Below, piece after piece: positions 1 through 64,000 of a stretch of DNA of 64,000 nt. This DNA comes from Clostridia bacterium (GTDB lineage: Bacteria > Bacillota > Clostridia > UMGS1883): the NCBI GenBank assembly GCA_045651805.1, contig JAZRTB010000026.1, positions 283 through 64,282 on the forward strand. Direction: 5' to 3'. Below the pieces are notes generated by a model. That model was not told the origin of the DNA. It saw nothing but the letters and a program-made list of their open reading frames with translations, and searched no databases. Each line of letters starts with the position of its first letter. Within the stretch, counting starts at the first letter, position 1. The translations under genes were made by a program, and so were the position numbers.

Positions 1-725
1 AGAGTGCGACTGTTGCTATTATCTGGGTTGTTCTTTCACTTGCAGCAGTTATCGTTATTGCATACCTTGGCAGAATGTTCGTATACTCAAATGGCACAGA
101 CCTTTCAGAAGTGCTTCTTGCCGAAGGCAACCAGTCACTTATTTTCGTAGAGCTTGCTCGTGACGTATTCCCCAAGTTTATTGCAGGTCTTCTTCTTGCG
201 GCAATCATTGCGGCATCAATGTCAACAGCAGACTCACAGCTTCTCGTTGCGGCATCATCCTTTGCAAGCGACCTTTATAAGCCCATTATAAGAAAGCAGG
301 CTTCCAATAAGGAAATGATGTGGGTAAGCAGACTTATTGTTCTTGCAATTGCTGTAGTTGCTTACTTCATCGCAAGTAGCGAGGGTGAAGCGGCACAGGC
401 TATTATGAACCTTGTATCAAATGCCTGGGGTATCTTCGGTGCGGCATTCGGTCCCGTAGTTCTTCTTTCACTTTTCTGGAAGAGATTTACTTATAAGGGT
501 GCTGTTGCAGGTATTCTCGCAGGTGCGATTTTCGATATGGCTTGGTTGTGGCTTCCCGTTTCAGCAGGAAAAACACTTGTTGCAATTACAGGCGTGTATG
601 AGCTTCTTCCTGCATTCATCTTCGGTGGCATTGTAGCAATTATAGTTACACTGATTGATAAGAAGCCTTCAGCAGCAGTTGAGGCTATATTTGATGCAGC
701 TACAGACAACTCAATCGACGACTAA
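1..725 (+). CDS. putP: sodium:solute symporter (SSS family, proline-type), C-terminal part; 5' end lies outside the window
   Basis: The frame is open from the window edge (phase starts at nt 3) to TAA at 723-725. The translation is multi-TM with AASMSTADSQLL and FGPVVLLSLFWKR segments typical of PutP/SSS carriers. Confidence 0.75.
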   Translation, partial: SATVAIIWVVLSLAAVIVIAYLGRMFVYSNGTDLSEVLLAEGNQSLIFVELARDVFPKFIAGLLLAAIIAASMSTADSQLLVAASSFASDLYKPIIRKQASNKEMMWVSRLIVLAIAVVAYFIASSEGEAAQAIMNLVSNAWGIFGAAFGPVVLLSLFWKRFTYKGAVAGILAGAIFDMAWLWLPVSAGKTLVAITGVYELLPAFIFGGIVAIIVTLIDKKPSAAVEAIFDAATDNSIDD

Positions 726-735
726 TAAAAGTGTC

Positions 736-961
736 GGGATGTTAAAAACGCCCTGAACACAAAAGGCAATTAAAAGAATATTTAAATTTGTGCTAAAAAC
801 ATCAATTAATTTGTTCAAAGTAGAGAAACCATATGATAATATGGTTTCTCTTTATTTTACTTCTTTTGTTACGAACAAACTTCACCTCGACGTACCCTCG
901 TACGCCTTCGGTTCCACCCTTCGGGCTCAGTTTGTCCGTTCAGGACGTTTTTTCCTATCCC
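736..961 (+). repeat. Copy A of the 5-copy TIR-bounded structured intergenic element (~226 bp)
   Basis: Starts GGGATGTTAAAAACGCCCTGAAC and ends GTTCAGGACGTTTTTTCCTATCCC (inverted ends). It contains the shared core ACGAACAAACTTCACCTCGACGTACC..GTACGCCTTCGG..CAGTTTGTCCGTTC. It begins 10 nt after the putP stop. Confidence 0.8.
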
Positions 962-974
962 TCCTGATTTCTCT

Positions 975-1024
975 CGCCCTGAACACAAAGGGCAATTAAA
1001 AGAATATTTAAATTTGTGCTAAAA
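975..1024 (+). repeat. 50-bp direct duplicate of the internal 5' part of copy A (matches 749-799 with 1 mismatch)
   Basis: CGCCCTGAACACAAA(A/G)GGCAATTAAAAGAATATTTAAATTTGTGCTAAAA is seen twice, at 749-799 and 975-1024. Confidence 0.85.
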
Positions 1025-1032
1025 GCATAAAT

Positions 1033-1063
1033 AGAAAGACGGAGGATTTTCCTCCGTCTTTCT
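1033..1063. terminator. Hairpin terminator between the convergent putP/element A and yitT
   Basis: AGAAAGACGGAGG-ATTTT-CCTCCGTCTTTCT has a perfect 13-bp stem with T-rich flanks and overlaps the yitT stop codon. Confidence 0.6.
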
Positions 1064-1979
1064 ATTTGTCTATATTTGTTTTAAATACATCCGCAACTTC
1101 TGAAATTGTTATATACGCTCCCGCATCAACTCCGTGAACAATATCACGCATTTTTGAAATCTGAAAACGGTCAACAATGAAATAGAGCATCGTTTTATCT
1201 TCGTTTGAATAACCGCCCTTTGCAGGGATTTTTGTAATACCGCTTCCAAAAGCCACCATAAGCTCCGCTGAAACTTCATCTGCTTTTGAAGTAATTATCA
1301 TAGCCGCTTTTGAACGGTCAATACCTTCTACAATAAAGTCGATTGTTTTCAGTCCCGCATAGTATGTAACTATCGAATAAAGGGGAAGAATCCAGCTTCC
1401 GAGAATAAAGCCGCCGATAATGTACAAAATCACGTTGTACACCATTACGAAAGTACCAACGGTAACTCCTATCTTTTTCGCAAAAGTTACAGCCATAACT
1501 TCAACACCGTCAATGGCACCGCCGAAACGGATTGTGAGACCACTTCCTATTCCCGAGATAATACCGCCGAAAAGGGCACATAACAGAAGGTCTTGTCCTG
1601 CAAGGGGTGACGCAAGAGACACATCTATCGGAAGTATATCCGTAATAAGCCACGCACCAAGAGAATACATTGCCACCGCATATAACGAATACACCGTGAA
1701 TGCAAATCCTTGCTTCTTATATCCGATAATAAAAAGCGGAATATTCAGAATCAGCAGAAACATTGAAAGGGTAAGGTATGGCGGTGTTACCTGCGACACA
1801 AGCATTGCCGTACCTGAAATACCGCTGTCGTAAAGCTTCACAGGTGTCAGAAACACCGTGATTCCGAAGGCGTTGATAAAACCCGCTATCGCAAGAAGCA
1901 GAAACTTTATCGGCTCTATTTTATTCAGTATTTTTTTATAAATTCTTCCTGTTTTGTTAAAATTCTTTGAATCCTTCAC
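1062..1979 (-). CDS. YitT-family membrane protein (DUF2179 C-terminal domain)
   Basis: 305-aa ORF with five or six TM helices followed by a soluble C-terminal domain. The architecture matches YitT and the adjacent paralog. Confidence 0.75.
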   Translation of the reverse strand: MKDSKNFNKTGRIYKKILNKIEPIKFLLLAIAGFINAFGITVFLTPVKLYDSGISGTAMLVSQVTPPYLTLSMFLLILNIPLFIIGYKKQGFAFTVYSLYAVAMYSLGAWLITDILPIDVSLASPLAGQDLLLCALFGGIISGIGSGLTIRFGGAIDGVEVMAVTFAKKIGVTVGTFVMVYNVILYIIGGFILGSWILPLYSIVTYYAGLKTIDFIVEGIDRSKAAMIITSKADEVSAELMVAFGSGITKIPAKGGYSNEDKTMLYFIVDRFQISKMRDIVHGVDAGAYITISEVADVFKTNIDK

Positions 1980-2796
1980 CTAATACCTCCCTCGCCTCGC
2001 TCACAATGATAAAGGCGGTTTTATCAATTTCCTTAATTTTATTTACAAGCCTTGGAAGTTGTTTCGGGCTTACCACACAAAGGAGCATCATATTATCCTG
2101 CCCGGTATATATGCCCTTACTGTAAACTCCCGTAACACCTCTTTCAAAGGAATCTATAATCATTTGCGAAATCTCCGCATTCTTCGCAGACATTATATAT
2201 ACGGATTTTGCCGCATCACCCATGGTCATAATGGAATCCGTCACTTTTGAAGCAATGAACATTGCTATGGAACTGTAAAAGGTTATAATATAGCTCTTGA
2301 ACACAATGCCCGCAATTATAATTATTGCACCGTCAATAAAAAGTATAAGCGTTGCAAGAGGAATGTGCGGAAAGAATTTTTTAAGAATAAGTCCTGCAAA
2401 ATCACTTCCGCCGGTTGATGCCTCCACTTTAACGACAAAGCCGACACCGATTCCGACAAGTGCACCACCGATTACAGTTGCTATAAACATATCCTGTCCG
2501 AATATGGGCAAGTATTTTGTAATTTCAAGAAATATCGATAGAAAAACAATTCCTGCAACAGTTCTTAACATCGAGTTTTTTCCTACATATTTATATCCGA
2601 TAACAAAAAGTACCGCATTGAAAAAGATATTTGTAACAGACATCGGAATATTTAATTTATACAAAAGTATCGTTCCGATTGAGCTTACGCCACCCGATGA
2701 GATTTTGCACGGAACAAGAAACATATTAAGTCCCGCCGCAAGCAAAAACGCACCGATTGCAATAAAAATATAGCTCTTTACTGTTTTTAATTTCAT
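1957..2796 (-). CDS. YitT-family membrane protein (paralog)
   Basis: 279-aa ORF with the same TM-plus-soluble-domain layout. It overlaps the downstream paralog by 23 nt. Confidence 0.75.
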   Translation of the reverse strand: MKLKTVKSYIFIAIGAFLLAAGLNMFLVPCKISSGGVSSIGTILLYKLNIPMSVTNIFFNAVLFVIGYKYVGKNSMLRTVAGIVFLSIFLEITKYLPIFGQDMFIATVIGGALVGIGVGFVVKVEASTGGSDFAGLILKKFFPHIPLATLILFIDGAIIIIAGIVFKSYIITFYSSIAMFIASKVTDSIMTMGDAAKSVYIMSAKNAEISQMIIDSFERGVTGVYSKGIYTGQDNMMLLCVVSPKQLPRLVNKIKEIDKTAFIIVSEAREVLGEGFKEF

Positions 2797-2800
2797 TATA

Positions 2801-4042
2801 TCATCCTTTTAAATCTTTATATAAGTACAAAGACCCACATATAAGGATAGTATTTCCTTTTTCACGGGCAATATTATATGCCGCCTGAATATTTTCGCAA
2901 GGGGTTGCATTAAATCCGAATTTTCCGAATTTTTCCGCAAGTGCCTCTGCAGTTGCCGCACGGGGATTATCCTTTACCTGCACAGTAAAAATTTCTGCTT
3001 TTTCGCAGAATCCATGTTCTTTCATAAGTGCGAGAGATGCATTGATATCCTTGTCCGCCATAGCACCGTAAATAATTGAAAGCTTTTCGCCTGCAAAATA
3101 TCTTTCCACCGCATCAACAAGCGCAGTTGTGCCATTAAGGTTATGTGCACCGTCAAAAATTACTGCAGGATTATCCGCAAGCTTTTCAAATCTGCCTATA
3201 TTTCTTGCACGTTCAAGCCCTGTGCGTATGTATTTTTCATCAATGCCGAGATATTTTGCAGTCTGAACGGCAAGTGATGCATTTTCCGTCTGATGAAGTC
3301 CCGCAAGGTAAATTTTAAGGTCTTTCATATCACCGATATCAAACTTTTCGCAAAGACCCTCGTGGGAGCCGTTTTCGGGTTTTTCTGCTATAATAAAGCT
3401 ACTGTTTCGCTCTTTTGAAGCTTCTGAAAGAACCTCCATAACCGCACCTTTTTGAGGAGTTACGATAACTGCACTATTATCCTTTATAATGCCTGCCTTT
3501 TCAAAGGCAATTTTTTCGATAGTGTCACCAAGATATTCCGTGTGGTCAACATCAATTTTCGTAATCACGCTGCAAAGCGGAGCTTTTATGATATTGGTTG
3601 CATCAAGGCGTCCGCCGAGACCTGTTTCAAGGACAACTATATCACACTTTTCTTTTTCAAAATATATAAATGCTGCCGCAGTCCATATCTCAAACTGGGT
3701 TGGCATAGCACCTTTTTCCTTTTCTACTTCCTTTGCGTGTTTTTCAACCTCCGAAAGGATTTCATCAAGTTCACTTTGCGAAATGTCTTTACCGTCAATG
3801 CTTATACGCTCTGTCACGTCAATCATATTAGGGGAAATGAATTTTCCCGTTTTAAGACCGCTGTCCGTGAGCATACAGGAAAGAAATGCACAGGTAGAGC
3901 CTTTTCCGTTAGTTCCTGCAACGTGAACAAATTTAAGATTATCCTGGGGATTTCCGCACTTTTCGCAAAGTGCCCCTACGGATTCAAGTCCAAGACGGCT
4001 TTTCGCCTGAAAGCTGTTTGCATATGTTTTAAAATCACTCAT
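2801..4042 (-). CDS. folC: bifunctional folylpolyglutamate synthase / dihydrofolate synthase
   Basis: 413 aa with the Mur-ligase P-loop VAGTNGKGST. Its start overlaps the folT stop (ATGA). Confidence 0.9.
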   Translation of the reverse strand: MSDFKTYANSFQAKSRLGLESVGALCEKCGNPQDNLKFVHVAGTNGKGSTCAFLSCMLTDSGLKTGKFISPNMIDVTERISIDGKDISQSELDEILSEVEKHAKEVEKEKGAMPTQFEIWTAAAFIYFEKEKCDIVVLETGLGGRLDATNIIKAPLCSVITKIDVDHTEYLGDTIEKIAFEKAGIIKDNSAVIVTPQKGAVMEVLSEASKERNSSFIIAEKPENGSHEGLCEKFDIGDMKDLKIYLAGLHQTENASLAVQTAKYLGIDEKYIRTGLERARNIGRFEKLADNPAVIFDGAHNLNGTTALVDAVERYFAGEKLSIIYGAMADKDINASLALMKEHGFCEKAEIFTVQVKDNPRAATAEALAEKFGKFGFNATPCENIQAAYNIAREKGNTILICGSLYLYKDLKG

Positions 4043-4578
4043 TGTCTGCCATCCTTTTTAGTAAAATCTTTTAATCTGAAAACGAATTTTTTTGTAATAC
4101 ACATTGCGGTTATCTGCACCGCAAGAAGTACTGCCGCAGGAATTACCCTGACACTGCATGCCGTCAGGAAGTTCGGAAAATATCCCACATCTGCAAGAAT
4201 TTTTGACATTACGGTCATACTTATCACAAACTGAAGCACACCGCACACAACAGCTCTTACATAATACATTTTATTGTCTTTCGCTTTGTAAAAGCACAAG
4301 CCGAAAACCACACCGCACAAAAATTCAACTGCCGTAATCTGCGGAAGCGGCGGACCCACGGGGAAAAGCACAGAATTAAGAACATCTGCAATCGCACCTA
4401 CAATTCCCCCTGCCACCGGTCCGAAAATCACCCCTGTAAAAAATACGGAAATGAATTTTGTGGGAATTTTTATCTGATTGCCTATTCTGAAAGTTGCATA
4501 TATTCCCAGAATAGCTGTGATTGCCGTAAACACGGCGAAAAGACAAATCTCTCTTGTAGTAATTTTTTTCTTTTTCAT
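4039..4578 (-). CDS. folT: folate ECF-transporter S component
   Basis: The start is taken at the internal MKKKKITTREICLF (nt 4578), directly after the riboswitch terminator. The product is a small 5-6 TM protein upstream of folC. The 54-codon N-terminal extension in the ORF track covers riboswitch RNA. Confidence 0.75.
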   Translation of the reverse strand: MKKKKITTREICLFAVFTAITAILGIYATFRIGNQIKIPTKFISVFFTGVIFGPVAGGIVGAIADVLNSVLFPVGPPLPQITAVEFLCGVVFGLCFYKAKDNKMYYVRAVVCGVLQFVISMTVMSKILADVGYFPNFLTACSVRVIPAAVLLAVQITAMCITKKFVFRLKDFTKKDGRQ

Positions 4579-4580
4579 AA

Positions 4581-4617
4581 ATAAAACGACCTTTCTGCAG
4601 GTCGCTGCAGAAAGGTC
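4581..4617 (-). terminator. Intrinsic terminator (expression platform of the THF riboswitch)
   Basis: On the minus strand GACCTTTCTGCAG-CGAC-CTGCAGAAAGGTC is followed by GTTTTATTT, immediately before the folT ATG. Confidence 0.75.
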
Positions 4618-4635
4618 ATTAGTATGCCTATAGTG

Positions 4636-4810
4636 CAGCAACGGAATGCGAAACCGCAACCGCAAATGACAAGCAAATGCAAAATGATGGTTGATATTTG
4701 TCCTTGACAAATATTTTTTTATTTTGTTTTCGCATCTCACTTGTCACTTTTCGTCAGAGAAGCAACTTCCCGTCTTCTCCACACTTAACGCAGCAGTTTC
4801 TACTTTGCTG
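4636..4810 (-). promoter_or_regulatory. THF (tetrahydrofolate) riboswitch aptamer carrying a large inserted hairpin
   Basis: The minus strand reads CAGCAA-AGUAG-AAACUGC-UGCGUUAAGUGUG-GAGAAG-ACGGGAAGUUG-CUUCUC...GCGGUUUC-GCAUUCCG-UUGCUG. GCGUUAAGUGUG and the GGGA.GU.G loop match the E. siraeum THF aptamer as I remember it. P1 (CAGCAA/UUGCUG), P2 (GAAACUGC/GCGGUUUC) and the pseudoknot (CGGGAAG/CAUUCCG) can all be drawn. Confidence 0.7.
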
Positions 4811-4930
4811 AATTTATAATTTATAAATTTGTAAAAATCCAAAATGTCTAAATCAATAATTATAATGGATTTTTGTTTTAACAAAAATCTTCCTTCATTT
4901 CAAATTCCGAACTTCGAATTTCGAATTTGA

Positions 4931-7390
4931 TTATTTCTTCTCTACCAATTTTTCAAGATTCCAAATCTTGTCGTTATATTCGTCTATCGTTCTGTCACTT
5001 GAGAAAAATCCACTCTTTGCGACATTGATGATAGCTTTCTTTGTCCACGTATCTCTGTCTGCATACTCCTTCTGTGCTTTATCGTGGATTTCGCAATAAG
5101 CCTCAAAGTCACGGACAACCATATACACATCTGCCATACCGTGGTCACCGAAAATAAGTGTCTGATAAAGGTCATTATACTTTTTCGGCTCCGCCGGACA
5201 CACGGTACCATCTATAAGCATATCTATAACACGTCTTACAACGGCATTTGTTGTGTAAACATTCTGACTTGAATTCTCATTGAACTGAAGTTCACGGTTA
5301 ACTTCGGGAGTTTTCATGCCAAAGATGAAGATATTTTCATCACCAACACACTCACGCATTTCAACATTTGCACCGTCAAGTGTGCCGATTGTAAGAGCAC
5401 CGTTTGCCATAAACTTCATATTGCCTGTACCGCTTGCTTCCTTACCCGCAGTTGAAATCTGTTCGCTGATGTCTGCAGCAGGAATAATCTTCTGCGCAAG
5501 GCTTACGCCATAGTTTTCAAGGAAAACAAGTTTGATTTTCGAGCTTACAACGGGGTCATTATTAACAAGCTCCGCCACATCGCAGATAAGCTTTATAATA
5601 AGCTTCGCTCTGGCATAACCGGGAGATGCCTTCGCCCCGAAAATAAAGGTGTGGGGATAGATGTCAAAAGACGCATCGTTTTTGATTTTATCATAAAGGT
5701 ACAGAATATGAAGCACATTTAAAAGCTGGCGCTTATACTCATGAAGACGCTTTACCTGAACGTCAAATATGCTCTCGGGATTAACCTCTATACCATTATG
5801 TTCTTTTATATATTCCGCAAGCTCCCTCTTCTTTTCAAGCTTCACAGCTCTGAACTCCTTGCAGAATTCCGCATCTTCCGCAAAGGTAAGAAGCTTTTCA
5901 AGCTCGCTTACATTCTTCACCCATGTTTTGCCGATTTTAGAGGTTATAAGTCTGCTTAACTGGGGGTTTGCAAGACGAAGCCATCTTCTGTAGGTAATAC
6001 CGTTTGTAATCGAAACAAATTTATCGGGAGAAAGATTATTATAATCACGGAACACATCATTTTTAAGTATTTCTGTATGAAGTCCCGATACACCGTTCAC
6101 CTTATGACAGGTTGCAAGGCACATATTTGCCATATTAATATAGTTATGGGCAATTATTGACATATAGTTGATTTTGCCCCAGTCGTCGCCGTATCTTCCG
6201 TGAAGGTCGTAGACAAGACGGTTATTCATTTCCTCAATAATCATATAAATTCTGGGAAGAAGCCTCTGCACCATTTCCATCGGCCATTTTTCAAGAGCCT
6301 CCGCCATAATGGTGTGGTTAGTATATGCAAACACTCTGCACACGATATCCCACGCCTGATCCCAGCCCATTCCCTCTTCATCCATAAGGATACGCATAAG
6401 CTCGGGAATTGCAATTGCAGGGTGCGTGTCATTTATATGAATAGCAATATATTCGGGAAGTCTGTCAAGGTCCTTACCCTTATGATGGCGCTTGAATCTT
6501 GATATAATCCATTGAATTGTACAGGATACAAAGAAATACTGCTGGCGAAGACGAAGTGCCTTTCCTTCCTGATGGTTGTCCTCGGGATAAAGAACTTTAC
6601 TCAGAACTTCCGCAAGAGCTTTTTCCTCAACCGCACGAAGATAATCACCACCGGAGAAGTGCACCATATCAAGGTCACGCTCTGCCCTTGCCGACCAGAG
6701 GCGGAGGGTGTTCACAACCTTGGCATCATAACCCACAATCGGTACATCATAAGGAATACCGATTACATTTGTGGTATCTGAATAATAAACCTTCATCCCT
6801 GCAGGGGTCATTTCCGTGTGAACATTACCACCAAAGCGAACAGTCATCTGCTCTTCAGGGCGGGCAATTTCCCACACGCTGCCGTCGCCAAGCCAATTGT
6901 CGGGAGTTTCTACCTGTTCTCCATTTACTATAAGCTGTTTGAAAAGTCCATACTCATAACGGATTGAACAACCAAAGGACGGAAGCTCAAGCGTTGCGAG
7001 AGAATCGAGGAAGCACGCCGCCAAGCGACCGAGACCGCCATTACCGAGACCTGCATCATTCTCCTGTGCGGCAATTTCCGAAAGAGAGCATCCCATAGAT
7101 TCAAGGACCTTCTCATAGTCATCGGTAAGACCTGTGTTAAGAAGGTTGTTACCGAGAGACCTTCCCATAAGAAATTCAAATGAAAGATAGAAAAGCTCCT
7201 TTTTCTGCGCAGTTCTCTGACTGCGACGGTACTCCGTCCATCTTTCCATAATTTTGTCACGAACGGTAAGTGCCGCAGCCTTATAGATGTGTGCCTTTGT
7301 GGCATCCTCCATAGTTCTTCCGTAATGGCGGTTAAGCTTACCGATTATTTCTTCTTTTATTTTCTGCTGATTTTGTGTAAGTTTTGCCAA
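4931..7390 (-). CDS. glgP: glycogen/alpha-glucan phosphorylase
   Basis: 819 aa containing the PLP-site signature EASGTGNMKFMANG. Confidence 0.95.
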   Translation of the reverse strand: MAKLTQNQQKIKEEIIGKLNRHYGRTMEDATKAHIYKAAALTVRDKIMERWTEYRRSQRTAQKKELFYLSFEFLMGRSLGNNLLNTGLTDDYEKVLESMGCSLSEIAAQENDAGLGNGGLGRLAACFLDSLATLELPSFGCSIRYEYGLFKQLIVNGEQVETPDNWLGDGSVWEIARPEEQMTVRFGGNVHTEMTPAGMKVYYSDTTNVIGIPYDVPIVGYDAKVVNTLRLWSARAERDLDMVHFSGGDYLRAVEEKALAEVLSKVLYPEDNHQEGKALRLRQQYFFVSCTIQWIISRFKRHHKGKDLDRLPEYIAIHINDTHPAIAIPELMRILMDEEGMGWDQAWDIVCRVFAYTNHTIMAEALEKWPMEMVQRLLPRIYMIIEEMNNRLVYDLHGRYGDDWGKINYMSIIAHNYINMANMCLATCHKVNGVSGLHTEILKNDVFRDYNNLSPDKFVSITNGITYRRWLRLANPQLSRLITSKIGKTWVKNVSELEKLLTFAEDAEFCKEFRAVKLEKKRELAEYIKEHNGIEVNPESIFDVQVKRLHEYKRQLLNVLHILYLYDKIKNDASFDIYPHTFIFGAKASPGYARAKLIIKLICDVAELVNNDPVVSSKIKLVFLENYGVSLAQKIIPAADISEQISTAGKEASGTGNMKFMANGALTIGTLDGANVEMRECVGDENIFIFGMKTPEVNRELQFNENSSQNVYTTNAVVRRVIDMLIDGTVCPAEPKKYNDLYQTLIFGDHGMADVYMVVRDFEAYCEIHDKAQKEYADRDTWTKKAIINVAKSGFFSSDRTIDEYNDKIWNLEKLVEKK

Positions 7391-7422
7391 ATTAGTTACA
7401 ACTCCTTAAAAATATGAGTTTA

Positions 7423-8862
7423 TTATACCATTAACTTATTATACACGTCAATGTACTCTTTTACCGAATTTGTCCAGGAAAAATCGGCTTTCATTGCTCT
7501 TTTTACCATAGCATTCCAATTTTTTCTGTTGTTATACCAGGTTGCTTTGGCATAATTTATAACATCCAGCATCTCGTGAGCATTGTAGTTTGTAAAGCTG
7601 AAGCCTGTTCCCGTATTTTCAAACTCGTTATACGGCTCTACACTATCACGGAGACCGCCTGTTTCACGGACGATGGGAAGTGTACCATAACGCATAGAAA
7701 TCATCTGACTTAATCCGCAAGGTTCAAAAAGCGACGGCATCAGGAATGCATCGCAACCTGCGTATATTCTATGACTGACAGCGTTGTCAAACATAATGAG
7801 AGAGGCCACCTTGCCCTTATATTTTTCCTCATAACCGCGAAGCATATTCTCAAACTCCGCTTCGCCTGTGCCAAGGATAATAAGCTGAATATCATCATCC
7901 TTGACAATATCATCCATCACACATTCCACAAGGTCAAGACCTTTCTGCCCTGTAAGACGGGTCACCATACCCACAAGGAATTTATCCTCATTTTCAAAAA
8001 GCCCGAATTCCTTCTGCAGAGCAAGCTTGTTAAGTTTTTTTCTTGACACAAAGTTCCTCAAATCATACTGATTGGGAATATAGGGGTCTTTTGCGCTGTT
8101 CCAGTCATCATAATCAATGCCGTTTATAATGCCTGTAAGACTTTCCTTTCTTGTCTGAAGCAGACCTTCCATTCTTTCTCCGAAAAATTCCGTCATAATC
8201 TCTTCGGAATAAGTCTTGCTGACAGTCGTCACAAAATCGGCATATACAAGTCCCGCTTTCAGCATACTTGCACCGCCGTAAAACTCAATTCCCTCACTTG
8301 TAAAGTAGCTGTCACCAAGCTCGCACACATCCATAAGCGTCCTGATGTCGCATATCCCCTGAAACTTAAGGTTGTGAATCGTCATGACCGTTCTGATGTT
8401 GTCATACCGTTCATCACCGCCGTAATGTGCCTTAAGAAGCACGGGAATCATGCCTGTCTGCCAGTCGTTGCAATGGAGTATATCGGGAAAGAAATCGAGA
8501 ACCCTCATAAGTTCAAGCACCGCCTTGTCAAAAAAGGCAAACTTCTCCGCATCCGTCCACATATCTCCATAAATTTTCTCTGTATCAAAGTAAAATTCAT
8601 TATCCACAAAGTAATAAGTCACGCCGTCTTTCAAAAGCTCAAAAACACCGCAATACTGACTTCTCCAGCTCATCTTTATATAGATGTTTGATATATAGCG
8701 CATTTCGTTTTTATATTTTTCCCCGATTGCACTATATTTGGGAAGAATTACTCTCGCATCACATCCCTGACGGACAAGCTCTGACGGAAGCGCACCCACA
8801 ACATCTGCAAGACCGCCTGTTTTTATAAACGGAGCACATTCACTTGTTGCAAATAAAACTTT
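7423..8862 (-). CDS. glgA: glycogen synthase (ADP-glucose type)
   Basis: MKVLFATSECAPFIKTGGLADV N-terminus. An AAGGA RBS lies 8 nt upstream of this ATG. The ORF track's alternative start is at 8874. Confidence 0.92.
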   Translation of the reverse strand, partial: KVLFATSECAPFIKTGGLADVVGALPSELVRQGCDARVILPKYSAIGEKYKNEMRYISNIYIKMSWRSQYCGVFELLKDGVTYYFVDNEFYFDTEKIYGDMWTDAEKFAFFDKAVLELMRVLDFFPDILHCNDWQTGMIPVLLKAHYGGDERYDNIRTVMTIHNLKFQGICDIRTLMDVCELGDSYFTSEGIEFYGGASMLKAGLVYADFVTTVSKTYSEEIMTEFFGERMEGLLQTRKESLTGIINGIDYDDWNSAKDPYIPNQYDLRNFVSRKKLNKLALQKEFGLFENEDKFLVGMVTRLTGQKGLDLVECVMDDIVKDDDIQLIILGTGEAEFENMLRGYEEKYKGKVASLIMFDNAVSHRIYAGCDAFLMPSLFEPCGLSQMISMRYGTLPIVRETGGLRDSVEPYNEFENTGTGFSFTNYNAHEMLDVINYAKATWYNNRKNWNAMVKRAMKADFSWTNSVKEYIDVYNKLMV

Positions 8863-8876
8863 CATACTGCACATCC

Positions 8877-9992
8877 TTATAACAAAGTTCGTTTCGGAAG
8901 AATAAAGGGATGTTCGGGATGACCGATCAGGCGCTTATCCTGACGGAGCGTACATTCCTTATCGATGATTACATTTTCAATTTCGCAGTTTTCCTCAACT
9001 ACGCTGTTCTGCATAACGATGCTGTTTTTAATAACCGCACCCTTTGCAATATGAACACCTCTTGAAACGATACTGTTAATGACCGTACCCTCAACTACAC
9101 ATCCGTCAGCAATAAGAGAATCCTCTACCGTTGAATCTTTTCCGTACTGTGTAGGCACCTGGTCCTTTACCTTTGTATAAATACGGTTTTCCCCGTGGAA
9201 AAGCTCACGCCTTACATCATCTGAAAGAAGCTTCATACTGTTTTCATAGTAACTGTCGACAGAATCAATTTTTCCTACGAAGCCTTTATATTCATAGCCG
9301 TAAATCTTTGAGTTTTCAAGCTTTTCAAGAAGAATATCACGGATAAAGTCGTGACTGCCCCTTGAATAAGCGTCGTCAATCATTTCTATAAGCTTAAGAC
9401 GGTCGATAATATACATATCCATACTTTCATAAGTTGAACGCGGAAAATGAGGCTCAATCTCAATACCCGTAATTCTGCCGTCCTCTGCCACATCATACAC
9501 AACGCCTCTTGAAAGCTGTGAATCTGCCACGCCCTTATCGTGGTAGATAACCGTAATATCGGCATCCTTTTCCACGTGGGACATAAGTGCATCGTCAAAA
9601 GTCATATTGCAAACTATCCTTCCCGATGCGAGGAGAACATACTGCTGACGGCTACGTCTCAAAAATGTGAGTATGCCGTAAAGCTGGTCAATATTACCTG
9701 CACGGACACTTCCGCTGCCTCTTACATAAGGAGGAAGCATAAAAAGTCCGTAAATTTTACGGTTCAGATCCCAGGGGGCACCGCTTCCCAGATGGTCCAT
9801 AAGAGAAGAATAGTTGATATTCGTGGCAACACCTACATTGATGATACCCGAGTTTACCATATTTGAAAGAATAAAGTCAACAAGTCTGTACCTTCCGCCA
9901 AAAGGAAGTGCCGAAGCAGAACGCATCTCTGTAAGTTCATTAAGGCTCAGTTTTGAATCGTCTGCCATAACAATACCCATCATATCACGCAT
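8877..9992 (-). CDS. glgD: glucose-1-phosphate adenylyltransferase, GlgD (regulatory) subunit
   Basis: 371 aa, paralogous to GlgC (nucleotidyl-transferase domain plus left-handed beta-helix) but lacking the GGxGxRL motif. Its position follows glgC as in Firmicutes glg operons. Confidence 0.88.
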   Translation of the reverse strand: MRDMMGIVMADDSKLSLNELTEMRSASALPFGGRYRLVDFILSNMVNSGIINVGVATNINYSSLMDHLGSGAPWDLNRKIYGLFMLPPYVRGSGSVRAGNIDQLYGILTFLRRSRQQYVLLASGRIVCNMTFDDALMSHVEKDADITVIYHDKGVADSQLSRGVVYDVAEDGRITGIEIEPHFPRSTYESMDMYIIDRLKLIEMIDDAYSRGSHDFIRDILLEKLENSKIYGYEYKGFVGKIDSVDSYYENSMKLLSDDVRRELFHGENRIYTKVKDQVPTQYGKDSTVEDSLIADGCVVEGTVINSIVSRGVHIAKGAVIKNSIVMQNSVVEENCEIENVIIDKECTLRQDKRLIGHPEHPFILPKRTLL

Positions 9993-9993
9993 A

Positions 9994-11220
9994 TTACTCC
10001 CCCTCCTTTACAGAGCTTTCAAGAATCAATGAATTTTTGCCTGCTTTAAATCCGTTTTCTACTTCAATTCCGCCACCAACAAGAGAAATTCCTCCGGAGC
10101 AGAACTTACTGTCAAAATTAAAGCTTTCGGCATTATCATCGCCGATAACTGCATTTTCGCCCACAATGGTGCTTTCACCGACTACGGCTTTTTTTACTAC
10201 GGCATTTTCCTTGATAACCGTTCCCGGGAACACTATTGAATCCTCTACCACAGCACCCTTTTCAACGGTTACACCTTCAAAAAGTATACTGTGCTTAACC
10301 GTACCGTAAACATTACAGCCTTCTGTTACACAGCAGTTACTTACAGTCGCACCTTTTGCAATAAAGTGAGGAGGTTTAACGGGATTTCTTGAATAAATTC
10401 TCCACGCAGGATCGCGGAGCTCAAATGCCGGTGGCTCTGCAAGAAGGTCCATATTCGCCTCCCACAGGCTCTGGATTGTACCTACATCCTTCCAGTATCC
10501 GTCAAAGGCGTAAGCACACATATTCTCACCGTTACCCAGCATTGTCGGAATAATATTTTTGCCGAAATCGTTATCACTTTCAGGATTTTTTTCATCATTC
10601 TGAAGATATTTTTTAAGAACATCCCAGGTAAATACATAAACACCCATAGATGCAAGGTTACTCTTGGGTTCTGCAGGTTTTTCTGCAAATTCTACTATTT
10701 TTCCGTCATCATCGGCAGTCATAATACCGAATCTGCTCGCCTCTTCCCAGGGAACTTCAATAACGGCAATCGTTGCATCTGCATTCTTTTCCTTGTGGAA
10801 CTTAATCATCTTTGAGTAGTCCATTTTATAAATATGGTCCCCCGAAAGAATCACAACATATTTGGGGTCAAATTTGTCCACAAATTCTATATTCTGAAAA
10901 ATGGCATTTGCAGTACCCTTGTACCATTCTCCCTTTTCCGCACTCTGGTAAGGAGGGAGAACGTATACCCCACCCGAATTACGGTTAAGGTCCCAGGGTC
11001 CACCGCTTCCGATATAGGTGTTAAGTTCAAGGGGCTGATACTGTGTCAGCACACCAACCGTATAAATTCCCGAATGGATACAGTTACTGAGAGTGAAATC
11101 TATAATTCTGTATTTTCCCCCGAATGGCACGGCAGGCTTTGCCACAGTTTTGGTAAGTACACCGAGTCTGCTTCCCTGACCGCCTGCAAGAATCATTGCA
11201 AGACTTTCTGCTTTTTTCAT
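9994..11220 (-). CDS. glgC: glucose-1-phosphate adenylyltransferase
   Basis: 408 aa with LAGGQGSRL near the N-terminus and a hexapeptide-repeat C-terminus. Confidence 0.93.
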
Positions 11221-13115
11221 TTTTTCTCCTCCTTATTTTCTTTTTTCTTTGTTCTTTTAAGGTATATCGCACTCATAGGTTCAATGTCCGTTTCTATAGA
11301 ATACGGCATTGACAAAAACGGTTTCTTTTTAGCTTTTACCGAAATTTCTTCTGTGATATTGCTTGAAAAAGCAACACGGTATGTCCCTGCTTTGGGAACG
11401 CCTATCACATATTTATCGTATTTAACCGGGGTGAAATTGCAGACCACTACAACTTCATCACTTGATTTTTTCCCTTTTCTTACAAAGCTCAGAACACTTC
11501 TGTCACTATCGTCGGCATTTATCCAGCTGAAGCCGTCCCAACTGTCATCAATCTCCCACAAGGCTTTGTTTTCTTTATAAAATTTATTCAGTTCTTTCAC
11601 GAACTCTTGGAACTGCCGATGTTTTTCAAATTCAAGAAGTTTCCACTCAATTTGTTCGTAATAACGCCACTCAATGAACTGTGCAATCTCGCCACCCATA
11701 AAAAGAAGCTTTTTTCCGGGGTGTGCCATCATATACATAAAGAAAGTTTTGAGCGAATCAAACTTCTGCCCGTAAAGACCCGACATTTTCTGAATAAGCG
11801 AGCACTTTCCATGAACAACCTCATCATGAGAAAGAGGAAGCACATAATTTTCATTGAACGCATACATCATTGAAAAAGTCAGGAGGTTATGGTTGTTTTT
11901 GCGGAAATACGGGTCCATAGCCATATAGCGGAGCATATCGTTCATCCAGCCCATATTCCATTTGAAATTAAATCCCAGCCCTCCTGCCGAAACAGGTCTT
12001 GTTACACCATCCCATGCGGTAGCTTCCTCCGCAATCATAAGAATGTTGGGATGTTTTTCAAACACTTTGGTGTTAAGTTTTTTTATAAACTCTATTGCTT
12101 CAAGATTTTCTCTGCCACCGTATTTGTTGGCAATATATTCATCCCTGCAATAATCAAGGTAAAGCATACTTGACACGGCATCCACACGAATTCCGTCTAT
12201 GTGGAAAATGTCAAGCCAGTAAAAAGCACCCGACATAAGAAAAGAAACAACTTCTCCCCTGCCGTAGTCAAAAACATAAGTTCCCCATTCTTTGTGCTCG
12301 CCTTTTCTCGGGTCTGCATACTCATAAAGCGGTGTTCCGTCGAAACGTGCAAGTCCGTGAGCATCCTTCGGAAAGTGCCCTGGCACCCAATCCATAATTA
12401 CACTTATGCCCTTTTCGTGACACTTATTCACAAAATACATAAAATCCTTGGGCGTTCCATACCTGCTTGTAGCGGCAAAATATCCCGTCACCTGATATCC
12501 CCAACTACCGTCAAAGGGATGCTCTGTCACGGGCATAAGCTCCACATGAGTGTAGTTCATTTCGCAAAGATACTCTGTAAGCTCATCTGCAATTTCACGA
12601 TAGGTATAGTAGCTTCCGTCCCCGTGCGTACGCCAGCTTCCGAGATGCATTTCGTAAACAAGCATAGGTTTATTATAAGGAGGTGTTTTTCTGCGACGGT
12701 CAAGCCACTTTTTGTCCGTCCACGAAAATCCCTCTGTATCATAAATGACAGATGCCGTTTCAGGAGGCAGTTGTGCATATCTTGCATAAGGGTCCGCCTT
12801 ATAGATAGTCTGCCCGTCCTTACAAGTTATAAAATACTTGTAGCACTGTCCCTCTTTTACATTCTTTATAAACACGTGCCACACGCCCGTGTTTTCCTGC
12901 GGATTCATCGGGTGCGCTTCGGTATCCCATCCGTTAAAATCACCGACTACGCTCACCTTTTTTGCATTCGGTGCCCAAAGGGTAAAGCTATAGCCTCTGT
13001 CATTTCCGTACGCGGCAGGTATCGCACCCATAAATTCATAGCTGCGATAATTTTTGCCGTTCAGGAATTTATTGAGTTGAGAGGTATTTATAAAAGGGTT
13101 GCTATTGTGTGACAT
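11217..13115 (-). CDS. glgB: 1,4-alpha-glucan branching enzyme (GH13)
   Basis: 632 aa with GH13 catalytic regions ([18 protein letters not shown]). Its stop overlaps the glgC start. Confidence 0.93.
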
Positions 13116-13135
13116 AAACCCGTCCTCCCCAATGT

Positions 13136-13768
13136 TTATTCTTCCGCCATTTTTTCTCTTAAATGATTTGACAAGAGTGCAAGCGATGACGCCATATTCT
13201 CGTTCTGCACAAGAATATCCTCAGGTGCTTTAAGATATGTTGGCGCGAAATTCCATATTGCCTTAATACCGCTTTTAACAAGAAGATCGCATACTTTCTG
13301 TGCCGCACTTTCGGGAACCGTGATAATACCGATTTTTACATTATATTCACGACAAATCTCCCCAAGACGTGAAATTTCAAAAACTCTTTTCCCGTCAGCA
13401 AGAGAACTGTCGGAATCAAACGCCGCAACAATATTTATGCCATAATTTTCAAATCCGCGGTAGCTCATAAGCGCCATACCAAGATTACCTGCACCGATAA
13501 GTACGGCAACCTTGCCGCTTTCATAGCCGAGATAATCGGAAATTCCGCCTATAAGGTCTGCAATAAGAAAGCCTCTTTTGGGAATACCCGTACTTTTACA
13601 TACTGCACCAAGGTCTTTTCTTACCTGCACCTCATTAAGACCCAACGCCTTTGCAACAGCGGCGGAGGATATATACTCTATCTCTCCGTTATTTATTGAT
13701 TTAAGATACGACATATAAACAGGAAGCCTTTTAAGAGCCTGCCTGGATAAAATTTTATAAGATTTCAT
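13136..13768 (-). CDS. rex: redox-sensing transcriptional repressor Rex
   Basis: Start taken at MKSYKILSRQALKRLPVYMSYL with an AAGG RBS upstream. The protein has a winged-helix N-terminus and a Rossmann fold (LIGAGNLG). Confidence 0.88.
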   Translation of the reverse strand: MKSYKILSRQALKRLPVYMSYLKSINNGEIEYISSAAVAKALGLNEVQVRKDLGAVCKSTGIPKRGFLIADLIGGISDYLGYESGKVAVLIGAGNLGMALMSYRGFENYGINIVAAFDSDSSLADGKRVFEISRLGEICREYNVKIGIITVPESAAQKVCDLLVKSGIKAIWNFAPTYLKAPEDILVQNENMASSLALLSNHLREKMAEE

Positions 13769-13813
13769 TGTATTTACCTTTAAGATACTAAATAAATTTC
13801 CCCTACAAAAGAA

Positions 13814-13845
13814 GGGTGTAAAAAAACCTGGTTTTTTTACACCCC
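13814..13845 (-). terminator. Hairpin terminator after fba
   Basis: On the minus strand GGGTGTAAAAAAACC/GGTTTTTTTACACCC is followed by TTCTTTT. Confidence 0.5.
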
Positions 13846-13853
13846 GCAATACA

Positions 13854-14717
13854 TTACGCCTTGCCTACTGAACCGAAAAGTTCCATCTTTTCTCTTACTG
13901 TTTCCTTGATTGCTTCAGCACCGGGAGCAAGAATTTTTCTGGGGTCGAAGCCCTTGCCAACAAGGTCCTTACCCTCTTCAATATATTTTCTTGTTGCTGC
14001 AGCAAATGAGAGCTGACACTCTGTATTTACGTTGATTTTTGCAACGCCGAGAGAAATAGCTTTCTTAATCATATCTGCAGGAATACCTGTACCGCCGTGA
14101 AGAACAAGGGGGATGTTGCCTGATGCGTCCTTAATCTTTGCAAGAGCGTCAAAATCAAGGCCCTTCCAGTTTTCGGGATATTTACCGTGAATGTTGCCGA
14201 TACCTGCAGCAAGCATTGTTACACCAAGAGAAGCGATAGCCTTACATTCTTCGGGGTCTGCAATGTCACCACTACCGATAACGCCGTCTTCCTCGCCGCC
14301 GATTGCACCAACTTCTGCTTCAAGGCTGAGACCCTTTTCATTACAGATGTTGATAAGCTCTGTTGTCTTCTGGATATTTTCCTCAATGGGATAATGTGAA
14401 CCGTCGAACATTACAGATGAGAAGCCTGCATCGATACACTTAAGAGCTGCATCGTAGCTGCCGTGATCAAGATGGATTGCAACGGGAACTGTAATTCCGA
14501 GACCCTCAATCATACCCTTAACCATACCTACAACTGTCTTGTAGCCTGCCATGTACTTACCTGCACCTTCACTCACACCGAGAATTACGGGAGAGTTAAG
14601 CTCCTGCGCTGTCTGAAGAATAGACTTTGTCCATTCAAGATTGTTTATGTTGAACTGACCAACGGCATAATGACCGTCACGAGCTTTTTCAAGCATTTCC
14701 TTTGCTGATACCAACAT
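13854..14717 (-). CDS. fba: class II fructose-1,6-bisphosphate aldolase
   Basis: 287 aa with the VAIHLDHGS metal-binding motif and an MLVSAKEMLEKA N-terminus. Confidence 0.92.
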   Translation of the reverse strand: MLVSAKEMLEKARDGHYAVGQFNINNLEWTKSILQTAQELNSPVILGVSEGAGKYMAGYKTVVGMVKGMIEGLGITVPVAIHLDHGSYDAALKCIDAGFSSVMFDGSHYPIEENIQKTTELINICNEKGLSLEAEVGAIGGEEDGVIGSGDIADPEECKAIASLGVTMLAAGIGNIHGKYPENWKGLDFDALAKIKDASGNIPLVLHGGTGIPADMIKKAISLGVAKINVNTECQLSFAAATRKYIEEGKDLVGKGFDPRKILAPGAEAIKETVREKMELFGSVGKA

Positions 14718-14798
14718 TTAAAACACTACCTTTCATTACTAATATTTATACTGCATATATTATCGCATAAAATAACAAATAAATCAATATATATTTGT

Positions 14799-15854
14799 AT
14801 GAAAAGAGGTGATTTTTTGAAAAAAAACCTGTCTTTTTTTCTTAATCTTCGATTTATGCGTATTCCGCTTATCCTGAGTGTGATTTTATGCGTTATTTCA
14901 TCTACTGTTATTCTGTCTTTAAATGCTCCTCCTATTCCCTTGAGCCACGATTTTTCCAACGCGGTTATCGCTTTGGGAAATCTCCCGAAAAAAGACATTC
15001 GCCGCATAGGACATTTTTCATTTACAGAGAAAATCGTGCCGGCAGGTATTAACACTCCTCGCACAGAAAAGCTTTCCGCAGTTGTCTCTACGGAAAACAT
15101 CTCCACCCGGACAACTGCACCGCTTTCTTCCCCCGATGAGATCAAAGTGTCAAATTCAACGGATTACAAGCTTGACATATCTGATTATCTTGCCATACCG
15201 CCATTTATGAAAGAAAATTTCTCGGTACTGATAGTACATACTCACACTACGGAAAGCTATACTCCGTCGGAAAAGTACAACTACACTCCCACCGACACAG
15301 ACAGAACAAGGGATAAGGACTTTAACGTAGTCCGTATCGGCAAAGCGGTGGAAGAAGTACTTTCAAAAAACGGAATCAAGGTATACCACGATACGACCAT
15401 CAATGACTATCCGAGCTACAACGGAAGCTATAACAGAAGCAGTACAAATGTGCAGAATGCCCTGAAAAACGACCCGTCAATCAAAATAGTTCTTGATATT
15501 CACCGTGATGCCATTGAAGGAGCAAACGGTGAAAAGGTCAAATATAACTGCACAATTGACGGCAAGCCTGCCGCTTCCGTAATGCTTGTGGCAGGAAGCA
15601 ATTTAAGCGGTCTCTCGCACAATGACTGGGAAACGAATATGCAGTTTGCCGCAACACTTCAAAGCCATATAAACACGCTATATCCCGGCCTTATGCGCCC
15701 GATAAACTTCCGTAGTCAGAGGTTTAATCAGCACCTTGCCCCCGGTGCAATAATTGTGGAGGTAGGTACTAACGGCAATACACTTGAAGAAGCACTTCTC
15801 GGAGCACAGAGCTTTGCAAAAGGGTTGGCAGATTATATCACGAAGAATAAATAA
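14799..15854 (+). CDS. spoIIP: stage II sporulation protein P
   Basis: 351 aa with an N-terminal TM segment and an amidase-like domain (LIVHTHTTESY, DIHRDA). The true start may be TTG at 14817, which sits behind an AGAGGTG RBS. Confidence 0.85.
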   Translation: MKRGDFLKKNLSFFLNLRFMRIPLILSVILCVISSTVILSLNAPPIPLSHDFSNAVIALGNLPKKDIRRIGHFSFTEKIVPAGINTPRTEKLSAVVSTENISTRTTAPLSSPDEIKVSNSTDYKLDISDYLAIPPFMKENFSVLIVHTHTTESYTPSEKYNYTPTDTDRTRDKDFNVVRIGKAVEEVLSKNGIKVYHDTTINDYPSYNGSYNRSSTNVQNALKNDPSIKIVLDIHRDAIEGANGEKVKYNCTIDGKPAASVMLVAGSNLSGLSHNDWETNMQFAATLQSHINTLYPGLMRPINFRSQRFNQHLAPGAIIVEVGTNGNTLEEALLGAQSFAKGLADYITKNK

Positions 15855-15877
15855 AAGCGGTGTGAACACCGCTTTTA
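15853..15877. terminator. Bidirectional terminator between spoIIP and nifU
   Basis: AAAAGCGGTG-TGAA-CACCGCTTTT with A/T runs on both sides. Confidence 0.7.
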
Positions 15878-15878
15878 T

Positions 15879-16301
15879 TTATTCTTCGTGACCGTGACAT
15901 CCACAGCCACCACTACATTCGATTTTCTTATCTATACCGTTTTTATCGTAGTAATCCTGAATAGCCGCCTTGATAGCTTCTTCCGCGAGAACGCTGCAAT
16001 GAATCTTTGCAGGCGGAAGCCCTTCAAGAGCTTCTACAACGGCAGAATTTGTAAGTTTGAGAGCCTCTTCAACCGTCTTACCCTTAACAAGCTCTGTCGC
16101 CATTGAGCTTGTAGCAACTGCCGCACCGCATCCGAATGTTTTAAAGCTTACATCAACAATAACGTCGTTTTCAATCTTAAGATACATTTTCATAATATCT
16201 CCGCACTTGGCTTTACCGACAGTACCAACAGCATTAGCACCTTCAAGCTCGCCCACATTACGGGGATTTGTGAAATGATCCATAACCTTTTCACTGTACA
16301 T
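15879..16301 (-). CDS. nifU: Fe-S cluster assembly scaffold protein (NifU/IscU type)
   Basis: MYSEKVMDHFTNPRNVGE N-terminus with the three scaffold Cys residues (KCGD, FGCGAA, HCSVL). The ATG at 16301 lies 9 nt behind an AAGGA RBS. Confidence 0.9.
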   Translation of the reverse strand: MYSEKVMDHFTNPRNVGELEGANAVGTVGKAKCGDIMKMYLKIENDVIVDVSFKTFGCGAAVATSSMATELVKGKTVEEALKLTNSAVVEALEGLPPAKIHCSVLAEEAIKAAIQDYYDKNGIDKKIECSGGCGCHGHEE

Positions 16302-16328
16302 ATATTTCAATCCTTTCCGGTTTTATCC

Positions 16329-17489
16329 TTAATTTTCTACACCCTCATACAAAGGAGACATATCACGAAGTCTCTGTACAATAGGCGCAAGCTCCTTTAT
16401 GAAAGCATCAACCTCTTCTTCTGTATTGAATTCCGAAAGACTTACACGCATAGAGCCGTGAGCCGTTTCGTGAGGAAGACCGATTCCGAGAAGCACGTGT
16501 GAGGGGTCAAGCGAGCCTGATGTACAGGCAGAGCCACTCGATACAACATACCCCTTGAGGTCAAGACTTAAAAGAAGACTTTCACCCTCAATATACTTAA
16601 AGCAGAAGCTTGTGTTGTTTGGAAGACGCTGTTCTCTGTGACCGTTAAGACGGGTATAGGGAACTTTTTCAAGAACTTCGTTTATAAGCTTTTCACGAAG
16701 CTTTATAATCTTCTCTGTTTTTTCTGCCATATTGTCAACTGCATCCTTAAGAGCAGTTGCCATACCAACTATACCTGCAACATTTTCTGTTGTTGCACGT
16801 CTGCCCTTTTCCTGGGCACCGCCGTGAAGAAGATTTTCAATCTTCACGCCTTTTCTGATGTAAAGAGCACCTACGCCCTTGGGACCGTGGAACTTGTGAC
16901 CTGACATTGAAAGAAGGTCAATATTCATTTCCTTAACATCAATAGCCACCGCACCTGTTGCCTGAACGGCATCGGTATGGAAATACACACCTTTTTCTCT
17001 GCAAAGCTGACCGATTTCCTTAATGGGATTGATTGTACCAATCTCATTATTGGCAAACATTACAGAAACAAGGAATGTATCATCGGTAATGGCATTTTCA
17101 ATATCCTTGACACTTACCATGCCGAACTCGTCCACAGGAACGTATGTCACACTATATCCCTGCTTTTCAAGATATTCGCAGGTATGAAGCACCGCATGAT
17201 GCTCAATAGTTGTTGTAATTATATGTTTCTTGGCAGACTTTGCCGCTGTGCCTTTTATAGCCCAGTTGTCCGCCTCGCTACCGCCGCTTGTAAAGAAAAT
17301 TTCGTTATCATCTGCCCCGATGGCTTTCGCAACTGTAGCACGGGCTTCACCGAGAGCTTTCCTCGCCGCCTGTCCGGGAGTAGTATAGACAGATGATGCA
17401 TTCCCGAAGGTTTCTGTAAAAAACGGAAGCATTGCCTCTACAACGCAATCTTTCATTTTTGTTGTAGCCGCATTATCAAAATATACCAT
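16329..17489 (-). CDS. nifS: cysteine desulfurase NifS
   Basis: [10 protein letters not shown] start behind an AAGGA RBS, PLP lysine motif [10 protein letters not shown] and active-site SSGSACTSG. Confidence 0.92.
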
Positions 17490-17577
17490 AAAGGTCGTCC
17501 TTTCTAAAAACACTCAAATTATAGTATATTACTATTTTACCGAAAATGCAAGTAAGATTTAACAATTTCGGCATTTT

Positions 17578-18195
17578 CTACAATTCAAATTCACATTTTA
17601 CGACTTTTCCTATCACTTTGAGGCTTTTACTGTACTCTTTTACGCGTACATCGGTGTACAAATCAGAATCATTTTCCGCTTTCAGAATAACTTCATCCTT
17701 GATTTTACAGTAAGTTCTGACAACGGCATCCTCACACCCTTCATAAAAAGCAACGACAATATCGTTATTCTTCACGGGAGAATCTACCTTCACAATAACA
17801 ACATCACCCGACAGAAGTCGCCTGTTCACCATAGAGTTATCCTTCAGCTTAAGACCGAAATATTCATATCCGCGAAGCTTGTCACGATCGATGTAAACAC
17901 TACCGATAATTCTGTCATATTCAACGAAGGGCTTTGCGGGGTCAATGGAATCCACGATATACACCATTCTTGCACGCTCCGCAATATCAAGAGGGGTGTT
18001 GCCCAGAAGTCCGTCAATAGTAGTATCAAAAATTTCCGCCAGTTTTCCAAGCAGTCCACTGTTGGGAGAGGTCAGATAGCCGGTTTCAAGATTGTTTATC
18101 GTAGTTGCCCCGACACCAAGCCTTGTTGCAAGTTGCTCCGCCGTAATTCCGATTCGTTTCCGCAATAGCATAATGTTAACCGCAAGCAAGCCCAT
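17578..18195 (-). CDS. XRE-family HTH plus peptidase-S24 (LexA/CI-like) repressor
   Basis: 205 aa. N-terminal HTH (LRKRIGITAEQLATRLGVGATTINNLETG) and a C-terminal S24-like fold with DNSM (Ser nucleophile context) and a distal Lys. Confidence 0.7.
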   Translation of the reverse strand: MGLLAVNIMLLRKRIGITAEQLATRLGVGATTINNLETGYLTSPNSGLLGKLAEIFDTTIDGLLGNTPLDIAERARMVYIVDSIDPAKPFVEYDRIIGSVYIDRDKLRGYEYFGLKLKDNSMVNRRLLSGDVVIVKVDSPVKNNDIVVAFYEGCEDAVVRTYCKIKDEVILKAENDSDLYTDVRVKEYSKSLKVIGKVVKCEFEL

Positions 18196-18265
18196 AATTA
18201 CACTTCCTTAACTTTGTCTTCAAGAACGCATTATAACACAATATTGTGCATTTCTCAACAGTTTT

Positions 18266-19168
18266 TTAAAAAAGTGCGTTGTTTATTCCTTCGGCAATAA
18301 TTGTAGAGGCTTGTTCTGAAATGACATCCACATCATTAGGCGTAACAACCATATTTTTATTATTTTCCGAAAGCACTTTTGATGCAAGATCGTGAGCATC
18401 CGTAAAAAGTGCCGCAATCTGAATATCTCCCGCCCCTTTTATATGAGAGCGGACCGAGTCAACTGCATCTGCCACCACCGTAGCCGCGTCCACAACCATA
18501 GGAATACCTACAGCAATTACAGGGACTCCCAATGTTTTTTCCGTAAGCTCACTTCTGTTATTTCCCACGCCGCTTCCCGGGCTTATTCCCGTATCGGAAA
18601 TCTGTACTGTCGTACCGAGTCTGCTGAGGCTTCTTGAAGCAAGAGCGTCAACAGCAATTATGACTGAAGGTTTTATTCTTTCCGCAACTCCGAGGATGAT
18701 TTCCTTTGTTTCTATGCCCGTAAGTCCGAGAACTCCCGGCGCGATAGCGCTAACCGGGCGAACGTCAAAATCAAGGTTTCCACCGGCATCTTTTGTAATA
18801 TGACGAGTTACCAGAAGCTTATTAAGGGTCTTTGGTCCGATTGAATCGGGGGTAATATACTGATTACCGAGACACGCAATAAGAACAGACCCTTCGGGAG
18901 AGATGCTTTTTATCATCTTTTTCAGTTCATCCCCTACGGCTTTGGCTCCTCTTATACAAAGGTCTTCGTTTTCTGTTTCCAGGCTTGTAATTTCAATTGT
19001 TACATAATTTCCCATAGGTCTGCCGATTTTTTGTGCACCATCGGAAGTAGTTATTTCAACGTGCGTTACTGTAATGCCGTCAGTATCTTGTTTTCTGCTT
19101 TCCACTCCGCTTATTTCCCCTGCAAACATTTCGCGTGTTTCAATTACAAGGTCAGTACGTACCGCCAT
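18266..19168 (-). CDS. gpr: GPR endopeptidase (spore germination protease)
   Basis: 300 aa. The MAVRTDLVIE...GIPMVVDAAT pattern is typical of germination protease. Confidence 0.85.
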   Translation of the reverse strand: MAVRTDLVIETREMFAGEISGVESRKQDTDGITVTHVEITTSDGAQKIGRPMGNYVTIEITSLETENEDLCIRGAKAVGDELKKMIKSISPEGSVLIACLGNQYITPDSIGPKTLNKLLVTRHITKDAGGNLDFDVRPVSAIAPGVLGLTGIETKEIILGVAERIKPSVIIAVDALASRSLSRLGTTVQISDTGISPGSGVGNNRSELTEKTLGVPVIAVGIPMVVDAATVVADAVDSVRSHIKGAGDIQIAALFTDAHDLASKVLSENNKNMVVTPNDVDVISEQASTIIAEGINNALF

Positions 19169-19172
19169 ACAA

Positions 19173-19349
19173 TCACTCCTCTTCTTTCTTTACCGCAGAA
19201 TCTGTTATTTCATCAGTAATAGCATCATTTTCTTCCGTATCTTTAATGGCATCAAGGAACGCCTGTCTCATTATAAGAAGGCTCATTCCGTCTTTATCCG
19301 TCGTTGCTTCATTGACATTTGTTCCGTCAAGGGGAATATCTATATTCAT
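19173..19349 (-). CDS. small acidic hypothetical protein (58 aa)
   Basis: An AAAGGTG RBS lies 8 nt before the ATG (MNIDIPLDG...) and the stop is 4 nt before the gpr start. No recognisable family. Confidence 0.45.
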   Translation of the reverse strand: MNIDIPLDGTNVNEATTDKDGMSLLIMRQAFLDAIKDTEENDAITDEITDSAVKKEEE

Positions 19350-19379
19350 AACTATCACCTTTCATATTTTTTTGCATAT

Positions 19380-19410
19380 AAAAAAGGTTGTCCGAAGACA
19401 ACCTTTTTTA
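19380..19410 (-). terminator. Intrinsic terminator (UUCG loop) downstream of element copy D
   Basis: On the minus strand AAAAAAGGTTGTC-TTCG-GACAACCTTTTTT. Confidence 0.75.
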
Positions 19411-19459
19411 TTCGTTTTATTAAAAACAGCTAATTGGGCATTTTTAACATTCCAATCAT

Positions 19460-19687
19460 GGGAATAGGAAAAAATGTTCAGAACACACAAATGGAACCGA
19501 AGGGATACCCGAAGGCGTATGTGGATACGCCGAGAGGTGACATTTGTGCGTAACAAAACGAATCAATCCGAAATTTGCATCGCAAATTTCTACCTAAGAC
19601 ACTTAAAAGAACTTTGTTCCGACACTGAATAAAATCTTCTCTCCAAAACACTATTCGTTTTGCGGTCTGGGCATTTTTAACATTCCC
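19460..19687 (-). repeat. Copy D of the TIR-bounded structured element (~228 bp)
   Basis: The minus strand starts GGGAATGTTAAAAATGCCCAGACC and ends GTTCTGAACATTTTTTCCTATTCCC. It begins 9 nt after the oxidoreductase stop. An extra partial left end (GGAATGTTAAAAATGCCCA) lies at 19435-19453. Confidence 0.85.
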
Positions 19688-19696
19688 AATCCACTA

Positions 19697-20734
19697 TCAA
19701 TTCATTTTAATGTCTGTAAGATCAGCTACTGTATGATGCTTTTCCGCATCGTACATCTTCCAGATTACCTGCAAGCTCTTAAGTGCAGTTTTGCCGTCAG
19801 TAAGAGGAGTTTCACCTGTGCGGATACATTTTGCAAAATGTCTGATTTCAAACTGTGTCATCTTACCGATTGCAGTATGATCCTTCCAGACAACCGTGTA
19901 TTTCTGGTCTTCTGCCTGATTTACAATATGATGATGATTCTGGTTATAAAGTTTGATTTCACCTACGGCACGGTCATACTCGAGAAGTCCCTTTTCAGTC
20001 ATAATCTGACAGTCCCAACCGAGCTTTGTACCTCTTGCACCCCATGTAGCACCGTGATAACCGAGTGCACCGTTTTCAAACTTGAAGATAGCAACGCTTG
20101 TACCTTCTCCGAGAATCCACGGAACGCCGACCTTTGTTCCGAAGTGTGCACCCTCAACAGGGTTACCGAGGAACCACAACAAAATGTCAACATAGTGACA
20201 GCCGTGGCTGAAAAACTGACCGCCGCCAAGACGTGCAGTAGCCTTCCAGATAGTTTCACTGTCGTACTTTGTAAGCTGCTCTGTCCAGATTGACATCTGC
20301 ATAACCTGACCGTACTCACCGCTGTCAATCATTTCCTTAAGTTTAACAATGCCGGGCCAATGACGAACGGGATATGCACACTGAAGCACAACGCCCTCAT
20401 CTTCGCAAGCCTTGATAAGACGGAGACATTCTTCCTCTGTATTGCAAAGAACCTTTTCCATAAGAATATGCTTTTTACTTCTTGCAAAGAACATACCGCA
20501 TTCATAGTGCAAATCGTGAGGAAGTGCAACGAGAACAGCATCAACGTAGTCCACCATTGTCTTCCAGTCTGTTGTAACGTAAGCATCGGGCTTAATTTTT
20601 GCAAAGTCCTGTGCCTGCTCAATTATAATATCACAAAAGGCGGTGATTTCCACTTCTTCTACTTCCGAGAGACTTTCAACGTGAGCTCTCATCATTTTAC
20701 CGCAACCAACAATACCAAGTCTTAATTTTTCCAT
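19697..20734 (-). CDS. Gfo/Idh/MocA-family NAD(P)-dependent oxidoreductase
   Basis: MEKLRLGIVGCGKM Rossmann N-terminus. The start is chosen 8 nt behind an AAGGAAAGGA RBS. Confidence 0.85.
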   Translation of the reverse strand: MEKLRLGIVGCGKMMRAHVESLSEVEEVEITAFCDIIIEQAQDFAKIKPDAYVTTDWKTMVDYVDAVLVALPHDLHYECGMFFARSKKHILMEKVLCNTEEECLRLIKACEDEGVVLQCAYPVRHWPGIVKLKEMIDSGEYGQVMQMSIWTEQLTKYDSETIWKATARLGGGQFFSHGCHYVDILLWFLGNPVEGAHFGTKVGVPWILGEGTSVAIFKFENGALGYHGATWGARGTKLGWDCQIMTEKGLLEYDRAVGEIKLYNQNHHHIVNQAEDQKYTVVWKDHTAIGKMTQFEIRHFAKCIRTGETPLTDGKTALKSLQVIWKMYDAEKHHTVADLTDIKMN

Positions 20735-20881
20735 TTTTATCATCCTTTCCTTAAGATACTTTTATTATAAAATGTTTTTTATCAAAAGTCTTTAGACATA
20801 AAAACCGTATTTTTGCACATTTGGTATCAAATCGCTTGATTTTTAGGACACAATATTTTATAATGTAACAAGGTGATAAAA

Positions 20882-21769
20882 ATGAAGCTTCGAAAAGAAA
20901 CAAATATAAACAATGCTTTTACCGTAGATTCAATCATAACCGTATATTATCTTGACTGGGAAAAAGCAATGAAAAATTCCCCCTCAAACCATAATGTTTC
21001 CTATAATTTCTGGCAGCTTTTATATGTGGATCGCGGAGAATACACCTGCCGTATAGAGGAAGATTTTCACAAGCTTTCCTCCGGACAGATGATTCTTGCA
21101 GAACCAAACAAGGTCAGAACATCCATTTCCTGCAACAATGCAATGATAGCAATTATAAGCTTCCGCTGCCTTTCCGAGGGAATGAACAATATAAAAAATA
21201 AAGTTATCACCCTTTCGGACGACGACAGAAAATTAATCTCTAAAATTTTTACAACCGGAACGGATATTTTCAAAACAGTTCCCGATAATCCTTTTTATGA
21301 CGGACAACAACCGAAAGACGGAACTGCGGATTACGAGCTGCAGATGATAAAAAATTCTCTTGAGCTTCTTTTTATCAACGTGTATGAGCCTTACAGAAAA
21401 GAAATAAAAGGACAGCCCTCGGCACAAAATCATATAAATTATTATGAAAAAAAATTCCGTCTGATTGAAAGCTATATGCTGGCAAATCTTTCCGGAAATA
21501 TCACCCTGAACGAAATATCAATATCAACCGGCTTCAGTTTAAGCACTATAAAACGTATATTCCAAAGTCAGGCAGGGTGCGGTGCTTTGCATCATTTTAT
21601 AAAGCTTAAAGTAAAAGAGGCAAAACGCCTTATAAAAGAAACCGATATGTCTATGACGGAAATTTCAGAAAGGCTGGGTTTTTCAAGCATACACTATTTT
21701 TCGCGGATATTTAAAAATATTACGGGCGTATCACCGAGTCAATATGCAAAATCAGTCATTAGAAATTAA
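20882..21769 (+). CDS. AraC-family transcriptional regulator
   Basis: C-terminal double HTH (ISERLGFSSIHYFSRIFKNITGVSPSQY). The ATG lies behind an AAGGTG RBS and the gene is divergent from the oxidoreductase. Confidence 0.85.
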   Translation: MKLRKETNINNAFTVDSIITVYYLDWEKAMKNSPSNHNVSYNFWQLLYVDRGEYTCRIEEDFHKLSSGQMILAEPNKVRTSISCNNAMIAIISFRCLSEGMNNIKNKVITLSDDDRKLISKIFTTGTDIFKTVPDNPFYDGQQPKDGTADYELQMIKNSLELLFINVYEPYRKEIKGQPSAQNHINYYEKKFRLIESYMLANLSGNITLNEISISTGFSLSTIKRIFQSQAGCGALHHFIKLKVKEAKRLIKETDMSMTEISERLGFSSIHYFSRIFKNITGVSPSQYAKSVIRN

Positions 21770-21804
21770 AAGGATGCAAACACAATCGTGTTTGCATCCT
21801 TTTA
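21768..21804. terminator. Bidirectional terminator between araC-like and rpoD
   Basis: AAAAGGATGCAAACAC-AATC-GTGTTTGCATCCTTTT. Confidence 0.75.
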
Positions 21805-21807
21805 ATT

Positions 21808-22890
21808 TTATTCTAAAAAGTCTTTTAACTTCTTACTACGACTGGGATGACGAAGCTTACGAAGCGCCTTCGCCTCAATCTGACGGATTCTTTCACGGGT
21901 TACGTCAAACACACCGCCAACTTCTTCAAGAGTTCTCGCTCTGCCGTCCTCAAGACCGAAGCGGAGACGAAGAACCTTTTCTTCACGGGGTGTAAGTGTA
22001 TTAAGAACATCCATAAGCTGTTCCTTAAGGAGCATAAATGATGCCGCTTCACTGGGTGCAGGTGCATCATCGTCGGGAATGAAATCACCAAGATGGCTGT
22101 CTTCCTCTTCACCGATGGGAGTTTCAAGAGAAACAGGCTCCTGTGCAATCTTCATAACTTCACGGACTTTTTCAAGGCTCATACCCATTTCCTTTGCAAT
22201 TTCTTCGGGAGAAGGCTCTCTGCCAAGCTCCTGCAAAAGCTGACGGGAAACACGAATAAGCTTATTGATTGTTTCAACCATATGAACGGGAATACGAATA
22301 GTTCTCGCCTGGTCAGCAATAGCACGTGTAATCGCCTGACGAATCCACCATGTTGCATAGGTACTGAACTTGTAACCCTTTGTATAGTCGAACTTTTCAA
22401 CTGCCTTAATAAGACCGAGGTTACCTTCCTGAATAAGGTCAAGGAAGAGCATACCGCGACCAACATATCTTTTTGCGATACTTACAACAAGACGAAGGTT
22501 TGCTTCGGTAAGTTTTTTCTTCGCATCCTCATCGCCCTCTGACATAAGGCGTGCATACTCAATTTCCTCATCTGCGGAAAGAAGCGGAACTTTACCGATT
22601 TCCTTAAGATACATTCTTACATGGTCGTCCACATTTACGCCTTCGGGAACGGACAAATCTTCAAGATCTTCCTCATCGGGATCTTCAAGAGTCTGAATTT
22701 CCGTATCAATATCACCAACAACATCAATGCCGAGCGCTTCAAGATTGTCGTGGATTTTCTCTATCTGGTCCACATCAAGTTCAAGCTCGGAAAGAGCTTC
22801 TTCAATTTCCTGCTCTGTGAGCATACCCTTCTGCTTACCTTTATCGATAAGCTCCTTTATTACCATTTTCTTATTTACTGTTTCACTCAT
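21808..22890 (-). CDS. rpoD: RNA polymerase primary sigma factor
   Basis: Region 2 ([14 protein letters not shown]) and region 4.2 ([28 protein letters not shown]). The ATG at 22890 lies behind an AAAGGG RBS. Confidence 0.93.
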
Positions 22891-22895
22891 TATTA

Positions 22896-24653
22896 TCAAC
22901 CCTTTTTCAGTTTTTTGTTTTTTGATTTAAGAAGCTCACTTATCAGCGCTATATCTCCGTCCGCTTGCGCTTTCTGCAATTTCTCATTAAAAATTTCATC
23001 CTCGATGACATTTATAAAGTCCTCCGCCGCGGAAAGACTGTTTGACACATTTCTTACCGATAAAAGCACGGTGGAGAGTGCCTGCTCACTGCCTTTCATA
23101 ACAGAAAGCAGATAATCCTCGCATTTACCGTCTTCCTTATTTTCGTAATAAGAAATAATGTTTTCAAGTATCTGTTTATGTACATCCTCCGCAAAAAGGT
23201 CTGTCGAAATATAGTCCCTGAATTTCGTATAAACCTTCTCATCTTCGGCAAGCATAGCGAGAAGCCCCGACTCTGCCGATTTTCTGCGGCTGGATTTTTT
23301 ATATGCACCTTCTGTAGTCTGGTTTACTGTTTTACGAAGTTCACCCATAACCTCTTTACGAAGGTTTTTTGCATTTGTTTTCCTCACCTCTCCGGTGATT
23401 GCCTCTGCACTAATGCCTGTTTTTGCCGAAAGGCGGTTTATATAGACCTCTCTTTCAACGGCATTTGTTATCTCCGCAAAAATCTTTGACGCTTTTGAAA
23501 GCATCTCAATCTTCTGCGCCGTGTCATTAAGGTCAACACCTTTTAAAAGCACATCCAATCTATGCTCCGTCACGGTTTTTGCATTTTTTATAAGTTCCTC
23601 AAAGGCATTCGCACCATGCTTTTTAATAAAGTCGTCGGCATCCTTTCCGTCGGGAATTGCAATAACCTTCAGTTTTGTATCGAATTCACGAAAAATCTCT
23701 GCCGCCCTTTCGCAGGCTTTCATTCCCGCCTCGTCGCTGTCGTAGCAAAGATACACGGGACTTTTCGCAATAAGCCGTGCCTGTTCACGGGTGAGTGCCG
23801 TTCCGCAGCCTGCCACCGCCGCATTTATCCCTGCCTGATGAAGAGAAATTACATCCATATATCCTTCAACAAGGATATAATACCCACGATCACTCTTTTT
23901 AGCAATGTTAAGTGCGAAAAGGTTTTTACCTTTGTCGTACACAATGCTTTCGGGGGAGTTCATATATTTTGCACCGTCACCCGAAAGAATTCGTCCTCCG
24001 AAGCCGATGACGTTACCCTTTACGTCAATTATCGGGAACATCACCCTTTCACGGAATCGGTCGTAAACGTGGCCCTTATCGTTCTGTATGCAAAGCCCTG
24101 CTTCAACCATAAGGGCACGGTTATACCCCTTCGCCTGAAGATGCTTAAGCAGGTTGTCCCATCCGCCGGGCGAAAAACCTATACCAAAGTTCGCCACGGT
24201 TTTCCCTGAAAGCTGACGCTTTGTAACATAGTCCTGTGCAACCTTTCCCTTCTCCGAAAGAAGCGTTTCGCGGAAGAAGATTGCCGCATCACGGTTCATC
24301 TTATATATTTCCTGTTTTCGTTTGTATTTTTCTTCGTTTTTTTCTATCGCTTCGTCATCTGGAAGTCTTATTCCGGCACGTTCTGCAAGAAATCTGAATG
24401 CATCGGGAAAATCAAGTCCCTCCGCATTCATAATAAACTGCATCACACTACCGCCTGCACCACAACCGAAGCAATGGTAAAGCTGCTTGTCCGCACTTAC
24501 GTGGAAGGACGGGGTTTTTTCACGGTGGAACGGACAACAACCCATATAACTGCTGCCCGACCTTTTAAGCCGTACATATCCCGAAACAACATCTACAATA
24601 TCGTTCGCCGAAATGACTTCACTTACAAGCTCTTCTGAAAAAAAAGCAGCCAT
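22896..24653 (-). CDS. dnaG: DNA primase
   Basis: Zinc finger [29 protein letters not shown] and a TOPRIM domain (VEGYMDV). Forms the dnaG-rpoD operon. Confidence 0.93.
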
Positions 24654-24812
24654 TTCATACCCCTCTTAATATTGAGATAAAATCTCCTGATTGTTATAAG
24701 GTATTTTTCGACATCGGAAGCAAAAATCCTTTTTTTTAAGCAAAAAACCTTTGTAATATTTCCCTTTTTACAGACTTTTTATAAGAATTTTAAAATTTTT
24801 TTAAAAAATCTC

Positions 24813-24841
24813 TTTACAAATCAATTTTCTTCTGTTATAAT
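24813..24841 (+). promoter_or_regulatory. sigma-A-type promoter for tRNA-Gly
   Basis: TTTACA, 17-nt spacer, TATAAT, ending about 12 nt before the tRNA 5' end. Confidence 0.5.
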
Positions 24842-24853
24842 AATCATCGTTAT

Positions 24854-24928
24854 GCGGGAGTGGCTCAGTGGTAGAGCGTCACCTTGCCAAGGTGAACGTC
24901 GCGAGTTCGAATCTCGTCTTCCGCTCCA
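24854..24928 (+). tRNA. tRNA-Gly (anticodon GCC), CCA encoded
   Basis: The cloverleaf folds by hand: acceptor GCGGGAG/CTTCCGC, anticodon stem TCACC/GGTGA, loop TTGCCAA, T-loop GTTCGAATC. Confidence 0.93.
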
Positions 24929-24929
24929 G

Positions 24930-24960
24930 AAAAAAGCACTTCGTATGAAGTGCTTTTTTC
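24930..24960 (+). terminator. tRNA-Gly terminator
   Basis: AAAAAAGCACTTC-GTA-TGAAGTGCTTTTTT. Confidence 0.75.
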
Positions 24961-24963
24961 AAT

Positions 24964-25121
24964 TAAATCCGTCTTGCGACGGAATAAATCTGCTTCGCAG
25001 ATGAAATCACTACGTGATGAAATCTTGCTTCGCAAGGATAAAGACGGATTTGATTTCATCCAAGGATACGAGGATTTCATCCAAACTTGTTTGGATTTCA
25101 TCGTGCTTTGCACGATTTCAT
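24964..25121. repeat. Array of nested inverted 9-nt motifs interleaved with 5-bp mini-hairpins
   Basis: Four copies of (G)AT(G)AAATC are followed by four or five copies of the reverse complement GATTTCAT(C). The gaps are small palindromes (CGTC-TTGC-GACG, CTGC-TTC-GCAG, TCAC-TAC-GTGA, CTTGC-TTC-GCAAG, CAAAC-TT-GTTTG, GTGC-TTT-GCAC). Confidence 0.8.
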
Positions 25122-25141
25122 ATTACCCCCCCATCTCCTGT

Positions 25142-25165
25142 ACCGACTTTTGTCGGTGTTTTTTA
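25142..25165 (+). terminator. Hairpin plus T-run following the hairpin array
   Basis: ACCGAC-TTTT-GTCGGT followed by GTTTTTTATTT. Confidence 0.5.
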
Positions 25166-25182
25166 TTTCCCCAAAATATGTA

Positions 25183-25211
25183 TTGCCTAAATCAGCATCA
25201 TATGGTATAAT
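25183..25211 (+). promoter_or_regulatory. Extended -10 promoter upstream of the LRR-protein gene
   Basis: TTGCCT, 17-nt spacer, TGGTATAAT. Confidence 0.5.
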
Positions 25212-25345
25212 AAGCTTGTTGGATTGATTTATGCGGATTCTTCCGTATGGCATTCTTGATTTTGACATAAATACAGGCTCTTCCTATGTTGTTACAGATT
25301 TTCCTGTTACTTCTATCAATTCATCAAAGGCGGAGCTGTGCTTAT

Positions 25346-25370
25346 CATCGGCTTCGGTCGATGTTTTTTT
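25346..25370 (+). terminator. Leader terminator/attenuator in the LRR-gene 5' UTR
   Basis: CATCGGC-TTCG-GTCGATG (UUCG loop) followed by TTTTTTT, 27 nt before the ATG at 25397. Confidence 0.5.
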
Positions 25371-25396
25371 ATTTTATCGAAAAGGATGATGTGTTT

Positions 25397-27727
25397 ATGA
25401 AAAGAAAACTTTTTCTGACATCCGTTGTAATTGCTCTTTCAGTTTTATTTTTTGGTGCGGTTAACGCTTGTGCGGAAACATATTTGGGACTTAGCTATAC
25501 TAAATCTAACAATTCTATTGAAATTTCTTCTTGCCTAAACAAGGATGTTACCGCACTTGATATTCCTTCAGAAATCGACGGGGTGCCTGTAACTTCTATA
25601 GGAAGTCAGGCTTTCAAAAACTGTTCTAATCTTCAAATCCTTTCTATTCCTGAAAGCATTACGAAGATTGGTTCCTCTGCTTTTTATGGTTGCACAGGAC
25701 TTACAAAGGTTAATATATCAAATATAGATGCATGGTTTAACATCAACTTTCACACACACCACTCCAATCCTCTCTTTTACGCACATAGTCTTTATCTTGA
25801 CAATAAACTTGTCACGAAGCTCGATGTTCCCGATACTATAGACAAAATCAACAAATATACATTTTACGGATGCACCAGCATTGAGGAAGTTTATATTCCT
25901 GAAGGGATTTCTTCAATTGAATACAATGCATTTCGGGACTGTACAAACCTCACATCCATAAGTATCCCAAGCAGCCTTACATATATTGGAACGGCATCAT
26001 TCGAAAACTGTACAGGACTTGAAAGAGTTGATATAAACAGCATTGATTCGTGGTTATCTATTGAATTCGAAGACTATCTTTCTAACCCGTTAAAGTATGC
26101 TCATAAATTATATCTAAATAACAACCCTGTGACTTCAGTATCTGTTCCAAATTCAATTACTGAAATAAAAGCATTCACATTTAATAATTGTACAACCCTC
26201 GAAGAAGTGTACCTCCCGGATAGCGTTACTTCAATCGGTTTTGATGCATTTTCATATTGTTCAAACCTCAAAAAAATTAATATTCCCGCAAGTATTACTT
26301 CCATAGGCTCTGGTGCTTTTTTGTGGTGTTCCAAACTTTCTAGAGTAGATATAAATTCTATTGAATCCTGGCTTAATATTTCTTTTGCTGACGAAAGTTC
26401 AAATCCTCTGCATCGCGCTCTTAACCTTTACCTTGATGGTGAAATCGTTGAACATCTACTGATTCCTTCCAGTATTACCGAAATAAAGGATTATGCTTTT
26501 TATAATTGTCAAAGTTTAGAACGTATTACCATTCCAAGCAATTTAACAAAAATAGGATCCTATGCTTTCTCTTATTGTTCTAACATTACAAAAGTCAATA
26601 TATCGGATTTAGATGCATGGTGTAAAATTTCATTCGAAAATTCTGCATCCAACCCTCTTTCCTATGGTAAAAATCTATATTTAGATGAACAACTTGTTGA
26701 AGAAGTAATTTTTCAGGATACGGAAATAAAGCCGCTTACTTTTATTGGTTGTTCAAGCCTTAAAGTAATAACCATCCCGTACGGAGTTGTTTCTATTGGA
26801 GCTTGTGCATTTTCAGATTGTGATAATCTCACAAGTGTTTATATGCCTGACAGCGTTCTCACAATAGGCGCCGAAGCATTTTCGAACTGCGATAATCTCA
26901 CTTCAGTCCACCTTTCAAATAATATTACTTCCATAAGCGATTCCTTATTCCGTCATTGCAACAAACTGGAAAGCATAAGTCTTCATGATAAAATTACATC
27001 TATTGGCGAATATGCTTTTTATGATTGCCAAAGTCTCACTTCTATAAAAATACCTGAAAATATCACTACTATTAACGATTCTACTTTTGGAGAATGTATC
27101 AGCCTTTCTTCAATAAAACTACCAAAAGGTATTACTTCGATTAAAGATTCTGCTTTCATTGATTGTATAAGTCTTGCCAAGATAAACATTCCTGATAGCG
27201 TTACCTCAATCGGAAATTTTGCATTTGCTTATTGCAGAAATCTTACAGACGCAACTTTATCCAACAATCTTAGTTCTGTTGGTCGCGGATGCTTCGCCGG
27301 TTGTTACAATCTTGACTCTATCACGTTATCCAACAATATTTCCAAGATTAATTTAGAAACATTTGATGCTTGTACAAAATTATCAAACATCCTCTTTTAT
27401 GGCACAGAAGAACAATTCTCTGAAATCGCTGTTAGCAACAAAAACGAGCCCTTCCTCAATGCAACTGTTCACTATCTTCCCTTTACCGACACAACTGTAT
27501 CCGAAAGCGGAAAGAAATTCACAGTAGCACCCGGCAATGTAGGTAAGAACATTCCCGTCATTCTTGCATTATACAACAATGGAAAGTTTGTTGGCTTACA
27601 GACTGCTATCTACGAGGGTGAGAATTTAACCTTTGAAACAGACCTTGTCTACACCGATGCGAAGGTTATGGTATGGAATGACGAAGATTCAATCAATCCC
27701 ATAACCTATGTGGAAAAAGTAAAATAA
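25397..27727 (+). CDS. secreted BspA-type leucine-rich-repeat surface protein
   Basis: Start taken at MKRKLFLTSVVIALSVLFFGAVNACA (signal peptide). The body has about 20 repeats of the pattern IP.SVTSIG..AF..C..L..I (LRR_5 type). The region is visibly AT-richer than its neighbours. Confidence 0.85.
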   Translation: MKRKLFLTSVVIALSVLFFGAVNACAETYLGLSYTKSNNSIEISSCLNKDVTALDIPSEIDGVPVTSIGSQAFKNCSNLQILSIPESITKIGSSAFYGCTGLTKVNISNIDAWFNINFHTHHSNPLFYAHSLYLDNKLVTKLDVPDTIDKINKYTFYGCTSIEEVYIPEGISSIEYNAFRDCTNLTSISIPSSLTYIGTASFENCTGLERVDINSIDSWLSIEFEDYLSNPLKYAHKLYLNNNPVTSVSVPNSITEIKAFTFNNCTTLEEVYLPDSVTSIGFDAFSYCSNLKKINIPASITSIGSGAFLWCSKLSRVDINSIESWLNISFADESSNPLHRALNLYLDGEIVEHLLIPSSITEIKDYAFYNCQSLERITIPSNLTKIGSYAFSYCSNITKVNISDLDAWCKISFENSASNPLSYGKNLYLDEQLVEEVIFQDTEIKPLTFIGCSSLKVITIPYGVVSIGACAFSDCDNLTSVYMPDSVLTIGAEAFSNCDNLTSVHLSNNITSISDSLFRHCNKLESISLHDKITSIGEYAFYDCQSLTSIKIPENITTINDSTFGECISLSSIKLPKGITSIKDSAFIDCISLAKINIPDSVTSIGNFAFAYCRNLTDATLSNNLSSVGRGCFAGCYNLDSITLSNNISKINLETFDACTKLSNILFYGTEEQFSEIAVSNKNEPFLNATVHYLPFTDTTVSESGKKFTVAPGNVGKNIPVILALYNNGKFVGLQTAIYEGENLTFETDLVYTDAKVMVWNDEDSINPITYVEKVK

Positions 27728-27739
27728 AGCATTCAGATC

Positions 27740-27777
27740 AAAGCACCGATTTTATGTAAAAATCAGTGCTTTTTTTA
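27740..27777 (+). terminator. Terminator after the LRR gene
   Basis: AAAGCACCGATTTT-ATGT-AAAAATCAGTGCTTT followed by TTTTT. Confidence 0.65.
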
Positions 27778-27836
27778 TTGTATTTTCGTGTCACTTGTGG
27801 TATAATAATATAATAGGTATATTATGGGTGATTTAT

Positions 27837-28679
27837 ATGAATTTTTTCAAAACTAAAAAGGGAATAATCATTACTGTGATTGCGGTTATTATATTGACAC
27901 TTATTGTACGTCACATAATTGCAGAGAACAGCGTTTTTTACAAAGTCCCTTACAAAAAAGTGAATATCGAAAGCACTCTTGACAAGAAAAAACTTACCGA
28001 CGAAGATTATATGCTTATTTACGAGCAGACGGGGGTTTCTCCCGGTGCCGCCCGTGAGCTTATCAGTTTGGGATACACAGATATTCTCACCGAACTACAT
28101 GATTTATATTTCAAAGCTCCCGATACCGAAAAGCATTACATTGCTTATCCCATAACTCTGGAGGAAAGAAACAAAGTACAGAACACCCCTTTAGTTCCGC
28201 TTAAAGCAGGAGATATTCTCGTCACATTCAACACCCGCACTCTTGACTGGCGACACGGTCACTGCGGACTTGTGCTTGATGATTATGGGACGACACTTCT
28301 TGAACACATGTCGGTGGGAAACCAATCCTGTGTGACTTCGCCCTTTGAATGGGGGACATATCCCGCTTTTGCGGTATTGAGATATTCTGACAAAAAGGTA
28401 GCCGAAGATGCTGTCCGATATGCCGAGGAAAAGCTTGTTGGTGTGGATTATAACATTTTCGCAGGAATTTTCAAAAAAGATAAATCTGATGAAGAGAAGC
28501 TGTCAGACTCCCATTGTTCCCACATTGTATGGCAGGCATTCAAGACGTGCGGAGTGGATATTGACAGCAACGGCGGATTTATTGTAACGCCCCGTGATAT
28601 TGCAATGTCGGAAAAGCTTCAGGTGGTGCAGATTTACGGACTTAATCCGAAGGATTTCACATCACGTATTTTAAAGTAA
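27837..28679 (+). CDS. membrane-anchored permuted papain-like (YiiX/C92, NlpC/P60 superfamily) protein
   Basis: The ATG lies behind a GGGTGA RBS and the N-terminus is a TM helix. A His precedes the Cys (WRHGHCGLV ... SHCSHIVWQAF), as in permuted papain-fold amidases. Family assignment is from memory. Confidence 0.6.
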   Translation: MNFFKTKKGIIITVIAVIILTLIVRHIIAENSVFYKVPYKKVNIESTLDKKKLTDEDYMLIYEQTGVSPGAARELISLGYTDILTELHDLYFKAPDTEKHYIAYPITLEERNKVQNTPLVPLKAGDILVTFNTRTLDWRHGHCGLVLDDYGTTLLEHMSVGNQSCVTSPFEWGTYPAFAVLRYSDKKVAEDAVRYAEEKLVGVDYNIFAGIFKKDKSDEEKLSDSHCSHIVWQAFKTCGVDIDSNGGFIVTPRDIAMSEKLQVVQIYGLNPKDFTSRILK

Positions 28680-28692
28680 TGGAGAAATAGTT

Positions 28693-29694
28693 ATGTTTTA
28701 CGAAGAGCTTCGTTCTTCAATTAAAGATGGTAAAATCGCTCCGCTCTATATTTTCGAGGGACAGGAGGAATTTCTGATTGAATTTATGATCGGAGAAATC
28801 AAAAAGCTCCTTATTGAAGAATGGTCGGAAATGATGAACTATAAAAGTTTTTCTGAAATGCCTCCCGTTAATGAGGCGGTTGATTTTCTTGAAACACTTC
28901 CCGTTATGGCAGAAAGAAAGCTTGCCGTTTTTCGCAAGTGCGGACTGTTTTCGGGAAATATTAAAAACAAGGCAGAGTGGGAAAAGGCATTTTCAAGTGT
29001 TGCCGATTTCAACTGTGTAATAATCTGGGAGGAGCTTCCCGAAAAAGGTAAGAAGCCATCTTCCGTAAGAAAAGCGGCAGAATCCGGCGGTGCGGTAGTT
29101 GTGGAATTTCCTCTCCGCACAGAAGCAAACCTTAAAGCGTGGCTTACTAAATTTGCCGCGTCAAAAGGCAAAACCATTGACCAGAAAAATGCACTTTACC
29201 TTATAAATTCCCTTGAAAGAAAAATGCGTGTTATTAAAACCGAGTTTGAGAAAATCGTTTCTTTCTCAAAGGGCAGTCAGATAACCCGTGAAGATATTGA
29301 TGCAGTTATTATAAAGCCTGCGGTGGAAAACGTATTCGGAGTTATTGATGCGATTTTCGACGGCAGACGAGACGCCTGCTACAATCTTTTATACACCCTT
29401 CGTTCTCTTAAGCAGGAGCCTGTTTCAATATTATCACTTCTTTCCGGACAGCTTCTTATGATTTACAAGGCGAAGCTTCTGCTCCTTGACGGAAAAAGCC
29501 ATAATGAAACAACATATGCTCTCGGCGGAGGCTACGGTGCGGAAAAATGCACCCGCAAAGCAGAAAAAATAAAGCTTGAAAACATACAGACTTTGATAGA
29601 ATTGTGTTATGAAGCCGACAAGAATATCAAGCAAGGCAGAATTGCAGGCTGGACAGCGTTGGAGACTATAATCGCTGAGTATAAGTTTTATTAA
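28693..29694 (+). CDS. holA: DNA polymerase III delta subunit
   Basis: 333 aa. The N-terminus (IKDGKIAPLYIFEGQEEFL) and overall length and pattern fit HolA. Confidence 0.8.
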   Translation: MFYEELRSSIKDGKIAPLYIFEGQEEFLIEFMIGEIKKLLIEEWSEMMNYKSFSEMPPVNEAVDFLETLPVMAERKLAVFRKCGLFSGNIKNKAEWEKAFSSVADFNCVIIWEELPEKGKKPSSVRKAAESGGAVVVEFPLRTEANLKAWLTKFAASKGKTIDQKNALYLINSLERKMRVIKTEFEKIVSFSKGSQITREDIDAVIIKPAVENVFGVIDAIFDGRRDACYNLLYTLRSLKQEPVSILSLLSGQLLMIYKAKLLLLDGKSHNETTYALGGGYGAEKCTRKAEKIKLENIQTLIELCYEADKNIKQGRIAGWTALETIIAEYKFY

Positions 29695-29729
29695 AACGGG
29701 ATGTTAATTGCGGAACAAAGTTCCGCAGT

Positions 29730-29915
29730 GATATAAATCTCTGTTGAGATTTTCGATATGTACTTTGTACGCGATATGGCTTGCGGCACGATATGTTTCC
29801 TTCCGGAAACGAGATTTTATCATATCGTAACCTGACAGGGTTATATCGCATTTGCGTAGGGAACGACCTATGTGTCGTTCCGCCAAATATATCGCACGAG
29901 CAGAGCGAGTATATC
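29730..29915. repeat. Second array of nested inverted motifs (4x CGATAT(G), then 4x ATATCG) with interleaved hairpins
   Basis: GATAT occurs at 29730, 29755, 29773 and 29790; ATATC at 29822, 29843, 29889 and 29911. Hairpins between them include AAATCTC/GAGATTT, GTAC-TTT-GTAC, TTTCC-TTCC-GGAAA, AACC-TGACA-GGGTT and GGAACGAC-CTATGT-GTCGTTCC. Confidence 0.75.
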
Positions 29916-29973
29916 ATTTAAAACTCTCTCCCTTGATTTAAAAATACCAAAAGCAAAGAAAGGATTTGATTAT

Positions 29974-31341
29974 ATGAAATACGAACTCAAAAACGGTTGG
30001 ACAACCGAAATTGACAAGGATATTGTTTTCAAATTTGCAGAAGGATACAAGGATTTCCTTGATACCGCAAAGACAGAGCGTGAAGCAATCCGCGAGGCGG
30101 TGCGTCTTGCAGAGGATTGCGGATTCCAACCCCTTGAATCATTTACCTCTCTCAAGGAGGGCGACAAGGTTTATGCTATCAACAAGCTTAAGGGGCTTAT
30201 CCTTGCAGTTATCGGCTCCGAGCCGGTGTCAAACGGTGTAAACATCGTTGGTGCACACGTTGACGCTCCCCGCCTCGACCTTAAACCCAATCCCCTTTAT
30301 GAAGACGGTGAATTCGCTTACTTCAAGACTCACTACTATGGTGGCATCAAGAAATATCAATGGACCGCAATTCCCCTTGCAATCCACGGTGTAGTTGTAA
30401 AAACTGACGGAAGCAAGGTTGAAGTTAAAATCGGCGACGACAATGACGACATCACTTTCGTTATCACAGACCTTCTCCCCCATCTTGCACAGGAACAGAT
30501 GCAGAAAACTCCATCAACGGTAGTTGAAGCAGAGCAGCTCAATCTCCTTATCGGCTCAATGCCCCTTGCAGGAGAGGAAAAGGATGCGGTAAAAGCTAAT
30601 ATTCTCACTCTTCTCAACGAAAAGTACGGTATTGTGGAAGAGGATTTCTTAAGTGCAGAGCTTGAAATTGTACCTGCAGCAAGTGCAAAGGATGTAGGCT
30701 TTGACAGAGGACTTATCGGCGCTTATGCTCACGATGACAGAGTGTGTGCATACCCCGGTCTTATGGCAATTCTCACAACAGATGCCTGCGACAAGACAGC
30801 AGTCTGCCTTCTTACAGACAAGGAAGAAGTGGGCAGTATGGGTAACACAGGTGCAAAGAGCGATTTTATGAAGCTTATGCTTCTTGAATTAATGGACAAA
30901 ACAGGCGAAGGTGCTACAGAGCTTAATCTCCTCCGCACCCTTGACAGAAGCTTCTGCTTAAGTGCCGATGTTAATGCGGCATTTGACCCCAACTTCCCCT
31001 CACCCTACGAAAAGCGCAACAGCGCAAAGGCAGGCTATGGTGTAGCACTTGCAAAATATACAGGTTCACGCGGTAAGGGTGGTTCAAGCGATGCATCTGC
31101 AGAGCTTATGGGTAAAATCCGCAAACTCTTTAATGACAACGGTGTTCTCTGGCACGTTGGCGAGCTTGGAAAGGTTGAAGCAGGTGGTGGCGGTACAATT
31201 GCACAGTACGTTGCAAATCTTGGCGTTGAAACTGTTGACTGCGGTGTTCTCGTACTTTCAATGCACGCACCTTTCGAGGTCGTTTCAAAGCTTGACGTAT
31301 ATATGACATACAAGGCTTTCCATACTTTCTTTAATAACTGA
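29974..31341 (+). CDS. M18-family aminopeptidase
   Basis: Start at MKYELKNGW behind an AAAGGA RBS. Metal-site contexts GAHVDAPRLD, AHDDRVCAY and DKEEVGS are present. Confidence 0.85.
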   Translation: MKYELKNGWTTEIDKDIVFKFAEGYKDFLDTAKTEREAIREAVRLAEDCGFQPLESFTSLKEGDKVYAINKLKGLILAVIGSEPVSNGVNIVGAHVDAPRLDLKPNPLYEDGEFAYFKTHYYGGIKKYQWTAIPLAIHGVVVKTDGSKVEVKIGDDNDDITFVITDLLPHLAQEQMQKTPSTVVEAEQLNLLIGSMPLAGEEKDAVKANILTLLNEKYGIVEEDFLSAELEIVPAASAKDVGFDRGLIGAYAHDDRVCAYPGLMAILTTDACDKTAVCLLTDKEEVGSMGNTGAKSDFMKLMLLELMDKTGEGATELNLLRTLDRSFCLSADVNAAFDPNFPSPYEKRNSAKAGYGVALAKYTGSRGKGGSSDASAELMGKIRKLFNDNGVLWHVGELGKVEAGGGGTIAQYVANLGVETVDCGVLVLSMHAPFEVVSKLDVYMTYKAFHTFFNN

Positions 31342-31350
31342 GGTATTACG

Positions 31351-31599
31351 ATGAGAATAGATAAATTTTTAAAAGTTTCCAGAATTATTAAGCGTCGCAC
31401 CGTCGCAAACGAGGCTTGCGACGCAGGCAGAGTAAGCATTAACGGCAAAGTCTGCAAGGCAAGTGCCGAAATTAAATGCGGTGATATTGTTGAAATCCAC
31501 TTTGGAGAAAGACTTATCAAAGTAAGAATCGAGGATATTAAAGAGCATACACTTAAAAACGATGCCGCCTCTCTTTACAGCGTGATTGAAAATAATTAA
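31351..31599 (+). CDS. RNA-binding S4-domain protein
   Basis: 82 aa; MRIDKFLKVSRIIKRRTVANEACDAGRVSINGK is an S4 fold signature. Confidence 0.8.
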   Translation: MRIDKFLKVSRIIKRRTVANEACDAGRVSINGKVCKASAEIKCGDIVEIHFGERLIKVRIEDIKEHTLKNDAASLYSVIENN

Positions 31600-31611
31600 G
31601 GCGGTGTAAAA

Positions 31612-32157
31612 ATGAAACTATTGTTAGATTTATTCTGTGCTTTTTTCAGAATAGGTGCATTCACCTTCGGCGGTGGTTACGCAATGCTTTCCATGCTGCA
31701 AAAAGAAGTTGTGGAAAACAAAAAATGGGCAACCGATGAAGAAGTTCTCGACTACTACGCAGTCGGTCAGTGCACCCCCGGCGTTATCGCGGTAAACCTT
31801 GCCACATTCGTGGGACACAAGAAAAAAGGGGTTCTCGGTGCGGCATTTGCGACATTCGGAGTGGTGCTCCCCTCACTTATAATAATTTCCGTTATTGCGG
31901 CGTTGCTTCACAATTTTATGGAGTATGCAATTGTTCAGCATATTTTCGGGGGAATCAGAGTTTGCGTTGCGGTGCTTATCGTTAATGCCGTAATCACTCT
32001 CGGCAAAAAAGCACTTGCTGATAAACTGTGCATCGCAATTTCAATCCTTGCATTTATTGTATCTGTTGTTTTCCCGTCGGTGTCGCCGATTTTTATAGTT
32101 CTTGCAGCGGCTCTGTTGGGATTTGCCACAATGAAAAAAGGAGGTAATGCGAAATGA
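31612..32157 (+). CDS. chrA: chromate transporter (CHR family), first half-size subunit
   Basis: 181 aa, TM-rich, FTFGGGYAMLSML motif. Overlaps the next gene by 4 nt. Confidence 0.8.
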   Translation: MKLLLDLFCAFFRIGAFTFGGGYAMLSMLQKEVVENKKWATDEEVLDYYAVGQCTPGVIAVNLATFVGHKKKGVLGAAFATFGVVLPSLIIISVIAALLHNFMEYAIVQHIFGGIRVCVAVLIVNAVITLGKKALADKLCIAISILAFIVSVVFPSVSPIFIVLAAALLGFATMKKGGNAK

Positions 32158-32741
32158 TGACATTTCTTCTCCTTTTTATAGAATTTTTTAAGACAGGTCT
32201 TTTCGCCATCGGTGGAGGACTTGCAACAATCCCCTTCCTCCGTGTAATGTGTAAAACATACCCTACATGGTTTAACGAGGAGCTTCTCACAAATATGATT
32301 GCCGTAGGCGAATCAACTCCCGGTCCAATCGGTGTAAATATTGCAACGTATGTGGGTTTTACCGTAGGTCACAGCGAGGGAGGTTTGGGGACGGCAATCC
32401 TCGGAGGTTTCTGGGTTACATTTGCCCTTGTATTGCCGTCATTCATTATAATCCTTATCGTTTCAAAGCTGCTTCAGTCATTCAAGGAAAACAGGCTTGT
32501 AAAACGGGGATTCTACTCTATCCGCCCTGCAGTTGTAGGTATGATTGCTTCTGCAGCACTTACTATGATTTACGGTTCAGTTTTTACAAAGGGCGGAAAC
32601 CTTCTCCACTCAATTGATATTAAAGCGGCTATTCTTTTCATCGCACTCATTGTTGCGACAAACACAAAGAAGCTTAAAAAGCTTCATCCTATTGTATTTA
32701 TAATAATAGCCGGTGTTGTCGGTGCTATATTTAAATTTTAA
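32154..32741 (+). CDS. chrA: chromate transporter (CHR family), second half-size subunit
   Basis: 195 aa paralog with FAIGGGLATIPFL. Confidence 0.8.
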   Translation: MMTFLLLFIEFFKTGLFAIGGGLATIPFLRVMCKTYPTWFNEELLTNMIAVGESTPGPIGVNIATYVGFTVGHSEGGLGTAILGGFWVTFALVLPSFIIILIVSKLLQSFKENRLVKRGFYSIRPAVVGMIASAALTMIYGSVFTKGGNLLHSIDIKAAILFIALIVATNTKKLKKLHPIVFIIIAGVVGAIFKF

Positions 32742-32753
32742 TTAAGAGGTAAC

Positions 32754-32989
32754 GGGAATGTAAAAAAGTCCAGAACGCAAAAAGACGATAATATTATAAA
32801 TATTAAACCGTTATTAATTTGCAGAATGCTCTTTCTTTGGTTGAAAAACCTCGATTCTCTCAATTTTTCTGTATTTATGTTCTTTTTGCTACGAACAAAC
32901 TTCACCTCTCGACGTACCATTGTACGCCTTCGGGTAACCCAAGCTACGCTTGGTTCAGTTTGTCCGTTCTGAACATTTTTCCTATTCCC
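32754..32989 (+). repeat. Copy B of the TIR-bounded structured element (~236 bp)
   Basis: Starts GGGAATGTAAAAAAGTCCAGAACGC and ends GTTCTGAACATTTTTCCTATTCCC. It begins 12 nt after the chrA stop. TTAAGAGGTAAC is duplicated at 32742-32753 and 33007-33018. Confidence 0.85.
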
Positions 32990-33022
32990 TATAAATTATA
33001 CTATTTTTAAGAGGTAACAATA

Positions 33023-35164
33023 ATGGATATTTTAAAACAACTTTGTATTGAATTAAAAACAGACGAAAAACACACTCAAAACGTAATCAATATGCTTGAC
33101 GAGGGAAATACTATCCCCTTTATCGCCCGATACCGTAAGGAATTAACAGGCAATATGGACGACCAGCTTGTACGTGCGATTTCCGTACGCCTTGCCGCAC
33201 TTCGCGCAATCGAGGAAAGAAAGGCGGAGGTTATACGTCTTATCGATGAACAGGGTAAGCTTACAGACGAAATTACTGCAGCGGTAGAAAAGGCACAGAC
33301 CCTTACCGAGCTTGAGGATATTTACCGTCCCTACCGTCCCAAGAGAAAAACCCGTGCAAGCGTTGCGAGAGAAAAAGGGCTTGAACCTCTTTCTGCCCTT
33401 ATTATGGAGCAGGAATTCAGCGGAGATATTAACGAAGAAGCCGCAAAATACATAGATGAAGAAAAGGGTGTTACCTCTGTTGAAGAAGCGATCCAGGGTG
33501 CGCTCGACATCATTGCCGAGGACATCAGCGACAATGCAGATTACAGAAAGAATATCCGCCGTCTTACATATATGAATGGCGTTATCACAAGTAAGCAGGG
33601 CAAAGAGGAAAATGCAGTTTACCAGATGTATTATGAGTATTCCGAACCTGTTAAAGCCGTTGCAGACCACCGCATCCTTGCTATGGACCGCGGTGAAAAG
33701 GAAGATGTTCTTTCCGTTAAAATTGAGCTTGATACGGAGTTAATCACAGATTACCTTTATAAGCAGGTTATAAAGAATAACTCACAGCTTTCCGACCTTG
33801 TGAAAGAAGCTGTCAATGATTCATATAAAAGGCTTATCGCACCCTCTATCGAAAACGAAATCCGTTCCGACCTTACAGAGCGTGCACAGAATGGTGCAAT
33901 CGGTCTTTTCAGCGTGAATCTTAAAAATCTTCTTATGACTCCCCCTGTTAAAGGGCACACGGTGTTAGGTGTTGACCCCGGCTACAGAACGGGTTGTAAG
34001 CTTGCAGTAGTTGACAGTACGGGTAAAGTTCTTGAAACGGGCGTTGGCTATTTCACTCTTGAACACCACGACACAGAAAAGGCGAAAAAGCAGATTAAGG
34101 GAATGATTGAAAGAAACGATGTTACCCTTATCTCAATCGGTAACGGTACTGCAACGGGCGAAAGCGAGAAGTTTATTGCATCACTTATTCCCGAGCTTGA
34201 CCGCCCTGTAAAATATATGGTGGTTTCCGAGGCAGGTGCATCTGTTTATAGTGCAAGTGAACTTGGTGCGAAGGAATTCCCCGATTACGACGTATCTCTC
34301 CGTAGCGCGGTTTCTATCGCTCGTCGTCTTCAGGACCCCCTTGCAGAGCTTGTTAAGATTGACCCCCGTTCAATCGGTGTAGGTCAGTATCAGCACGACT
34401 GTAATCAAAAGAAGCTGTCGGGTGCACTCGGCGGTGTAGTTGAAGACTGTGTTAATAACGTAGGCGTTGACCTTAACACGGCTTCGGCATCACTTCTTTC
34501 ATACATTTCAGGTATTTCCTCTGCAGTAGCACAGAACATTGTTGACTACCGCGAGGAAAACGGCTCATTCACAAAAAGAAAAGAGCTTCTTAAGGTTAAA
34601 AAGCTCGGTGAAAAAGCATTTGTGCAGTGTGCAGGCTTTATGCGTATTCCTATGGGTAAGGAATTCCTCGATAATACTTCCGTTCATCCCGAAAGCTACG
34701 ATGCGGCAAGGGCACTTATTGTAAAATGCGGATACACCGATGAAGAAATCAAAAAAGGTGCTTTTTCTGATATTACAAGCCGTATTACAAAGGAAGCCGC
34801 AGAGGAAATCTGTAAAGAATTCGAAATCGGTATGTTCACACTCCGCGATATTTGTGACACTCTTGCAAAGCCCGGCAGAGATATGCGTGATGAGCTTCCC
34901 AAGCCTCTCCTTCGCAGCGGTTGTATGTCACTTGAAGAACTCACTCCCGGTATGATTTTAGAAGGAACTGTAAGAAATGTAATTGACTTTGGTGCATTTG
35001 TTGACATTGGCGTGCATCAGGACGGACTTGTGCATATATCACAGATTTCCGACAAATTCATCAAGCATCCTACAGATGTATTGAGTGTTGGTGATATTGT
35101 TAAGGTAAAAGTTTTAGAAGTTGATATTAATAAGAAGCGAATTTCTCTTACTATGAAGATATAA
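33023..35164 (+). CDS. tex: Tex-like transcription accessory protein (YqgF/HhH/S1 domains)
   Basis: 713 aa with the IPFIARYRKE N-terminus and a C-terminal S1 domain (GMILEGTVRNVIDFGAFVDIGVHQDGLVHISQ). Confidence 0.92.
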   Translation: MDILKQLCIELKTDEKHTQNVINMLDEGNTIPFIARYRKELTGNMDDQLVRAISVRLAALRAIEERKAEVIRLIDEQGKLTDEITAAVEKAQTLTELEDIYRPYRPKRKTRASVAREKGLEPLSALIMEQEFSGDINEEAAKYIDEEKGVTSVEEAIQGALDIIAEDISDNADYRKNIRRLTYMNGVITSKQGKEENAVYQMYYEYSEPVKAVADHRILAMDRGEKEDVLSVKIELDTELITDYLYKQVIKNNSQLSDLVKEAVNDSYKRLIAPSIENEIRSDLTERAQNGAIGLFSVNLKNLLMTPPVKGHTVLGVDPGYRTGCKLAVVDSTGKVLETGVGYFTLEHHDTEKAKKQIKGMIERNDVTLISIGNGTATGESEKFIASLIPELDRPVKYMVVSEAGASVYSASELGAKEFPDYDVSLRSAVSIARRLQDPLAELVKIDPRSIGVGQYQHDCNQKKLSGALGGVVEDCVNNVGVDLNTASASLLSYISGISSAVAQNIVDYREENGSFTKRKELLKVKKLGEKAFVQCAGFMRIPMGKEFLDNTSVHPESYDAARALIVKCGYTDEEIKKGAFSDITSRITKEAAEEICKEFEIGMFTLRDICDTLAKPGRDMRDELPKPLLRSGCMSLEELTPGMILEGTVRNVIDFGAFVDIGVHQDGLVHISQISDKFIKHPTDVLSVGDIVKVKVLEVDINKKRISLTMKI

Positions 35165-35180
35165 CACAAGGAGTATTCAA

Positions 35181-35546
35181 ATGAAATACATTGGTCAGCT
35201 TTGCATAATACTCGGCATTTCTGTAATTGGAGAGGTGCTTAATCACCTTATCCCCCTGCCCGTTCCTGCAAGTATTTACGGACTTGTTATAATGCTGATA
35301 CTGTTATGCACAAAATTAATAAAGGTGCACCACGTTAAGGAAACAAGCGATTTTCTTCTTGCGGTAATGCCTATAATGTTTGTTCCTGCAGGTGCAGGCG
35401 TTATAAAATACTGGTCTGTTATAAAGCCTATGATTATCCCCTGCATTATTATAATGCTTCTTGTTACAATTATAGTAATGGTTGTAACGGGTAGGGTTAC
35501 ACAGGCTATAATAAGACTTACCGGAAAGGAGAAGGGCAATGCTTAA
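35181..35546 (+). CDS. lrgA: CidA/LrgA-family holin-like protein
   Basis: 121 aa with 4 TM segments, followed by an overlapping lrgB. Confidence 0.8.
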   Translation: MKYIGQLCIILGISVIGEVLNHLIPLPVPASIYGLVIMLILLCTKLIKVHHVKETSDFLLAVMPIMFVPAGAGVIKYWSVIKPMIIPCIIIMLLVTIIVMVVTGRVTQAIIRLTGKEKGNA

Positions 35547-36225
35547 TAATTCAGCTTTTTTCCACGTATTTATGGTATTGGGATTTTATGTGGTTTGTAC
35601 CATTATTCAAAAAAAATGCCGTATGTCCTGGTTTAATCCGCTTCTTATGTCAATCGTTTTCACGGTGTTGATGATTCTCGGCACAAACACAAAATATGAG
35701 ACATTTGAGTCAAACACAAAGCTTATAAGCTACCTCCTTACACCTGCAACGGTTTGTCTTGCAGTACCCCTTTACGAAAAGCTTAACGAGCTTAAGAAAA
35801 ACGCCCTTGCAATCCTTGTGGGGATTTTCTCGGGCGTTATAACATCGGCACTTTGCATTATACTTGTTTGCATGATATTTAACCTTGACAGTACGGCGCT
35901 TGCCACATTCATCCCTAAATCAATCACTACGGCAATCGGTGTAGATTTAGCAAAAGAGCTGGGCGGAATAAGCTCCCTTACGGCAATTACTATAATTCTT
36001 ACGGGCGTATTCGGAAATGTGCTTGCACAGGCTGTATGCAAAATTTTCAGAATAACTCACCCCATTGCCGTAGGTACTGCAATCGGCACATCGTCCCACG
36101 CAGGCGGAACTGCAAAAGCTATTGAAATAGGTAAAACCGAAGGTGCTATCAGCGGTCTTGCCATAGCTGTGGCAGGACTGATGACGGTAGTTGTTGCACC
36201 GATAGTTATGAATATCATGAAATAA
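35539..36225 (+). CDS. lrgB: LrgB/CidB-family membrane protein
   Basis: 228 aa, polytopic, overlapping lrgA by 8 nt. Confidence 0.8.
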   Translation: MLNNSAFFHVFMVLGFYVVCTIIQKKCRMSWFNPLLMSIVFTVLMILGTNTKYETFESNTKLISYLLTPATVCLAVPLYEKLNELKKNALAILVGIFSGVITSALCIILVCMIFNLDSTALATFIPKSITTAIGVDLAKELGGISSLTAITIILTGVFGNVLAQAVCKIFRITHPIAVGTAIGTSSHAGGTAKAIEIGKTEGAISGLAIAVAGLMTVVVAPIVMNIMK

Positions 36226-36233
36226 AAATCACC

Positions 36234-36283
36234 AAACAGAAAAACAGTATGCGAACTATTTATCGCATACTGTTTTTCTGTTT
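36234..36283 (+). terminator. Terminator after lrgB
   Basis: AAACAGAAAAACAGTATGCGA-ACTATTTA-TCGCATACTGTTTTTCTGTTT. Confidence 0.65.
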
Positions 36284-36386
36284 GTGTAGCAACCTTGGCA
36301 GTACTGTCACAACTATTTTACACCACTTTAGGTGTGAAATCAACACTTTTTTTAATATTGTGATACAATTCTTTTGAGGTGAGATA

Positions 36387-36608
36387 ATGGAATACACAAA
36401 AAGATTAAAAACCTTAAGAGAAGACAATGACTTAAGTCAAAAAGAAGTGGCTGCATATTTAAACACCACTCAACAAGTATATTCCAGATATGAAAATGGT
36501 ACAAATGAAATTCCCGTACATCATCTGATTGCTTTATCACGTTTTTACAAGGTTAGTTGCGACTATATTTTAGGCGAAACTGATTGTAGAGACATAAAGA
36601 ACCAATAA
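36387..36608 (+). CDS. XRE-family helix-turn-helix transcriptional regulator (73 aa)
   Basis: LKTLREDNDLSQKEVAAYLNTTQQVYSRYENG HTH, behind a GAGGTGA RBS. Confidence 0.8.
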   Translation: MEYTKRLKTLREDNDLSQKEVAAYLNTTQQVYSRYENGTNEIPVHHLIALSRFYKVSCDYILGETDCRDIKNQ

Positions 36609-36620
36609 TTTTTCATACAG

Positions 36621-36657
36621 AAAAACACCGCGGAAGTTCCGCGGTGTTTATTTTTTT
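36621..36657. terminator. Bidirectional terminator
   Basis: AAAAACACCGCGG-AAGT-TCCGCGGTGTTT followed by ATTTTTTT. Confidence 0.75.
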
Positions 36658-37072
36658 ATTCGATAGGCTCAATTGGCTCTGTTTCGATTTCCTCTTCGTC
36701 TTCAACTTCTTCTGCTTCTTCGTCATTTTCAACGATTTCAGCATCCTGAACTTCGATTTCCACATCTATATCATCAACACCGATTTCGTCGGTATCCTTA
36801 ATATTTGAGATTGTTTCACGAAGCTCTGCAATTGAGGTTTCAAGCTCATCAATTTTTTCAAGGATGGGCTTTATACGTTTGGAAATGTTTTTCTCTTTCT
36901 TATAAGCCTTATAAGCTTCAAAACCGGCTGTTTTGTAAAGCTCTTTAACTTTTTTCTGTTTTTCTGAAATTTCAAGTTTTATTTTTGTAATGGAGTAAAG
37001 TTTTCTGCTTTCTCTGCCTGAAACTTTGGCAACAGACTGTGCAGTTTTTTTAATCTTTTCAAAAAATTCCAT
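36656..37072 (-). CDS. hypothetical coiled-coil protein with a poly-acidic tail
   Basis: 138 aa. A Lys-rich helical N-terminal half and a C-terminal DDIDVEIEVQDAEIVENDEEAEEVEDEEEIE. It lies directly downstream of ftsZ. Confidence 0.55.
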   Translation of the reverse strand: MEFFEKIKKTAQSVAKVSGRESRKLYSITKIKLEISEKQKKVKELYKTAGFEAYKAYKKEKNISKRIKPILEKIDELETSIAELRETISNIKDTDEIGVDDIDVEIEVQDAEIVENDEEAEEVEDEEEIETEPIEPIE

Positions 37073-37100
37073 ACTTTTACTCTCCTTTACTTTTTAAGAA

Positions 37101-38153
37101 TTATTCAAAGCTTGTCTTCTTAAGGAAGCCGGGGATTTCAAGGTCACTGTCTGTTGATGCGAAAGAACCGAAGAATCCGCTTGACTTCTCTTTCTTCTGA
37201 CCTTCAAGACCTGTTGCGATAACAGTAATGATGATATCATCTTCAAGGCTTTCATCAATAGCTGCACCGAAGATTACATATGCATCTTCGTCTACGCAGT
37301 CGCCGATAAGCTGTGCTGCAGCATTTGTTTCGTGAAGGTTAAGGTTAGCGCCACCGATAACGTTGATAAGAACGCCTGTTGCACCGTCGATTGTTGTTTC
37401 AAGAAGTGCACTTTCGATAGCCATTCTTGCAGCTTCCTCTGCACGGTTTTCGCCGCTTGCACGACCGATACCCATATGAGCAAGACCTGCATCCTTCATA
37501 ACTGTTGTTACGTCTGCGAAGTCAACGTTGATAAGACCTGCACCTACGATAAGATCAGAGATACCCTGAACGCCCTGACGAAGAATTTCGTCAGCATCCT
37601 TGAATGCATCAAGAAGACTAGTCTTGTTGCTGCTTACATCAAGAAGTCTGTCGTTGGGGATAACGATAAGTGTATCAACATTGCCACGAAGCTGCTCAAT
37701 ACCCTCTTCTGCCTGAATCATACGTCTTCTGCCTTCAAAACCGAAAGGCTTTGTAACAACTGCAACTGTAAGTACGCCAAGCTCCTTAGCTATACCTGCA
37801 ACGATGGGAGCAGCACCTGTACCTGTTCCGCCGCCCATACCTGCAGTTACAAATACCATATCTGCATCTTTAAGAACCTGCTCAATTTCGCTACGGCTTT
37901 CTTCAGCAGCCTTCTTACCGATTTCTGCTTTACCGCCTGCGCCCTGACCCTTTGTAAGCTTGTCACCGATCTGAATCTTCTGACTAGCCTGGCTCTTTGT
38001 AAGCGCCTGCTTATCTGTATTGATAGCAACGAACTCAACGCCCTTAACACCGGCCTCGACCATTCTGTTAACAGCATTGTTACCGCCGCCGCCTACACCT
38101 ACAACTTTAATTTTCTGAGCTGCGCCCAGCTCCTGTGCGTATTCCATTCTCAT
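37101..38153 (-). CDS. ftsZ: cell division GTPase FtsZ
   Basis: [10 protein letters not shown] and [10 protein letters not shown] tubulin signature motifs, behind a GAGGAGG RBS. Confidence 0.96.
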
Positions 38154-38260
38154 TGGAACTCCTCCTCTATATGTGATAATAATTACAATCTACACCTATA
38201 TATTATATAATACACCTAAAACGCGTCAGTTTCAAGAAAAATTTTTAATATTATATAAGA

Positions 38261-39082
38261 TTATTCTGTTTTTTCTTCCGTACTTTCTTCAGTTTCAGGC
38301 GGGGTATATATAACCTGGTCTCTTTCCCCTACACGGGCAAGGTCAATATTTCCTGTCGGAATGAGTCCGTCACCATCTTCAACAAGCTGATTGAAGATTT
38401 TACCGAAGGACTCCATTTTATAGCCGAGATCCTCTTCCGACCCCAACGTGACACTCAATTCACGAAGCATATAGTAGAATTTGATATTATTAAGATTCGA
38501 CATATCTATTTCCACCATATTGAACACATAGTTCTGCTTTGTAAATTCGTGCAGACATTTAAAAAGTGTTTCAAGCTGCAGAGAATTTTCGGATTTTATA
38601 ACCTCACCTATTTTGTAGGTCACATCATCAAGTCCCGTTACTATGGGAAGCTTCGGCACTTCTGCCGTCTTACTGTCGCCACCCGTAACATCAATACATC
38701 TTCCGTCGGCGGTAATTATAACAAAGCCCTTATCCGCCTTTATACAAGCAACACCGACCTCTTCCACTATTGTAATTTCAACAGTTGAAGGAAGACGACG
38801 TTTTATTTTTACACTTTCAACGGAACCCATTGAAAGGATGTTTTCTTTTGCTTTGCTTTCACTGAAGTCAAAGATATTAATGCCAAGTTTTATTCCCGAA
38901 GCCGCAATAATATCTTCATCCTTAAGTGCACCGTTTCCGTAAACCTTTATTTCTTTTATATTAAATCCGGGGGTTAACAGCATTATTCCTATAATCGAAA
39001 GCACCATCAGTATAACTGTTACTATCGCAAGGCGCTTTCTTCTTTTATTTTTGCGCACTATAGGTTTCTTTTCTTTTTCCAC
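38261..39082 (-). CDS. ftsQ: cell division protein FtsQ/DivIB (POTRA)
   Basis: 273 aa with a basic N-terminus, one TM segment and a POTRA-like region (IKEIKVYGN). Positioned between murA and ftsZ. Confidence 0.8.
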   Translation of the reverse strand: MEKEKKPIVRKNKRRKRLAIVTVILMVLSIIGIMLLTPGFNIKEIKVYGNGALKDEDIIAASGIKLGINIFDFSESKAKENILSMGSVESVKIKRRLPSTVEITIVEEVGVACIKADKGFVIITADGRCIDVTGGDSKTAEVPKLPIVTGLDDVTYKIGEVIKSENSLQLETLFKCLHEFTKQNYVFNMVEIDMSNLNNIKFYYMLRELSVTLGSEEDLGYKMESFGKIFNQLVEDGDGLIPTGNIDLARVGERDQVIYTPPETEESTEEKTE

Positions 39083-39095
39083 TGCTCCCCCTCCT

Positions 39096-40343
39096 TCAGA
39101 TTTTTATAATATCAGCACCAAGCTCCCGAAGCATTTTGTCAAGATGCACATAACCTCTCTCTATATAATGCACACCCTCAAGTACACTTTCACCGTCAGC
39201 ACCAAGAGCCGCAACCGAAAGTGCCGCACCACCGCGAAGATCCATAGCACGGATATGTGCCCCTGACAGTTTTGTTCCTTTTATTATGGCGACTCTGCCG
39301 TCCTGCAATATGTCCGCGCCCATTTTCTTAAGCTCCGGAATAATTTTATATCTGCTGTCAAAAATATTTTCAACAATAACACTCGTTCCCTCACCGAAGC
39401 AAAGTGCCGCCATAAGAGGCGACTGTGCATCCGTTGGAAAACCTGGATATACCTGAGTTTTTATCATATCAATGCTTTTTATTCTCTCGGGTGCTCTTAT
39501 ATACATTTTATCTTTGAAAAACTCTATTCGTGCACCGCTTTCCCTTAAAACCGCAACAATTGCACCAAGATGAGAACTCCGCACGTTAAGAATCTCAATT
39601 TCGCTTCCCGTGGTCATTGCCGCACACATAAGGGTTGATGCTACAATTCTGTCCGGCATCACCTTATACTCTGCACCCTTAAGATGAGCAACACCATTAA
39701 TTTTTATGCACTCTGTTCCCGCGCCTTTGATATCTGCCCCCATTTTATTGAGGAAATCGCACATATCCGTTATTTCAGGCTCTTTCGCCGCGTTTGAAAT
39801 CACGGTTTCACCCTTAAGCTTTACGCAGGAAAGGATAATATTTTCCGTTGCACCCACGCTCGGAAAGCTCAAGTGAATTTCCGCAGGATGCATTCTATCA
39901 CATTTTACTTCTATAAAGCCGTTTTCTTCTTTTACATCTGCACCAAGCTCCTTCAAAGCTTTAAGGTGCAAATCAATAGGTCTGTTCCCAAGTTCACAAC
40001 CACCGGGAGCACAGAGCCGAGCTCTGCCCATTTTTCCTGCAAGTGCACCAAGAAAAATAATTGAACTGCGCATTTCACGCATGAGTTCTTCGGGAATTTC
40101 CCAGTTGTTTATTCCCGAGGAATCAACCGTAAGAACTCCGTCGTCAAGAGATGCACTGCAACCGATGGTCTTAAGAATATTGACAGTATGATGCACATCA
40201 CTCAGGTCGGGGCAATCGTATATACTGCACTTGTCACCGCACAAAATCGTAGCCGCCATAATAGGAAGCACCGCATTTTTTGCTCCGTGAATTCTGAGTC
40301 TTCCCCCGAGCTTTTTACCGCCGTTTATTATGTATTTATCCAA
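39096..40343 (-). CDS. murA: UDP-N-acetylglucosamine 1-carboxyvinyltransferase
   Basis: 415 aa with the active-site Cys context LCAPGGCELGNRPIDLH. Confidence 0.93.
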   Translation of the reverse strand: MDKYIINGGKKLGGRLRIHGAKNAVLPIMAATILCGDKCSIYDCPDLSDVHHTVNILKTIGCSASLDDGVLTVDSSGINNWEIPEELMREMRSSIIFLGALAGKMGRARLCAPGGCELGNRPIDLHLKALKELGADVKEENGFIEVKCDRMHPAEIHLSFPSVGATENIILSCVKLKGETVISNAAKEPEITDMCDFLNKMGADIKGAGTECIKINGVAHLKGAEYKVMPDRIVASTLMCAAMTTGSEIEILNVRSSHLGAIVAVLRESGARIEFFKDKMYIRAPERIKSIDMIKTQVYPGFPTDAQSPLMAALCFGEGTSVIVENIFDSRYKIIPELKKMGADILQDGRVAIIKGTKLSGAHIRAMDLRGGAALSVAALGADGESVLEGVHYIERGYVHLDKMLRELGADIIKI

Positions 40344-40423
40344 ATACTACACCCCCAAAAGATAATACGAAGCAAATCCGCCTGCTATCATACTATGTCT
40401 TTTGAAGGCAATAGGTGATTATA

Positions 40424-41524
40424 CTACACTAAATTTTTAACACATTTATATATGGTTTCACACGCATCGGTAATACCGATTGCTTTGGAAGATTCCTGCA
40501 TCTTTTTAAGTGCAGGCTTATCCTTGATAATGCTGTTTATTTCTTCCGCAAGTTTTTCTCCCGAAAGTTCACGTTCTAAAACAACCTTTGCTGCACCGTT
40601 TTTTTCAAGATAACGGGCGTTATATTCCTGATGGTTATGTGCTACATAAGGACTTGGGATAAGCACCGCAGCTTTACCCATAGCAGTAATTTCACTTACT
40701 GTTATAGCACCTGCTCTTCCCACCACAAGGTCAGAAGCGCCAAAAATTTCTTCCATATTGTATATGTAAGGAACAACCTTTACATTTTTGATTTTATCAA
40801 GGTTAACACCATTTTCCGCAAGTCGTTTTACAATACTTTCGTAATGCTTCTCCCCCGTTGCCGCAATAAGGTTACACTCCTTAACAGTATCCTGTGAAAG
40901 CATATCTACAAGTGCATCGTTCATTTTTTCCGCACCGAGAGAGCCTCCGAACATAAGCGCAATAGGCTTCAGGTCAAAGCCGTACTCTGCCCTTACAACA
41001 TCGCTGTCGTGCTCGTGAAGCAAATCAGGTCGCAGAGGATTTCCCGTAAGCACCATATTCTTCGCTTTCATCATTGTGCGTGTTTCTTCAAAACTGATTG
41101 CCGTCACATCGGCTTTCCCTGCAAGCATTTTTATGGCAAGCCCGGGGAAAACATTCTGCTCGTGAATCAGGGTAGGGATTTTTTTACTGTTTGCCGCCTT
41201 CACAACGGGAGCGCAAACATATCCCCCCGTACCGATAACCACATCGGGACGGAATTCCTTTATAATACGCGCTGAATCGCGTGTGCTTTTTATATAGTTA
41301 TACAATACTTTTATATTTTCAAGGCTGAGACTTCTTTTAAGTCCCATTACCTCAATAAACTTAATTTCATAGCCACATCTGGGAACAAGATTTTTTTCAA
41401 GACCATGTTGTGTTCCTACAAACAGGAACTCGCTGTCCGGCTCTTTTTCCTTTATATAATTTGCAATGGCAATTGCAGGATTTATATGCCCTGCAGTTCC
41501 TCCGCCTGTAAGTAAAACGCGCAT
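40424..41524 (-). CDS. murG: undecaprenyldiphospho-muramoylpentapeptide beta-N-acetylglucosaminyltransferase
   Basis: Start at MRVLLTGGGTAGHINPA behind a GAGGT RBS. The longer ORF-track start would overlap ftsW. Confidence 0.92.
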   Translation of the reverse strand: MRVLLTGGGTAGHINPAIAIANYIKEKEPDSEFLFVGTQHGLEKNLVPRCGYEIKFIEVMGLKRSLSLENIKVLYNYIKSTRDSARIIKEFRPDVVIGTGGYVCAPVVKAANSKKIPTLIHEQNVFPGLAIKMLAGKADVTAISFEETRTMMKAKNMVLTGNPLRPDLLHEHDSDVVRAEYGFDLKPIALMFGGSLGAEKMNDALVDMLSQDTVKECNLIAATGEKHYESIVKRLAENGVNLDKIKNVKVVPYIYNMEEIFGASDLVVGRAGAITVSEITAMGKAAVLIPSPYVAHNHQEYNARYLEKNGAAKVVLERELSGEKLAEEINSIIKDKPALKKMQESSKAIGITDACETIYKCVKNLV

Positions 41525-41537
41525 AACTTTTACCTCA

Positions 41538-42659
41538 TTACAACTTTTTGATTTTGCTGGTCTTTGAAACATTAAGAAGAATTCCCATACCCGTAAGCAT
41601 CATAATCATCGAAGTACCGCCCGCGCTGAAGAAGGGAAGCTGCATACCTGTAGACGGGAGCACCGAAAGCACCACGCCCACGTTAATAAGCATCTGTATA
41701 CCGATAATTGATGTTATTCCGAATGCCAGATACATACCGAAACGATCCTTGGCATTAAGCGCAATACTCATTCCTCTCCATACAAAGAGAACAAATAATG
41801 CAAGAACGAGGAGACCGCCTATAAATCCAAGCTCCTCACACACAACGGCATAGATGTAATCGTTATGTGCTTCGGGGAGATATCTGTATTTCTGTCTGGA
41901 CTGACCAAGGCCAAGTCCGAAAAGGCCACCTGAACCAACCGCATAAAGAGACTGAATAATCTGCCAGCCTATTCCTCTTTCATAAGCAAAAGGATCAAAA
42001 AGAGCCTTGAATCGGTCAAGTCGGTAGCTTTCGAAAATACCGAAATACAGAACAACGGCAGCACCTGCTATACCAATGCCGACAATATATTTCATCGGAA
42101 GTCCTGCAACAATCATTATCATAACGCTGATTGCCGCAAGCACGACCATTGCCGACAAATGTCTCTGAAGCAGACAAGTGGCAAGAAATGCACCAAGTAT
42201 TCCGATAGAAATCCAGAGATTTTTCTTATCGTTAACAAGGTCTGATGTTTTTTTATCGCTGAATCTTGCTGAATAATAAATAACAAGAGCAAATTTCGCA
42301 ACCTCCGAAGGTTGGAAACTGATAGGTCCGAGAGAAATCTGTCTCGTCGCACCATGGGATGCAAAGCCGAATATCGGCACAAGGAACATGGCAACAAAAG
42401 CTACACCGATAATCGGAAATGCAAGTTTTCTCAATTGTTTATAATCAAATCGTGAAGCAATGTACATACCGACACACCCAACCAGGGAAATTGCACCCTG
42501 TTTCAGTATAATCGAATAGACATTACCCTCAAGAAGTGCACTCGGTGCACTTGCCGAGAAAAGCATTACAAGTCCAAATAAAAGAAGGCATAAAATTATA
42601 GCAAGAAGTATGAAATCCACCTGTCCGGAAGTTGACGGTGCTTTACTTTTTTCTTCCAT
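41538..42659 (-). CDS. ftsW: SEDS-family peptidoglycan glycosyltransferase FtsW/SpoVE
   Basis: 373 aa, about 10 TM segments, with SEDS motifs (LPEAHNDYIYA, QLPFFSAGGTS). Confidence 0.9.
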   Translation of the reverse strand: MEEKSKAPSTSGQVDFILLAIILCLLLFGLVMLFSASAPSALLEGNVYSIILKQGAISLVGCVGMYIASRFDYKQLRKLAFPIIGVAFVAMFLVPIFGFASHGATRQISLGPISFQPSEVAKFALVIYYSARFSDKKTSDLVNDKKNLWISIGILGAFLATCLLQRHLSAMVVLAAISVMIMIVAGLPMKYIVGIGIAGAAVVLYFGIFESYRLDRFKALFDPFAYERGIGWQIIQSLYAVGSGGLFGLGLGQSRQKYRYLPEAHNDYIYAVVCEELGFIGGLLVLALFVLFVWRGMSIALNAKDRFGMYLAFGITSIIGIQMLINVGVVLSVLPSTGMQLPFFSAGGTSMIMMLTGMGILLNVSKTSKIKKL

Positions 42660-42682
42660 ATTATTATACCTCCTTCAGAATT

Positions 42683-43624
42683 TTATAAAAGTGCGAGATA
42701 CCCGATTGCACAAAGCACGAATGTAATCATACAGAAAAGTGCCACAACCTTCGTCTCTTTCCACCCGCACATTTCAAAGTGATGATGAACGGGTGCCATT
42801 TTGAACACACGTTTTTTTGTTTTCTTGTAAACGCTTACCTGAATTATTACGCTCAACGCTTCAAACAAGAACACAAACGCGCATATTATTATAAAAATTT
42901 CAAGTCCTGCACTTATGGCAGCTGCCGCAATCGCTCCGCCTATGAAAAGACTGCCCGTGTCACCCATAAACACTTTTGCAGGATGCGCATTGTAGATGAG
43001 GAAACCAAGAAGTCCACCCACAAGTGCACCTGACACAACGCTTGCACTATTAGCTCCAAGCATTGCCGTTGCTACTGCAAAAAACAATGCTACGATAGAG
43101 CCTACACCCGATGCAAGACCGTCAAGTCCGTCTGTGAGATTTGCACTGTTTGTAGTAGCAAGCAGTACAAGCATTACAAACGGAATGTAGAAAATGCCAA
43201 GGTCAAGGTTTATATCCGTAAAAGGAATTCTTGTTGCAGTCTGGTCAAAATTAAAGAAAAGGAAAAGAGCATAACCAAGACTTACTACCGTCTGTGCAAG
43301 AAACTTCTGACCTGCGGAAAACCCTTTATTTCTCTTTTTTACAACCTTTATATAGTCATCCACGAAACCAATTACGCCGAACAGAACAGCACAAAGAACT
43401 ATTCCGCCTCCACGTATATCACGGATAAAAATCAGAGACGCAACAACTGTTGACAGTATAAATCCCATACCGCCCATAGTGGGTGTTCCCTGCTTCTTTT
43501 CGTGCCATGTCGGGCCGTCTTCAAGAATTGTCTGCCCGAACTTGAGCTTTCTGAGAAACGGTATCAATAAAGGAACTGTCACCGCTGCTATTATAAAGCT
43601 TACTATACATGCGCTTATCCACAT
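42683..43624 (-). CDS. mraY: phospho-N-acetylmuramoyl-pentapeptide transferase
   Basis: 313 aa with NLTDGLDGLA, MGDTGSLFIGG and APVHHHFE motifs. Confidence 0.95.
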   Translation of the reverse strand: MWISACIVSFIIAAVTVPLLIPFLRKLKFGQTILEDGPTWHEKKQGTPTMGGMGFILSTVVASLIFIRDIRGGGIVLCAVLFGVIGFVDDYIKVVKKRNKGFSAGQKFLAQTVVSLGYALFLFFNFDQTATRIPFTDINLDLGIFYIPFVMLVLLATTNSANLTDGLDGLASGVGSIVALFFAVATAMLGANSASVVSGALVGGLLGFLIYNAHPAKVFMGDTGSLFIGGAIAAAAISAGLEIFIIICAFVFLFEALSVIIQVSVYKKTKKRVFKMAPVHHHFEMCGWKETKVVALFCMITFVLCAIGYLALL

Positions 43625-43640
43625 AGTTTACCATTACCTT

Positions 43641-45077
43641 TCACTTGCTCATAGAGGCAAGTATATCTTTTACAACCACTCTCTCATCAAAGTCATGCTT
43701 TATGTGTTCAATTTCCTGATAAGTTTCATGACCTTTACCCGCAAGAATGATTATGTCATCTTTCTGTGCAATTTCCATTGCATAACGGATTGCTTCTTTT
43801 CTGTTTTCCACAACGACGTGATTATCCTTCTTCATTCCCGCTAAAATATCAGCAATGATGTCGGAAGGAACCTCGCATCTGGGATTGTCGCTTGTAACAA
43901 CTGCTATATCAGATAAATCCTCTGCAATTTTGCCCATTTTGGGGCGTTTGCTGCTGTCACGGTTTCCGCCGCAACCAAACACGGTGATTACTCTGCCTTT
44001 TGCAAAGTCGCGTACTGCAGAAATAATATTTTCAAGACCGTCGGGAGTGTGTGCATAGTCAATAATCACAGTATATGGAGTGTGAGTATGCACAACTTCA
44101 ATTCTTCCCTTTACCGATTTTGCAAGGACAAGTCCATTCTCGATATCCACAATATCAATTCCGATATTAAGGCATACACAAATCGCACCAAGTGCATTGT
44201 ACACAGAGAATTTTCCGGGAATTCCGAGACGCATTTCACGCTCTTCTCCGTTACGGGTAATAGTGAAAATTACACCGCGTTCACTCATGCGAAGGTTCTT
44301 GGCAACAATGTTCGCCTTTTTTTCTATTGAATACGTGGTTACTTTACCTGCCGCCTTACTTACAATTGTTTTTGCATATTTATCATCGGCATTTACAGCA
44401 CCTGTTTTACTCATTTCAAAAAGCTTTGCCTTGGCATTTGCATAATTTTCCATGGTTTTATGGAAATCAAGATGATCCTGAGTAATATTGGTAAGAAGAG
44501 CTGTTTCAAAAGTCACACCATAAACTCTGTCAAGTTCAAGAGAATGGCTTGAAACCTCCATAACAACATACTCGCCACCACTCTCGGCTATTTTATTGAA
44601 AATTTCAAAAAGGTCGAGAGATTCCGGTGTTGTACGACTGCTTTCTGTTATTTCGTTGCCGATAATAATCTGATTCGTTCCGATAAGGTCACATCTTATG
44701 CCCTTGAGCATAAGTATCTGCCTGATAAGGTATGTCGTAGTGGTTTTACCGTTAGTACCTGTTATACCTATTATTTTAAGTCTGTTCTGCGGATTACCGT
44801 AATATTCAGCTGCACATACTGCCAGAGCTTTTCTTGAATCGTTTACCTTCACATAAGGACAACCGCATTCAACATCATCTTCTCCGAGAACTGCCGCCGC
44901 ACCGTTTTCAACAGCACCGGCTATATACTTATGCCCGTCAGTTTCAAAGCCTTTGATAGCTACAAACAGATATCCCGGTTTTACTTTCCTGGAGTCATAA
45001 GCTATTCCTGTTATTTCAACGTCTGTATTTCCGAAATTCTCGACTGTAAGACTATGTACAAGATCTGTCAGTTTCAT
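43641..45077 (-). CDS. murE: UDP-N-acetylmuramoyl-L-alanyl-D-glutamate--2,6-diaminopimelate ligase
   Basis: 478 aa with GITGTNGKTTT and the DAP-specificity DNPR motif (VTSDNPRCE). Confidence 0.92.
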   Translation of the reverse strand: MKLTDLVHSLTVENFGNTDVEITGIAYDSRKVKPGYLFVAIKGFETDGHKYIAGAVENGAAAVLGEDDVECGCPYVKVNDSRKALAVCAAEYYGNPQNRLKIIGITGTNGKTTTTYLIRQILMLKGIRCDLIGTNQIIIGNEITESSRTTPESLDLFEIFNKIAESGGEYVVMEVSSHSLELDRVYGVTFETALLTNITQDHLDFHKTMENYANAKAKLFEMSKTGAVNADDKYAKTIVSKAAGKVTTYSIEKKANIVAKNLRMSERGVIFTITRNGEEREMRLGIPGKFSVYNALGAICVCLNIGIDIVDIENGLVLAKSVKGRIEVVHTHTPYTVIIDYAHTPDGLENIISAVRDFAKGRVITVFGCGGNRDSSKRPKMGKIAEDLSDIAVVTSDNPRCEVPSDIIADILAGMKKDNHVVVENRKEAIRYAMEIAQKDDIIILAGKGHETYQEIEHIKHDFDERVVVKDILASMSK

Positions 45078-45112
45078 TGTGCACCTCCATTAATTGTCAT
45101 TAATATATTACG

Positions 45113-47308
45113 CTAATCCGCTTCCCGCGCAGCAAACTTAACGTATACCGTCGTTCCCGAGGCAACCATTCCGCCTGCTTGCGGGCTTTGCGTGACTGCA
45201 ATATGTTCTGCAGGGGGCGAAGTTCCCGACTGGGGAGAGTCAACCTTCAATATCAACCCTGCACTTTCCATTGCCCTTATGGCGTTATTGTATGTCATAC
45301 CGACTACAGAAGGAACTTTTGTTGTATCTTCTTCGCTTTCCTCCTGAGTATATGCAATAACAACCGAGCCCTTGTGAAGCTTTGTTCCCGCTTCGGGGAT
45401 CTGTGTAGTAACGGTTCCACCGCTACCCTTGATGTTGATTGAAAGACCTAATGCCTGAAGCTTATCTGTAGCCTTCTGAATGCTGAGGCCTGTAATATTG
45501 GGAACAGAAACAGAGATTTCCTGCTCGGTTTCCTCTGTATACTGGGGATCAACGCCAAGATAAGGAAGGATATCTTCCATAATTCTGCCTACTGCAGGTG
45601 CCGCAATAGCACCACCGCCCGTTGCTCCCGCATTGGGTTCATCAAGAAGAAGCAAGCATACTACCTGCGGATTATCAGCAGGAGCAAAACCTACGAATGA
45701 TGCAATGTATTTTCCGCTTCCTCGGGGAAGCTTTTCACTCGTACCAGTTTTTCCGCCAATTCGGAATCCGCTTACATACGCACCTTTACCTGTACCTTCG
45801 GAAACAACTCTTTCAAGAACTTCTCTCATCTGCTCACTTGTTTCCTCGGATATTACGTTGCGTACAATTTCGGGCTCAAAGTTTTCAATAATATTACCAT
45901 TTGAATCAGTATAAGCCTTTACAATAGTGGGTTTCATCAGATTTCCACCGTTTACCACGGCAGATACTGCACTTATCATCTGAAGAGGCGTAACCGTAAA
46001 GGTCTGACCAAAGGATGAAGTTGCAAGCTCTACAGGGCCGAGCGAGCTATGGAACGAACCTGATGACTCACCGGGGATGGTAAATCCCGTCTTTTCTGTA
46101 AGTCCGAAAGCTTTGAAATATTTTGTAAATTCGCCGGTTCCGAGACGTGCACCCAGTTCCATAAACACAGGGTTACAGGAATTCATTACACCCTGTGTAA
46201 AGGTTTCCTCACCGTGACCTTCACGTTTGTGACAGTGAATACTTCTGTTTGCTACCTGACGCACACCGGTACATACAAAACTATCTGACGTTCTTGAAAC
46301 ACCGTTTTCCAGAGCCGCTGCCGCCACAAGAGTTTTAAAGGTAGAACCCGGCTCGTAAGAGTCGATAACGGCTTTGTTACGCCACATTTTCGTAACCGCG
46401 GCACTATAAGCCTCGTTATACTCTTCGTCTGTTTCAAATTCCATAGCCTCAAGCTGATCAAGAAGAAGCTGATCTGTAATAATTCTCGGAGCATTGAGGT
46501 CGTATGTGGGAACAACCGCCATTGCGAGAATCTCACCCGTGTTGGGGTCCATTACGATAGCGGCACCGCCATTGCCGAGAAGGTTTTCTTCATACGCCTG
46601 CTGGAGATGCTTTTCGGTATATCGCTGAATTGTTTCGTCAATAGTAAGAACTACGCCTTTACCGTCCTGTGCAGGAACATAGTTTTCGTATTTGAAGGGC
46701 ATTTCTCTGTTTGCTACGTCTTTCGCCGCAATCATTCGTCCGTCAACGCCGCGAAGCTGTTCGTTAAGAACATTTTCAATACCTTCAAGGCCCTGATTAT
46801 CACTTCCCGTAAAACCTATAACCTGTGCCGCAAGCGAACCGTAAGGATAGTATCTCTTTGAATCCTCTTCAAAGTAAATACCTCTGATATTTTTCTGTCT
46901 GAGGATATCAGCAACGCTTTTTTCAACCTGCTTTGCAATAACAACAGACTGTCTGTCGGTTCTGTTCACTTTTTCTCTTGTGTCTTCCTCGTCAACACCG
47001 AGAACTTCAACAAGTGCCGCAATAACTTCCTCGGCATTCTTACTCTGGGAAATTTCCTGCGGATTCACCGTTACTCTTTCCGCACTCGCACTCTGTGCAA
47101 GAATTTTCATATTTCGGTCATATATTGTACCGCGTTTTGCCGTTATAACGCTGTCGCGGGTCTGTTGCTGAGCCGCAAGGCGCTTATATTTAGCCCCGTC
47201 AATGAACTGAATCCAGAACAATTTAATTACAAGAACGAGAACGCAGACAAGAAAGGCTATCGTCATAAATTTTATTCTTTTTTTTGCCACAACCGGCTTT
47301 TCTGTCAT
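45113..47308 (-). CDS. class B penicillin-binding protein (SpoVD/PBP2B type) with two PASTA domains
   Basis: SxxK (GSTFK), SxN (NSCN) and KTGT (GGKTGTSE) motifs. The C-terminus has PASTA-like repeats. The ATG at 47308 lies behind an AGAGGTG RBS. Confidence 0.9.
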   Translation of the reverse strand: MTEKPVVAKKRIKFMTIAFLVCVLVLVIKLFWIQFIDGAKYKRLAAQQQTRDSVITAKRGTIYDRNMKILAQSASAERVTVNPQEISQSKNAEEVIAALVEVLGVDEEDTREKVNRTDRQSVVIAKQVEKSVADILRQKNIRGIYFEEDSKRYYPYGSLAAQVIGFTGSDNQGLEGIENVLNEQLRGVDGRMIAAKDVANREMPFKYENYVPAQDGKGVVLTIDETIQRYTEKHLQQAYEENLLGNGGAAIVMDPNTGEILAMAVVPTYDLNAPRIITDQLLLDQLEAMEFETDEEYNEAYSAAVTKMWRNKAVIDSYEPGSTFKTLVAAAALENGVSRTSDSFVCTGVRQVANRSIHCHKREGHGEETFTQGVMNSCNPVFMELGARLGTGEFTKYFKAFGLTEKTGFTIPGESSGSFHSSLGPVELATSSFGQTFTVTPLQMISAVSAVVNGGNLMKPTIVKAYTDSNGNIIENFEPEIVRNVISEETSEQMREVLERVVSEGTGKGAYVSGFRIGGKTGTSEKLPRGSGKYIASFVGFAPADNPQVVCLLLLDEPNAGATGGGAIAAPAVGRIMEDILPYLGVDPQYTEETEQEISVSVPNITGLSIQKATDKLQALGLSINIKGSGGTVTTQIPEAGTKLHKGSVVIAYTQEESEEDTTKVPSVVGMTYNNAIRAMESAGLILKVDSPQSGTSPPAEHIAVTQSPQAGGMVASGTTVYVKFAAREAD

Positions 47309-47405
47309 AACGTTCACCTCTCTTTTTCGTCAATTTAAAGCTTTCCATAAAACCACAAAAAGGGATATGGCATATTTCTCTGCAGCCACTTCCCTTTGTA
47401 ATATA

Positions 47406-47903
47406 TTAATATAAGTATTCCAATATGACCGATACACGGTTTATGAATGCACTGAATGCATTAGGTTCTTCTGTTTTCAGCACCTCGCCGTTATCACTAT
47501 TTCCAAGGGAAACATACTTCATCTGGTCTTCCGCAGGTTGCTGTAATCCGAGGCGCGCTGCCTCCTGATCTATTTTTTTAGGGTCCAGATTGCCTTCTGC
47601 AATTACTTGCTTCTCCACCACTTTAGCATTTATAAGTTCAAGCTCCTCACGGGCATCTGTAAGTTCATTGAATTCTTTTGCAATTATTGCATATCTCAAT
47701 ATAACCGTAAATGCAAGTACAAACGCAAGCGCTATGGCACACACAACACGTTTTTTTACAAGCCGTGCGTTAATAGGTTTTTTTATTGAAATAGGAGATT
47801 TTACTTCCCTTTTTGTTGTTTCCGCTGAAGAAACTTCGTCATAGTATTCTTTTTTTAATGCACTTGTTCCATCAGTGTACATCAGGGGACAATCTCCTTT
47901 CAT
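47406..47903 (-). CDS. ftsL: FtsL-like cell division protein
   Basis: 165 aa with a single TM segment then a coiled coil. It sits between rsmH and pbp, with a 4-nt overlap onto the rsmH stop. Confidence 0.65.
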
Positions 47904-48823
47904 ATTATTTTTTCAGCAACTCTGAGCTTGCTGCTTCTCGCTCTCGGATTATCTTCGAGCTCCTTTTGTGACGGCAGAAGGGGTTTTCTGCTTACACTCT
48001 TTATAACAGGTACGTTTCCACATACACATACGGGGAAATCCTTGGGGCAGGTACATCCTCTTTCAAGAGACAGAAAAGCATTTTTTATGATTCTGTCTTC
48101 AAGGCTGTGGAATGTTATTACACTCATTCTTCCGCCCTTCTTAAGAAGTTCTACACCGTCACGCACCGCCTGTTCTAAAATGGCAAGCTCGCCGTTTACT
48201 TCAATTCTTATAGCCTGGAAAGTTCTTTTCGCAGGATGAGGGCCGTCTTTTCTTGCCGACAAGGGAATGGCGGCTTTTATTATATCTACAAGTTCAAATG
48301 TTGTTTCTATTTCCTTTTTACTTCTCGCTTCAAGGATAAAGTCCACAATGCGGCTTGCCCAACGCTCTTCACCGTAGGTTGATATTATTCTGAAAAGTTC
48401 CTCGGAAGAATACGTATTTACAACATCCTTCGCCGTAAGACTGTCACGATTGTCCATTCTCATATCAAGGGGTGCATCCTGCATATAGGAAAATCCTCTG
48501 TCCGCATCATCAAGCTGCGGTGATGAAACACCGAGGTCTGCTATGATGCCGTCAAACGCGTCTATCTTAAGCTCACGGGCAATATCCTTAATATTTGAAA
48601 AGTTATTATGTACGGGAATGAAATCCTTTCCCGCGAAGCGTTCTTTCGCATTATTTATGGCGGTAATATCACGGTCAATACCTACAACACATCCGCCACG
48701 TTCAAGGATGAGCGAGGTATGTCCTCCACCACCGAGAGTGAAATCAGCGTACACACCGCCTTTTTTCACATTTATACTGTCTACAGTTTCGTTAAGCAAT
48801 ACGGTTACATGGTTGAATTCCAT
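47900..48823 (-). CDS. rsmH: 16S rRNA (cytosine1402-N4)-methyltransferase
   Basis: [14 protein letters not shown] start behind a GGAGGA RBS, SAM motif [10 protein letters not shown]. The ORF-track start is at 48835. Confidence 0.92.
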
Positions 48824-48844
48824 GACTTCCTCCATTGACTATCT

Positions 48845-49279
48845 TTAGAAATTGAATCCTTCAAGAGCCTCTGCCGCATCTTCAAGTGTCATTTCAACAT
48901 CACTCTGTGTATATTCAGCCCAGCGCTGTGCATCCCAGATTTCTGCATGAGAGCCTGCACCGATTATAACGACTTCTTTACTGAGTGCCGCGTATTCACG
49001 GTGAGGAGGTGTGATAAGAACCTTACCCTGTTTATCAGGTTCCGCCTCTGCCGCACCTGAAAGAAATGTTCTCTGCAGGTAACGAGCACTCTTCTGATTA
49101 GACGGAAGACTTGCAATTTTGCTTTCAAACTCTTTCCATCCGTCCATGGTGTACAAAGACAAACATCCGTCAAGACCCTTGGTGATCATGAAATGCTCGC
49201 CAAGCTGTTCACGAAGCTTTGCCGGTATTATAATTCTGCCCTTGGCATCAATATTGTGTGAATACTCACCTACGAACAC
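48845..49279 (-). CDS. mraZ: transcriptional regulator MraZ
   Basis: 144 aa with two SpoVT/AbrB-like halves (DAKGRIIIP, DKQGKVLIT). GTG start 8 nt behind a GGAGG RBS. Confidence 0.92.
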   Translation of the reverse strand: MFVGEYSHNIDAKGRIIIPAKLREQLGEHFMITKGLDGCLSLYTMDGWKEFESKIASLPSNQKSARYLQRTFLSGAAEAEPDKQGKVLITPPHREYAALSKEVVIIGAGSHAEIWDAQRWAEYTQSDVEMTLEDAAEALEGFNF

Positions 49280-49291
49280 TCAAATCACCTC

Positions 49292-49326
49292 CACTTTGTG
49301 ACACTTTTGTGCACTTTCTTGCACTT
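49292..49326 (-). promoter_or_regulatory. Putative MraZ operator: four AAGTG boxes at exact 10-bp phasing
   Basis: On the plus strand CACTT starts at 49292, 49302, 49312 and 49322. This reads on the minus strand as cgAAGTGcaagaAAGTGcacaaAAGTGtcacaAAGTGgagg, directly upstream of the mraZ RBS. Confidence 0.5.
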
Positions 49327-49596
49327 CGAATATATTTTACTATACTTTTGACGAGATTTCAATACTTTTTTAAAATTTTTTCAAATTTTCGCAGATATTT
49401 TTTCGTGTTTGGATAATTGTGCAAAATATGGTAAATTTAGCCTTTTTCAACACCAAATATAGTGTCTGTTGCTGTTGCATTTTTTCTTAATTGTTTCATA
49501 AATATTAAATTTTTCTTAACAAGCTAATGTTTTTCAATCTTTACTTGCATTTTCACAAAAAAAGTAGTAAAATTAGTCTCAAGGAAGTGTATACAA

Positions 49597-50409
49597 ATGT
49601 TTAATTCACATACTCATACAGATTTTTCCCGTGATTGCAATGTTCCTATTGAGCAAATGTGTCTCGCGGCAATTGATGCAGGCTTTTCCGGACTCGCAAT
49701 AACGGACCACTATAACGGAGATTCCTGTGTTTCTGACAACTCCTACAGAAATGTTATCAAAAGTGTTGAAGAAGCTCGCAGGCTGAACGAAAAATATGGT
49801 GATAAGCTTCTTATTCTCGGTGGTGTTGAGACAAGCGACGTTCTTCGCAAACCCGACTATACTGCACGTTTTCTGAAGGCACTTCGTCCTGATAGCGTGA
49901 TATTCTCTGTTCACAATGTTTTTATTGATGCCATAACAAAAAATCTGTCCCGTATGGATTTCGGAAGTTTGACGGACGAAGAGGCTTACAGGGTTATAAA
50001 AGTTTATTTTGCAGAGCTTGCAGAGGGCGCAAAAAAAGCTGATTATGATATTCTTGCACATCTCACTCTTCCTCTCCGATATACAAACGGCAAACACGGA
50101 AAGAAGCTGACCCTTGACAGATTCAGCTGTGAGATAGAAAATATTCTTACCACTTTAATTGAAAGAGGAAAAGCACTTGAAATAAATACATCCGATGTAA
50201 ATCATCAGCTTTGTGACTTTATGCCCTACGAAAGTATCGTAAAAAAATATTACGGTCTCGGAGGCAGGCTTGTTACTATAGGAACTGATGCTCACGTCAC
50301 AAAGAATATCGATGCTGGATTTAACGAAGCAAGGGCAATGCTTAAAAATATCGGTTTCGAAAACTACCACTACTATAAAAACCGCAAACCCGTTAGCGTA
50401 AAGCTGTAA
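49597..50409 (+). CDS. PHP-family histidinol-phosphatase (HisJ/HisK type)
   Basis: 270 aa with an MFNSHTHTDFS N-terminal metal motif and further His/Asp motifs (TDH, GTDAH). Confidence 0.8.
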   Translation: MFNSHTHTDFSRDCNVPIEQMCLAAIDAGFSGLAITDHYNGDSCVSDNSYRNVIKSVEEARRLNEKYGDKLLILGGVETSDVLRKPDYTARFLKALRPDSVIFSVHNVFIDAITKNLSRMDFGSLTDEEAYRVIKVYFAELAEGAKKADYDILAHLTLPLRYTNGKHGKKLTLDRFSCEIENILTTLIERGKALEINTSDVNHQLCDFMPYESIVKKYYGLGGRLVTIGTDAHVTKNIDAGFNEARAMLKNIGFENYHYYKNRKPVSVKL

Positions 50410-50412
50410 AAC

Positions 50413-50451
50413 AAAAGGAAATTGTCGTTATTTTTGACAATTTCCTTTTTT
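50413..50451 (+). terminator. Terminator after the PHP phosphatase gene
   Basis: AAAAGGAAATTGTCG-TTATTTT-TGACAATTTCCTTTTTT. Confidence 0.75.
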
Positions 50452-50612
50452 TAAAAATTTATCTTGCATTTTTGTTTCTTCTATATTATAATTGTTGATG
50501 TTGTTAAGAACTTCTTATTCTAACAAACAATTTAACTCGTGAAAGGTTGGTAGCGAATTAATCGGCGTTAAAAATCTGCGTTTACAAAGATTTAGCCGAT
50601 ATGAGCGAGACC

Positions 50613-50640
50613 TTGCACGAAAAGGAAAAACAAATATAAT
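50613..50640 (+). promoter_or_regulatory. sigma-A-type promoter reading into the pseudo-tRNA/insert/tRNA-Pro unit
   Basis: TTGCAC, 16-nt spacer, TATAAT. Confidence 0.45.
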
Positions 50641-50693
50641 GTGCGTAGTTTTGCAACAGCATAACGGAGCAACATTCATTTTTGTTTTGACGC

Positions 50694-50730
50694 CGGGGTG
50701 TAGCGCAAAAAGGTAGCGCTCTGCTTTGGG
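50694..50730 (+). pseudogene. tRNA-Pro 5' half (positions 1-37), degenerate D-arm
   Basis: CGGGGTGTAGCGCAAAAAGGTAGCGCTCTGCTTTGGG compared with the intact CGGGGTGTAGCGCAGCTGGTAGCGCGCCTGCTTTGGG at 50909-50945. Confidence 0.8.
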
Positions 50731-50861
50731 CATTGAGCACGACCGCCGTCTGTGACGGATGAAGGGAGTGCGAAATGGAGCAGTGGTCGACAGATGTCAA
50801 GGTGATTTATCACCGAAGGCAGATGTCGGGTACCACAACGAGGCGGCGTAGCCGAGGATGC
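50731..50861 (+). repeat. Structured insert R, copy 1 (carries a 29-nt internal insertion), followed by tRNA-Pro positions 38-49
   Basis: Identical to 51287-51388 apart from 50799-50827. It ends ...GGCGGCGT then AGC(CG)AGGATGCCG, which matches tRNA positions 38-49 with a 2-nt insertion. Confidence 0.8.
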
Positions 50862-50908
50862 CGAGGCATCCTGCGTAATTTTTAAACATTTTAACTTAAT
50901 AACTATTT

Positions 50909-50984
50909 CGGGGTGTAGCGCAGCTGGTAGCGCGCCTGCTTTGGGAGCAGGATGCCGCAGGTTCAAGTCCTGTCACTCCGACCA
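50909..50984 (+). tRNA. tRNA-Pro (anticodon UGG), CCA encoded
   Basis: Hand-folded cloverleaf: acceptor CGGGGTG/CACTCCG, D-stem GCGC/GCGC, anticodon stem CCTGC/GCAGG, loop TTTGGGA, T-loop TTCAAGT. Confidence 0.93.
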
Positions 50985-51028
50985 AAAAATACAGCTGGTG
51001 CTTTAGCATCAGTTGTATTTTTTTTATT
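50985..51028 (+). terminator. tRNA-Pro terminator
   Basis: TACAGCTGGTGC-TTTA-GCATCAGTTGTA (two G.T pairs) followed by TTTTTTTT. Confidence 0.65.
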
Positions 51029-51094
51029 TATTGAAAAGGACTTGAACCTTAAGAAGGCAAACGCCGTTAAGAAAACGATTGATAATCGTTTTTA

Positions 51095-51187
51095 GGGGTT
51101 TGGTGCGTAGTCCGGTACCGAAATGCGAAGCATTTGGGTGGACAAGCAGGTAAGACGCGTAGCGGCTGTGTCCTGTCACTCCGACCA
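51095..51187 (+). ncRNA. tRNA-Pro-ended chimeric sequence X (non-tRNA body plus exact tRNA-Pro 3' end with CCA), candidate RNA gene or pseudogene
   Basis: It ends GTCCTGTCACTCCGACCAAAA, identical to 50968-50988. Its 5' GGGGT can pair with the 3' acceptor strand (5 bp). It has its own downstream terminator. The body does not fold as a cloverleaf. Confidence 0.35.
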
Positions 51188-51226
51188 AAACCGAGTGTTA
51201 ACCTTTTGGTTGATGCTCGGTTTTTT
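51187..51226 (+). terminator. Hairpin plus T-run after sequence X
   Basis: CCGAGTGTTAACC-TTTT-GGTTGATGCTCGG followed by TTTTTT. Confidence 0.55.
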
Positions 51227-51272
51227 ATCAGCTGTAAAAGCTTGAACCTGCGGGAACGCGCGAACGAAGCAG

Positions 51273-51388
51273 GCGCCTGCTTTGGGCATTGAGCACGACC
51301 GCCGTCTGTGACGGATGAAGGGAGTGCGAAATGGAGCAGTGGTCGACAGATGTCGGGTACCACAACGAGGCGGCGTAGCCGAGGATGC
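51273..51388 (+). repeat. tRNA-Pro fragment (positions ~24-37) plus structured insert R, copy 2, plus tRNA positions 38-47
   Basis: GCGCCTGCTTTGGG is followed by a 102-nt sequence identical to copy 1. The left edge is part of the perfect palindrome AAGCAGGCGCCTGCTT. Confidence 0.8.
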
Positions 51389-51484
51389 ATTTCTGTCAAT
51401 CCATATAAAAAACTTTTTCATTTAAATTGACAAATAATGTATGTAGTAGTAAAATTATGTTATATTATGAAAAAGAGGTGCTTT

Positions 51485-52279
51485 ATGAACGAATATCAGA
51501 ACAACCAATTTGATCAGAATGCTCAGCCGTACCAGCAGCCTGTACAGAACGAGCAGTCTTATCAGCAGCCTGTCCAGAATTGGCAGCAGCCCGTACAACC
51601 TATACCGCCTGTACAGCCCCAGTGGCAACCGGCAATTCCCGCAAAGAAAAGCAACAATGTACTTATTTCTATGATTGCAGGATTCCTTTGCATTATTATG
51701 GCATTTTCAAGCGTTGCCTATGCTTGTAGTGTACGTATCTTTGATATTCCGATTATCAGCTTTGTATTTAACATGGCGGGAGAGGATGTAGACGAAGAGT
51801 TTGACGTGATGATTTCAGAAATGGATGACGAAGTAGACGAAATGAGCGGCGAAGATGAGGAAGAGTTTGAAGATATTATGGGAGTAACTCCTGATGAATT
51901 TGTAGATGACTTTTCAAGACTTTCCATTAATTCTATGATTAAATGGGGAGACAATATAGTCGATGCCGCTGACGAGATTGAAGGCTTTGACTTTGACAGC
52001 GAAGAACTTGCTTCTTTCTACTATCTCCACGGACTTCGCCTTGGTCTTTACATCTATGCAGCCTTTATTTCTCTCTTTGTTCTTCTCGGAACACTTCTTA
52101 AGAGAAAGGCTCTTACAATTGTAGGTATGGTTTTAGGCGCATTATACATTCTTACTCTTGGCGGAGTAGTGTTCCTTGTTCTTTTCCTTGTAACAGGTAT
52201 TGTACAGTGCGTTTTTGCAACACGTTACAGAAAAGAGCTTAAGGCAGCTTCTCAGCCTCCCGTATACCCTGCATATTAA
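51485..52279 (+). CDS. hypothetical membrane protein (Q/P-rich N-terminus, acidic central region, C-terminal TM helices)
   Basis: Start at MNEYQNNQF behind an AGAGGTG RBS; a TTGACA-17-TAAAAT promoter lies at 51428-51456. QQPVQN repeats, then TM, then a D/E-rich segment, then 3 TM segments. Confidence 0.6.
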   Translation: MNEYQNNQFDQNAQPYQQPVQNEQSYQQPVQNWQQPVQPIPPVQPQWQPAIPAKKSNNVLISMIAGFLCIIMAFSSVAYACSVRIFDIPIISFVFNMAGEDVDEEFDVMISEMDDEVDEMSGEDEEEFEDIMGVTPDEFVDDFSRLSINSMIKWGDNIVDAADEIEGFDFDSEELASFYYLHGLRLGLYIYAAFISLFVLLGTLLKRKALTIVGMVLGALYILTLGGVVFLVLFLVTGIVQCVFATRYRKELKAASQPPVYPAY

Positions 52280-52282
52280 GAT

Positions 52283-52316
52283 AAAAGTGTGAAACTTCGG
52301 TTTCACACTTTTTTTG
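52283..52316 (+). terminator. Terminator (UUCG loop) after 51485-52279
   Basis: AAAAGTGTGAAAC-TTCG-GTTTCACACTTTTTTT. Confidence 0.8.
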
Positions 52317-52318
52317 CA

Positions 52319-52375
52319 TAAAAAAAGAAGTAGCCTCCGACTGCGTTTCTTTGCACACAACCGAAGGCTACTTCT
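52319..52375 (-). terminator. Orphan minus-strand intrinsic terminator
   Basis: On the minus strand AGAAGTAGCCTTCG...CGGAGGCTACTTCT is followed by TTTTTTT. No minus-strand CDS lies upstream of it. Confidence 0.55.
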
Positions 52376-52628
52376 GGTCACTCTTGATATCTATCATCTT
52401 TTGTTATCCTCTCTTTCTGCTGTTTGCCCTTCTGTTTAAACCAATTGAGTCATCTTCATTTCAAAGTTTGTTAAGGTTACTTTTCCATCGGACCGTACCT
52501 TCCTTTCCTTGATTAAAGAATAACATATTGCAATTACTTTTTCAATATGCAAGAAAACAGAAAGAAAACGGAAATTTTTGTTTTATTTGAATATTTACAA
52601 ATCACATATTATATGATATCATAAATAT

Positions 52629-52664
52629 GTTGGGGTCAAAAATCGGGCTGACACCAACTTTTTT
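52629..52664 (+). promoter_or_regulatory. Hairpin plus T-run immediately upstream of the GH42 RBS (possible attenuator)
   Basis: GTTGGGGTCA-AAAATCGGGC-TGACACCAAC followed by TTTTTT, 24 nt before the ATG. Confidence 0.4.
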
Positions 52665-52687
52665 AATATTACAAAGGAGATGCTTTT

Positions 52688-54667
52688 ATGAATTTAAAAT
52701 ATGGTTTTTCATATTATCCCGAGCATTGTAATTCTCTTGAAGAAATACAGCTTGATATAGACCTTATTGTAAAATCAGGCGCCAATGTTGTCCGTATGGG
52801 CGAATTTGCCTGGGACCAGATGGAAAAGCACGAGGGTGAGTACGATTTCAGCACATTTACATACACCGTTAATGAGCTTGGAAAATGCGGTGTCTACACA
52901 GTTATGTGTACCCCTACTTCCTGCCCGCCTGCCTGGATGATGAGAAAGCATCCCGAAATCAGTTATGTTGACTACAGAGGTGTCAAAAGACCTTTCGGAG
53001 CAAGACATCATTATTGCTACAACAGTCCTGTATACCGCGATTACTCGGAGAAAATCACTTCCGAGATGGCGAAGGAATACAAAGATAATCCCTATGTAAT
53101 CGGTTTCCAGATAGGAAACGAATTCGCACAGGAGCATTCGGGCCGATGTCATTGTCCCGTATGTGCAGAAAAATTCCGTACATATCTCAAGGACAAATAT
53201 AAGACCATCGACGGATTCAACTTCGCCTGCGGAACTTATGCATGGGGTGAAAGTTATACTTCTTTTGATGAGGTTGACCCGCCACACACAACTTATGAAG
53301 CAACCGAACCCGACCTGATTCACGATTTCTATGACAATCCCGGCTTGAGACTTAATTTCGAAAACTTCTGCAGTGATTCATTCTGCGAATACCTTGACGT
53401 TCAGCGAAAAGTTTTGCAAAAAACCGATAAAATCGTAACAACCAACTCCACAGGTCTTGGCAGAAATCAGATTAACTACTATGATTTCTTCAAGGACCTT
53501 GACCTTTTCGGTATGGATATATATCCCTCTCTTTGGGATCCTGACCACAAGGTGAGCCAGCTTACATACGCATTCTGCCGTTCTATAATGAAAAAGCCTT
53601 TCTGGGCACTTGAATTTGCAATCGGGGGCGGTCACGGTCTCTGGGCAAAAGAAGGCAGACTTCAGCCGGTTCCCGGAGCAATTGAGCTTGAGGTAATGCA
53701 CGCATTTGCGAGCGGAGCAGAACTTCTTGCTCATTTCCAGTACAAGCAGTTCAGAAGCGGTGCAGAACAGCTTAACTATGCACTTCTTGAAACTGACAGA
53801 GTGCCGAGAAGAAGATATTTTGAATTTCAAAAAACCGCAAAGGCTATAGAAAAGTACGAGCCTATTCTTGAAAGCACATTTGTAAAGAAACCGCAGACTG
53901 CAATTATATTTGATTACAACGCTTTGTGGACCCTTCTTATAAAGCCTGTTAACCACGACTTTTCTTACATAGAATTTATGGCGAAATTCTACGACACACT
54001 TCGTTCAATCGGTGTTGAGGCAGATATTGTGCCTCCCACGGCAGATTTATCGGAATATTCCCTCGTTATCTCGCCTGCTCCAATTGTGACAAATATGGAA
54101 TATATCGAAAATTTGAAAAACTACGTTAAAAACGGTGGTAATCTTCTCGGCACATTCCTTACATCCGTCAAGGATTATGATAACGTCGGCTACGACGTAT
54201 CGCTTCCCTCATACCTTACAGATGTGTACGGAATAAGAGTGAGCGAGTTTGAGCCTGTGTTTGAATCCTCCCGTGCTAATATTGACCTCGGTTTTGCAAA
54301 GTCGCTCAATTACCATTGGATTGATGAGCTTGAGTGTACAACTGCAACTGCAATCGGCACATTCAGCGATACCTACCGCAAAGGAAAGGCTGTCATTACA
54401 AAGAACATCTATAACAAGGGTACTGCATATTATATGGGTACAATGCTTGATGATTGTGCATTCAAGGCACTCCTTGAACGGGTGACGGATGAATGTAATA
54501 TAGAAAAAGTTCCGTTCAGTTTCCCTGAAAGCTGTACTGTTGTAACCCGTGAGGGCGACGAAAAAACATACTATTTCATTATGAACTACGACAAAGAAGA
54601 AGTAAGCATTGAATTTAACGGCAAAGAAATTAAAATCGCACCGATAAGTTATGCGGTGGCAAAATAA
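52688..54667 (+). CDS. GH42-family beta-galactosidase
   Basis: 659 aa. The N-terminus YYPEHCNSLEEIQLDIDLIVKSGANVVRMGEFAWDQME and the Cys cluster CHCPVC are typical of GH42. Confidence 0.9.
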   Translation: MNLKYGFSYYPEHCNSLEEIQLDIDLIVKSGANVVRMGEFAWDQMEKHEGEYDFSTFTYTVNELGKCGVYTVMCTPTSCPPAWMMRKHPEISYVDYRGVKRPFGARHHYCYNSPVYRDYSEKITSEMAKEYKDNPYVIGFQIGNEFAQEHSGRCHCPVCAEKFRTYLKDKYKTIDGFNFACGTYAWGESYTSFDEVDPPHTTYEATEPDLIHDFYDNPGLRLNFENFCSDSFCEYLDVQRKVLQKTDKIVTTNSTGLGRNQINYYDFFKDLDLFGMDIYPSLWDPDHKVSQLTYAFCRSIMKKPFWALEFAIGGGHGLWAKEGRLQPVPGAIELEVMHAFASGAELLAHFQYKQFRSGAEQLNYALLETDRVPRRRYFEFQKTAKAIEKYEPILESTFVKKPQTAIIFDYNALWTLLIKPVNHDFSYIEFMAKFYDTLRSIGVEADIVPPTADLSEYSLVISPAPIVTNMEYIENLKNYVKNGGNLLGTFLTSVKDYDNVGYDVSLPSYLTDVYGIRVSEFEPVFESSRANIDLGFAKSLNYHWIDELECTTATAIGTFSDTYRKGKAVITKNIYNKGTAYYMGTMLDDCAFKALLERVTDECNIEKVPFSFPESCTVVTREGDEKTYYFIMNYDKEEVSIEFNGKEIKIAPISYAVAK

Positions 54668-54668
54668 T

Positions 54669-54711
54669 CAAAGTGGGTGTAAAGAAACCGAGTTTCTTTA
54701 CACCCACTTTT
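54669..54711. terminator. Bidirectional terminator between GH42 and element C/maa
   Basis: AAAGTGGGTGTAAAGAAAC-CGA-GTTTCTTTACACCCACTTT has a 19-bp stem. Confidence 0.8.
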
Positions 54712-54715
54712 GATT

Positions 54716-54940
54716 GGGAATAGGAAAAAATGCTTCAGAACGGACAAACTGGGCCCGAAGGCGTACAAAGGTACGTCGAGAGGCGAAGTTTGTTCAAAAC
54801 ACAAGGCGTTAAAACAGAAGAAATTCGTCAAACGACGAATTTCTTCCTTAAGATTATTTTATATTGTAGTTATGATTAAACGGCTTTGCTATGGCATATA
54901 TTTCGCCTTGTGTGGTGTACACATTTTGCTACAGCCTATT
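54716..54940 (-). repeat. Copy C of the structured element (3' two-thirds well conserved, 5' end degenerate)
   Basis: The minus strand ends GTTCTGAAGCATTTTTTCCTATTCCC. The core is GAACAAACTTCGCCTCTCGACGTACCTTTGTACGCCTTCGGGCCCAGTTTGTCC and the P1 equivalent is CACAAGGCG/CGCCTTGTG. The 5' boundary is uncertain. Confidence 0.7.
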
Positions 54941-54945
54941 TCTGT

Positions 54946-55530
54946 TCAATCCATGTGTATATACTTTTCCCTGTCTTCGGGAGTAATTTTTCTTATAACC
55001 TTGCAAGGATTTCCTACGGCTACAACACCTTCGGGAATGTCGTGTACAACGACACTGCCTGCACCTATTACGCTGTCTTTCCCGATGGTGACACCGCCAA
55101 CTATACTGACGCCGCCGCCTATCCATACGTTGTCTCCGATAGTTACGGGGAATGCATATTCAAGTCCTGCAATACGTTCGTCACGGTCAAGAGGATGACC
55201 TGCGGCATATATGCCTACATTTGGTGCAATCCATACGTTGTCACCGATTTTTACATAGTTTCCGTCAAGAACGATGAAATTGTAGTTTGCGAAAAAATTC
55301 TCTCCTATTTCAATACGATAACCGTAATCGCACCTGAATGGGGGAAGAATATTTGCGCCTTTTCCGACTTTGCCAAGCATTTTTGAAAGAAATTTTTCAC
55401 GCTCTTCAACCTGCGATGGCAAAAGCTTGTTGTATTCAACACACATATCCTGAATTTTAAATCTGTGCTCTACCATATCTTCTGACGGGCGGTAAAGATA
55501 TCCCGCCTCTGCTTTTTCTCTTTCTGTCAT
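54946..55530 (-). CDS. maa: maltose/galactoside O-acetyltransferase (hexapeptide-repeat)
   Basis: 194 aa with left-handed beta-helix repeats (IGDNVWIGGGVSIVGGVTIGKDSVIGAGSVV) and a Mac-type N-terminus. Confidence 0.88.
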   Translation of the reverse strand: MTEREKAEAGYLYRPSEDMVEHRFKIQDMCVEYNKLLPSQVEEREKFLSKMLGKVGKGANILPPFRCDYGYRIEIGENFFANYNFIVLDGNYVKIGDNVWIAPNVGIYAAGHPLDRDERIAGLEYAFPVTIGDNVWIGGGVSIVGGVTIGKDSVIGAGSVVVHDIPEGVVAVGNPCKVIRKITPEDREKYIHMD

Positions 55531-55617
55531 AAAAATCGCTCCTGTTTATTTTTGAAAATATACCCCAGGGGGTTGTATTGACGGAAAAATCAGGATTCAT
55601 CCGTCTTGGGTGTTTTC

Positions 55618-57516
55618 TTAAAGAGTTTCTTTGAATTTCTTGATTTCTTCCTTTGTTGTACATTCTATAATTAAAGGAAGTGTTTTTTCTATATATTCTT
55701 TAAGAAGTGCCTTATCCATCTTTTTTGGTTTTTCTCCTGTAAGACGCTTGAAGTTCTTATAAAGAACTTTTTCAAGTGTTTCACGGTCAAGGTCAACACC
55801 CACAAGCTTATTCCCCCACTTTGTGGTGAAGCGGTCAGGAGTTCTTAACCAGCGGTCAAGCATTGCAAGCTGTACTTCCTTATAGCGTGTGTGGAAGGCA
55901 TTCTTATCGTCTGTACCAAGCATTATGCGGTCAGCATACTTACAGAAAAACGCCTTTGTCTCCTCGGGAGTTTCGGAAAGGAAGTGAAGTTCTCTTTCCG
56001 CAGGAGTTGTATCAATGCACACATTTGGGTATTTGTCAAGAACTGCAGAAAGACGCGGAAGTTCTTCGCCCATAAAGAAGAAATGTGCAAAAGTAATCTT
56101 AAGATTGGGGTTCTTTTCAAGTCTTAAGAGAACATCCTCATAAATTTCTTCGCAGATTTTGTACATATTTTCAAGATTTTCTCTGCCTGCCCTCACCTCT
56201 GCACGGTGGCTTACCTGATCTGTGGCGTGGCAGATGATATGTATATTTTCTTCTTCAAGATAGTTGAAGAAGTCATCATAAATCTCGCCTGAAATTTTCG
56301 TGCCGATTTTCTTATATGCGTTAGGCTTTGTTTCAATAAGCTTGATTCCGTCAAAGCCCATATCAATAAGTGCCTTTGCCTGTTCGCGGAAGCCGTAGTC
56401 CTTTGTTACGGGGTATTCGGGATAGTAAAGACCGCCAAAAGCGTAAACTCTGTCATCCCCCATTTTTGCAACTGCACCGAGGACATTCTGTGATTCATCT
56501 CTTGCACCGAAAAGGTCAACCATATTGGGCATACAAAGAACGTTAAGTCCCTGAAGATTGCAAAGCTCCATATAAGCCTGTGCAGACTTCACAACATCAC
56601 CCGTGTCACCGCACTCGGGAAGATAGTCGGTAGGATACATACTCATATCATCGGTATGCCATTGCATCTGATGATAGTGGCAGTCGATTCCCTGCACGTC
56701 TGCATTCTGGAATTTTCTGAAACCGAATGTATCGTAAAGCTTTCCACCACCGAGAATATGCTCCTTAAGGCTTTTCTGGAAAGAGTTTTTCGGTTCAAAG
56801 TCCGCAAGGTTATCCTTTGTGACATTTTTACCGAATGCAAATTTGATTGCGCTGTAGTCTTCCTTTTTCATATAAGGCTCGAAAAGGTCACGGAATTTAA
56901 TAATGTTGGAGTCGGGTTTGAGGAACTTATCAAGAGTTCTGTCGAGAAGCCACGACCCGCACATAAATCCCTTGATTTCCTTTTCGGGGAAATGCTTTTT
57001 AAAGAATCTTTCCGCCTCGAGAAGCGAACGGTATGCATCAGTTTCGTCAAGCTTACCGCCACCGGGAATATGTACCGCGATAATAGTATCGCCAAGCTTT
57101 ACAACGTCACCGTCGTCGCACCATGATTCAAAAAGGGTTTCAAGGCCGAAGTTAAGTCTGCCGATTCTGAAAAGGTATGTTCCTTTCATAACGGCATTTG
57201 TCCAGCCAACCTCATACACACCGATTTTGCCGAAGGTTTCCTTGCAGCTTTTTGCTTCGCCAACAAGACCCGAAGCCGTAGCACGGAAATACTTTTCGTC
57301 TATGCCGCGTTCATCCATTGCCTGCTTTGTATTGTCAAGCTGTGAAAGAAAATAGATAAGGTTAAGACCGTAATCCTTTTTCTCACCAAGGATTTTCACG
57401 CAGTTTTCGGAATTAAGACCCGATATATCCTTGCTTTCTGCAAGGGCATAAAATTCCTCGTCAAATTCAGCAGGAAATTCAAGATATTTGTACCATTTAA
57501 TAGCTGTTTCGTTCAT
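55618..57516 (-). CDS. fusion protein: N-terminal acyltransferase-like domain plus C-terminal amidohydrolase-type (TIM-barrel metal hydrolase) domain
   Basis: 632 aa. The N-terminal ~270 aa resemble DUF5596/GNAT-like acyltransferases (from memory). The C-terminal part has amidohydrolase-like His/Asp contexts (IDCHYH, ICHATD, MLGTDD). Confidence 0.5.
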   Translation of the reverse strand: MNETAIKWYKYLEFPAEFDEEFYALAESKDISGLNSENCVKILGEKKDYGLNLIYFLSQLDNTKQAMDERGIDEKYFRATASGLVGEAKSCKETFGKIGVYEVGWTNAVMKGTYLFRIGRLNFGLETLFESWCDDGDVVKLGDTIIAVHIPGGGKLDETDAYRSLLEAERFFKKHFPEKEIKGFMCGSWLLDRTLDKFLKPDSNIIKFRDLFEPYMKKEDYSAIKFAFGKNVTKDNLADFEPKNSFQKSLKEHILGGGKLYDTFGFRKFQNADVQGIDCHYHQMQWHTDDMSMYPTDYLPECGDTGDVVKSAQAYMELCNLQGLNVLCMPNMVDLFGARDESQNVLGAVAKMGDDRVYAFGGLYYPEYPVTKDYGFREQAKALIDMGFDGIKLIETKPNAYKKIGTKISGEIYDDFFNYLEEENIHIICHATDQVSHRAEVRAGRENLENMYKICEEIYEDVLLRLEKNPNLKITFAHFFFMGEELPRLSAVLDKYPNVCIDTTPAERELHFLSETPEETKAFFCKYADRIMLGTDDKNAFHTRYKEVQLAMLDRWLRTPDRFTTKWGNKLVGVDLDRETLEKVLYKNFKRLTGEKPKKMDKALLKEYIEKTLPLIIECTTKEEIKKFKETL

Positions 57517-57571
57517 AGTAAAAACCTCTCATTTTGCATTATGCATTTTGCATTTTTAGCATCCCGTCAAA

Positions 57572-57800
57572 GGAGTAGGAAAAAAGTTTCAGAATGTGCA
57601 AACTGAACCCCGAAGGGGGGTACCCGAAGGCGTATGTGGATACGCCGAGAGGTGAAGTTTGCGCATAGCAAAACGAATCAATCCGAAATTTGCTTTGCAA
57701 ATTTCTACCGCAAACATTTAACGACACTTTGTTTTATTTCTCAATAAAAGCATCTTTTTAAAAATTATACGTTTTGCGTTCTGGAGCTTTTTAACACTCC
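57572..57800 (-). repeat. Copy E of the TIR-bounded structured element (~229 bp)
   Basis: The minus strand starts GGAGTGTTAAAAAGCTCCAGAACGC and ends ATTCTGAAACTTTTTTCCTACTCC. Its first 10 nt supply the last two codons and the TAA stop of the AAC(3)-like gene. Confidence 0.85.
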
Positions 57801-58624
57801 GTAATAGCTTTCCAATCTTTTAGCCAATTGAGCCATCCCTCAACATCAAAAAATCCATTATCCCACAAAATTCTGCGGTCTTGACTACGAAGATGATCAA
57901 GACAGGTATCAACGAAAATCTTACTGTCAAAACAGAGGAATGTTGCATCACCGCAGGTGCTTTCAGTCGGCTGATAACCTTCTTCTTTAAGAACATCAAC
58001 CATTGCAAGATTAAACACATGAGGCCATACACCTGTGTGTGACATCTGCCAGAGACGGTCTTTCATTTCATCGTATTCAGGCTTTCCTTCGATTGCTTTA
58101 AGAAGTTCTTCCATATACACATATTCCGCATAGTGACGGAATGTGATTGAGCCGGGCTTTACACCAAGAAGAACAATCTTTGCATTCATATTATACATCT
58201 TCTCCCAGGGGGAATCTGCGGAGAAAGGTGTGTCGCCCATAGAGCCGAAACGCTTATGCGTATGACCGTGAGTTTTTGTAAGTTCCTCTGCAAGTTTACC
58301 GCAAGCGGCAACAGAATGTGTTGCCTGGTCAGAACGGAGACTTCCCTCACGAAGTCTGAAATAGTTTGTAAGATAGCCTGTATCTGAAGGCTTATCAATA
58401 TGCCATGTTTCGTAAGCGTTAGCAAAATCCTTCTGTGTAAAGCAGGGGAATACAAGTGTACCCTCTTCCCCAAGCACATCAAGAAAACCGCTGATTACAT
58501 CTTCTGCACCGCCAACAACGTGACCCATACTTTTAAAAGATGAGTGTACAAGTACGCAGTCGCCCTCTTTAATACCGAGGTCGCGTACTGCTTTTTCAAT
58601 ATCCTGTCTTGTTACTTCTGTCAT
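57791..58624 (-). CDS. AAC(3)-family (aminoglycoside 3-N-acetyltransferase-like) protein
   Basis: 277 aa with the N-terminal LGIKEGDCVLVHSSFKSMG pattern of the Antibiotic_NAT family. The substrate cannot be inferred. Confidence 0.75.
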   Translation of the reverse strand: MTEVTRQDIEKAVRDLGIKEGDCVLVHSSFKSMGHVVGGAEDVISGFLDVLGEEGTLVFPCFTQKDFANAYETWHIDKPSDTGYLTNYFRLREGSLRSDQATHSVAACGKLAEELTKTHGHTHKRFGSMGDTPFSADSPWEKMYNMNAKIVLLGVKPGSITFRHYAEYVYMEELLKAIEGKPEYDEMKDRLWQMSHTGVWPHVFNLAMVDVLKEEGYQPTESTCGDATFLCFDSKIFVDTCLDHLRSQDRRILWDNGFFDVEGWLNWLKDWKAITEC

Positions 58625-58683
58625 AATTTTTACCTCATTTCTTTTATCAACTTTTCTCTGTATGCTTCATTATATATCTAAAA

Positions 58684-61600
58684 TTATTTGAGGTCAATTG
58701 AAATATTTCTGCTTGCAGGTGATACGTTGTCGTTATCAAGGATAAAGAGCTTGTAGTTTGTTCCCTCACCCACAGAAGATGCATCTATTTCAATGTTCTC
58801 TGTAGCATTTGCACCGATTACAACATTTTTCCTGATTGTAATGCCTGAAAGCTTGTTTCCGTCATAAGAAGCAACGCCTACGGAAACTGTCATATCGGTA
58901 TCGGAGTAATTCACAAGTCTTGCACCTATAAGGGAACTGTGTGTATCAAGGAATGCACTCTCCGCTTCAAGTCTGCGTTCTGCCTTAAGCATAATGTAGC
59001 CTTTTTCATTTGCGGTGAATACTACCTTGTCGCCCACTCTTTCGTATGAAATATCACCGATTCCCTCAAACTTTGTAAGGTCGTATACGCATCCTGCCTT
59101 TTCAAGGTCAACTGTAATTTCACCTGCTTCGAGGAAGTCTACATAGTAATATGTCATATTTTCGTGGTTGATTGTGTAATACTGCTTTTCGTTTTCAAAT
59201 TCACGAAGGTCAACGTACTTTCTATAAGATACACCGTGGATGCGAGAGCCTTTTGATGTAAGAAGTGCGGCATTCTCTGCAGAAAGACCCTTTGATGTTA
59301 CGAAATGAGGATAAGCCTTCATAGCTTCGTCATACATATAAATTGATGAACTGGTCTTCTGCTTTCTTACGGAAGGTTCACCATCGTAAAGAGGAAGGTA
59401 ACCTGTCATATAACCCATTACGTTGTTACCGTCTGTATCACGGTAGTAGTCAAGAATACGGGAAGGAACAATGTTTTCATCCACCCATTGATTCTTATTC
59501 ATCGTAACGCCTGTGGGATAATCGTAGTTTAAGTGGTTTTTATCGGGTGTGTACTCAAGGGGAAGTGACATATCAAATGTTCTGCCCTTGTTATCTGTAA
59601 ATTCCTTTGTACCGGGAAGGTGTCTGAATACGCCACCGCCGAAAATGTCCTTCTTTACATAGAACTGATAAATGTAAAGCTGAACCGAGCCGATATCCTC
59701 CATTACCTGATGGTCTGCCTCTGTAAAGATTGTGCCGTCGGGTTTAACCGTAAGGGTCTGCTTATAGTGGAAGATTGAATCGCCAAGACCTGTAAGGGGA
59801 TTTTCAGTATAACCGCCCTCGGGTCTGTTTGCACGGAGATTTTCTGCAACATTGTAGGGATTTACAATATCATATTCCTCCGTAATGATAAATTCATCAC
59901 AGCTGTAGGTGTTGCCGATAGCCTTGATGTCAATGGGGATTCTTACGCCGTCTTTTACAATTTCGTAAGTGTGAGAAACGTTATTGATACCGGGATAAAG
60001 CTGACTGTTGTTACCGCCACCGTAAGATTCAACCACAATGGGAGCTGTATTAACACCGTCGCTTACATAAGTAAGGTTGCCGTTAACCTTTGTCGCTCTT
60101 GAAAAACTTGTTCTCTTAAGATCCTTTTCACCGAAGGAAAGGAAAAGAAGATTGTCTTCGTCATAGATACGCACAAGGTCAAACTTAACGCCCTTTTCGT
60201 CCACCCATACAGAGCCGATGTCGGCATAGGTCTTGCCGTGAGCAGTAGCTTTTACATTAAGACCAACGGAAGCGTGGTTTGCACCAAGTGCCATTTCGTT
60301 GATGATGGGGGGATTTGTTTCGTCGGGAACATCTCTTGAAAGAAGTGCTGTTTTCTCCCCTGTATTGATATCATTAAGTGATGCACCCCTGAAGTCAACA
60401 ATGGGGTTTGTATCAAGAGATTCGGGTTTCTGGATAAGATTCTGTGTAAGAGTAGTGTTCTCGTCATACTTTGTGGTAATTGCCATATTTCCGTATGTGA
60501 GACCGCCCGATACATACTCTGTGATGCTTACCTGCATAGGACGGTTTGCATCAAATTCGCCATCGATAACGCCTGAAGAGAAGTCTGCATTTTCGCTGTA
60601 AATTGCAAGGTTATCCATCTTCACACGGAAAGGAGCACTTGCTCTGTAAGAACGGATATTGAGCTTGTAGATGCTTTCAAAATCGTAGGCGCTTCCTTTG
60701 AAGCCGAGAACTCCGCCAAGCTTTTTACCGTCAATGTAAATCTGAACTGTATCAGTTGTAAAATCAAAGTCAAGTGCAACGTTGAATTTATCTCCCTCGT
60801 TTACAACTGCAGAAACAGATGATTTTGCAGTTACTGAAATACCGCCGGGGGAAATTCTGAATTTAAAGAGACCGTTTTCAATATCGTTATGAACGATTCC
60901 GCCTTCTTTGACACCGATAAAATAAACATCAAGCATAGAGCCACTCGGAAGCTCTGCAAGGTCAAAATCCATCTCCACACGGAGAGTGTCAACCTTTCTC
61001 ATCCGGGTGAAATCGTAGTAGTTTTCGTCATAACCGCCTGCCGTTTCAATACGTGCCGTTTCAACATAACCGCCCGTTTCATCATAGAAAAGCTTGGTGT
61101 ACGTTTTTCCGCCATAGTTATCCTGAACTGTCCATCTGTCAAGCACACCTGCACTCTTTCCTGAAAGTTCTCTGTAATTGAAGTTATCCGACACATAAAG
61201 ATATGCATCTGTCGGAAGAACTGTAAGATTGAAGTTCTTGTCGTAGGTTCTGCCGTCCTTTGAAACTGCTGCAGTAAGAGTTACTTCCGTCTTTTCATCA
61301 CCGCGGTTAACATAAGCTGTATCCCCGTCAATCAAAAGAACGTCGGGGTTACTTGAAGAAAAGCTTACCTCTGCATCTTCTATTGAATAAAACTCCGTAA
61401 GAGAAAGGTCAAGGTTTTCCGTAACAGCATTCATTGCCTGATTTGAAAGCATTTCAAAAATAATTTTGCTTCCTGCCTGTTTTGCAGGGTTGTCCGCTTC
61501 CTTAACGGTGAATGCTATCGTCTTGCCGAAGGTGCTTGCACCTTTTGATACAACAACTTCCATTTTAACTTGTGTATTGTCAGCAGGTCTTGTGATAACA

Positions 61601-62778
61601 CCCGTTGTACCGTCAATTTTAAGAATATCCTCATTACTGCTTACAAAAGAAACCGTAACACCATCGTTTGCCGATTCAATCTCGTTTTTAAGCACAGACA
61701 GGTCAAGGTTTTCTGTTACCGCGCCTGCATCTTCGTCGGAAAAGTCTGCAAAAGTTATATTTTCCGCAAGAGCACGAAGCATCACTCTGTCGTTAAATAC
61801 CTGGGTTTCAGTCGCAGTTCTGTACACTGCAAAGTTATCAATTTCTATAAAGCCTGCAGGATTTGATGACCCTGCACGACAGAAGTTTACCGCAGTAACA
61901 ACACCGTTTTTATCTGTTGCTCCGGAAATAGGAAGACCGGCTTCGGGAACGAACTTACCCTCTGCATCCATAACCTTAAGAGTAGAGCTTATGGGGTCAA
62001 TATAAAGGCACATTGCAGTCTTTTTATTTTCGGTGCTTGCAAAGTTTTTACCACCGTAGTTTGAAAGATTCTTGCCCTTTAAATATGTATTGCCTGCATT
62101 CCACTTCATTGTCTGCAGAACAGTAGCTTTACCGCCCTCAGGTCTGTAAGTCATACGAAACTCAATACCGGGGCTTACCGTCTGGGTGCTTACATCAAAT
62201 CGAATGTAAAAAGGTGAATCAAGTTCTTCGGGGAAAGTAAACGTGGGTGAATTACCCCTTGCCTGGAGGTCAATGTTGATACCGCCTGTTGCACCTACCG
62301 TTGTGCCAAAAGGTGCAGTAGTCTGTGCGGTTGACATTTTCCAGTTATCAATCTGTGTTGTATCTGCATTTGCACCAACAAGTTCCTTTGATGTGTCAAA
62401 CTCTGTACCGTCAAGCTTACGGGCAAAGTTGTTCTGATAAATAACAGTCGTTGTAAGAGGTGCAACGGTAAGAGCGATTTCCTTTGTTACACCGCCCACC
62501 GTTGCAGTAAGAGTAACCGCCTTTTCCTCTGTAGCGTGACGTGTTACCTTACCGTCATTTGTAATAACACTTGCATCGGATGATGCCCATGTTACGCTCT
62601 GTCCGTCAATCTCTGTGGGGAGAGTAAGGTTTTTTGTAATAAGATTTGCAGTTTCTGTTGTAATGGTATCAACAGAAATTGCATCTGCAACTGTCTGTGC
62701 ATTTTCCGCAAAAGCGGTGAAGCTTGCCATAGAAAACACCATAGCAAGGCACAGAATAATACTTATAAACTTTTTCAT
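58684..62778 (-). CDS. large secreted multidomain protein (signal peptide, repeated small Ig-like modules, jelly-roll/LamG-like regions); probably carbohydrate-active
   Basis: 1364 aa. Signal peptide MKKFISIILCLAMVFSMASFTAFA. Three modules follow the pattern (V/I)TxNLxL...V(T/S)(W/F)xSS(D/N)...I(D/N)G...V..TLTA. Function is unassigned. Confidence 0.6.
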   Translation of the reverse strand: MKKFISIILCLAMVFSMASFTAFAENAQTVADAISVDTITTETANLITKNLTLPTEIDGQSVTWASSDASVITNDGKVTRHATEEKAVTLTATVGGVTKEIALTVAPLTTTVIYQNNFARKLDGTEFDTSKELVGANADTTQIDNWKMSTAQTTAPFGTTVGATGGINIDLQARGNSPTFTFPEELDSPFYIRFDVSTQTVSPGIEFRMTYRPEGGKATVLQTMKWNAGNTYLKGKNLSNYGGKNFASTENKKTAMCLYIDPISSTLKVMDAEGKFVPEAGLPISGATDKNGVVTAVNFCRAGSSNPAGFIEIDNFAVYRTATETQVFNDRVMLRALAENITFADFSDEDAGAVTENLDLSVLKNEIESANDGVTVSFVSSNEDILKIDGTTGVITRPADNTQVKMEVVVSKGASTFGKTIAFTVKEADNPAKQAGSKIIFEMLSNQAMNAVTENLDLSLTEFYSIEDAEVSFSSSNPDVLLIDGDTAYVNRGDEKTEVTLTAAVSKDGRTYDKNFNLTVLPTDAYLYVSDNFNYRELSGKSAGVLDRWTVQDNYGGKTYTKLFYDETGGYVETARIETAGGYDENYYDFTRMRKVDTLRVEMDFDLAELPSGSMLDVYFIGVKEGGIVHNDIENGLFKFRISPGGISVTAKSSVSAVVNEGDKFNVALDFDFTTDTVQIYIDGKKLGGVLGFKGSAYDFESIYKLNIRSYRASAPFRVKMDNLAIYSENADFSSGVIDGEFDANRPMQVSITEYVSGGLTYGNMAITTKYDENTTLTQNLIQKPESLDTNPIVDFRGASLNDINTGEKTALLSRDVPDETNPPIINEMALGANHASVGLNVKATAHGKTYADIGSVWVDEKGVKFDLVRIYDEDNLLFLSFGEKDLKRTSFSRATKVNGNLTYVSDGVNTAPIVVESYGGGNNSQLYPGINNVSHTYEIVKDGVRIPIDIKAIGNTYSCDEFIITEEYDIVNPYNVAENLRANRPEGGYTENPLTGLGDSIFHYKQTLTVKPDGTIFTEADHQVMEDIGSVQLYIYQFYVKKDIFGGGVFRHLPGTKEFTDNKGRTFDMSLPLEYTPDKNHLNYDYPTGVTMNKNQWVDENIVPSRILDYYRDTDGNNVMGYMTGYLPLYDGEPSVRKQKTSSSIYMYDEAMKAYPHFVTSKGLSAENAALLTSKGSRIHGVSYRKYVDLREFENEKQYYTINHENMTYYYVDFLEAGEITVDLEKAGCVYDLTKFEGIGDISYERVGDKVVFTANEKGYIMLKAERRLEAESAFLDTHSSLIGARLVNYSDTDMTVSVGVASYDGNKLSGITIRKNVVIGANATENIEIDASSVGEGTNYKLFILDNDNVSPASRNISIDLK

Positions 62779-62797
62779 TTTATATTCCTCCTATATA

Positions 62798-64000
62798 TCA
62801 GTTTCTTACGTCTGAATATTCTTTTTTACCAAGTTCAAGATTTATTCTGTAAGTTGCAATTTCCTTAAGGATAACGAAGTCTGTATGATTTATCTTCCAT
62901 TCAAGGTGCCACTTGTCTGTCATATACTCCATACTGGGCTCCCAACCAAGGCGACTGTCACGTTCTACATACTGAATGGTATCTTCCGCGTTCTTACGCT
63001 CAAGGGTAAGGAGTGCTTCCATTTCGTCAAGGATTTTACTTACCTTATCCTCGTCCTGCTCGTGGTCAAATCTGACTTTCAGGGTGTGCCACTTTTTCGC
63101 ATTGATACCCGTAAGAATATAATTTGAAAGGTAGTGACCCATATTGATAAGGCGTTCAAGTTCTTCATTGGGATTCTCAACCTCTTCAAGAACCTTAAGT
63201 CCCTTATCAACATATGCCTTTGCCTGGGTAAGGCTTTCAATTTCGCCCCATATACGTTTTGAAATAACTGTTGAACGTGCCTGAATATCGGCACAGTACT
63301 CGGGAACAAGGATACTGTTACCAAAATGAGCATAAGGTGCCGAGGGAAGCTTTATCACTCTCTCAAAATTAAAGGGATAGCTGGGGCCTACTCTGAATGC
63401 ACCATACTGGTCTTCACCCGTGGGAGTTATATAGCGGATAGCCTGACTCCACTGCTGAAGTGCCGTATCTGTATAGTCAAGATTTTCTTCCCCGAAAAAC
63501 TTGGAAAGCACCATAGCGAGAGTTTCCTGCATAGAATCGGTAGAAAGTTCAAAGCACATTTTTGAAAGCCTTGAAATAAATGACGGATAAATACCGAAGT
63601 GGTGTGATTCCATAAGACCGCAAAGACCATAGTTTTCATATGCGTAGAAAAGATTCTTATACATCCGCATCCACTGATATGGGAAGGGCTCATAAGAAAG
63701 TGTGCCGAAATCCCATGTCATACCCGCAGTATTTGCCATTACATAAAGGCGGATGCCCCTCTTTGCCGCCGCTTCCATTTCCTGAACAACGGACTCTGCA
63801 GGGTCTTCGCTTACAAGTGAGTAGTCGGCAACGCCGATAACATTTCCCTTAAGTTTATATCTGCCCGACTTTGTAAAGGTTGTCTGAAGCGTAATATCTG
63901 TGGGAAGTGCATTTATAAGTGCAACTCGTTCTTCCTTGGGACTTGCATTAAAATTGTATGTCCAGAAAATGATGTCCGCCTCGGGATTGTGCTTGCGGCA
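62798..64000 (-). CDS. hypothetical protein, possibly glycoside-hydrolase-like; 5' end outside the window
   Basis: I checked that the frame stays open from 63778 up to the window edge (…CRKHNPEADIIFWTYNFNASPKEE…). No family recognised with confidence. Confidence 0.55.
   Translation of the reverse strand, partial: CRKHNPEADIIFWTYNFNASPKEERVALINALPTDITLQTTFTKSGRYKLKGNVIGVADYSLVSEDPAESVVQEMEAAAKRGIRLYVMANTAGMTWDFGTLSYEPFPYQWMRMYKNLFYAYENYGLCGLMESHHFGIYPSFISRLSKMCFELSTDSMQETLAMVLSKFFGEENLDYTDTALQQWSQAIRYITPTGEDQYGAFRVGPSYPFNFERVIKLPSAPYAHFGNSILVPEYCADIQARSTVISKRIWGEIESLTQAKAYVDKGLKVLEEVENPNEELERLINMGHYLSNYILTGINAKKWHTLKVRFDHEQDEDKVSKILDEMEALLTLERKNAEDTIQYVERDSRLGWEPSMEYMTDKWHLEWKINHTDFVILKEIATYRINLELGKKEYSDVRN

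Follow-up and report, generated by a model that had tools for sequence, protein, structure and literature searches.

A ~235-nt three-way-junction repeat behind stop codons in Clostridia appears closer to a structure-dependent mobile repeat than to an ordinary 3′ UTR RNA

REP, BIME and REPIN elements are recognised as a folded single strand by RAYT, a Y1 HUH transposase that is encoded once, elsewhere in the genome. In integrons, the folded bottom strand of attC is the active form. The transposons of the IS200/IS605 group have no inverted-repeat requirement and give rise to short non-autonomous derivatives (PATEs), and those with a TnpB omega-RNA scaffold bear a structured non-coding RNA at one end. 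Small repeats such as Correia/NEMIS, ERIC/IRU, the pneumococcal BOX/RUP and bcr1 of Bacillus cereus can alter mRNA processing or termination. REP, BIME and REPIN elements, too, can have secondary effects on mRNA stability or termination; reviews of these elements are PMC3337134 and PMC3184786.

The window examined here, a 64-kb stretch of a contig from a Clostridia bacterium, contains five copies of an element of about 235 nt that appears to follow the logic of such repeats. The family matches no Rfam entry and no paper among those searched. A sequence-only reading had proposed a five-copy family, and both of our searches recovered it at the same places: the core pattern CGTAYCNNNNTACGCCTTCGG has five exact matches in the window against 0 expected, and a filter-free search with a covariance model built on the 3′ module returns exactly five matches of 91–119 bits, the next best reaching 21.7 bits. 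A sequence-only HMM locates the 5′ end 150–153 nt upstream of the core in all five copies. The copies and their adjoining features are as follows.

736–961, + strand: copy A (covariance-model match 858–965, 91.5 bits)
75–725: ORF upstream of copy A, a sodium:solute symporter gene fragment; stop-to-element gap of 10 nt
975–1027, + strand: partial second copy of copy A's own 5′ part, 13 nt past the end of copy A
19460–19687, − strand: copy D, the site of the sequence-only reading (covariance-model match 19457–19564, 107.5 bits)
19697–20743: GFO/IDH/MocA oxidoreductase gene upstream of copy D; its TGA lies 9 nt before the element
19432–19457, − strand: S3, which repeats 24 nt of the 5′ end of copy D in direct orientation (14/14 identity)
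32754–32989, + strand: copy B (covariance-model match 32878–32993, 119.4 bits)
32739–32741: stop codon of the chromate-transporter gene upstream of copy B (gap 12 nt); the ATG of tex is at 33023
32742–32753 (left) and 33007–33018 (right), + strand: 12-nt direct repeat TTAAGAGGTAAC (tex RBS) around copy B
54716–54940, − strand: copy C (covariance-model match 54714–54810, 96.4 bits)
54946–55530: maltose-acetyltransferase-like gene upstream of copy C; gap of about 6 nt
54670–54712, no strand assigned: bidirectional terminator hairpin directly after copy C
57572–57800, − strand: copy E (covariance-model match 57568–57679, 109.2 bits)
57793–57791: TAA stop codon of an aminoglycoside 3-N-acetyltransferase-family gene, within the 5′ end of copy E
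57545–57565, − strand: segment resembling the family 5′ end (GGGATGCTAAAAATGC), 6 nt beyond copy E

The copies lie 2.8–19 kb apart and are mostly old and divergent, with 64 % mean column identity and unrelated variable regions. Along the window their orientations are +, −, +, − and −; since these mixed strands match in each case that of the gene upstream, orientation tracks the local gene and not the direction of replication. The range 19434–19687 described earlier comprises copy D and the second 5′ end at 19432–19457, which carries 4 flanking nt as well (GATTGGAATGTTAAAAATGCCCA); an ordinary terminator hairpin lies beyond it, at about 19385–19415. The partial repeat after copy A begins at what is position 13 of the 5′ end and reaches into the variable region, and by BLAST its positions 992–1024 are 100 % identical to 766–798; the core of this copy, CACCTCG, is 2 nt short. 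Copy B has no terminator and is therefore intercistronic, and it is the only copy with a flanking direct repeat of the kind listed. Copy C lacks an apical hairpin and joins a 5′ end (GGCTGTAGCAAAATGTGTACACC) from the GTAGCAAAATG subfamily to a 3′ end from the GGGAAT subfamily, so that it is chimeric and its ends pair poorly. The hairpin at 54670–54712 is common to copy C and a convergent beta-galactosidase gene that ends at 54667, and its left arm (GTGGGTGTAAAGAAAC) is similar to the family 5′ end. The segment beyond copy E is a variant other than that copy's own 5′ end, and the downstream gene starts at 57516.

The element folds into a three-way junction. Its two ends form the closing helix P0, composed of a GC-rich foot, an A-run/T-run and a GC stem; the hairpin P1, whose sequence varies, surrounds 60–100 unconserved bases and a small hairpin, P1a; and P2 bears an almost invariant core, CCTCTCG-[RCGTAC-CNNN-GTACGC]-CTTCGG, topped by a variable apical hairpin. 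This conserved module is retained by each divergent copy. Inverted ends of about 25 nt, previously attributed to the whole family, are present in copies A, B, D and E and at most loci, but not in the chimeric copy C; in those four copies the ends differ constantly from each other (5′ GGGAAT-GTT-AAAAATG versus CATTTTT-TCCT-ATTCCC). Of the sequence that had been called invariant, TCACCTCTCG, the CCTCTCG part deserves the name; the TCR before it varies, and CT is missing from copy A. Read along either strand, the closing helix has an A-run, then a GC stem, then a T-run, a putative intrinsic-terminator layout.

Covariation of P1 and P2, first suspected from the five copies, was borne out by an alignment of 61 elements: all ten P1 pairs vary on both sides, with 95 % of cells paired, and seven of nine P2 pairs covary. 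Over the whole structure 86.2 % of cells are paired, versus 77.4 % in shuffled alignments (0/500 shuffles reach the observed value) and 31–45 % in slid controls, and the covariation score is 0.217, versus 0.074 for shuffles (again 0/500 reach it) and 0.04–0.07 for slid controls, many of the aligned sequences being related, so that the counts are not independent events. As a statistical pattern, the fold is under selection. The GCGTAC/GTACGC hairpin covaries, from C–G to U–A in copies D and E, and P1a is likewise real and semi-conserved family-wide. Apical hairpins range in length from 0 to about 40 nt, and the steps are not multiples of three, in agreement with the view that the element is not coding; P1a, P4 and the apical hairpin are mutually unrelated. 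In the sense direction 34 % of P1a hairpins are terminator-like, against 20 % when read antisense, and a role of P1a as the terminator of the upstream gene was rejected on the first of these figures.

Comparison with Rfam 15, which the sequence-only reading had proposed, found no named family: the whole window yielded a THF riboswitch and two tRNAs only, and a permissive scan of copy D gave nothing relevant, its best match (30 bits against a cutoff of 47) falling on the downstream terminator. A literature search that included the core sequence as text returned no description of the element. By inspection alone, the core did not appear to fit the consensus sequence of a K-turn, sarcin-ricin/loop E, hammerhead or 11-nt receptor, nor a dif/Xer site or Tn3-family inverted repeat. 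As a possible guide or spacer, the variable region was compared with both strands of the rest of the window, and nothing matched significantly.

The helices are strongly asymmetric between strands. The earlier caveat that mismatches are A·C on the sense strand, and thus G·U on its complement, became much stronger with 61–73 elements, in which A·C cells outnumber G·U cells on the sense strand by 208 to 23. This ratio is 28:7 in P0a, 30:4 in P0b, 45:2 in P0c, 16:5 in P1, 52:5 in P2 and 37:0 in P4, with the same sign in all helices that have non-Watson-Crick cells. Standard pairs occupy 93.5 % of cells on the complement versus 86.2 % on the sense strand, and by folding energy the complement is the more stable strand in 68 of 70 elements (mean −80.3 versus −70.7 kcal/mol) and in 5/5 window copies. 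Its conserved loops are purine-rich (CCGAAGG / CGAGAGG). The apical hairpins, whose UUCG loops had been thought to favour the sense strand, contradict that idea, because their loops are heterogeneous and they have 23 G·U pairs on the complement versus 3 on the sense strand. Around three quarters of the A·C excess comes from five to six junction-adjacent positions at helix ends, which could reflect purine/pyrimidine preferences instead of wobble pairs; interior positions alone, obtained by subtraction from the per-pair table, still show an excess of about 4:1. As a statistical pattern, then, it is the complement of the upstream gene that is under selection to fold.

A co-oriented ORF of at least 80 codons ends from −11 to +45 nt from the element start in 69 of 82 elements, with a median of about 3 nt. 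The reported placement on or behind a stop codon, in gene orientation, is thus the rule, but "always" was too strong: at L060, L079 and the prophage locus L120 the 5′ end faces a divergent promoter, and at L120 the element is opposite in orientation to the genes. A stable hairpin occurs in the 60 nt after the element in 38 of 60 cases and, in the sequences viewed, is bidirectional and terminator-like, flanked by A and T runs, which places the element inside the upstream transcription unit. Being co-oriented behind a stop codon and ahead of a terminator or the next RBS, the sense strand must be transcribed, and the sequence-only reading implied a functional cis-acting RNA, a 3′ UTR or intercistronic module within the upstream mRNA. 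Such a module might be a barrier to 3′ exonucleases, a processing site, a platform to which proteins bind at the pyrimidine-rich internal loop (CCUCUCG/CUUCGG), or a large terminator with a structured insert in its closing helix of A-run, GC stem and U-run. Its certain transcription within the upstream unit and the terminator-like order of the closing helix (A-tract, stem, U-tract) are in its favour, as are the conserved module kept by each divergent copy, as for a host function, and the retention of elements behind orthologous rpoD and fba genes across species. Nevertheless, the asymmetry goes the wrong way by 9:1 and the sense fold is weaker by some 10 kcal/mol, both of which disfavour a sense-strand RNA. 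In addition, the outer helix P0a lies beyond the U-run and would be lost if termination occurred there, the downstream genes share no common class, and the prophage element runs against its genes. We regard this explanation as rather unlikely.

The strand that folds better could instead be the working RNA, an antisense transcript or insulator against convergent transcription. It would arise by read-through from a convergent downstream gene or from a weak promoter, start at GGGGAUAGG and end at the GC stem and U7 run by the stop codon of the protected gene, blocking antisense entry. This would suit the G·U signature and the purine-rich loops of the complement, on which the 3′ strand of the closing stem runs straight into the U-run beside the stop codon, and the downstream gene is convergent in 36 of 56 cases; in the other 20 contexts, however, the genes are arranged in tandem or in operons and a convergent partner is lacking. 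In copy B a perfect TATAAT stands 5 nt ahead of the antisense 5′ end, but sigma-70-like promoters show no positional enrichment in either orientation, outside or inside the element. Furthermore, at most loci viewed a hairpin with a T-run stands just before the antisense 5′ end and would stop the polymerase, and an antisense role seems distinctly improbable.

A genome scan found the element at 118 or more loci, nearly all in Clostridia gut MAGs, and the covariance model gives 123 matches in 699 kb of sequence from matched loci, with five in 8 kb of L061 and four in L069. In L061 copies sit between housekeeping genes of one operon, behind hprK, pgsA, tmcAL and a DUF1292 gene, the dense run flanking hprK, pgsA, tmcAL, a Clp-type AAA+ ATPase gene and ruvX. 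MAGs of Campylobacterota contain a mini version of about 110 nt that shares the core and closes with a similar stem (AAAAGTTCCAG/CTGGAACTTTT), placed directly after stop codons and in tandem in L048. A scan of viral contigs found two contigs only with the element, and the prophage contig L120 has two near-identical copies; BLAST against plasmids, phages and E. coli genomes gave no match. Copies within one MAG are near-identical, the "variable" region included, in L025, L075, L077, L079, L095 and L103. One orthologous gene is followed by the element in L028 and L047 and not in L091, and behind another L020 and L096 have different subfamilies, with L069 holding a remnant in which the 5′ end is fused directly to the 3′ end. 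The different subfamilies behind one gene could represent long vertical descent with compensating drift and not re-insertion. Exact-protein look-ups of two flanking genes, which might have led to empty sites, found neither protein on record.

This behaviour is that of a repeat, and the part of the earlier proposal that considered a DNA-level, MITE-like role stands to that extent. An ordinary double-stranded MITE would use its ends as terminal inverted repeats for a DDE transposase encoded elsewhere, with idle internal stems, and the inverted ends, small size and many copies are what it would have, along with chimeras, deletion derivatives and subfamilies in which a change at one end is matched at the other. 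Against it, exact flank repeats of at least 8 nt occur in 6.8 % of elements versus 4.7 % in a permuted control, so that no target-site duplication is seen family-wide. Full-length insertion sequences with the same ends, the autonomous partner that had been suggested as worth looking for, were not found nearby, in plasmids or in phages, and all-against-all clustering of 827 ORFs, within 8 kb at 118 loci, showed no recurrent transposase, recombinase or reverse transcriptase. Moreover, an end-binding transposase needs neither the strong covariation of P1 and P2, nor a constant difference between the ends, nor an orientation tied to the flanking gene, and we consider an ordinary MITE very unlikely.

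In 26 of 60 elements (43 %) the element's own 5′ end (S1) is repeated 2–16 nt past its 3′ end (S2), as the segment termed S3, and tandem or partial second copies are common. S3 is more like its own S1 than the S1 of other loci and is often the left arm of a perfect hairpin (S3:S4) flanked by T-runs; GTAG, GTAA or GTGA lies within the 5′ end, inside the stem of that hairpin. The idea that S1-like hairpins are a general type of terminator, or an empty target, was rejected because those that could be checked in 880 kb all adjoin an element. S1 to S4 have the classic four-strand layout of a translation-coupled attenuator, in which a ribosome at the stop codon would cover S1 and free S2 to pair with S3, preventing the S3:S4 terminator hairpin and making read-through depend on upstream translation. 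The 5′ end does lie inside the footprint of a ribosome at the stop codon, given the median gap of about 3 nt; however, fewer than half of the elements have S3, which is explained equally well as the start of a tandem copy, the many convergent downstream genes leave nothing to regulate, some elements have no upstream ORF, and neither the conserved core nor the strand asymmetry would be accounted for. Attenuation is therefore, in our judgement, extremely improbable.

Because the best-folding strand lies opposite the gene, a mobile repeat that depends on its structure seems a better description of the element than an ordinary 3′ UTR RNA. The element shares with REP, BIME and REPIN elements, which reach hundreds of copies, an extragenic, imperfectly palindromic and non-coding nature, a position behind stop codons and between convergent genes or cistrons, frequent clusters or tandems, and the absence of target-site duplications. 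It differs in having about 235 nt, a three-way junction and a non-palindromic, near-invariant core, versus a 20–40-nt hairpin or doublet, in its strict orientation relative to the upstream gene, and in a GT[AG]G-like motif inside a stem instead of at a 5′ head; no RAYT gene was found in the 8-kb stretches around matches.

Like attC, the element follows an ORF immediately on its 3′ side and in a fixed orientation, and it combines imperfect inverted repeats of constant asymmetry, a variable centre and a structure kept while the sequence varies. The bottom strand is also favoured here (the 208 versus 23 wobble-compatible cells), a resemblance in logic only, and the gene-element-gene-element pattern of L061 resembles a cassette array. 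Unlike attC, it lacks the R″/R′ core sites (RYYYAAC / GTTRRRY), having CCAGAAC / GTTCTGA, which are internal (helix P0c) and match the attC sites only at AAC/GTT; its flanking genes are housekeeping genes in conserved operons and not cassettes, there is no integrase cluster among nearby ORFs and no attI, and it is about twice the maximal length of attC, with a highly conserved internal core.

Correia/NEMIS, ERIC/IRU, BOX/RUP and bcr1 resemble it in their size of 100–250 nt, inverted ends, many copies in transcribed intergenic regions, long stem-loops and modular or deletion variants. These repeats are conserved in sequence, whereas the element has copy-specific compensating changes in its internal stems; most of them insert either way, several make target-site duplications, and none has the core or ends of the element. 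Strand-specific folding of a single strand and lack of target-site duplication are shared with IS200/IS605 ends and PATEs. Here, by contrast, there is no conserved left target of 4–5 nt (the left flanks in the window are GTC, AAC, ATT and TAC), no pair of similar subterminal hairpins and no tnpA or tnpB nearby, and orientation follows the gene, not replication.

Taken together, we tentatively favour, with close to an even chance of being right, a non-autonomous repeat whose fold would be selected on the bottom strand, like REPIN, attC and IS200/IS605 sites, and which would accumulate between stop codon and terminator. The fold would serve as substrate for an enzyme acting in trans, which would copy or move the element in single-stranded form, presumably bottom-strand DNA and less likely antisense RNA or cDNA, with a logic akin to that of REP/REPIN-RAYT, IS200/IS605 ends, integron attC and CTX-phage attP. 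Copies would persist chiefly in the narrow space that separates a stop codon from the terminator, or one cistron from the next, and only if so oriented that the mRNA carries the strand with the weaker fold; such orientation-dependent survival would explain both the strict placement and the asymmetry of A·C for G·U. Second 5′ ends after the 3′ end, and tandem copies, may be by-products of the copying step, and the host may use the element secondarily as a 3′-end or terminator module. Movement itself we infer only, because target-site duplications are lacking family-wide, and the absence of any enzyme gene recurring within 8 kb of the elements counts against a mobile repeat. The single-stranded DNA exposed at replication forks and transcription bubbles is normally the gene-sense strand and not its complement, which leaves the bottom-strand signal without a ready physical explanation. 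Most copies in the window being old and divergent, purifying selection on each of them would be as compatible with a role for the host as with one in mobility.

A bolder version, which we consider unlikely, is that the element serves a structure-specific single-strand system not yet described, in which a trans-acting recombinase, HUH nuclease or reverse transcriptase would recognise bottom-strand DNA or cDNA by its invariant CCGAAGG-[hairpin]-CGAGAGG loop, or that the complement represents a class of RNA, catalytic or protein-binding, that is new. If true, a single-strand system would have spread an element of 3′ gene ends across Clostridia, a prophage and Campylobacterota. The puzzle is a core nearly invariant over two phyla, with covarying stems and a structural signal on the strand that should not be mRNA, and solving it would reveal either a new enzyme-substrate pair that moves small DNA or a new 3′-end RNA module.

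Should the density of L061 hold genome-wide, the element would make up a sizeable and so far unannotated fraction of many genomes of uncultured gut Clostridia. It occurs up to five times in 8 kb, and the genes that it follows include core ones (hprK, pgsA, rpoD and fba). Annotation of the family is practical, because the covariance model from this analysis already finds members. The element also gives rise to spurious ORF calls that run across it. Many matches lie at contig ends, suggesting that the element probably breaks MAG assemblies.

Five copies of the element, a folded repeat of ca. 235 nt, were claimed for the window by the sequence-only reading, and reading the sequence at each site confirmed them all:

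736–961, + strand, copy A
19460–19687, − strand, copy D
32754–32989, + strand, copy B
54716–54940, − strand, copy C
57572–57800, − strand, copy E

The core pattern has five exact matches in the window, where chance predicts 0. From 55 family members a covariance model of the 3′ module was built; with filters off, its search of the window returned exactly these five sites (91–119 bits; next match, 21.7 bits), and a sequence-only HMM placed all five 5′ ends 150–153 nt upstream of the core. The range 19434–19687 comprises copy D and, in addition, 24 nt that repeat its own 5′ end. On the sense strand, that of the upstream gene, the element is organized as follows:

S1, 5′ end: GGGRWTGTAAAAAAGYSCAGAMC
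P1, helix: 5′ strand (e.g., GCAAAAAGR), 60–100 unconserved bases, P1a, P1 3′ strand
P1a, semi-conserved hairpin enclosed by P1: GRAGAAATYCG...CGRATTTCT
P1–P2 junction: a short UAY
P2, helix: GAACAAACT, carrying the core TCR-CCTCTCG-[RCGTAC-CNNN-GTACGC]-CTTCGG-G
Apical hairpin: variable, 0–40 nt, after the core and before the P2 3′ strand
S2, 3′ end: GTTCTGMAC.ATTTTTYCCTATCCCC

The invariant string is CCTCTCG and not TCACCTCTCG, as first read. The proposed inverted ends do pair, S1 with S2, in the order GC foot, A-run/T-run, GC stem, and their internal asymmetry is constant; the exception is the chimeric copy C, whose ends pair poorly because its 5′ end belongs to a different subfamily. In most loci 145–165 nt separate the 5′ end and the core despite the unconserved middle, and at one locus (L005) the variable part is wholly absent. 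In the Campylobacterota version a GC(UUCG)GC mini-hairpin stands in for P1; the core is retained, as is a closing stem of similar type (AAAAGTTCCAG/CTGGAACTTTT). In one locus (L034, ~268–345), a microsatellite, (ACACGTA) × ~12, lies directly 3′ of this mini-element.

One core scan of species-representative genomes found at least 118 stretches. Nearly all the matches listed are from uncultured Clostridia of animal and human guts, with the labels Acutalibacteraceae, Oscillospiraceae, Congzhengia and Fimenecus, and three are Campylobacterota MAGs; many lie at contig ends, as expected of a repeat that breaks assemblies. The covariance model found 123 copies in 699 kb of fetched loci, including five in 8 kb of L061 and four in L069. 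Only two contigs in the viral-contig scan carry the element, one being prophage-like (L120), with portal, terminase and capsid genes. In L120, a second, unrelated GC-rich repeat of ~200 nt (…GCCGTTTTGCGGCTTC…CCGCAAAACAAAACCGCTGC…; 2860–3050 and 7600–7800) follows each copy and may represent a further family that moves together with the element. Plasmids, phages and E. coli gave no match.

Covariation was counted on 61 full elements using a structure that we specified. Standard pairs filled 86.2% of cells (77.4% in shuffles), 25 pairs changed on both sides (~15 in shuffles) and the covariation score was 0.217 (0.074 in shuffles), values reached by 0 of 500 shuffles, a control weakened by the relatedness of the sequences. 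Chance is an unlikely explanation, because slid controls paired only 31–45% of cells and the pair types per position are many. The covariation previously noticed in P1 and P2 extends to the family: 10 of 10 P1 pairs covary, with 95% of cells paired, as do seven of nine P2 pairs.

The main new result is a strand asymmetry, already suspected from the mismatches of the window copies. Non-Watson-Crick cells on the sense strand are A.C or C.A (G.U on the complement) in 208 cases vs 23 G.U, counting cells and not independent events, with about three quarters of the A.C excess coming from five to six helix-end positions; subtracting these from the per-pair table ourselves leaves ~4:1 at interior positions. 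The sign of the bias is identical in every helix having such cells, and the asymmetry recurred on an independent alignment. Standard pairs are more frequent on the complement than on the sense strand overall (93.5% vs 86.2%), in P2 (98.2% vs 89.6%) and in P4 (100% vs 89.9%); apical-hairpin G.U pairs number 23 vs 3, and folding energy is lower on the complement in 68 of 70 elements. At the conserved unpaired bases the complement is rich in purines (CCGAAGG/CGAGAGG) and the sense strand in pyrimidines. Deamination bias in its usual direction would run counter to the observed A.C excess.

Context makes it certain that the sense strand is transcribed; the transcribed strand and the strand bearing the structural signal thus appear to differ. 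A 3′ UTR module acting on the sense strand is possible, albeit doubtful. Neither orientation shows enrichment of a sigma-70-like promoter at a fixed position, and at most loci viewed a hairpin and T-run directly precede the antisense 5′ end; promoter and context evidence gives no support to an antisense RNA. It is unlikely that the element is an antisense RNA or an insulator of convergent transcription. Downstream neighbours are convergent in 36 of 56 cases and co-oriented in 20.

The element was said always to lie on or just after a stop codon, co-oriented with the gene. This is so for 69 of 82 elements (ORF of at least 80 codons, stop between −11 and +45 nt relative to the start of the element; median gap ~3 nt), and in copy E the stop codon is inside the element. 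Thirteen are exceptions, of which four are preceded by another copy; in L060, L079 and L120 the 5′ end faces a divergent promoter. Genes upstream of the window copies are unrelated to each other. In L061 nearly all genes are followed by one of its five copies: hprK, pgsA, a DUF1292 gene located before a gene for a Clp-type AAA+ ATPase, and tmcAL, which has a tandem pair. The element therefore occurs within housekeeping operons; if this density is typical of that genome, the repeat would account for a sizeable share of its DNA.

Near-identical copies, "variable" region included, occupy different sites in MAG SUG1177 and prophage L120. The element is absent from L091 behind a gene that carries it in L028 and L047. 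Another orthologous gene is followed by different subfamilies in L020 and L096 and, in L069, by a remnant with S1 fused directly to the end of S2. Orthologous rpoD-like (L022/L099) and class II fructose-bisphosphate-aldolase-like (L024/L078) genes of different species also precede different subfamilies, reflecting either renewed insertion at identical gene ends or a long divergence during which changes compensated one another. In 26 of 60 elements a copy of the 5′ end, S3, follows 2–16 nt after the element; it is closer to its own S1 than to those of other loci, and serves either as the left arm of a hairpin that is perfect, bidirectional and terminator-like, or as the start of a partial or complete tandem copy. 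Among those checked, S1-type hairpins are essentially confined to sites adjoining elements. A translation-coupled attenuator built from S1, S2, S3 and its hairpin partner S4 is highly improbable. Family-wide flank comparison found no target-site duplication. Copy B, together with 17 extra bases, lies between two identical, directly repeated 12-nt stretches, TTAAGAGGTAAC, which are the ribosome-binding site of tex (32742–32753 and 33007–33018). This flanking repeat is without counterpart in other family members and is either a one-off duplication restoring that site or a rare insertion footprint. No recurrent transposase, recombinase or reverse transcriptase occurs near elements, and we consider a plain DDE-type MITE improbable.

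We tentatively favour a non-autonomous repeat whose bottom-strand fold would serve as substrate for a single-strand mechanism acting in trans; this analysis observed neither an enzyme nor an intermediate nor a new insertion. Such a repeat would be retained where least harmful, in the spacers that separate a stop codon from the terminator or one cistron from the next. Speculatively, dual selection could operate: changing G-C to sense A.C (G.U on the complement) would weaken the transcribed RNA and keep the complement foldable, suiting both host and element and reconciling sense transcription with the complement signal. This reading and its rivals are not mutually exclusive, and the element may plausibly have begun as mobile and been put to use by the host later.

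The element looks like transcribed MITE-type repeats (Correia, ERIC, BOX) and by analogy would work most like REP/REPIN and attC, being single-strand, structure-read and placed behind ORFs. It nevertheless lacks the defining features of each family that could be tested: the R″/R′ core sites of integron attC, the target-site duplication of MITEs and the short GTAG-headed palindrome of REP/REPIN. The suggested Rfam scan matched the element to no family, and a literature search found no description of it in the papers covered. Its near-invariant core across two phyla, strict gene-end placement and inverted strand signature are noteworthy.

Other features of the window are:

4637–4809, − strand, THF (tetrahydrofolate) riboswitch (72 bits)
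24854–24925 and 50909–50981, + strand, a pair of tRNA genes with no relation to the repeat
54946–58624, − strand, three consecutive acyltransferase-type genes: aminoglycoside 3-N-acetyltransferase family, GNAT_C/amidohydrolase fusion and maltose-O-acetyltransferase-like hexapeptide protein

Copies E and C bracket the last two acyltransferase-type genes. The start of ORF 4039–4740 is probably further downstream, because the riboswitch overlaps its mechanically called GTG (4740).

Follow-up and report, generated by a model that had tools for sequence, protein, structure and literature searches.

What is the insert that interrupts a partial copy of a proline tRNA gene in an uncultured Clostridia bacterium, directly after position 37 in the anticodon loop, and what could it do there? 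In the 64,000-nt stretch of genomic DNA analysed here (referred to below as the window), a pseudo-tRNA-Pro half is followed by this structured insert, designated R, and both stand upstream of an intact tRNA-Pro gene. The preliminary description of the window saw in the insertion point the 37/38 position of archaeal and eukaryal tRNA introns. The anatomy of the locus, the fold of R and its fate among relatives are considered here.

Results

Anatomy of the tRNA-Pro locus

ARAGORN and Rfam recognised a single tRNA-Pro(UGG) in the window. The elements grouped around this gene are as follows.

50909-50984, plus strand: intact tRNA-Pro(UGG) gene (ARAGORN; 67.7 bits with the Rfam tRNA model)
50694-50730, plus strand: 5' half of a pseudo-tRNA-Pro, equivalent to tRNA positions 1-37 (84% identity, E = 1.7e-4, from a sensitive alignment of the intact tRNA-Pro against the whole 64-kb window)
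50875-50908, plus strand: A/U-rich spacer between R and the tRNA, named leader Y (recognised by its fast divergence)
50984-51023, plus strand: intrinsic terminator of the tRNA-Pro transcript (18-pair stem followed by a T run)
51241-51390, plus strand: second, degenerate R unit (repeat comparison, tRNA alignment and covariance model)

The assignment of 50694-50730 to tRNA-Pro positions 1-37 with an altered D-arm was confirmed, with a changed D-loop (AAAAAGGTA) and the loss of one base at position 26/27. R starts directly after G37 and occupies 50731-50849; its measured length is 119 nt, and not about 116 nt as first given. It is followed at 50850-50863 by AGCCGAGGATGCCG, within which AGGATGCC corresponds to tRNA positions 41-48, and A38 and G39 show no change in any copy of R. 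Thus, the earlier proposal that the tRNA resumes as positions 38-49 with two extra nucleotides was correct for the 41-48 match and for the invariant A38 and G39, but the GCCG after the insert is the 3' strand of a covarying mini-hairpin (P7, see below) that belongs to R. Neither a T-arm nor a 3' acceptor strand was found downstream of R in the window, in agreement with the first observation.

The tRNA positions 1-37 form a direct repeat (50694-50730 and 50909-50945), which is perfect in the related loci L002 and L011. The segment bracketed by the tRNA repeats comprises approximately 180 bp and carries no ORF. Within R itself, GGAGCAG (50776-50782) is identical to tRNA positions 36-42. The neighbouring genes at the locus are PHP, MraZ and GH42. 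Additionally, a 21-nt repeat of the tRNA 3' end is located at 51170-51190, where it flanks another small module.

A second copy of R, overlooked in the preliminary description, is located at 51277-51388, and the covariance model described below matched it at 51268-51390 with 143.6 bits. This copy is identical to the first one except for a 29-nt deletion between CAGATGTC repeats, which corresponds to the apical hairpin 50799-50827 of copy 1. Its upstream tRNA part is restricted to positions 24-37 (51273-51286) and forms a palindrome before the second copy with an inverted, diverged tRNA fragment (51241-51276, the reverse complement of positions 24-59, 78% identity); its 3' flank breaks off after GAGGATGC. 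Thus, the window contains two copies of R, both at tRNA-Pro.

Fold of R and its covariation

The fold was derived from an alignment (A2) of 11 R copies with RNAalifold and subsequently refined. The elements of the refined model within the window are listed in 5' to 3' order.

50731-50777, plus strand: hairpin A (covariation)
50778-50782, plus strand: linker GAGCA between hairpins A and B (sequence comparison)
50783-50836, plus strand: hairpin B (covariation of helices P5 and P6)
50837-50854, plus strand: linker AACGAGG and mini-hairpin P7, CGGC-GUA-GCCG (covariation)
50855-50874, plus strand: terminal hairpin of the beta and gamma strands, stem 50855-50872 (match to the tRNA minus strand; minimum-energy fold)

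The model comprises 33 pairs, and 96.1% of its 362 cells are paired, with 17 of the 33 pairs altered on both sides, in a comparison behind which only about six independent lineages stand. None of 500 shuffles equalled the real alignment, and controls with slid partners were only 28-52% paired. R is, therefore, a conserved multi-hairpin element whose fold is strongly supported by compensatory changes. Moreover, since G·U pairs occur on the tRNA strand, the folded molecule is RNA, or at least the tRNA-sense strand.

The helices follow each other in the order P0, hairpin A, hairpin B, mini-hairpin P7 and terminal hairpin. P0 is formed in the window by GUAG (50713-50716) and CUGC (50721-50724), after which UUUGGG follows; across copies it reads GYAG with CUGC, i.e., tRNA positions 19-22 and 28-31, with 100% of cells paired and U:G or C:G at one pair. 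Hairpin A consists, from its base to its tip, of P2a (CAUU/AAUG), a GA/GA loop, P2 (GCAC/GUGC), an invariant GA/GA tandem loop, the 2-bp helix P3 (CC/GG), a 1x5 internal loop (G versus AUGAA) and P4 (CCGUC/GACGG) with a triloop; 9 of the 10 pairs of its helix 25-38/58-72 and 3 of the 5 pairs of P4 are altered on both sides. Hairpin B begins with P5 (GUGGU/ACCAC) and a conserved 3-nt GGU bulge (GGU/GGC across copies), followed by P6 (CGACA/UGUCG), a GA/GA tandem loop and a variable apical hairpin. It is the long form of this hairpin that is conserved in L001, L002 and L003; in type II copies the apex is exchanged for GCGAGC...GCGAGC, again a tandem G·A motif. Further downstream, the linker is an invariant AACGNGG across copies, and P7 reads CGNC-GNA-GNCG, the middle pair being G:C in seven copies, C:G in three and A:U in one, with 100% of cells paired.

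The terminal hairpin is formed by two strands that both refer to the tRNA: beta, AGGAUGCC (50855-50862), is invariant and identical to tRNA positions 41-48, and gamma, GGCAUCCUGC (50865-50874), is the exact reverse complement of positions 39-48. Across copies, R ends at its 3' side with an invariant GAGGAUGCC that folds back on GGCAUCCUGC; gamma carries uncompensated mismatches in several species. An alternative partner of beta is GGCA at 50729-50732 (helix P1, GGCA:UGCC), which is 98% paired and shows wobble-compatible changes in L014. The GCAG of the linker could likewise pair with CUGC of the old anticodon stem (helix 15-18/75-78; 98% paired, invariant). Covariation cannot pick the closer of the junction among P1, P2a and the old anticodon stem because these candidates are nearly invariant.

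Two of the helices recognised at the outset, the hairpin CCGTC-TGT-GACGG and the helix GTGGT...ACCAC, correspond to P4 and P5, and both covary. The hairpin CGAC-AGAT-GTCG holds for the deleted second copy only, but the same arm is a longer hairpin in copy 1. The suggested long-range pairing CCGCC/GGCGG had to be given up: its 82% pairing did not exceed that of shuffles, and it is incompatible with the covarying P3, P4 and P7. A closing helix between tRNA positions 18-36 and the region 3' of hairpin B, which appears in minimum-energy folds, was also rejected, since it cannot coexist with the covarying P7 and since its central pair is disrupted in most species.

Comparison with introns and known RNA families

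According to the intron reading, R would be an intron-like element at the tRNA 37/38 position, and its removal would be due to an archaeal-type endonuclease, to self-splicing or to self-cleavage; in a variant of this reading, the upstream 5' half would be combined with the 3' half supplied by the gene downstream. R does start exactly after G37 and is strongly structured, and in the whole window precursor, folded at minimum energy, CGGGGUG of the upstream half is paired with the 3' acceptor strand of the genuine tRNA, the result being a tRNA-like shape with a giant insertion. However, a T-arm or 3' acceptor strand follows R in 0 of 14 copies from nine genomes, so the significance attached to position 37/38 is not borne out, no copy in any genome having a 3' exon. 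In L003, L007 and L014 the 5' half is degenerate or absent, yet R is intact. Intron-aware ARAGORN with relaxed thresholds returned only the intact tRNA and two implausible low-score calls elsewhere, with nothing at the pseudo-tRNA, and Rfam gave no group I, group II or ribozyme match. The bulge-helix-bulge considered earlier cannot be drawn in the conserved structure, where UUUGGG (6 nt) lies opposite GA (2 nt) beside hairpin A and 3-nt bulges separated by 4 bp do not occur. Moreover, the intact tRNA-Pro downstream would make splicing purposeless. The intron reading is thereby largely refuted and seems to us extremely unlikely; R is neither spliced nor an intron, and the anticodon loop is most likely just the place where a copy of the tRNA gene was hit or expanded.

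R resembles the archaeal and eukaryal introns at 37/38 in its structure and in its insertion directly 3' of position 37, but differs from them in having neither a 3' exon nor a bulge-helix-bulge, in its bacterial host and in a tRNA part that is not conserved as tRNA. Group I introns occur in the anticodon loops of bacterial tRNAs, for example tRNA-Leu and tRNA-Ile, and R shares this location; unlike them, it has no 3' exon, and no match to RF00028 was obtained for the window, L007 and L014 at E up to 5-10. Its length of 119-150 nt is too short for a group I core, the smallest known group I intron having about 200 nt.

The searches against known families led to no other identity. With Rfam 15 (4227 models), only tRNA was found in the whole window at gathering thresholds, and again only tRNA for the R locus and the divergent homologues L007 and L014 at E up to 5-10, by which three sequence types of R were covered. 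The Rfam check proposed at the outset, therefore, yielded neither an intron nor a T-box model. No match to R was found by BLAST in plasmid and phage collections or by scans of viral contigs, and literature searches found no description of the element, which appears to be undescribed. R resembles the orphan RNAs of Rfam, such as Clostridiales-1 and raiA, in its narrow range and its covariation-supported, multi-hairpin structure, but matches none of the 4227 models by sequence or structure.

Several particular identities were considered and dropped. A T-box leader was rejected on the grounds of no RF00230 match, no terminator between R and the tRNA, and a GGU bulge that does not covary with the discriminator base. 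Inspected by eye, the conserved loops either lacked the bases that define a T-box, hammerhead, K-turn, double T-loop, SRP or CsrA-site, or had them without conservation between R types. A group II intron fragment (domain V/VI, D1-D4) was dismissed with no Rfam match, and an insertion sequence end or MITE, with only tRNA-Pro-linked copies in 217 kb and no plasmid or phage matches. As to coding, a 30-aa ORF from ATGAAGGGAG has ATA as its start codon in L001, and both its frame and those of the long minus-strand ORFs are broken by 29-nt indels and by the apex replacement.

Promoter, leader module X and probable co-transcription

Upstream of the pseudo-tRNA half, two further elements were recognised.

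50464-50492, plus strand: sigma-A-type promoter TTGCAT-17-TATAAT with an A/T-rich upstream tract (conserved in 11 loci)
50540-50693, plus strand: leader module X, a second conserved structured region (RNAalifold)

In the 11 loci, the CTTG and T.TATTATAAT of this promoter are invariant, and it is always the first element upstream of the tRNA-Pro leader. It was not listed by a simple scanner because TTGCAT shares only three of six bases with TTGACA. The promoter initially placed at 50613-50640 is superseded, as it lies inside the structured module X and has no counterpart in relatives. Module X, preceded by a tRNA D-arm-like fragment (GGTTGGTAGCGA), was modelled by RNAalifold from the window, L003, L014 and L001 with 35 pairs, 9 of which are altered on both sides, and gave no match in Rfam.

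No terminator was found between R and tRNA-Pro; the T run of hairpin 50855-50872 is displaced, and it is missing in other species. Since the pseudo-half and R lie on the same strand as the intact tRNA-Pro and upstream of it, with no terminator between them, their co-transcription, as already suggested in the preliminary description, is very likely, and X, R and tRNA-Pro very probably constitute one transcript up to the terminator at 50984-51023.

Distribution and evolution among relatives

In total, 14 copies or fragments of R were collected from nine genomes or metagenome contigs: L001 (two), L002, L003, L004 (two), L006, L007/L008, L011 (tandem), L012 and L014. A scan with a degenerate pattern, in which each species was represented by one genome, detected R in two Clostridia MAGs, in one stretch per genome; of the metagenome pattern scans, the first gave nothing and the second one contig, and further loci came from contigs reached by walking out from MraZ homologues. 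The known range of R is one clade of uncultured gut Clostridia. The copies adjoin tRNA-Pro(UGG); in L011 alone, the contig breaks off within the tandem array and does not reach a complete tRNA. A covariance model built from ten R copies and searched against 217 kb found no copy away from tRNA-Pro. At the same time, this model scores positions 18-49 of the genuine tRNA as an "empty" R with the insert deleted, from which it follows that R is lodged in a tRNA scaffold, after G37 and before approximately position 41. The anticipated embedding of R in tRNA-Pro-like sequence was, thus, borne out in all copies found, with its structure conserved.

The tRNA part of the element is less stable. Only approximately positions 18-37 of the pseudo-tRNA half are conserved across species, and in L003, L007 and L014 the 5' half is reduced to about this part, without positions 1-17, with R intact; this half is, thus, dispensable as well. 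Interspecies identity is 70-93% for R, 55-74% for the stretch from beta to the tRNA (50863-50908) and 99-100% for the tRNA. Three sequence types of R are distinguished, over which the tandem G·A loops and linkers are invariant.

These data bear on the view that R is non-functional debris, that is, a decaying tRNA pseudogene with a chance insertion, kept by linkage to the essential tRNA and by gene conversion. The decay of the tRNA-like flanks, the loss of R in several relatives and the identity of the two window copies, which fits gene conversion, are in line with it, but covariation in five helices, conservation of R well above that of the adjacent spacer and the invariance of the G·A loops and linkers across such divergent types are not, and we regard this explanation as very improbable.

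The presence of R varies strongly. L017 has a bare promoter and tRNA without R; in L010, R is absent and a different leader is joined straight to the tRNA; in L009, from the same MraZ cluster as L010, only the last 35 nt or so of R are left. In L012, R was precisely deleted upstream of the tRNA, leaving the scar CTTTAGGCATCCTGCG, which is what a deletion between the GGCAT repeats on either side of R would produce. R units stand wholly or partly in tandem in L011, L006, L002 and L003, and presence/absence polymorphism was found within one MraZ 90% cluster (L009 versus L010; L003 versus L004). What is seen of excision or integration is, thus, a static presence/absence polymorphism. R is dispensable. 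Moreover, its types are incongruent with MraZ/MraW similarity: the window and L007 share 89% identity in MraW and 63% in R, while the window and L002 share 82% and 93%, respectively.

The copies located after the tRNA terminator decay, as in the window (29-nt deletion, truncated flank), L004 (truncated) and L012 (five broken pairs), which fits a function, or expression, tied to the leader position.

The tRNA-Pro locus is clearly a recombination hotspot, because a 21-nt repeat of the tRNA 3' end is found there and recombinase genes stand beside the tRNA in L007 and L017. The combination of R, spacer and tRNA positions 1-37 behaves as a cassette that duplicates and collapses through the tRNA repeats, and it may have been exchanged between species. 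The main alternative is, accordingly, that R forms the centre of a very small cassette that integrates or recombines, moving in and out of the tRNA-Pro gene via the 37-nt 5'-half repeat, whether as the degenerate remnant of an island targeting the anticodon loop or by homologous recombination between species sharing an identical tRNA; its conservation would then reflect recent spread and not a host function. The junction lies in the anticodon loop, which is reportedly a known crossover sublocation for integrases. A displaced partial tRNA and a complete tRNA flank the segment, with a direct repeat of the tRNA segment at both ends as in att remnants, and such pairs of partial and complete copies are the classical signature of integration at tRNA genes (PMC9897764; PMC4383910). 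The polymorphism inside one MraZ 90% cluster, the tandem units in L011 and L006, the incongruence of R types with MraZ/MraW identity, the 21-nt repeat flanking another small module, and the serine-recombinase genes adjoining the tRNA in L007, with a DUF4368 gene in L017, point in the same direction.

However, no recombinase lies next to R in any locus or within the bracketed 180 bp or so, tRNA-derived sequence is present on both sides of R (18-37 and 41-53), unlike a simple att junction, only one locus is found per genome, and there are no phage, plasmid or viral matches. In addition, R evolves slower than the spacer, and the many compensatory changes that distinguish the R types indicate that the structure has been under selection for a long time. 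Taken together, we consider a cassette as the whole explanation unlikely; cassette behaviour notwithstanding, the fold of the R copy in the leader position is maintained by selection.

Discussion

In our opinion, R is probably an uncatalogued, conserved, structured RNA domain in the 5' leader of the tRNA-Pro(UGG) transcript of a clade of uncultured Clostridia. Judged from the anatomy of the locus, it would have originated from a partial tandem duplicate of the tRNA-Pro gene, which would have acquired a hairpin-forming sequence of about 120-150 nt in its anticodon loop, between G37 and A38, and lost everything 3' of approximately position 48-53. The comparison of copies has shown that what is still under selection is the chain of helices P0-A-B-P7-terminal hairpin, with its tandem G·A loops and invariant linkers, and not a tRNA. 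Transcription from the promoter at 50464-50492 would yield one precursor with module X, the pseudo-tRNA half, R, the short spacer and the tRNA; the cut at the tRNA 5' end expected from established RNase P biology would then free the leader as a separate, highly folded RNA.

As to function, our guess, made with low confidence, is that R may act at the RNA level in connection with tRNA-Pro expression. One possibility is that the leader, once released, is a stable RNA whose production follows that of tRNA-Pro and which binds a protein or a ligand; the other is that R acts in cis and influences how the precursor folds and matures. The cis option is suggested by three features: beta mimics tRNA positions 41-48, gamma is antisense to 39-48, and beta has two possible pairing partners, gamma and the 5' end of R. 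A released leader with a protein or some other molecule as its partner is in somewhat better agreement with the tandem arrays and with the conserved tandem G·A loops. Against any function as a leader RNA stands the fact that R is absent, reduced or deleted in relatives; the tandem arrays (L011, L006) and the incongruence of types with MraZ/MraW also fit a selfish or exchanged cassette.

A more elaborate form of the cis option, which we hold to be improbable, is that R is a sensor domain gating the maturation of its own downstream tRNA, riboswitch-like, only on a tRNA and not on an mRNA. In such a switch, folding of the R junction (P1, GGCA:UGCC) would free gamma (GGCAUCCUGC), and gamma, by binding the nascent tRNA, would hold it in a fold other than the cloverleaf; in the absence of P1, gamma would remain confined to the terminal hairpin. 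As an extra layer, an upstream 5' half, where it is intact, could rival the true one for the only 3' half available, resulting in a precursor with two alternative folds. In the fold of the full window precursor, gamma pairs with the tRNA and the pseudo-acceptor strand with the real 3' acceptor strand; if the calculation omits the pseudo-acceptor strand, R, the beta:gamma hairpin and a normal cloverleaf make up the fold of lowest energy in the window, L001 and L002. The beta/gamma/tRNA switch is kept as a low-probability idea only, because it has no thermodynamic support without the pseudo-acceptor strand; the uncompensated mismatches of gamma in several species also count against it.

Considered as a leader domain, R can be compared with several known systems. 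The 3' external transcribed spacer of the Escherichia coli glyW-cysT-leuZ transcript acts as an sRNA sponge. Like this spacer, R is a non-tRNA part of a tRNA transcript that would be freed by processing and made in step with the tRNA, but it is a 5' leader domain, far larger, more structured and tRNA-derived. YrlA Y RNAs and mascRNA are tRNA-derived or tRNA-mimicking molecules that keep the "elbow" half with the acceptor and T-arm; R also descends from part of a tRNA joined to another module, but keeps only the D-stem and the anticodon 5' strand (18-37) together with positions 41-48. In Islander-type islands, integrating elements leave partial tRNA copies beside a complete gene (PMC4383910; PMC9897764). 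R resembles these islands in that truncated and complete same-strand tRNA copies bracket a foreign segment, in the junction in the anticodon loop and in the segment being present, absent or tandem among relatives. At the same time, it is unlike them in the small size of the segment (about 180 bp, without an integrase), in the displaced piece being the 5' half and not the usual 3' piece, and in the tRNA sequence on both sides of R with its covarying RNA structure.

If functional, R would represent a new RNA family that arose from a duplicated tRNA gene and a clear case of a tRNA copy converted to another use without being separated from the parent gene, and it would be made in fixed proportion to an essential tRNA. 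It is also a candidate for RNA-level control of tRNA maturation. For annotation, the locus is a warning that partial tRNA matches beside tRNA genes are not always integration scars. The tRNA-Pro of these abundant uncultured gut Clostridia would be made as a precursor with a leader of several hundred bases composed of modules X and R, and such a long structured leader is unusual for bacterial tRNA genes. Additionally, in several loci a UGUUCUUUG-like sequence follows right after the promoter, which we take to resemble the boxA antitermination element of stable-RNA operons.

tRNA-derived sequences around the tRNA-Pro gene

Beyond the structured insert R within the pseudo-tRNA leader, two further elements were delimited on either side of the intact tRNA-Pro gene (50909-50984).

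50540-50693, leader module X, a second conserved structured region located 5' of the pseudo-tRNA
51096-51190 (terminator to about 51230), a third tRNA-Pro-derived element, also present at the related clostridial loci L003, L009, L010 and L014

The third element is about 95 nt long and has a diverged 5' part, UUUGGG with a 6-nt insert (UGGACA) directly after it, and a terminator of its own. Its 3' end matches tRNA positions 59-76 exactly and forms a 21-nt direct repeat of 50967-50987. It is kept in five genomes, its fold is not a cloverleaf, and a comparison with Rfam gave no match. Two readings fit its appearance: it looks like a gene for a small tRNA-derived RNA or else like the attR end of a very short integrated segment.

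Immediately 3' of the tRNA terminator, on the same strand as tRNA-Pro, lies AGGACTTGAACCT (51037-51049), a perfect 13-nt reverse complement of positions 51-63 in the T-arm. A small hairpin and then a second terminator-like hairpin (AAAACGATTGATAATCGTTTTT) follow it, and the whole block (about 51030-51097) is kept in L003 (twice), L009, L010 and L014. Several same-strand stretches of the locus are antisense to tRNA-Pro, namely this segment, the gamma segment (50865-50874) and 51241-51276.

On the 5' side, module X contains 35 predicted pairs, nine of which are changed on both sides among four genomes. A fragment resembling a tRNA D-arm stands on its 5' side; in L014, the module is bracketed by a fragment of tRNA positions 1-12 and the pseudo-tRNA, which gives it the appearance of a further insert within a tRNA copy. 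Further upstream, just 3' of the conserved promoter (50493-50540 in the window, and likewise in the aligned loci), stands ATGTTGTT (TGTTCTTTG in L006), which we take to resemble boxA, the antitermination element of stable-RNA operons.

Probable mobile elements and exchange at the locus in related Clostridia

Just 3' of tRNA-Pro, L007 (1-2319) encodes a large serine recombinase together with a Bro-N protein, and L017 (185-538) a DUF4368 protein, which suggests that in some relatives mobile elements have integrated next to this gene. The sequence found 3' of the third element in L003 recurs as the tRNA trailer/terminator in L006, L007 and L017.

Contigs L003 and L004 encode the same MraZ protein, yet the sequence 3' of tRNA-Pro is wholly different: L003 carries the third element, and L004 has in its place a truncated second R copy (529-675), whose P4 helix and flank belong to the L001 type. 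This points to recombinational exchange between lineages at the tRNA-Pro locus.

Other features of the window

A tetrahydrofolate (THF) riboswitch aptamer was detected at 4637-4809 on the minus strand with 72.3 bits, above the Rfam gathering threshold. One open reading frame directly follows the degenerate second R copy of the window.

51486-52279, plus strand, open reading frame (listed from 51437)

Its protein, which matched no Pfam family, has a Q/P-rich N-terminus with QQPVQN repeats and an acidic central part, and is predicted to contain membrane segments. The frame has a strong promoter-like site of its own (TTGACA-17-TAAAAT, 51427-51455).
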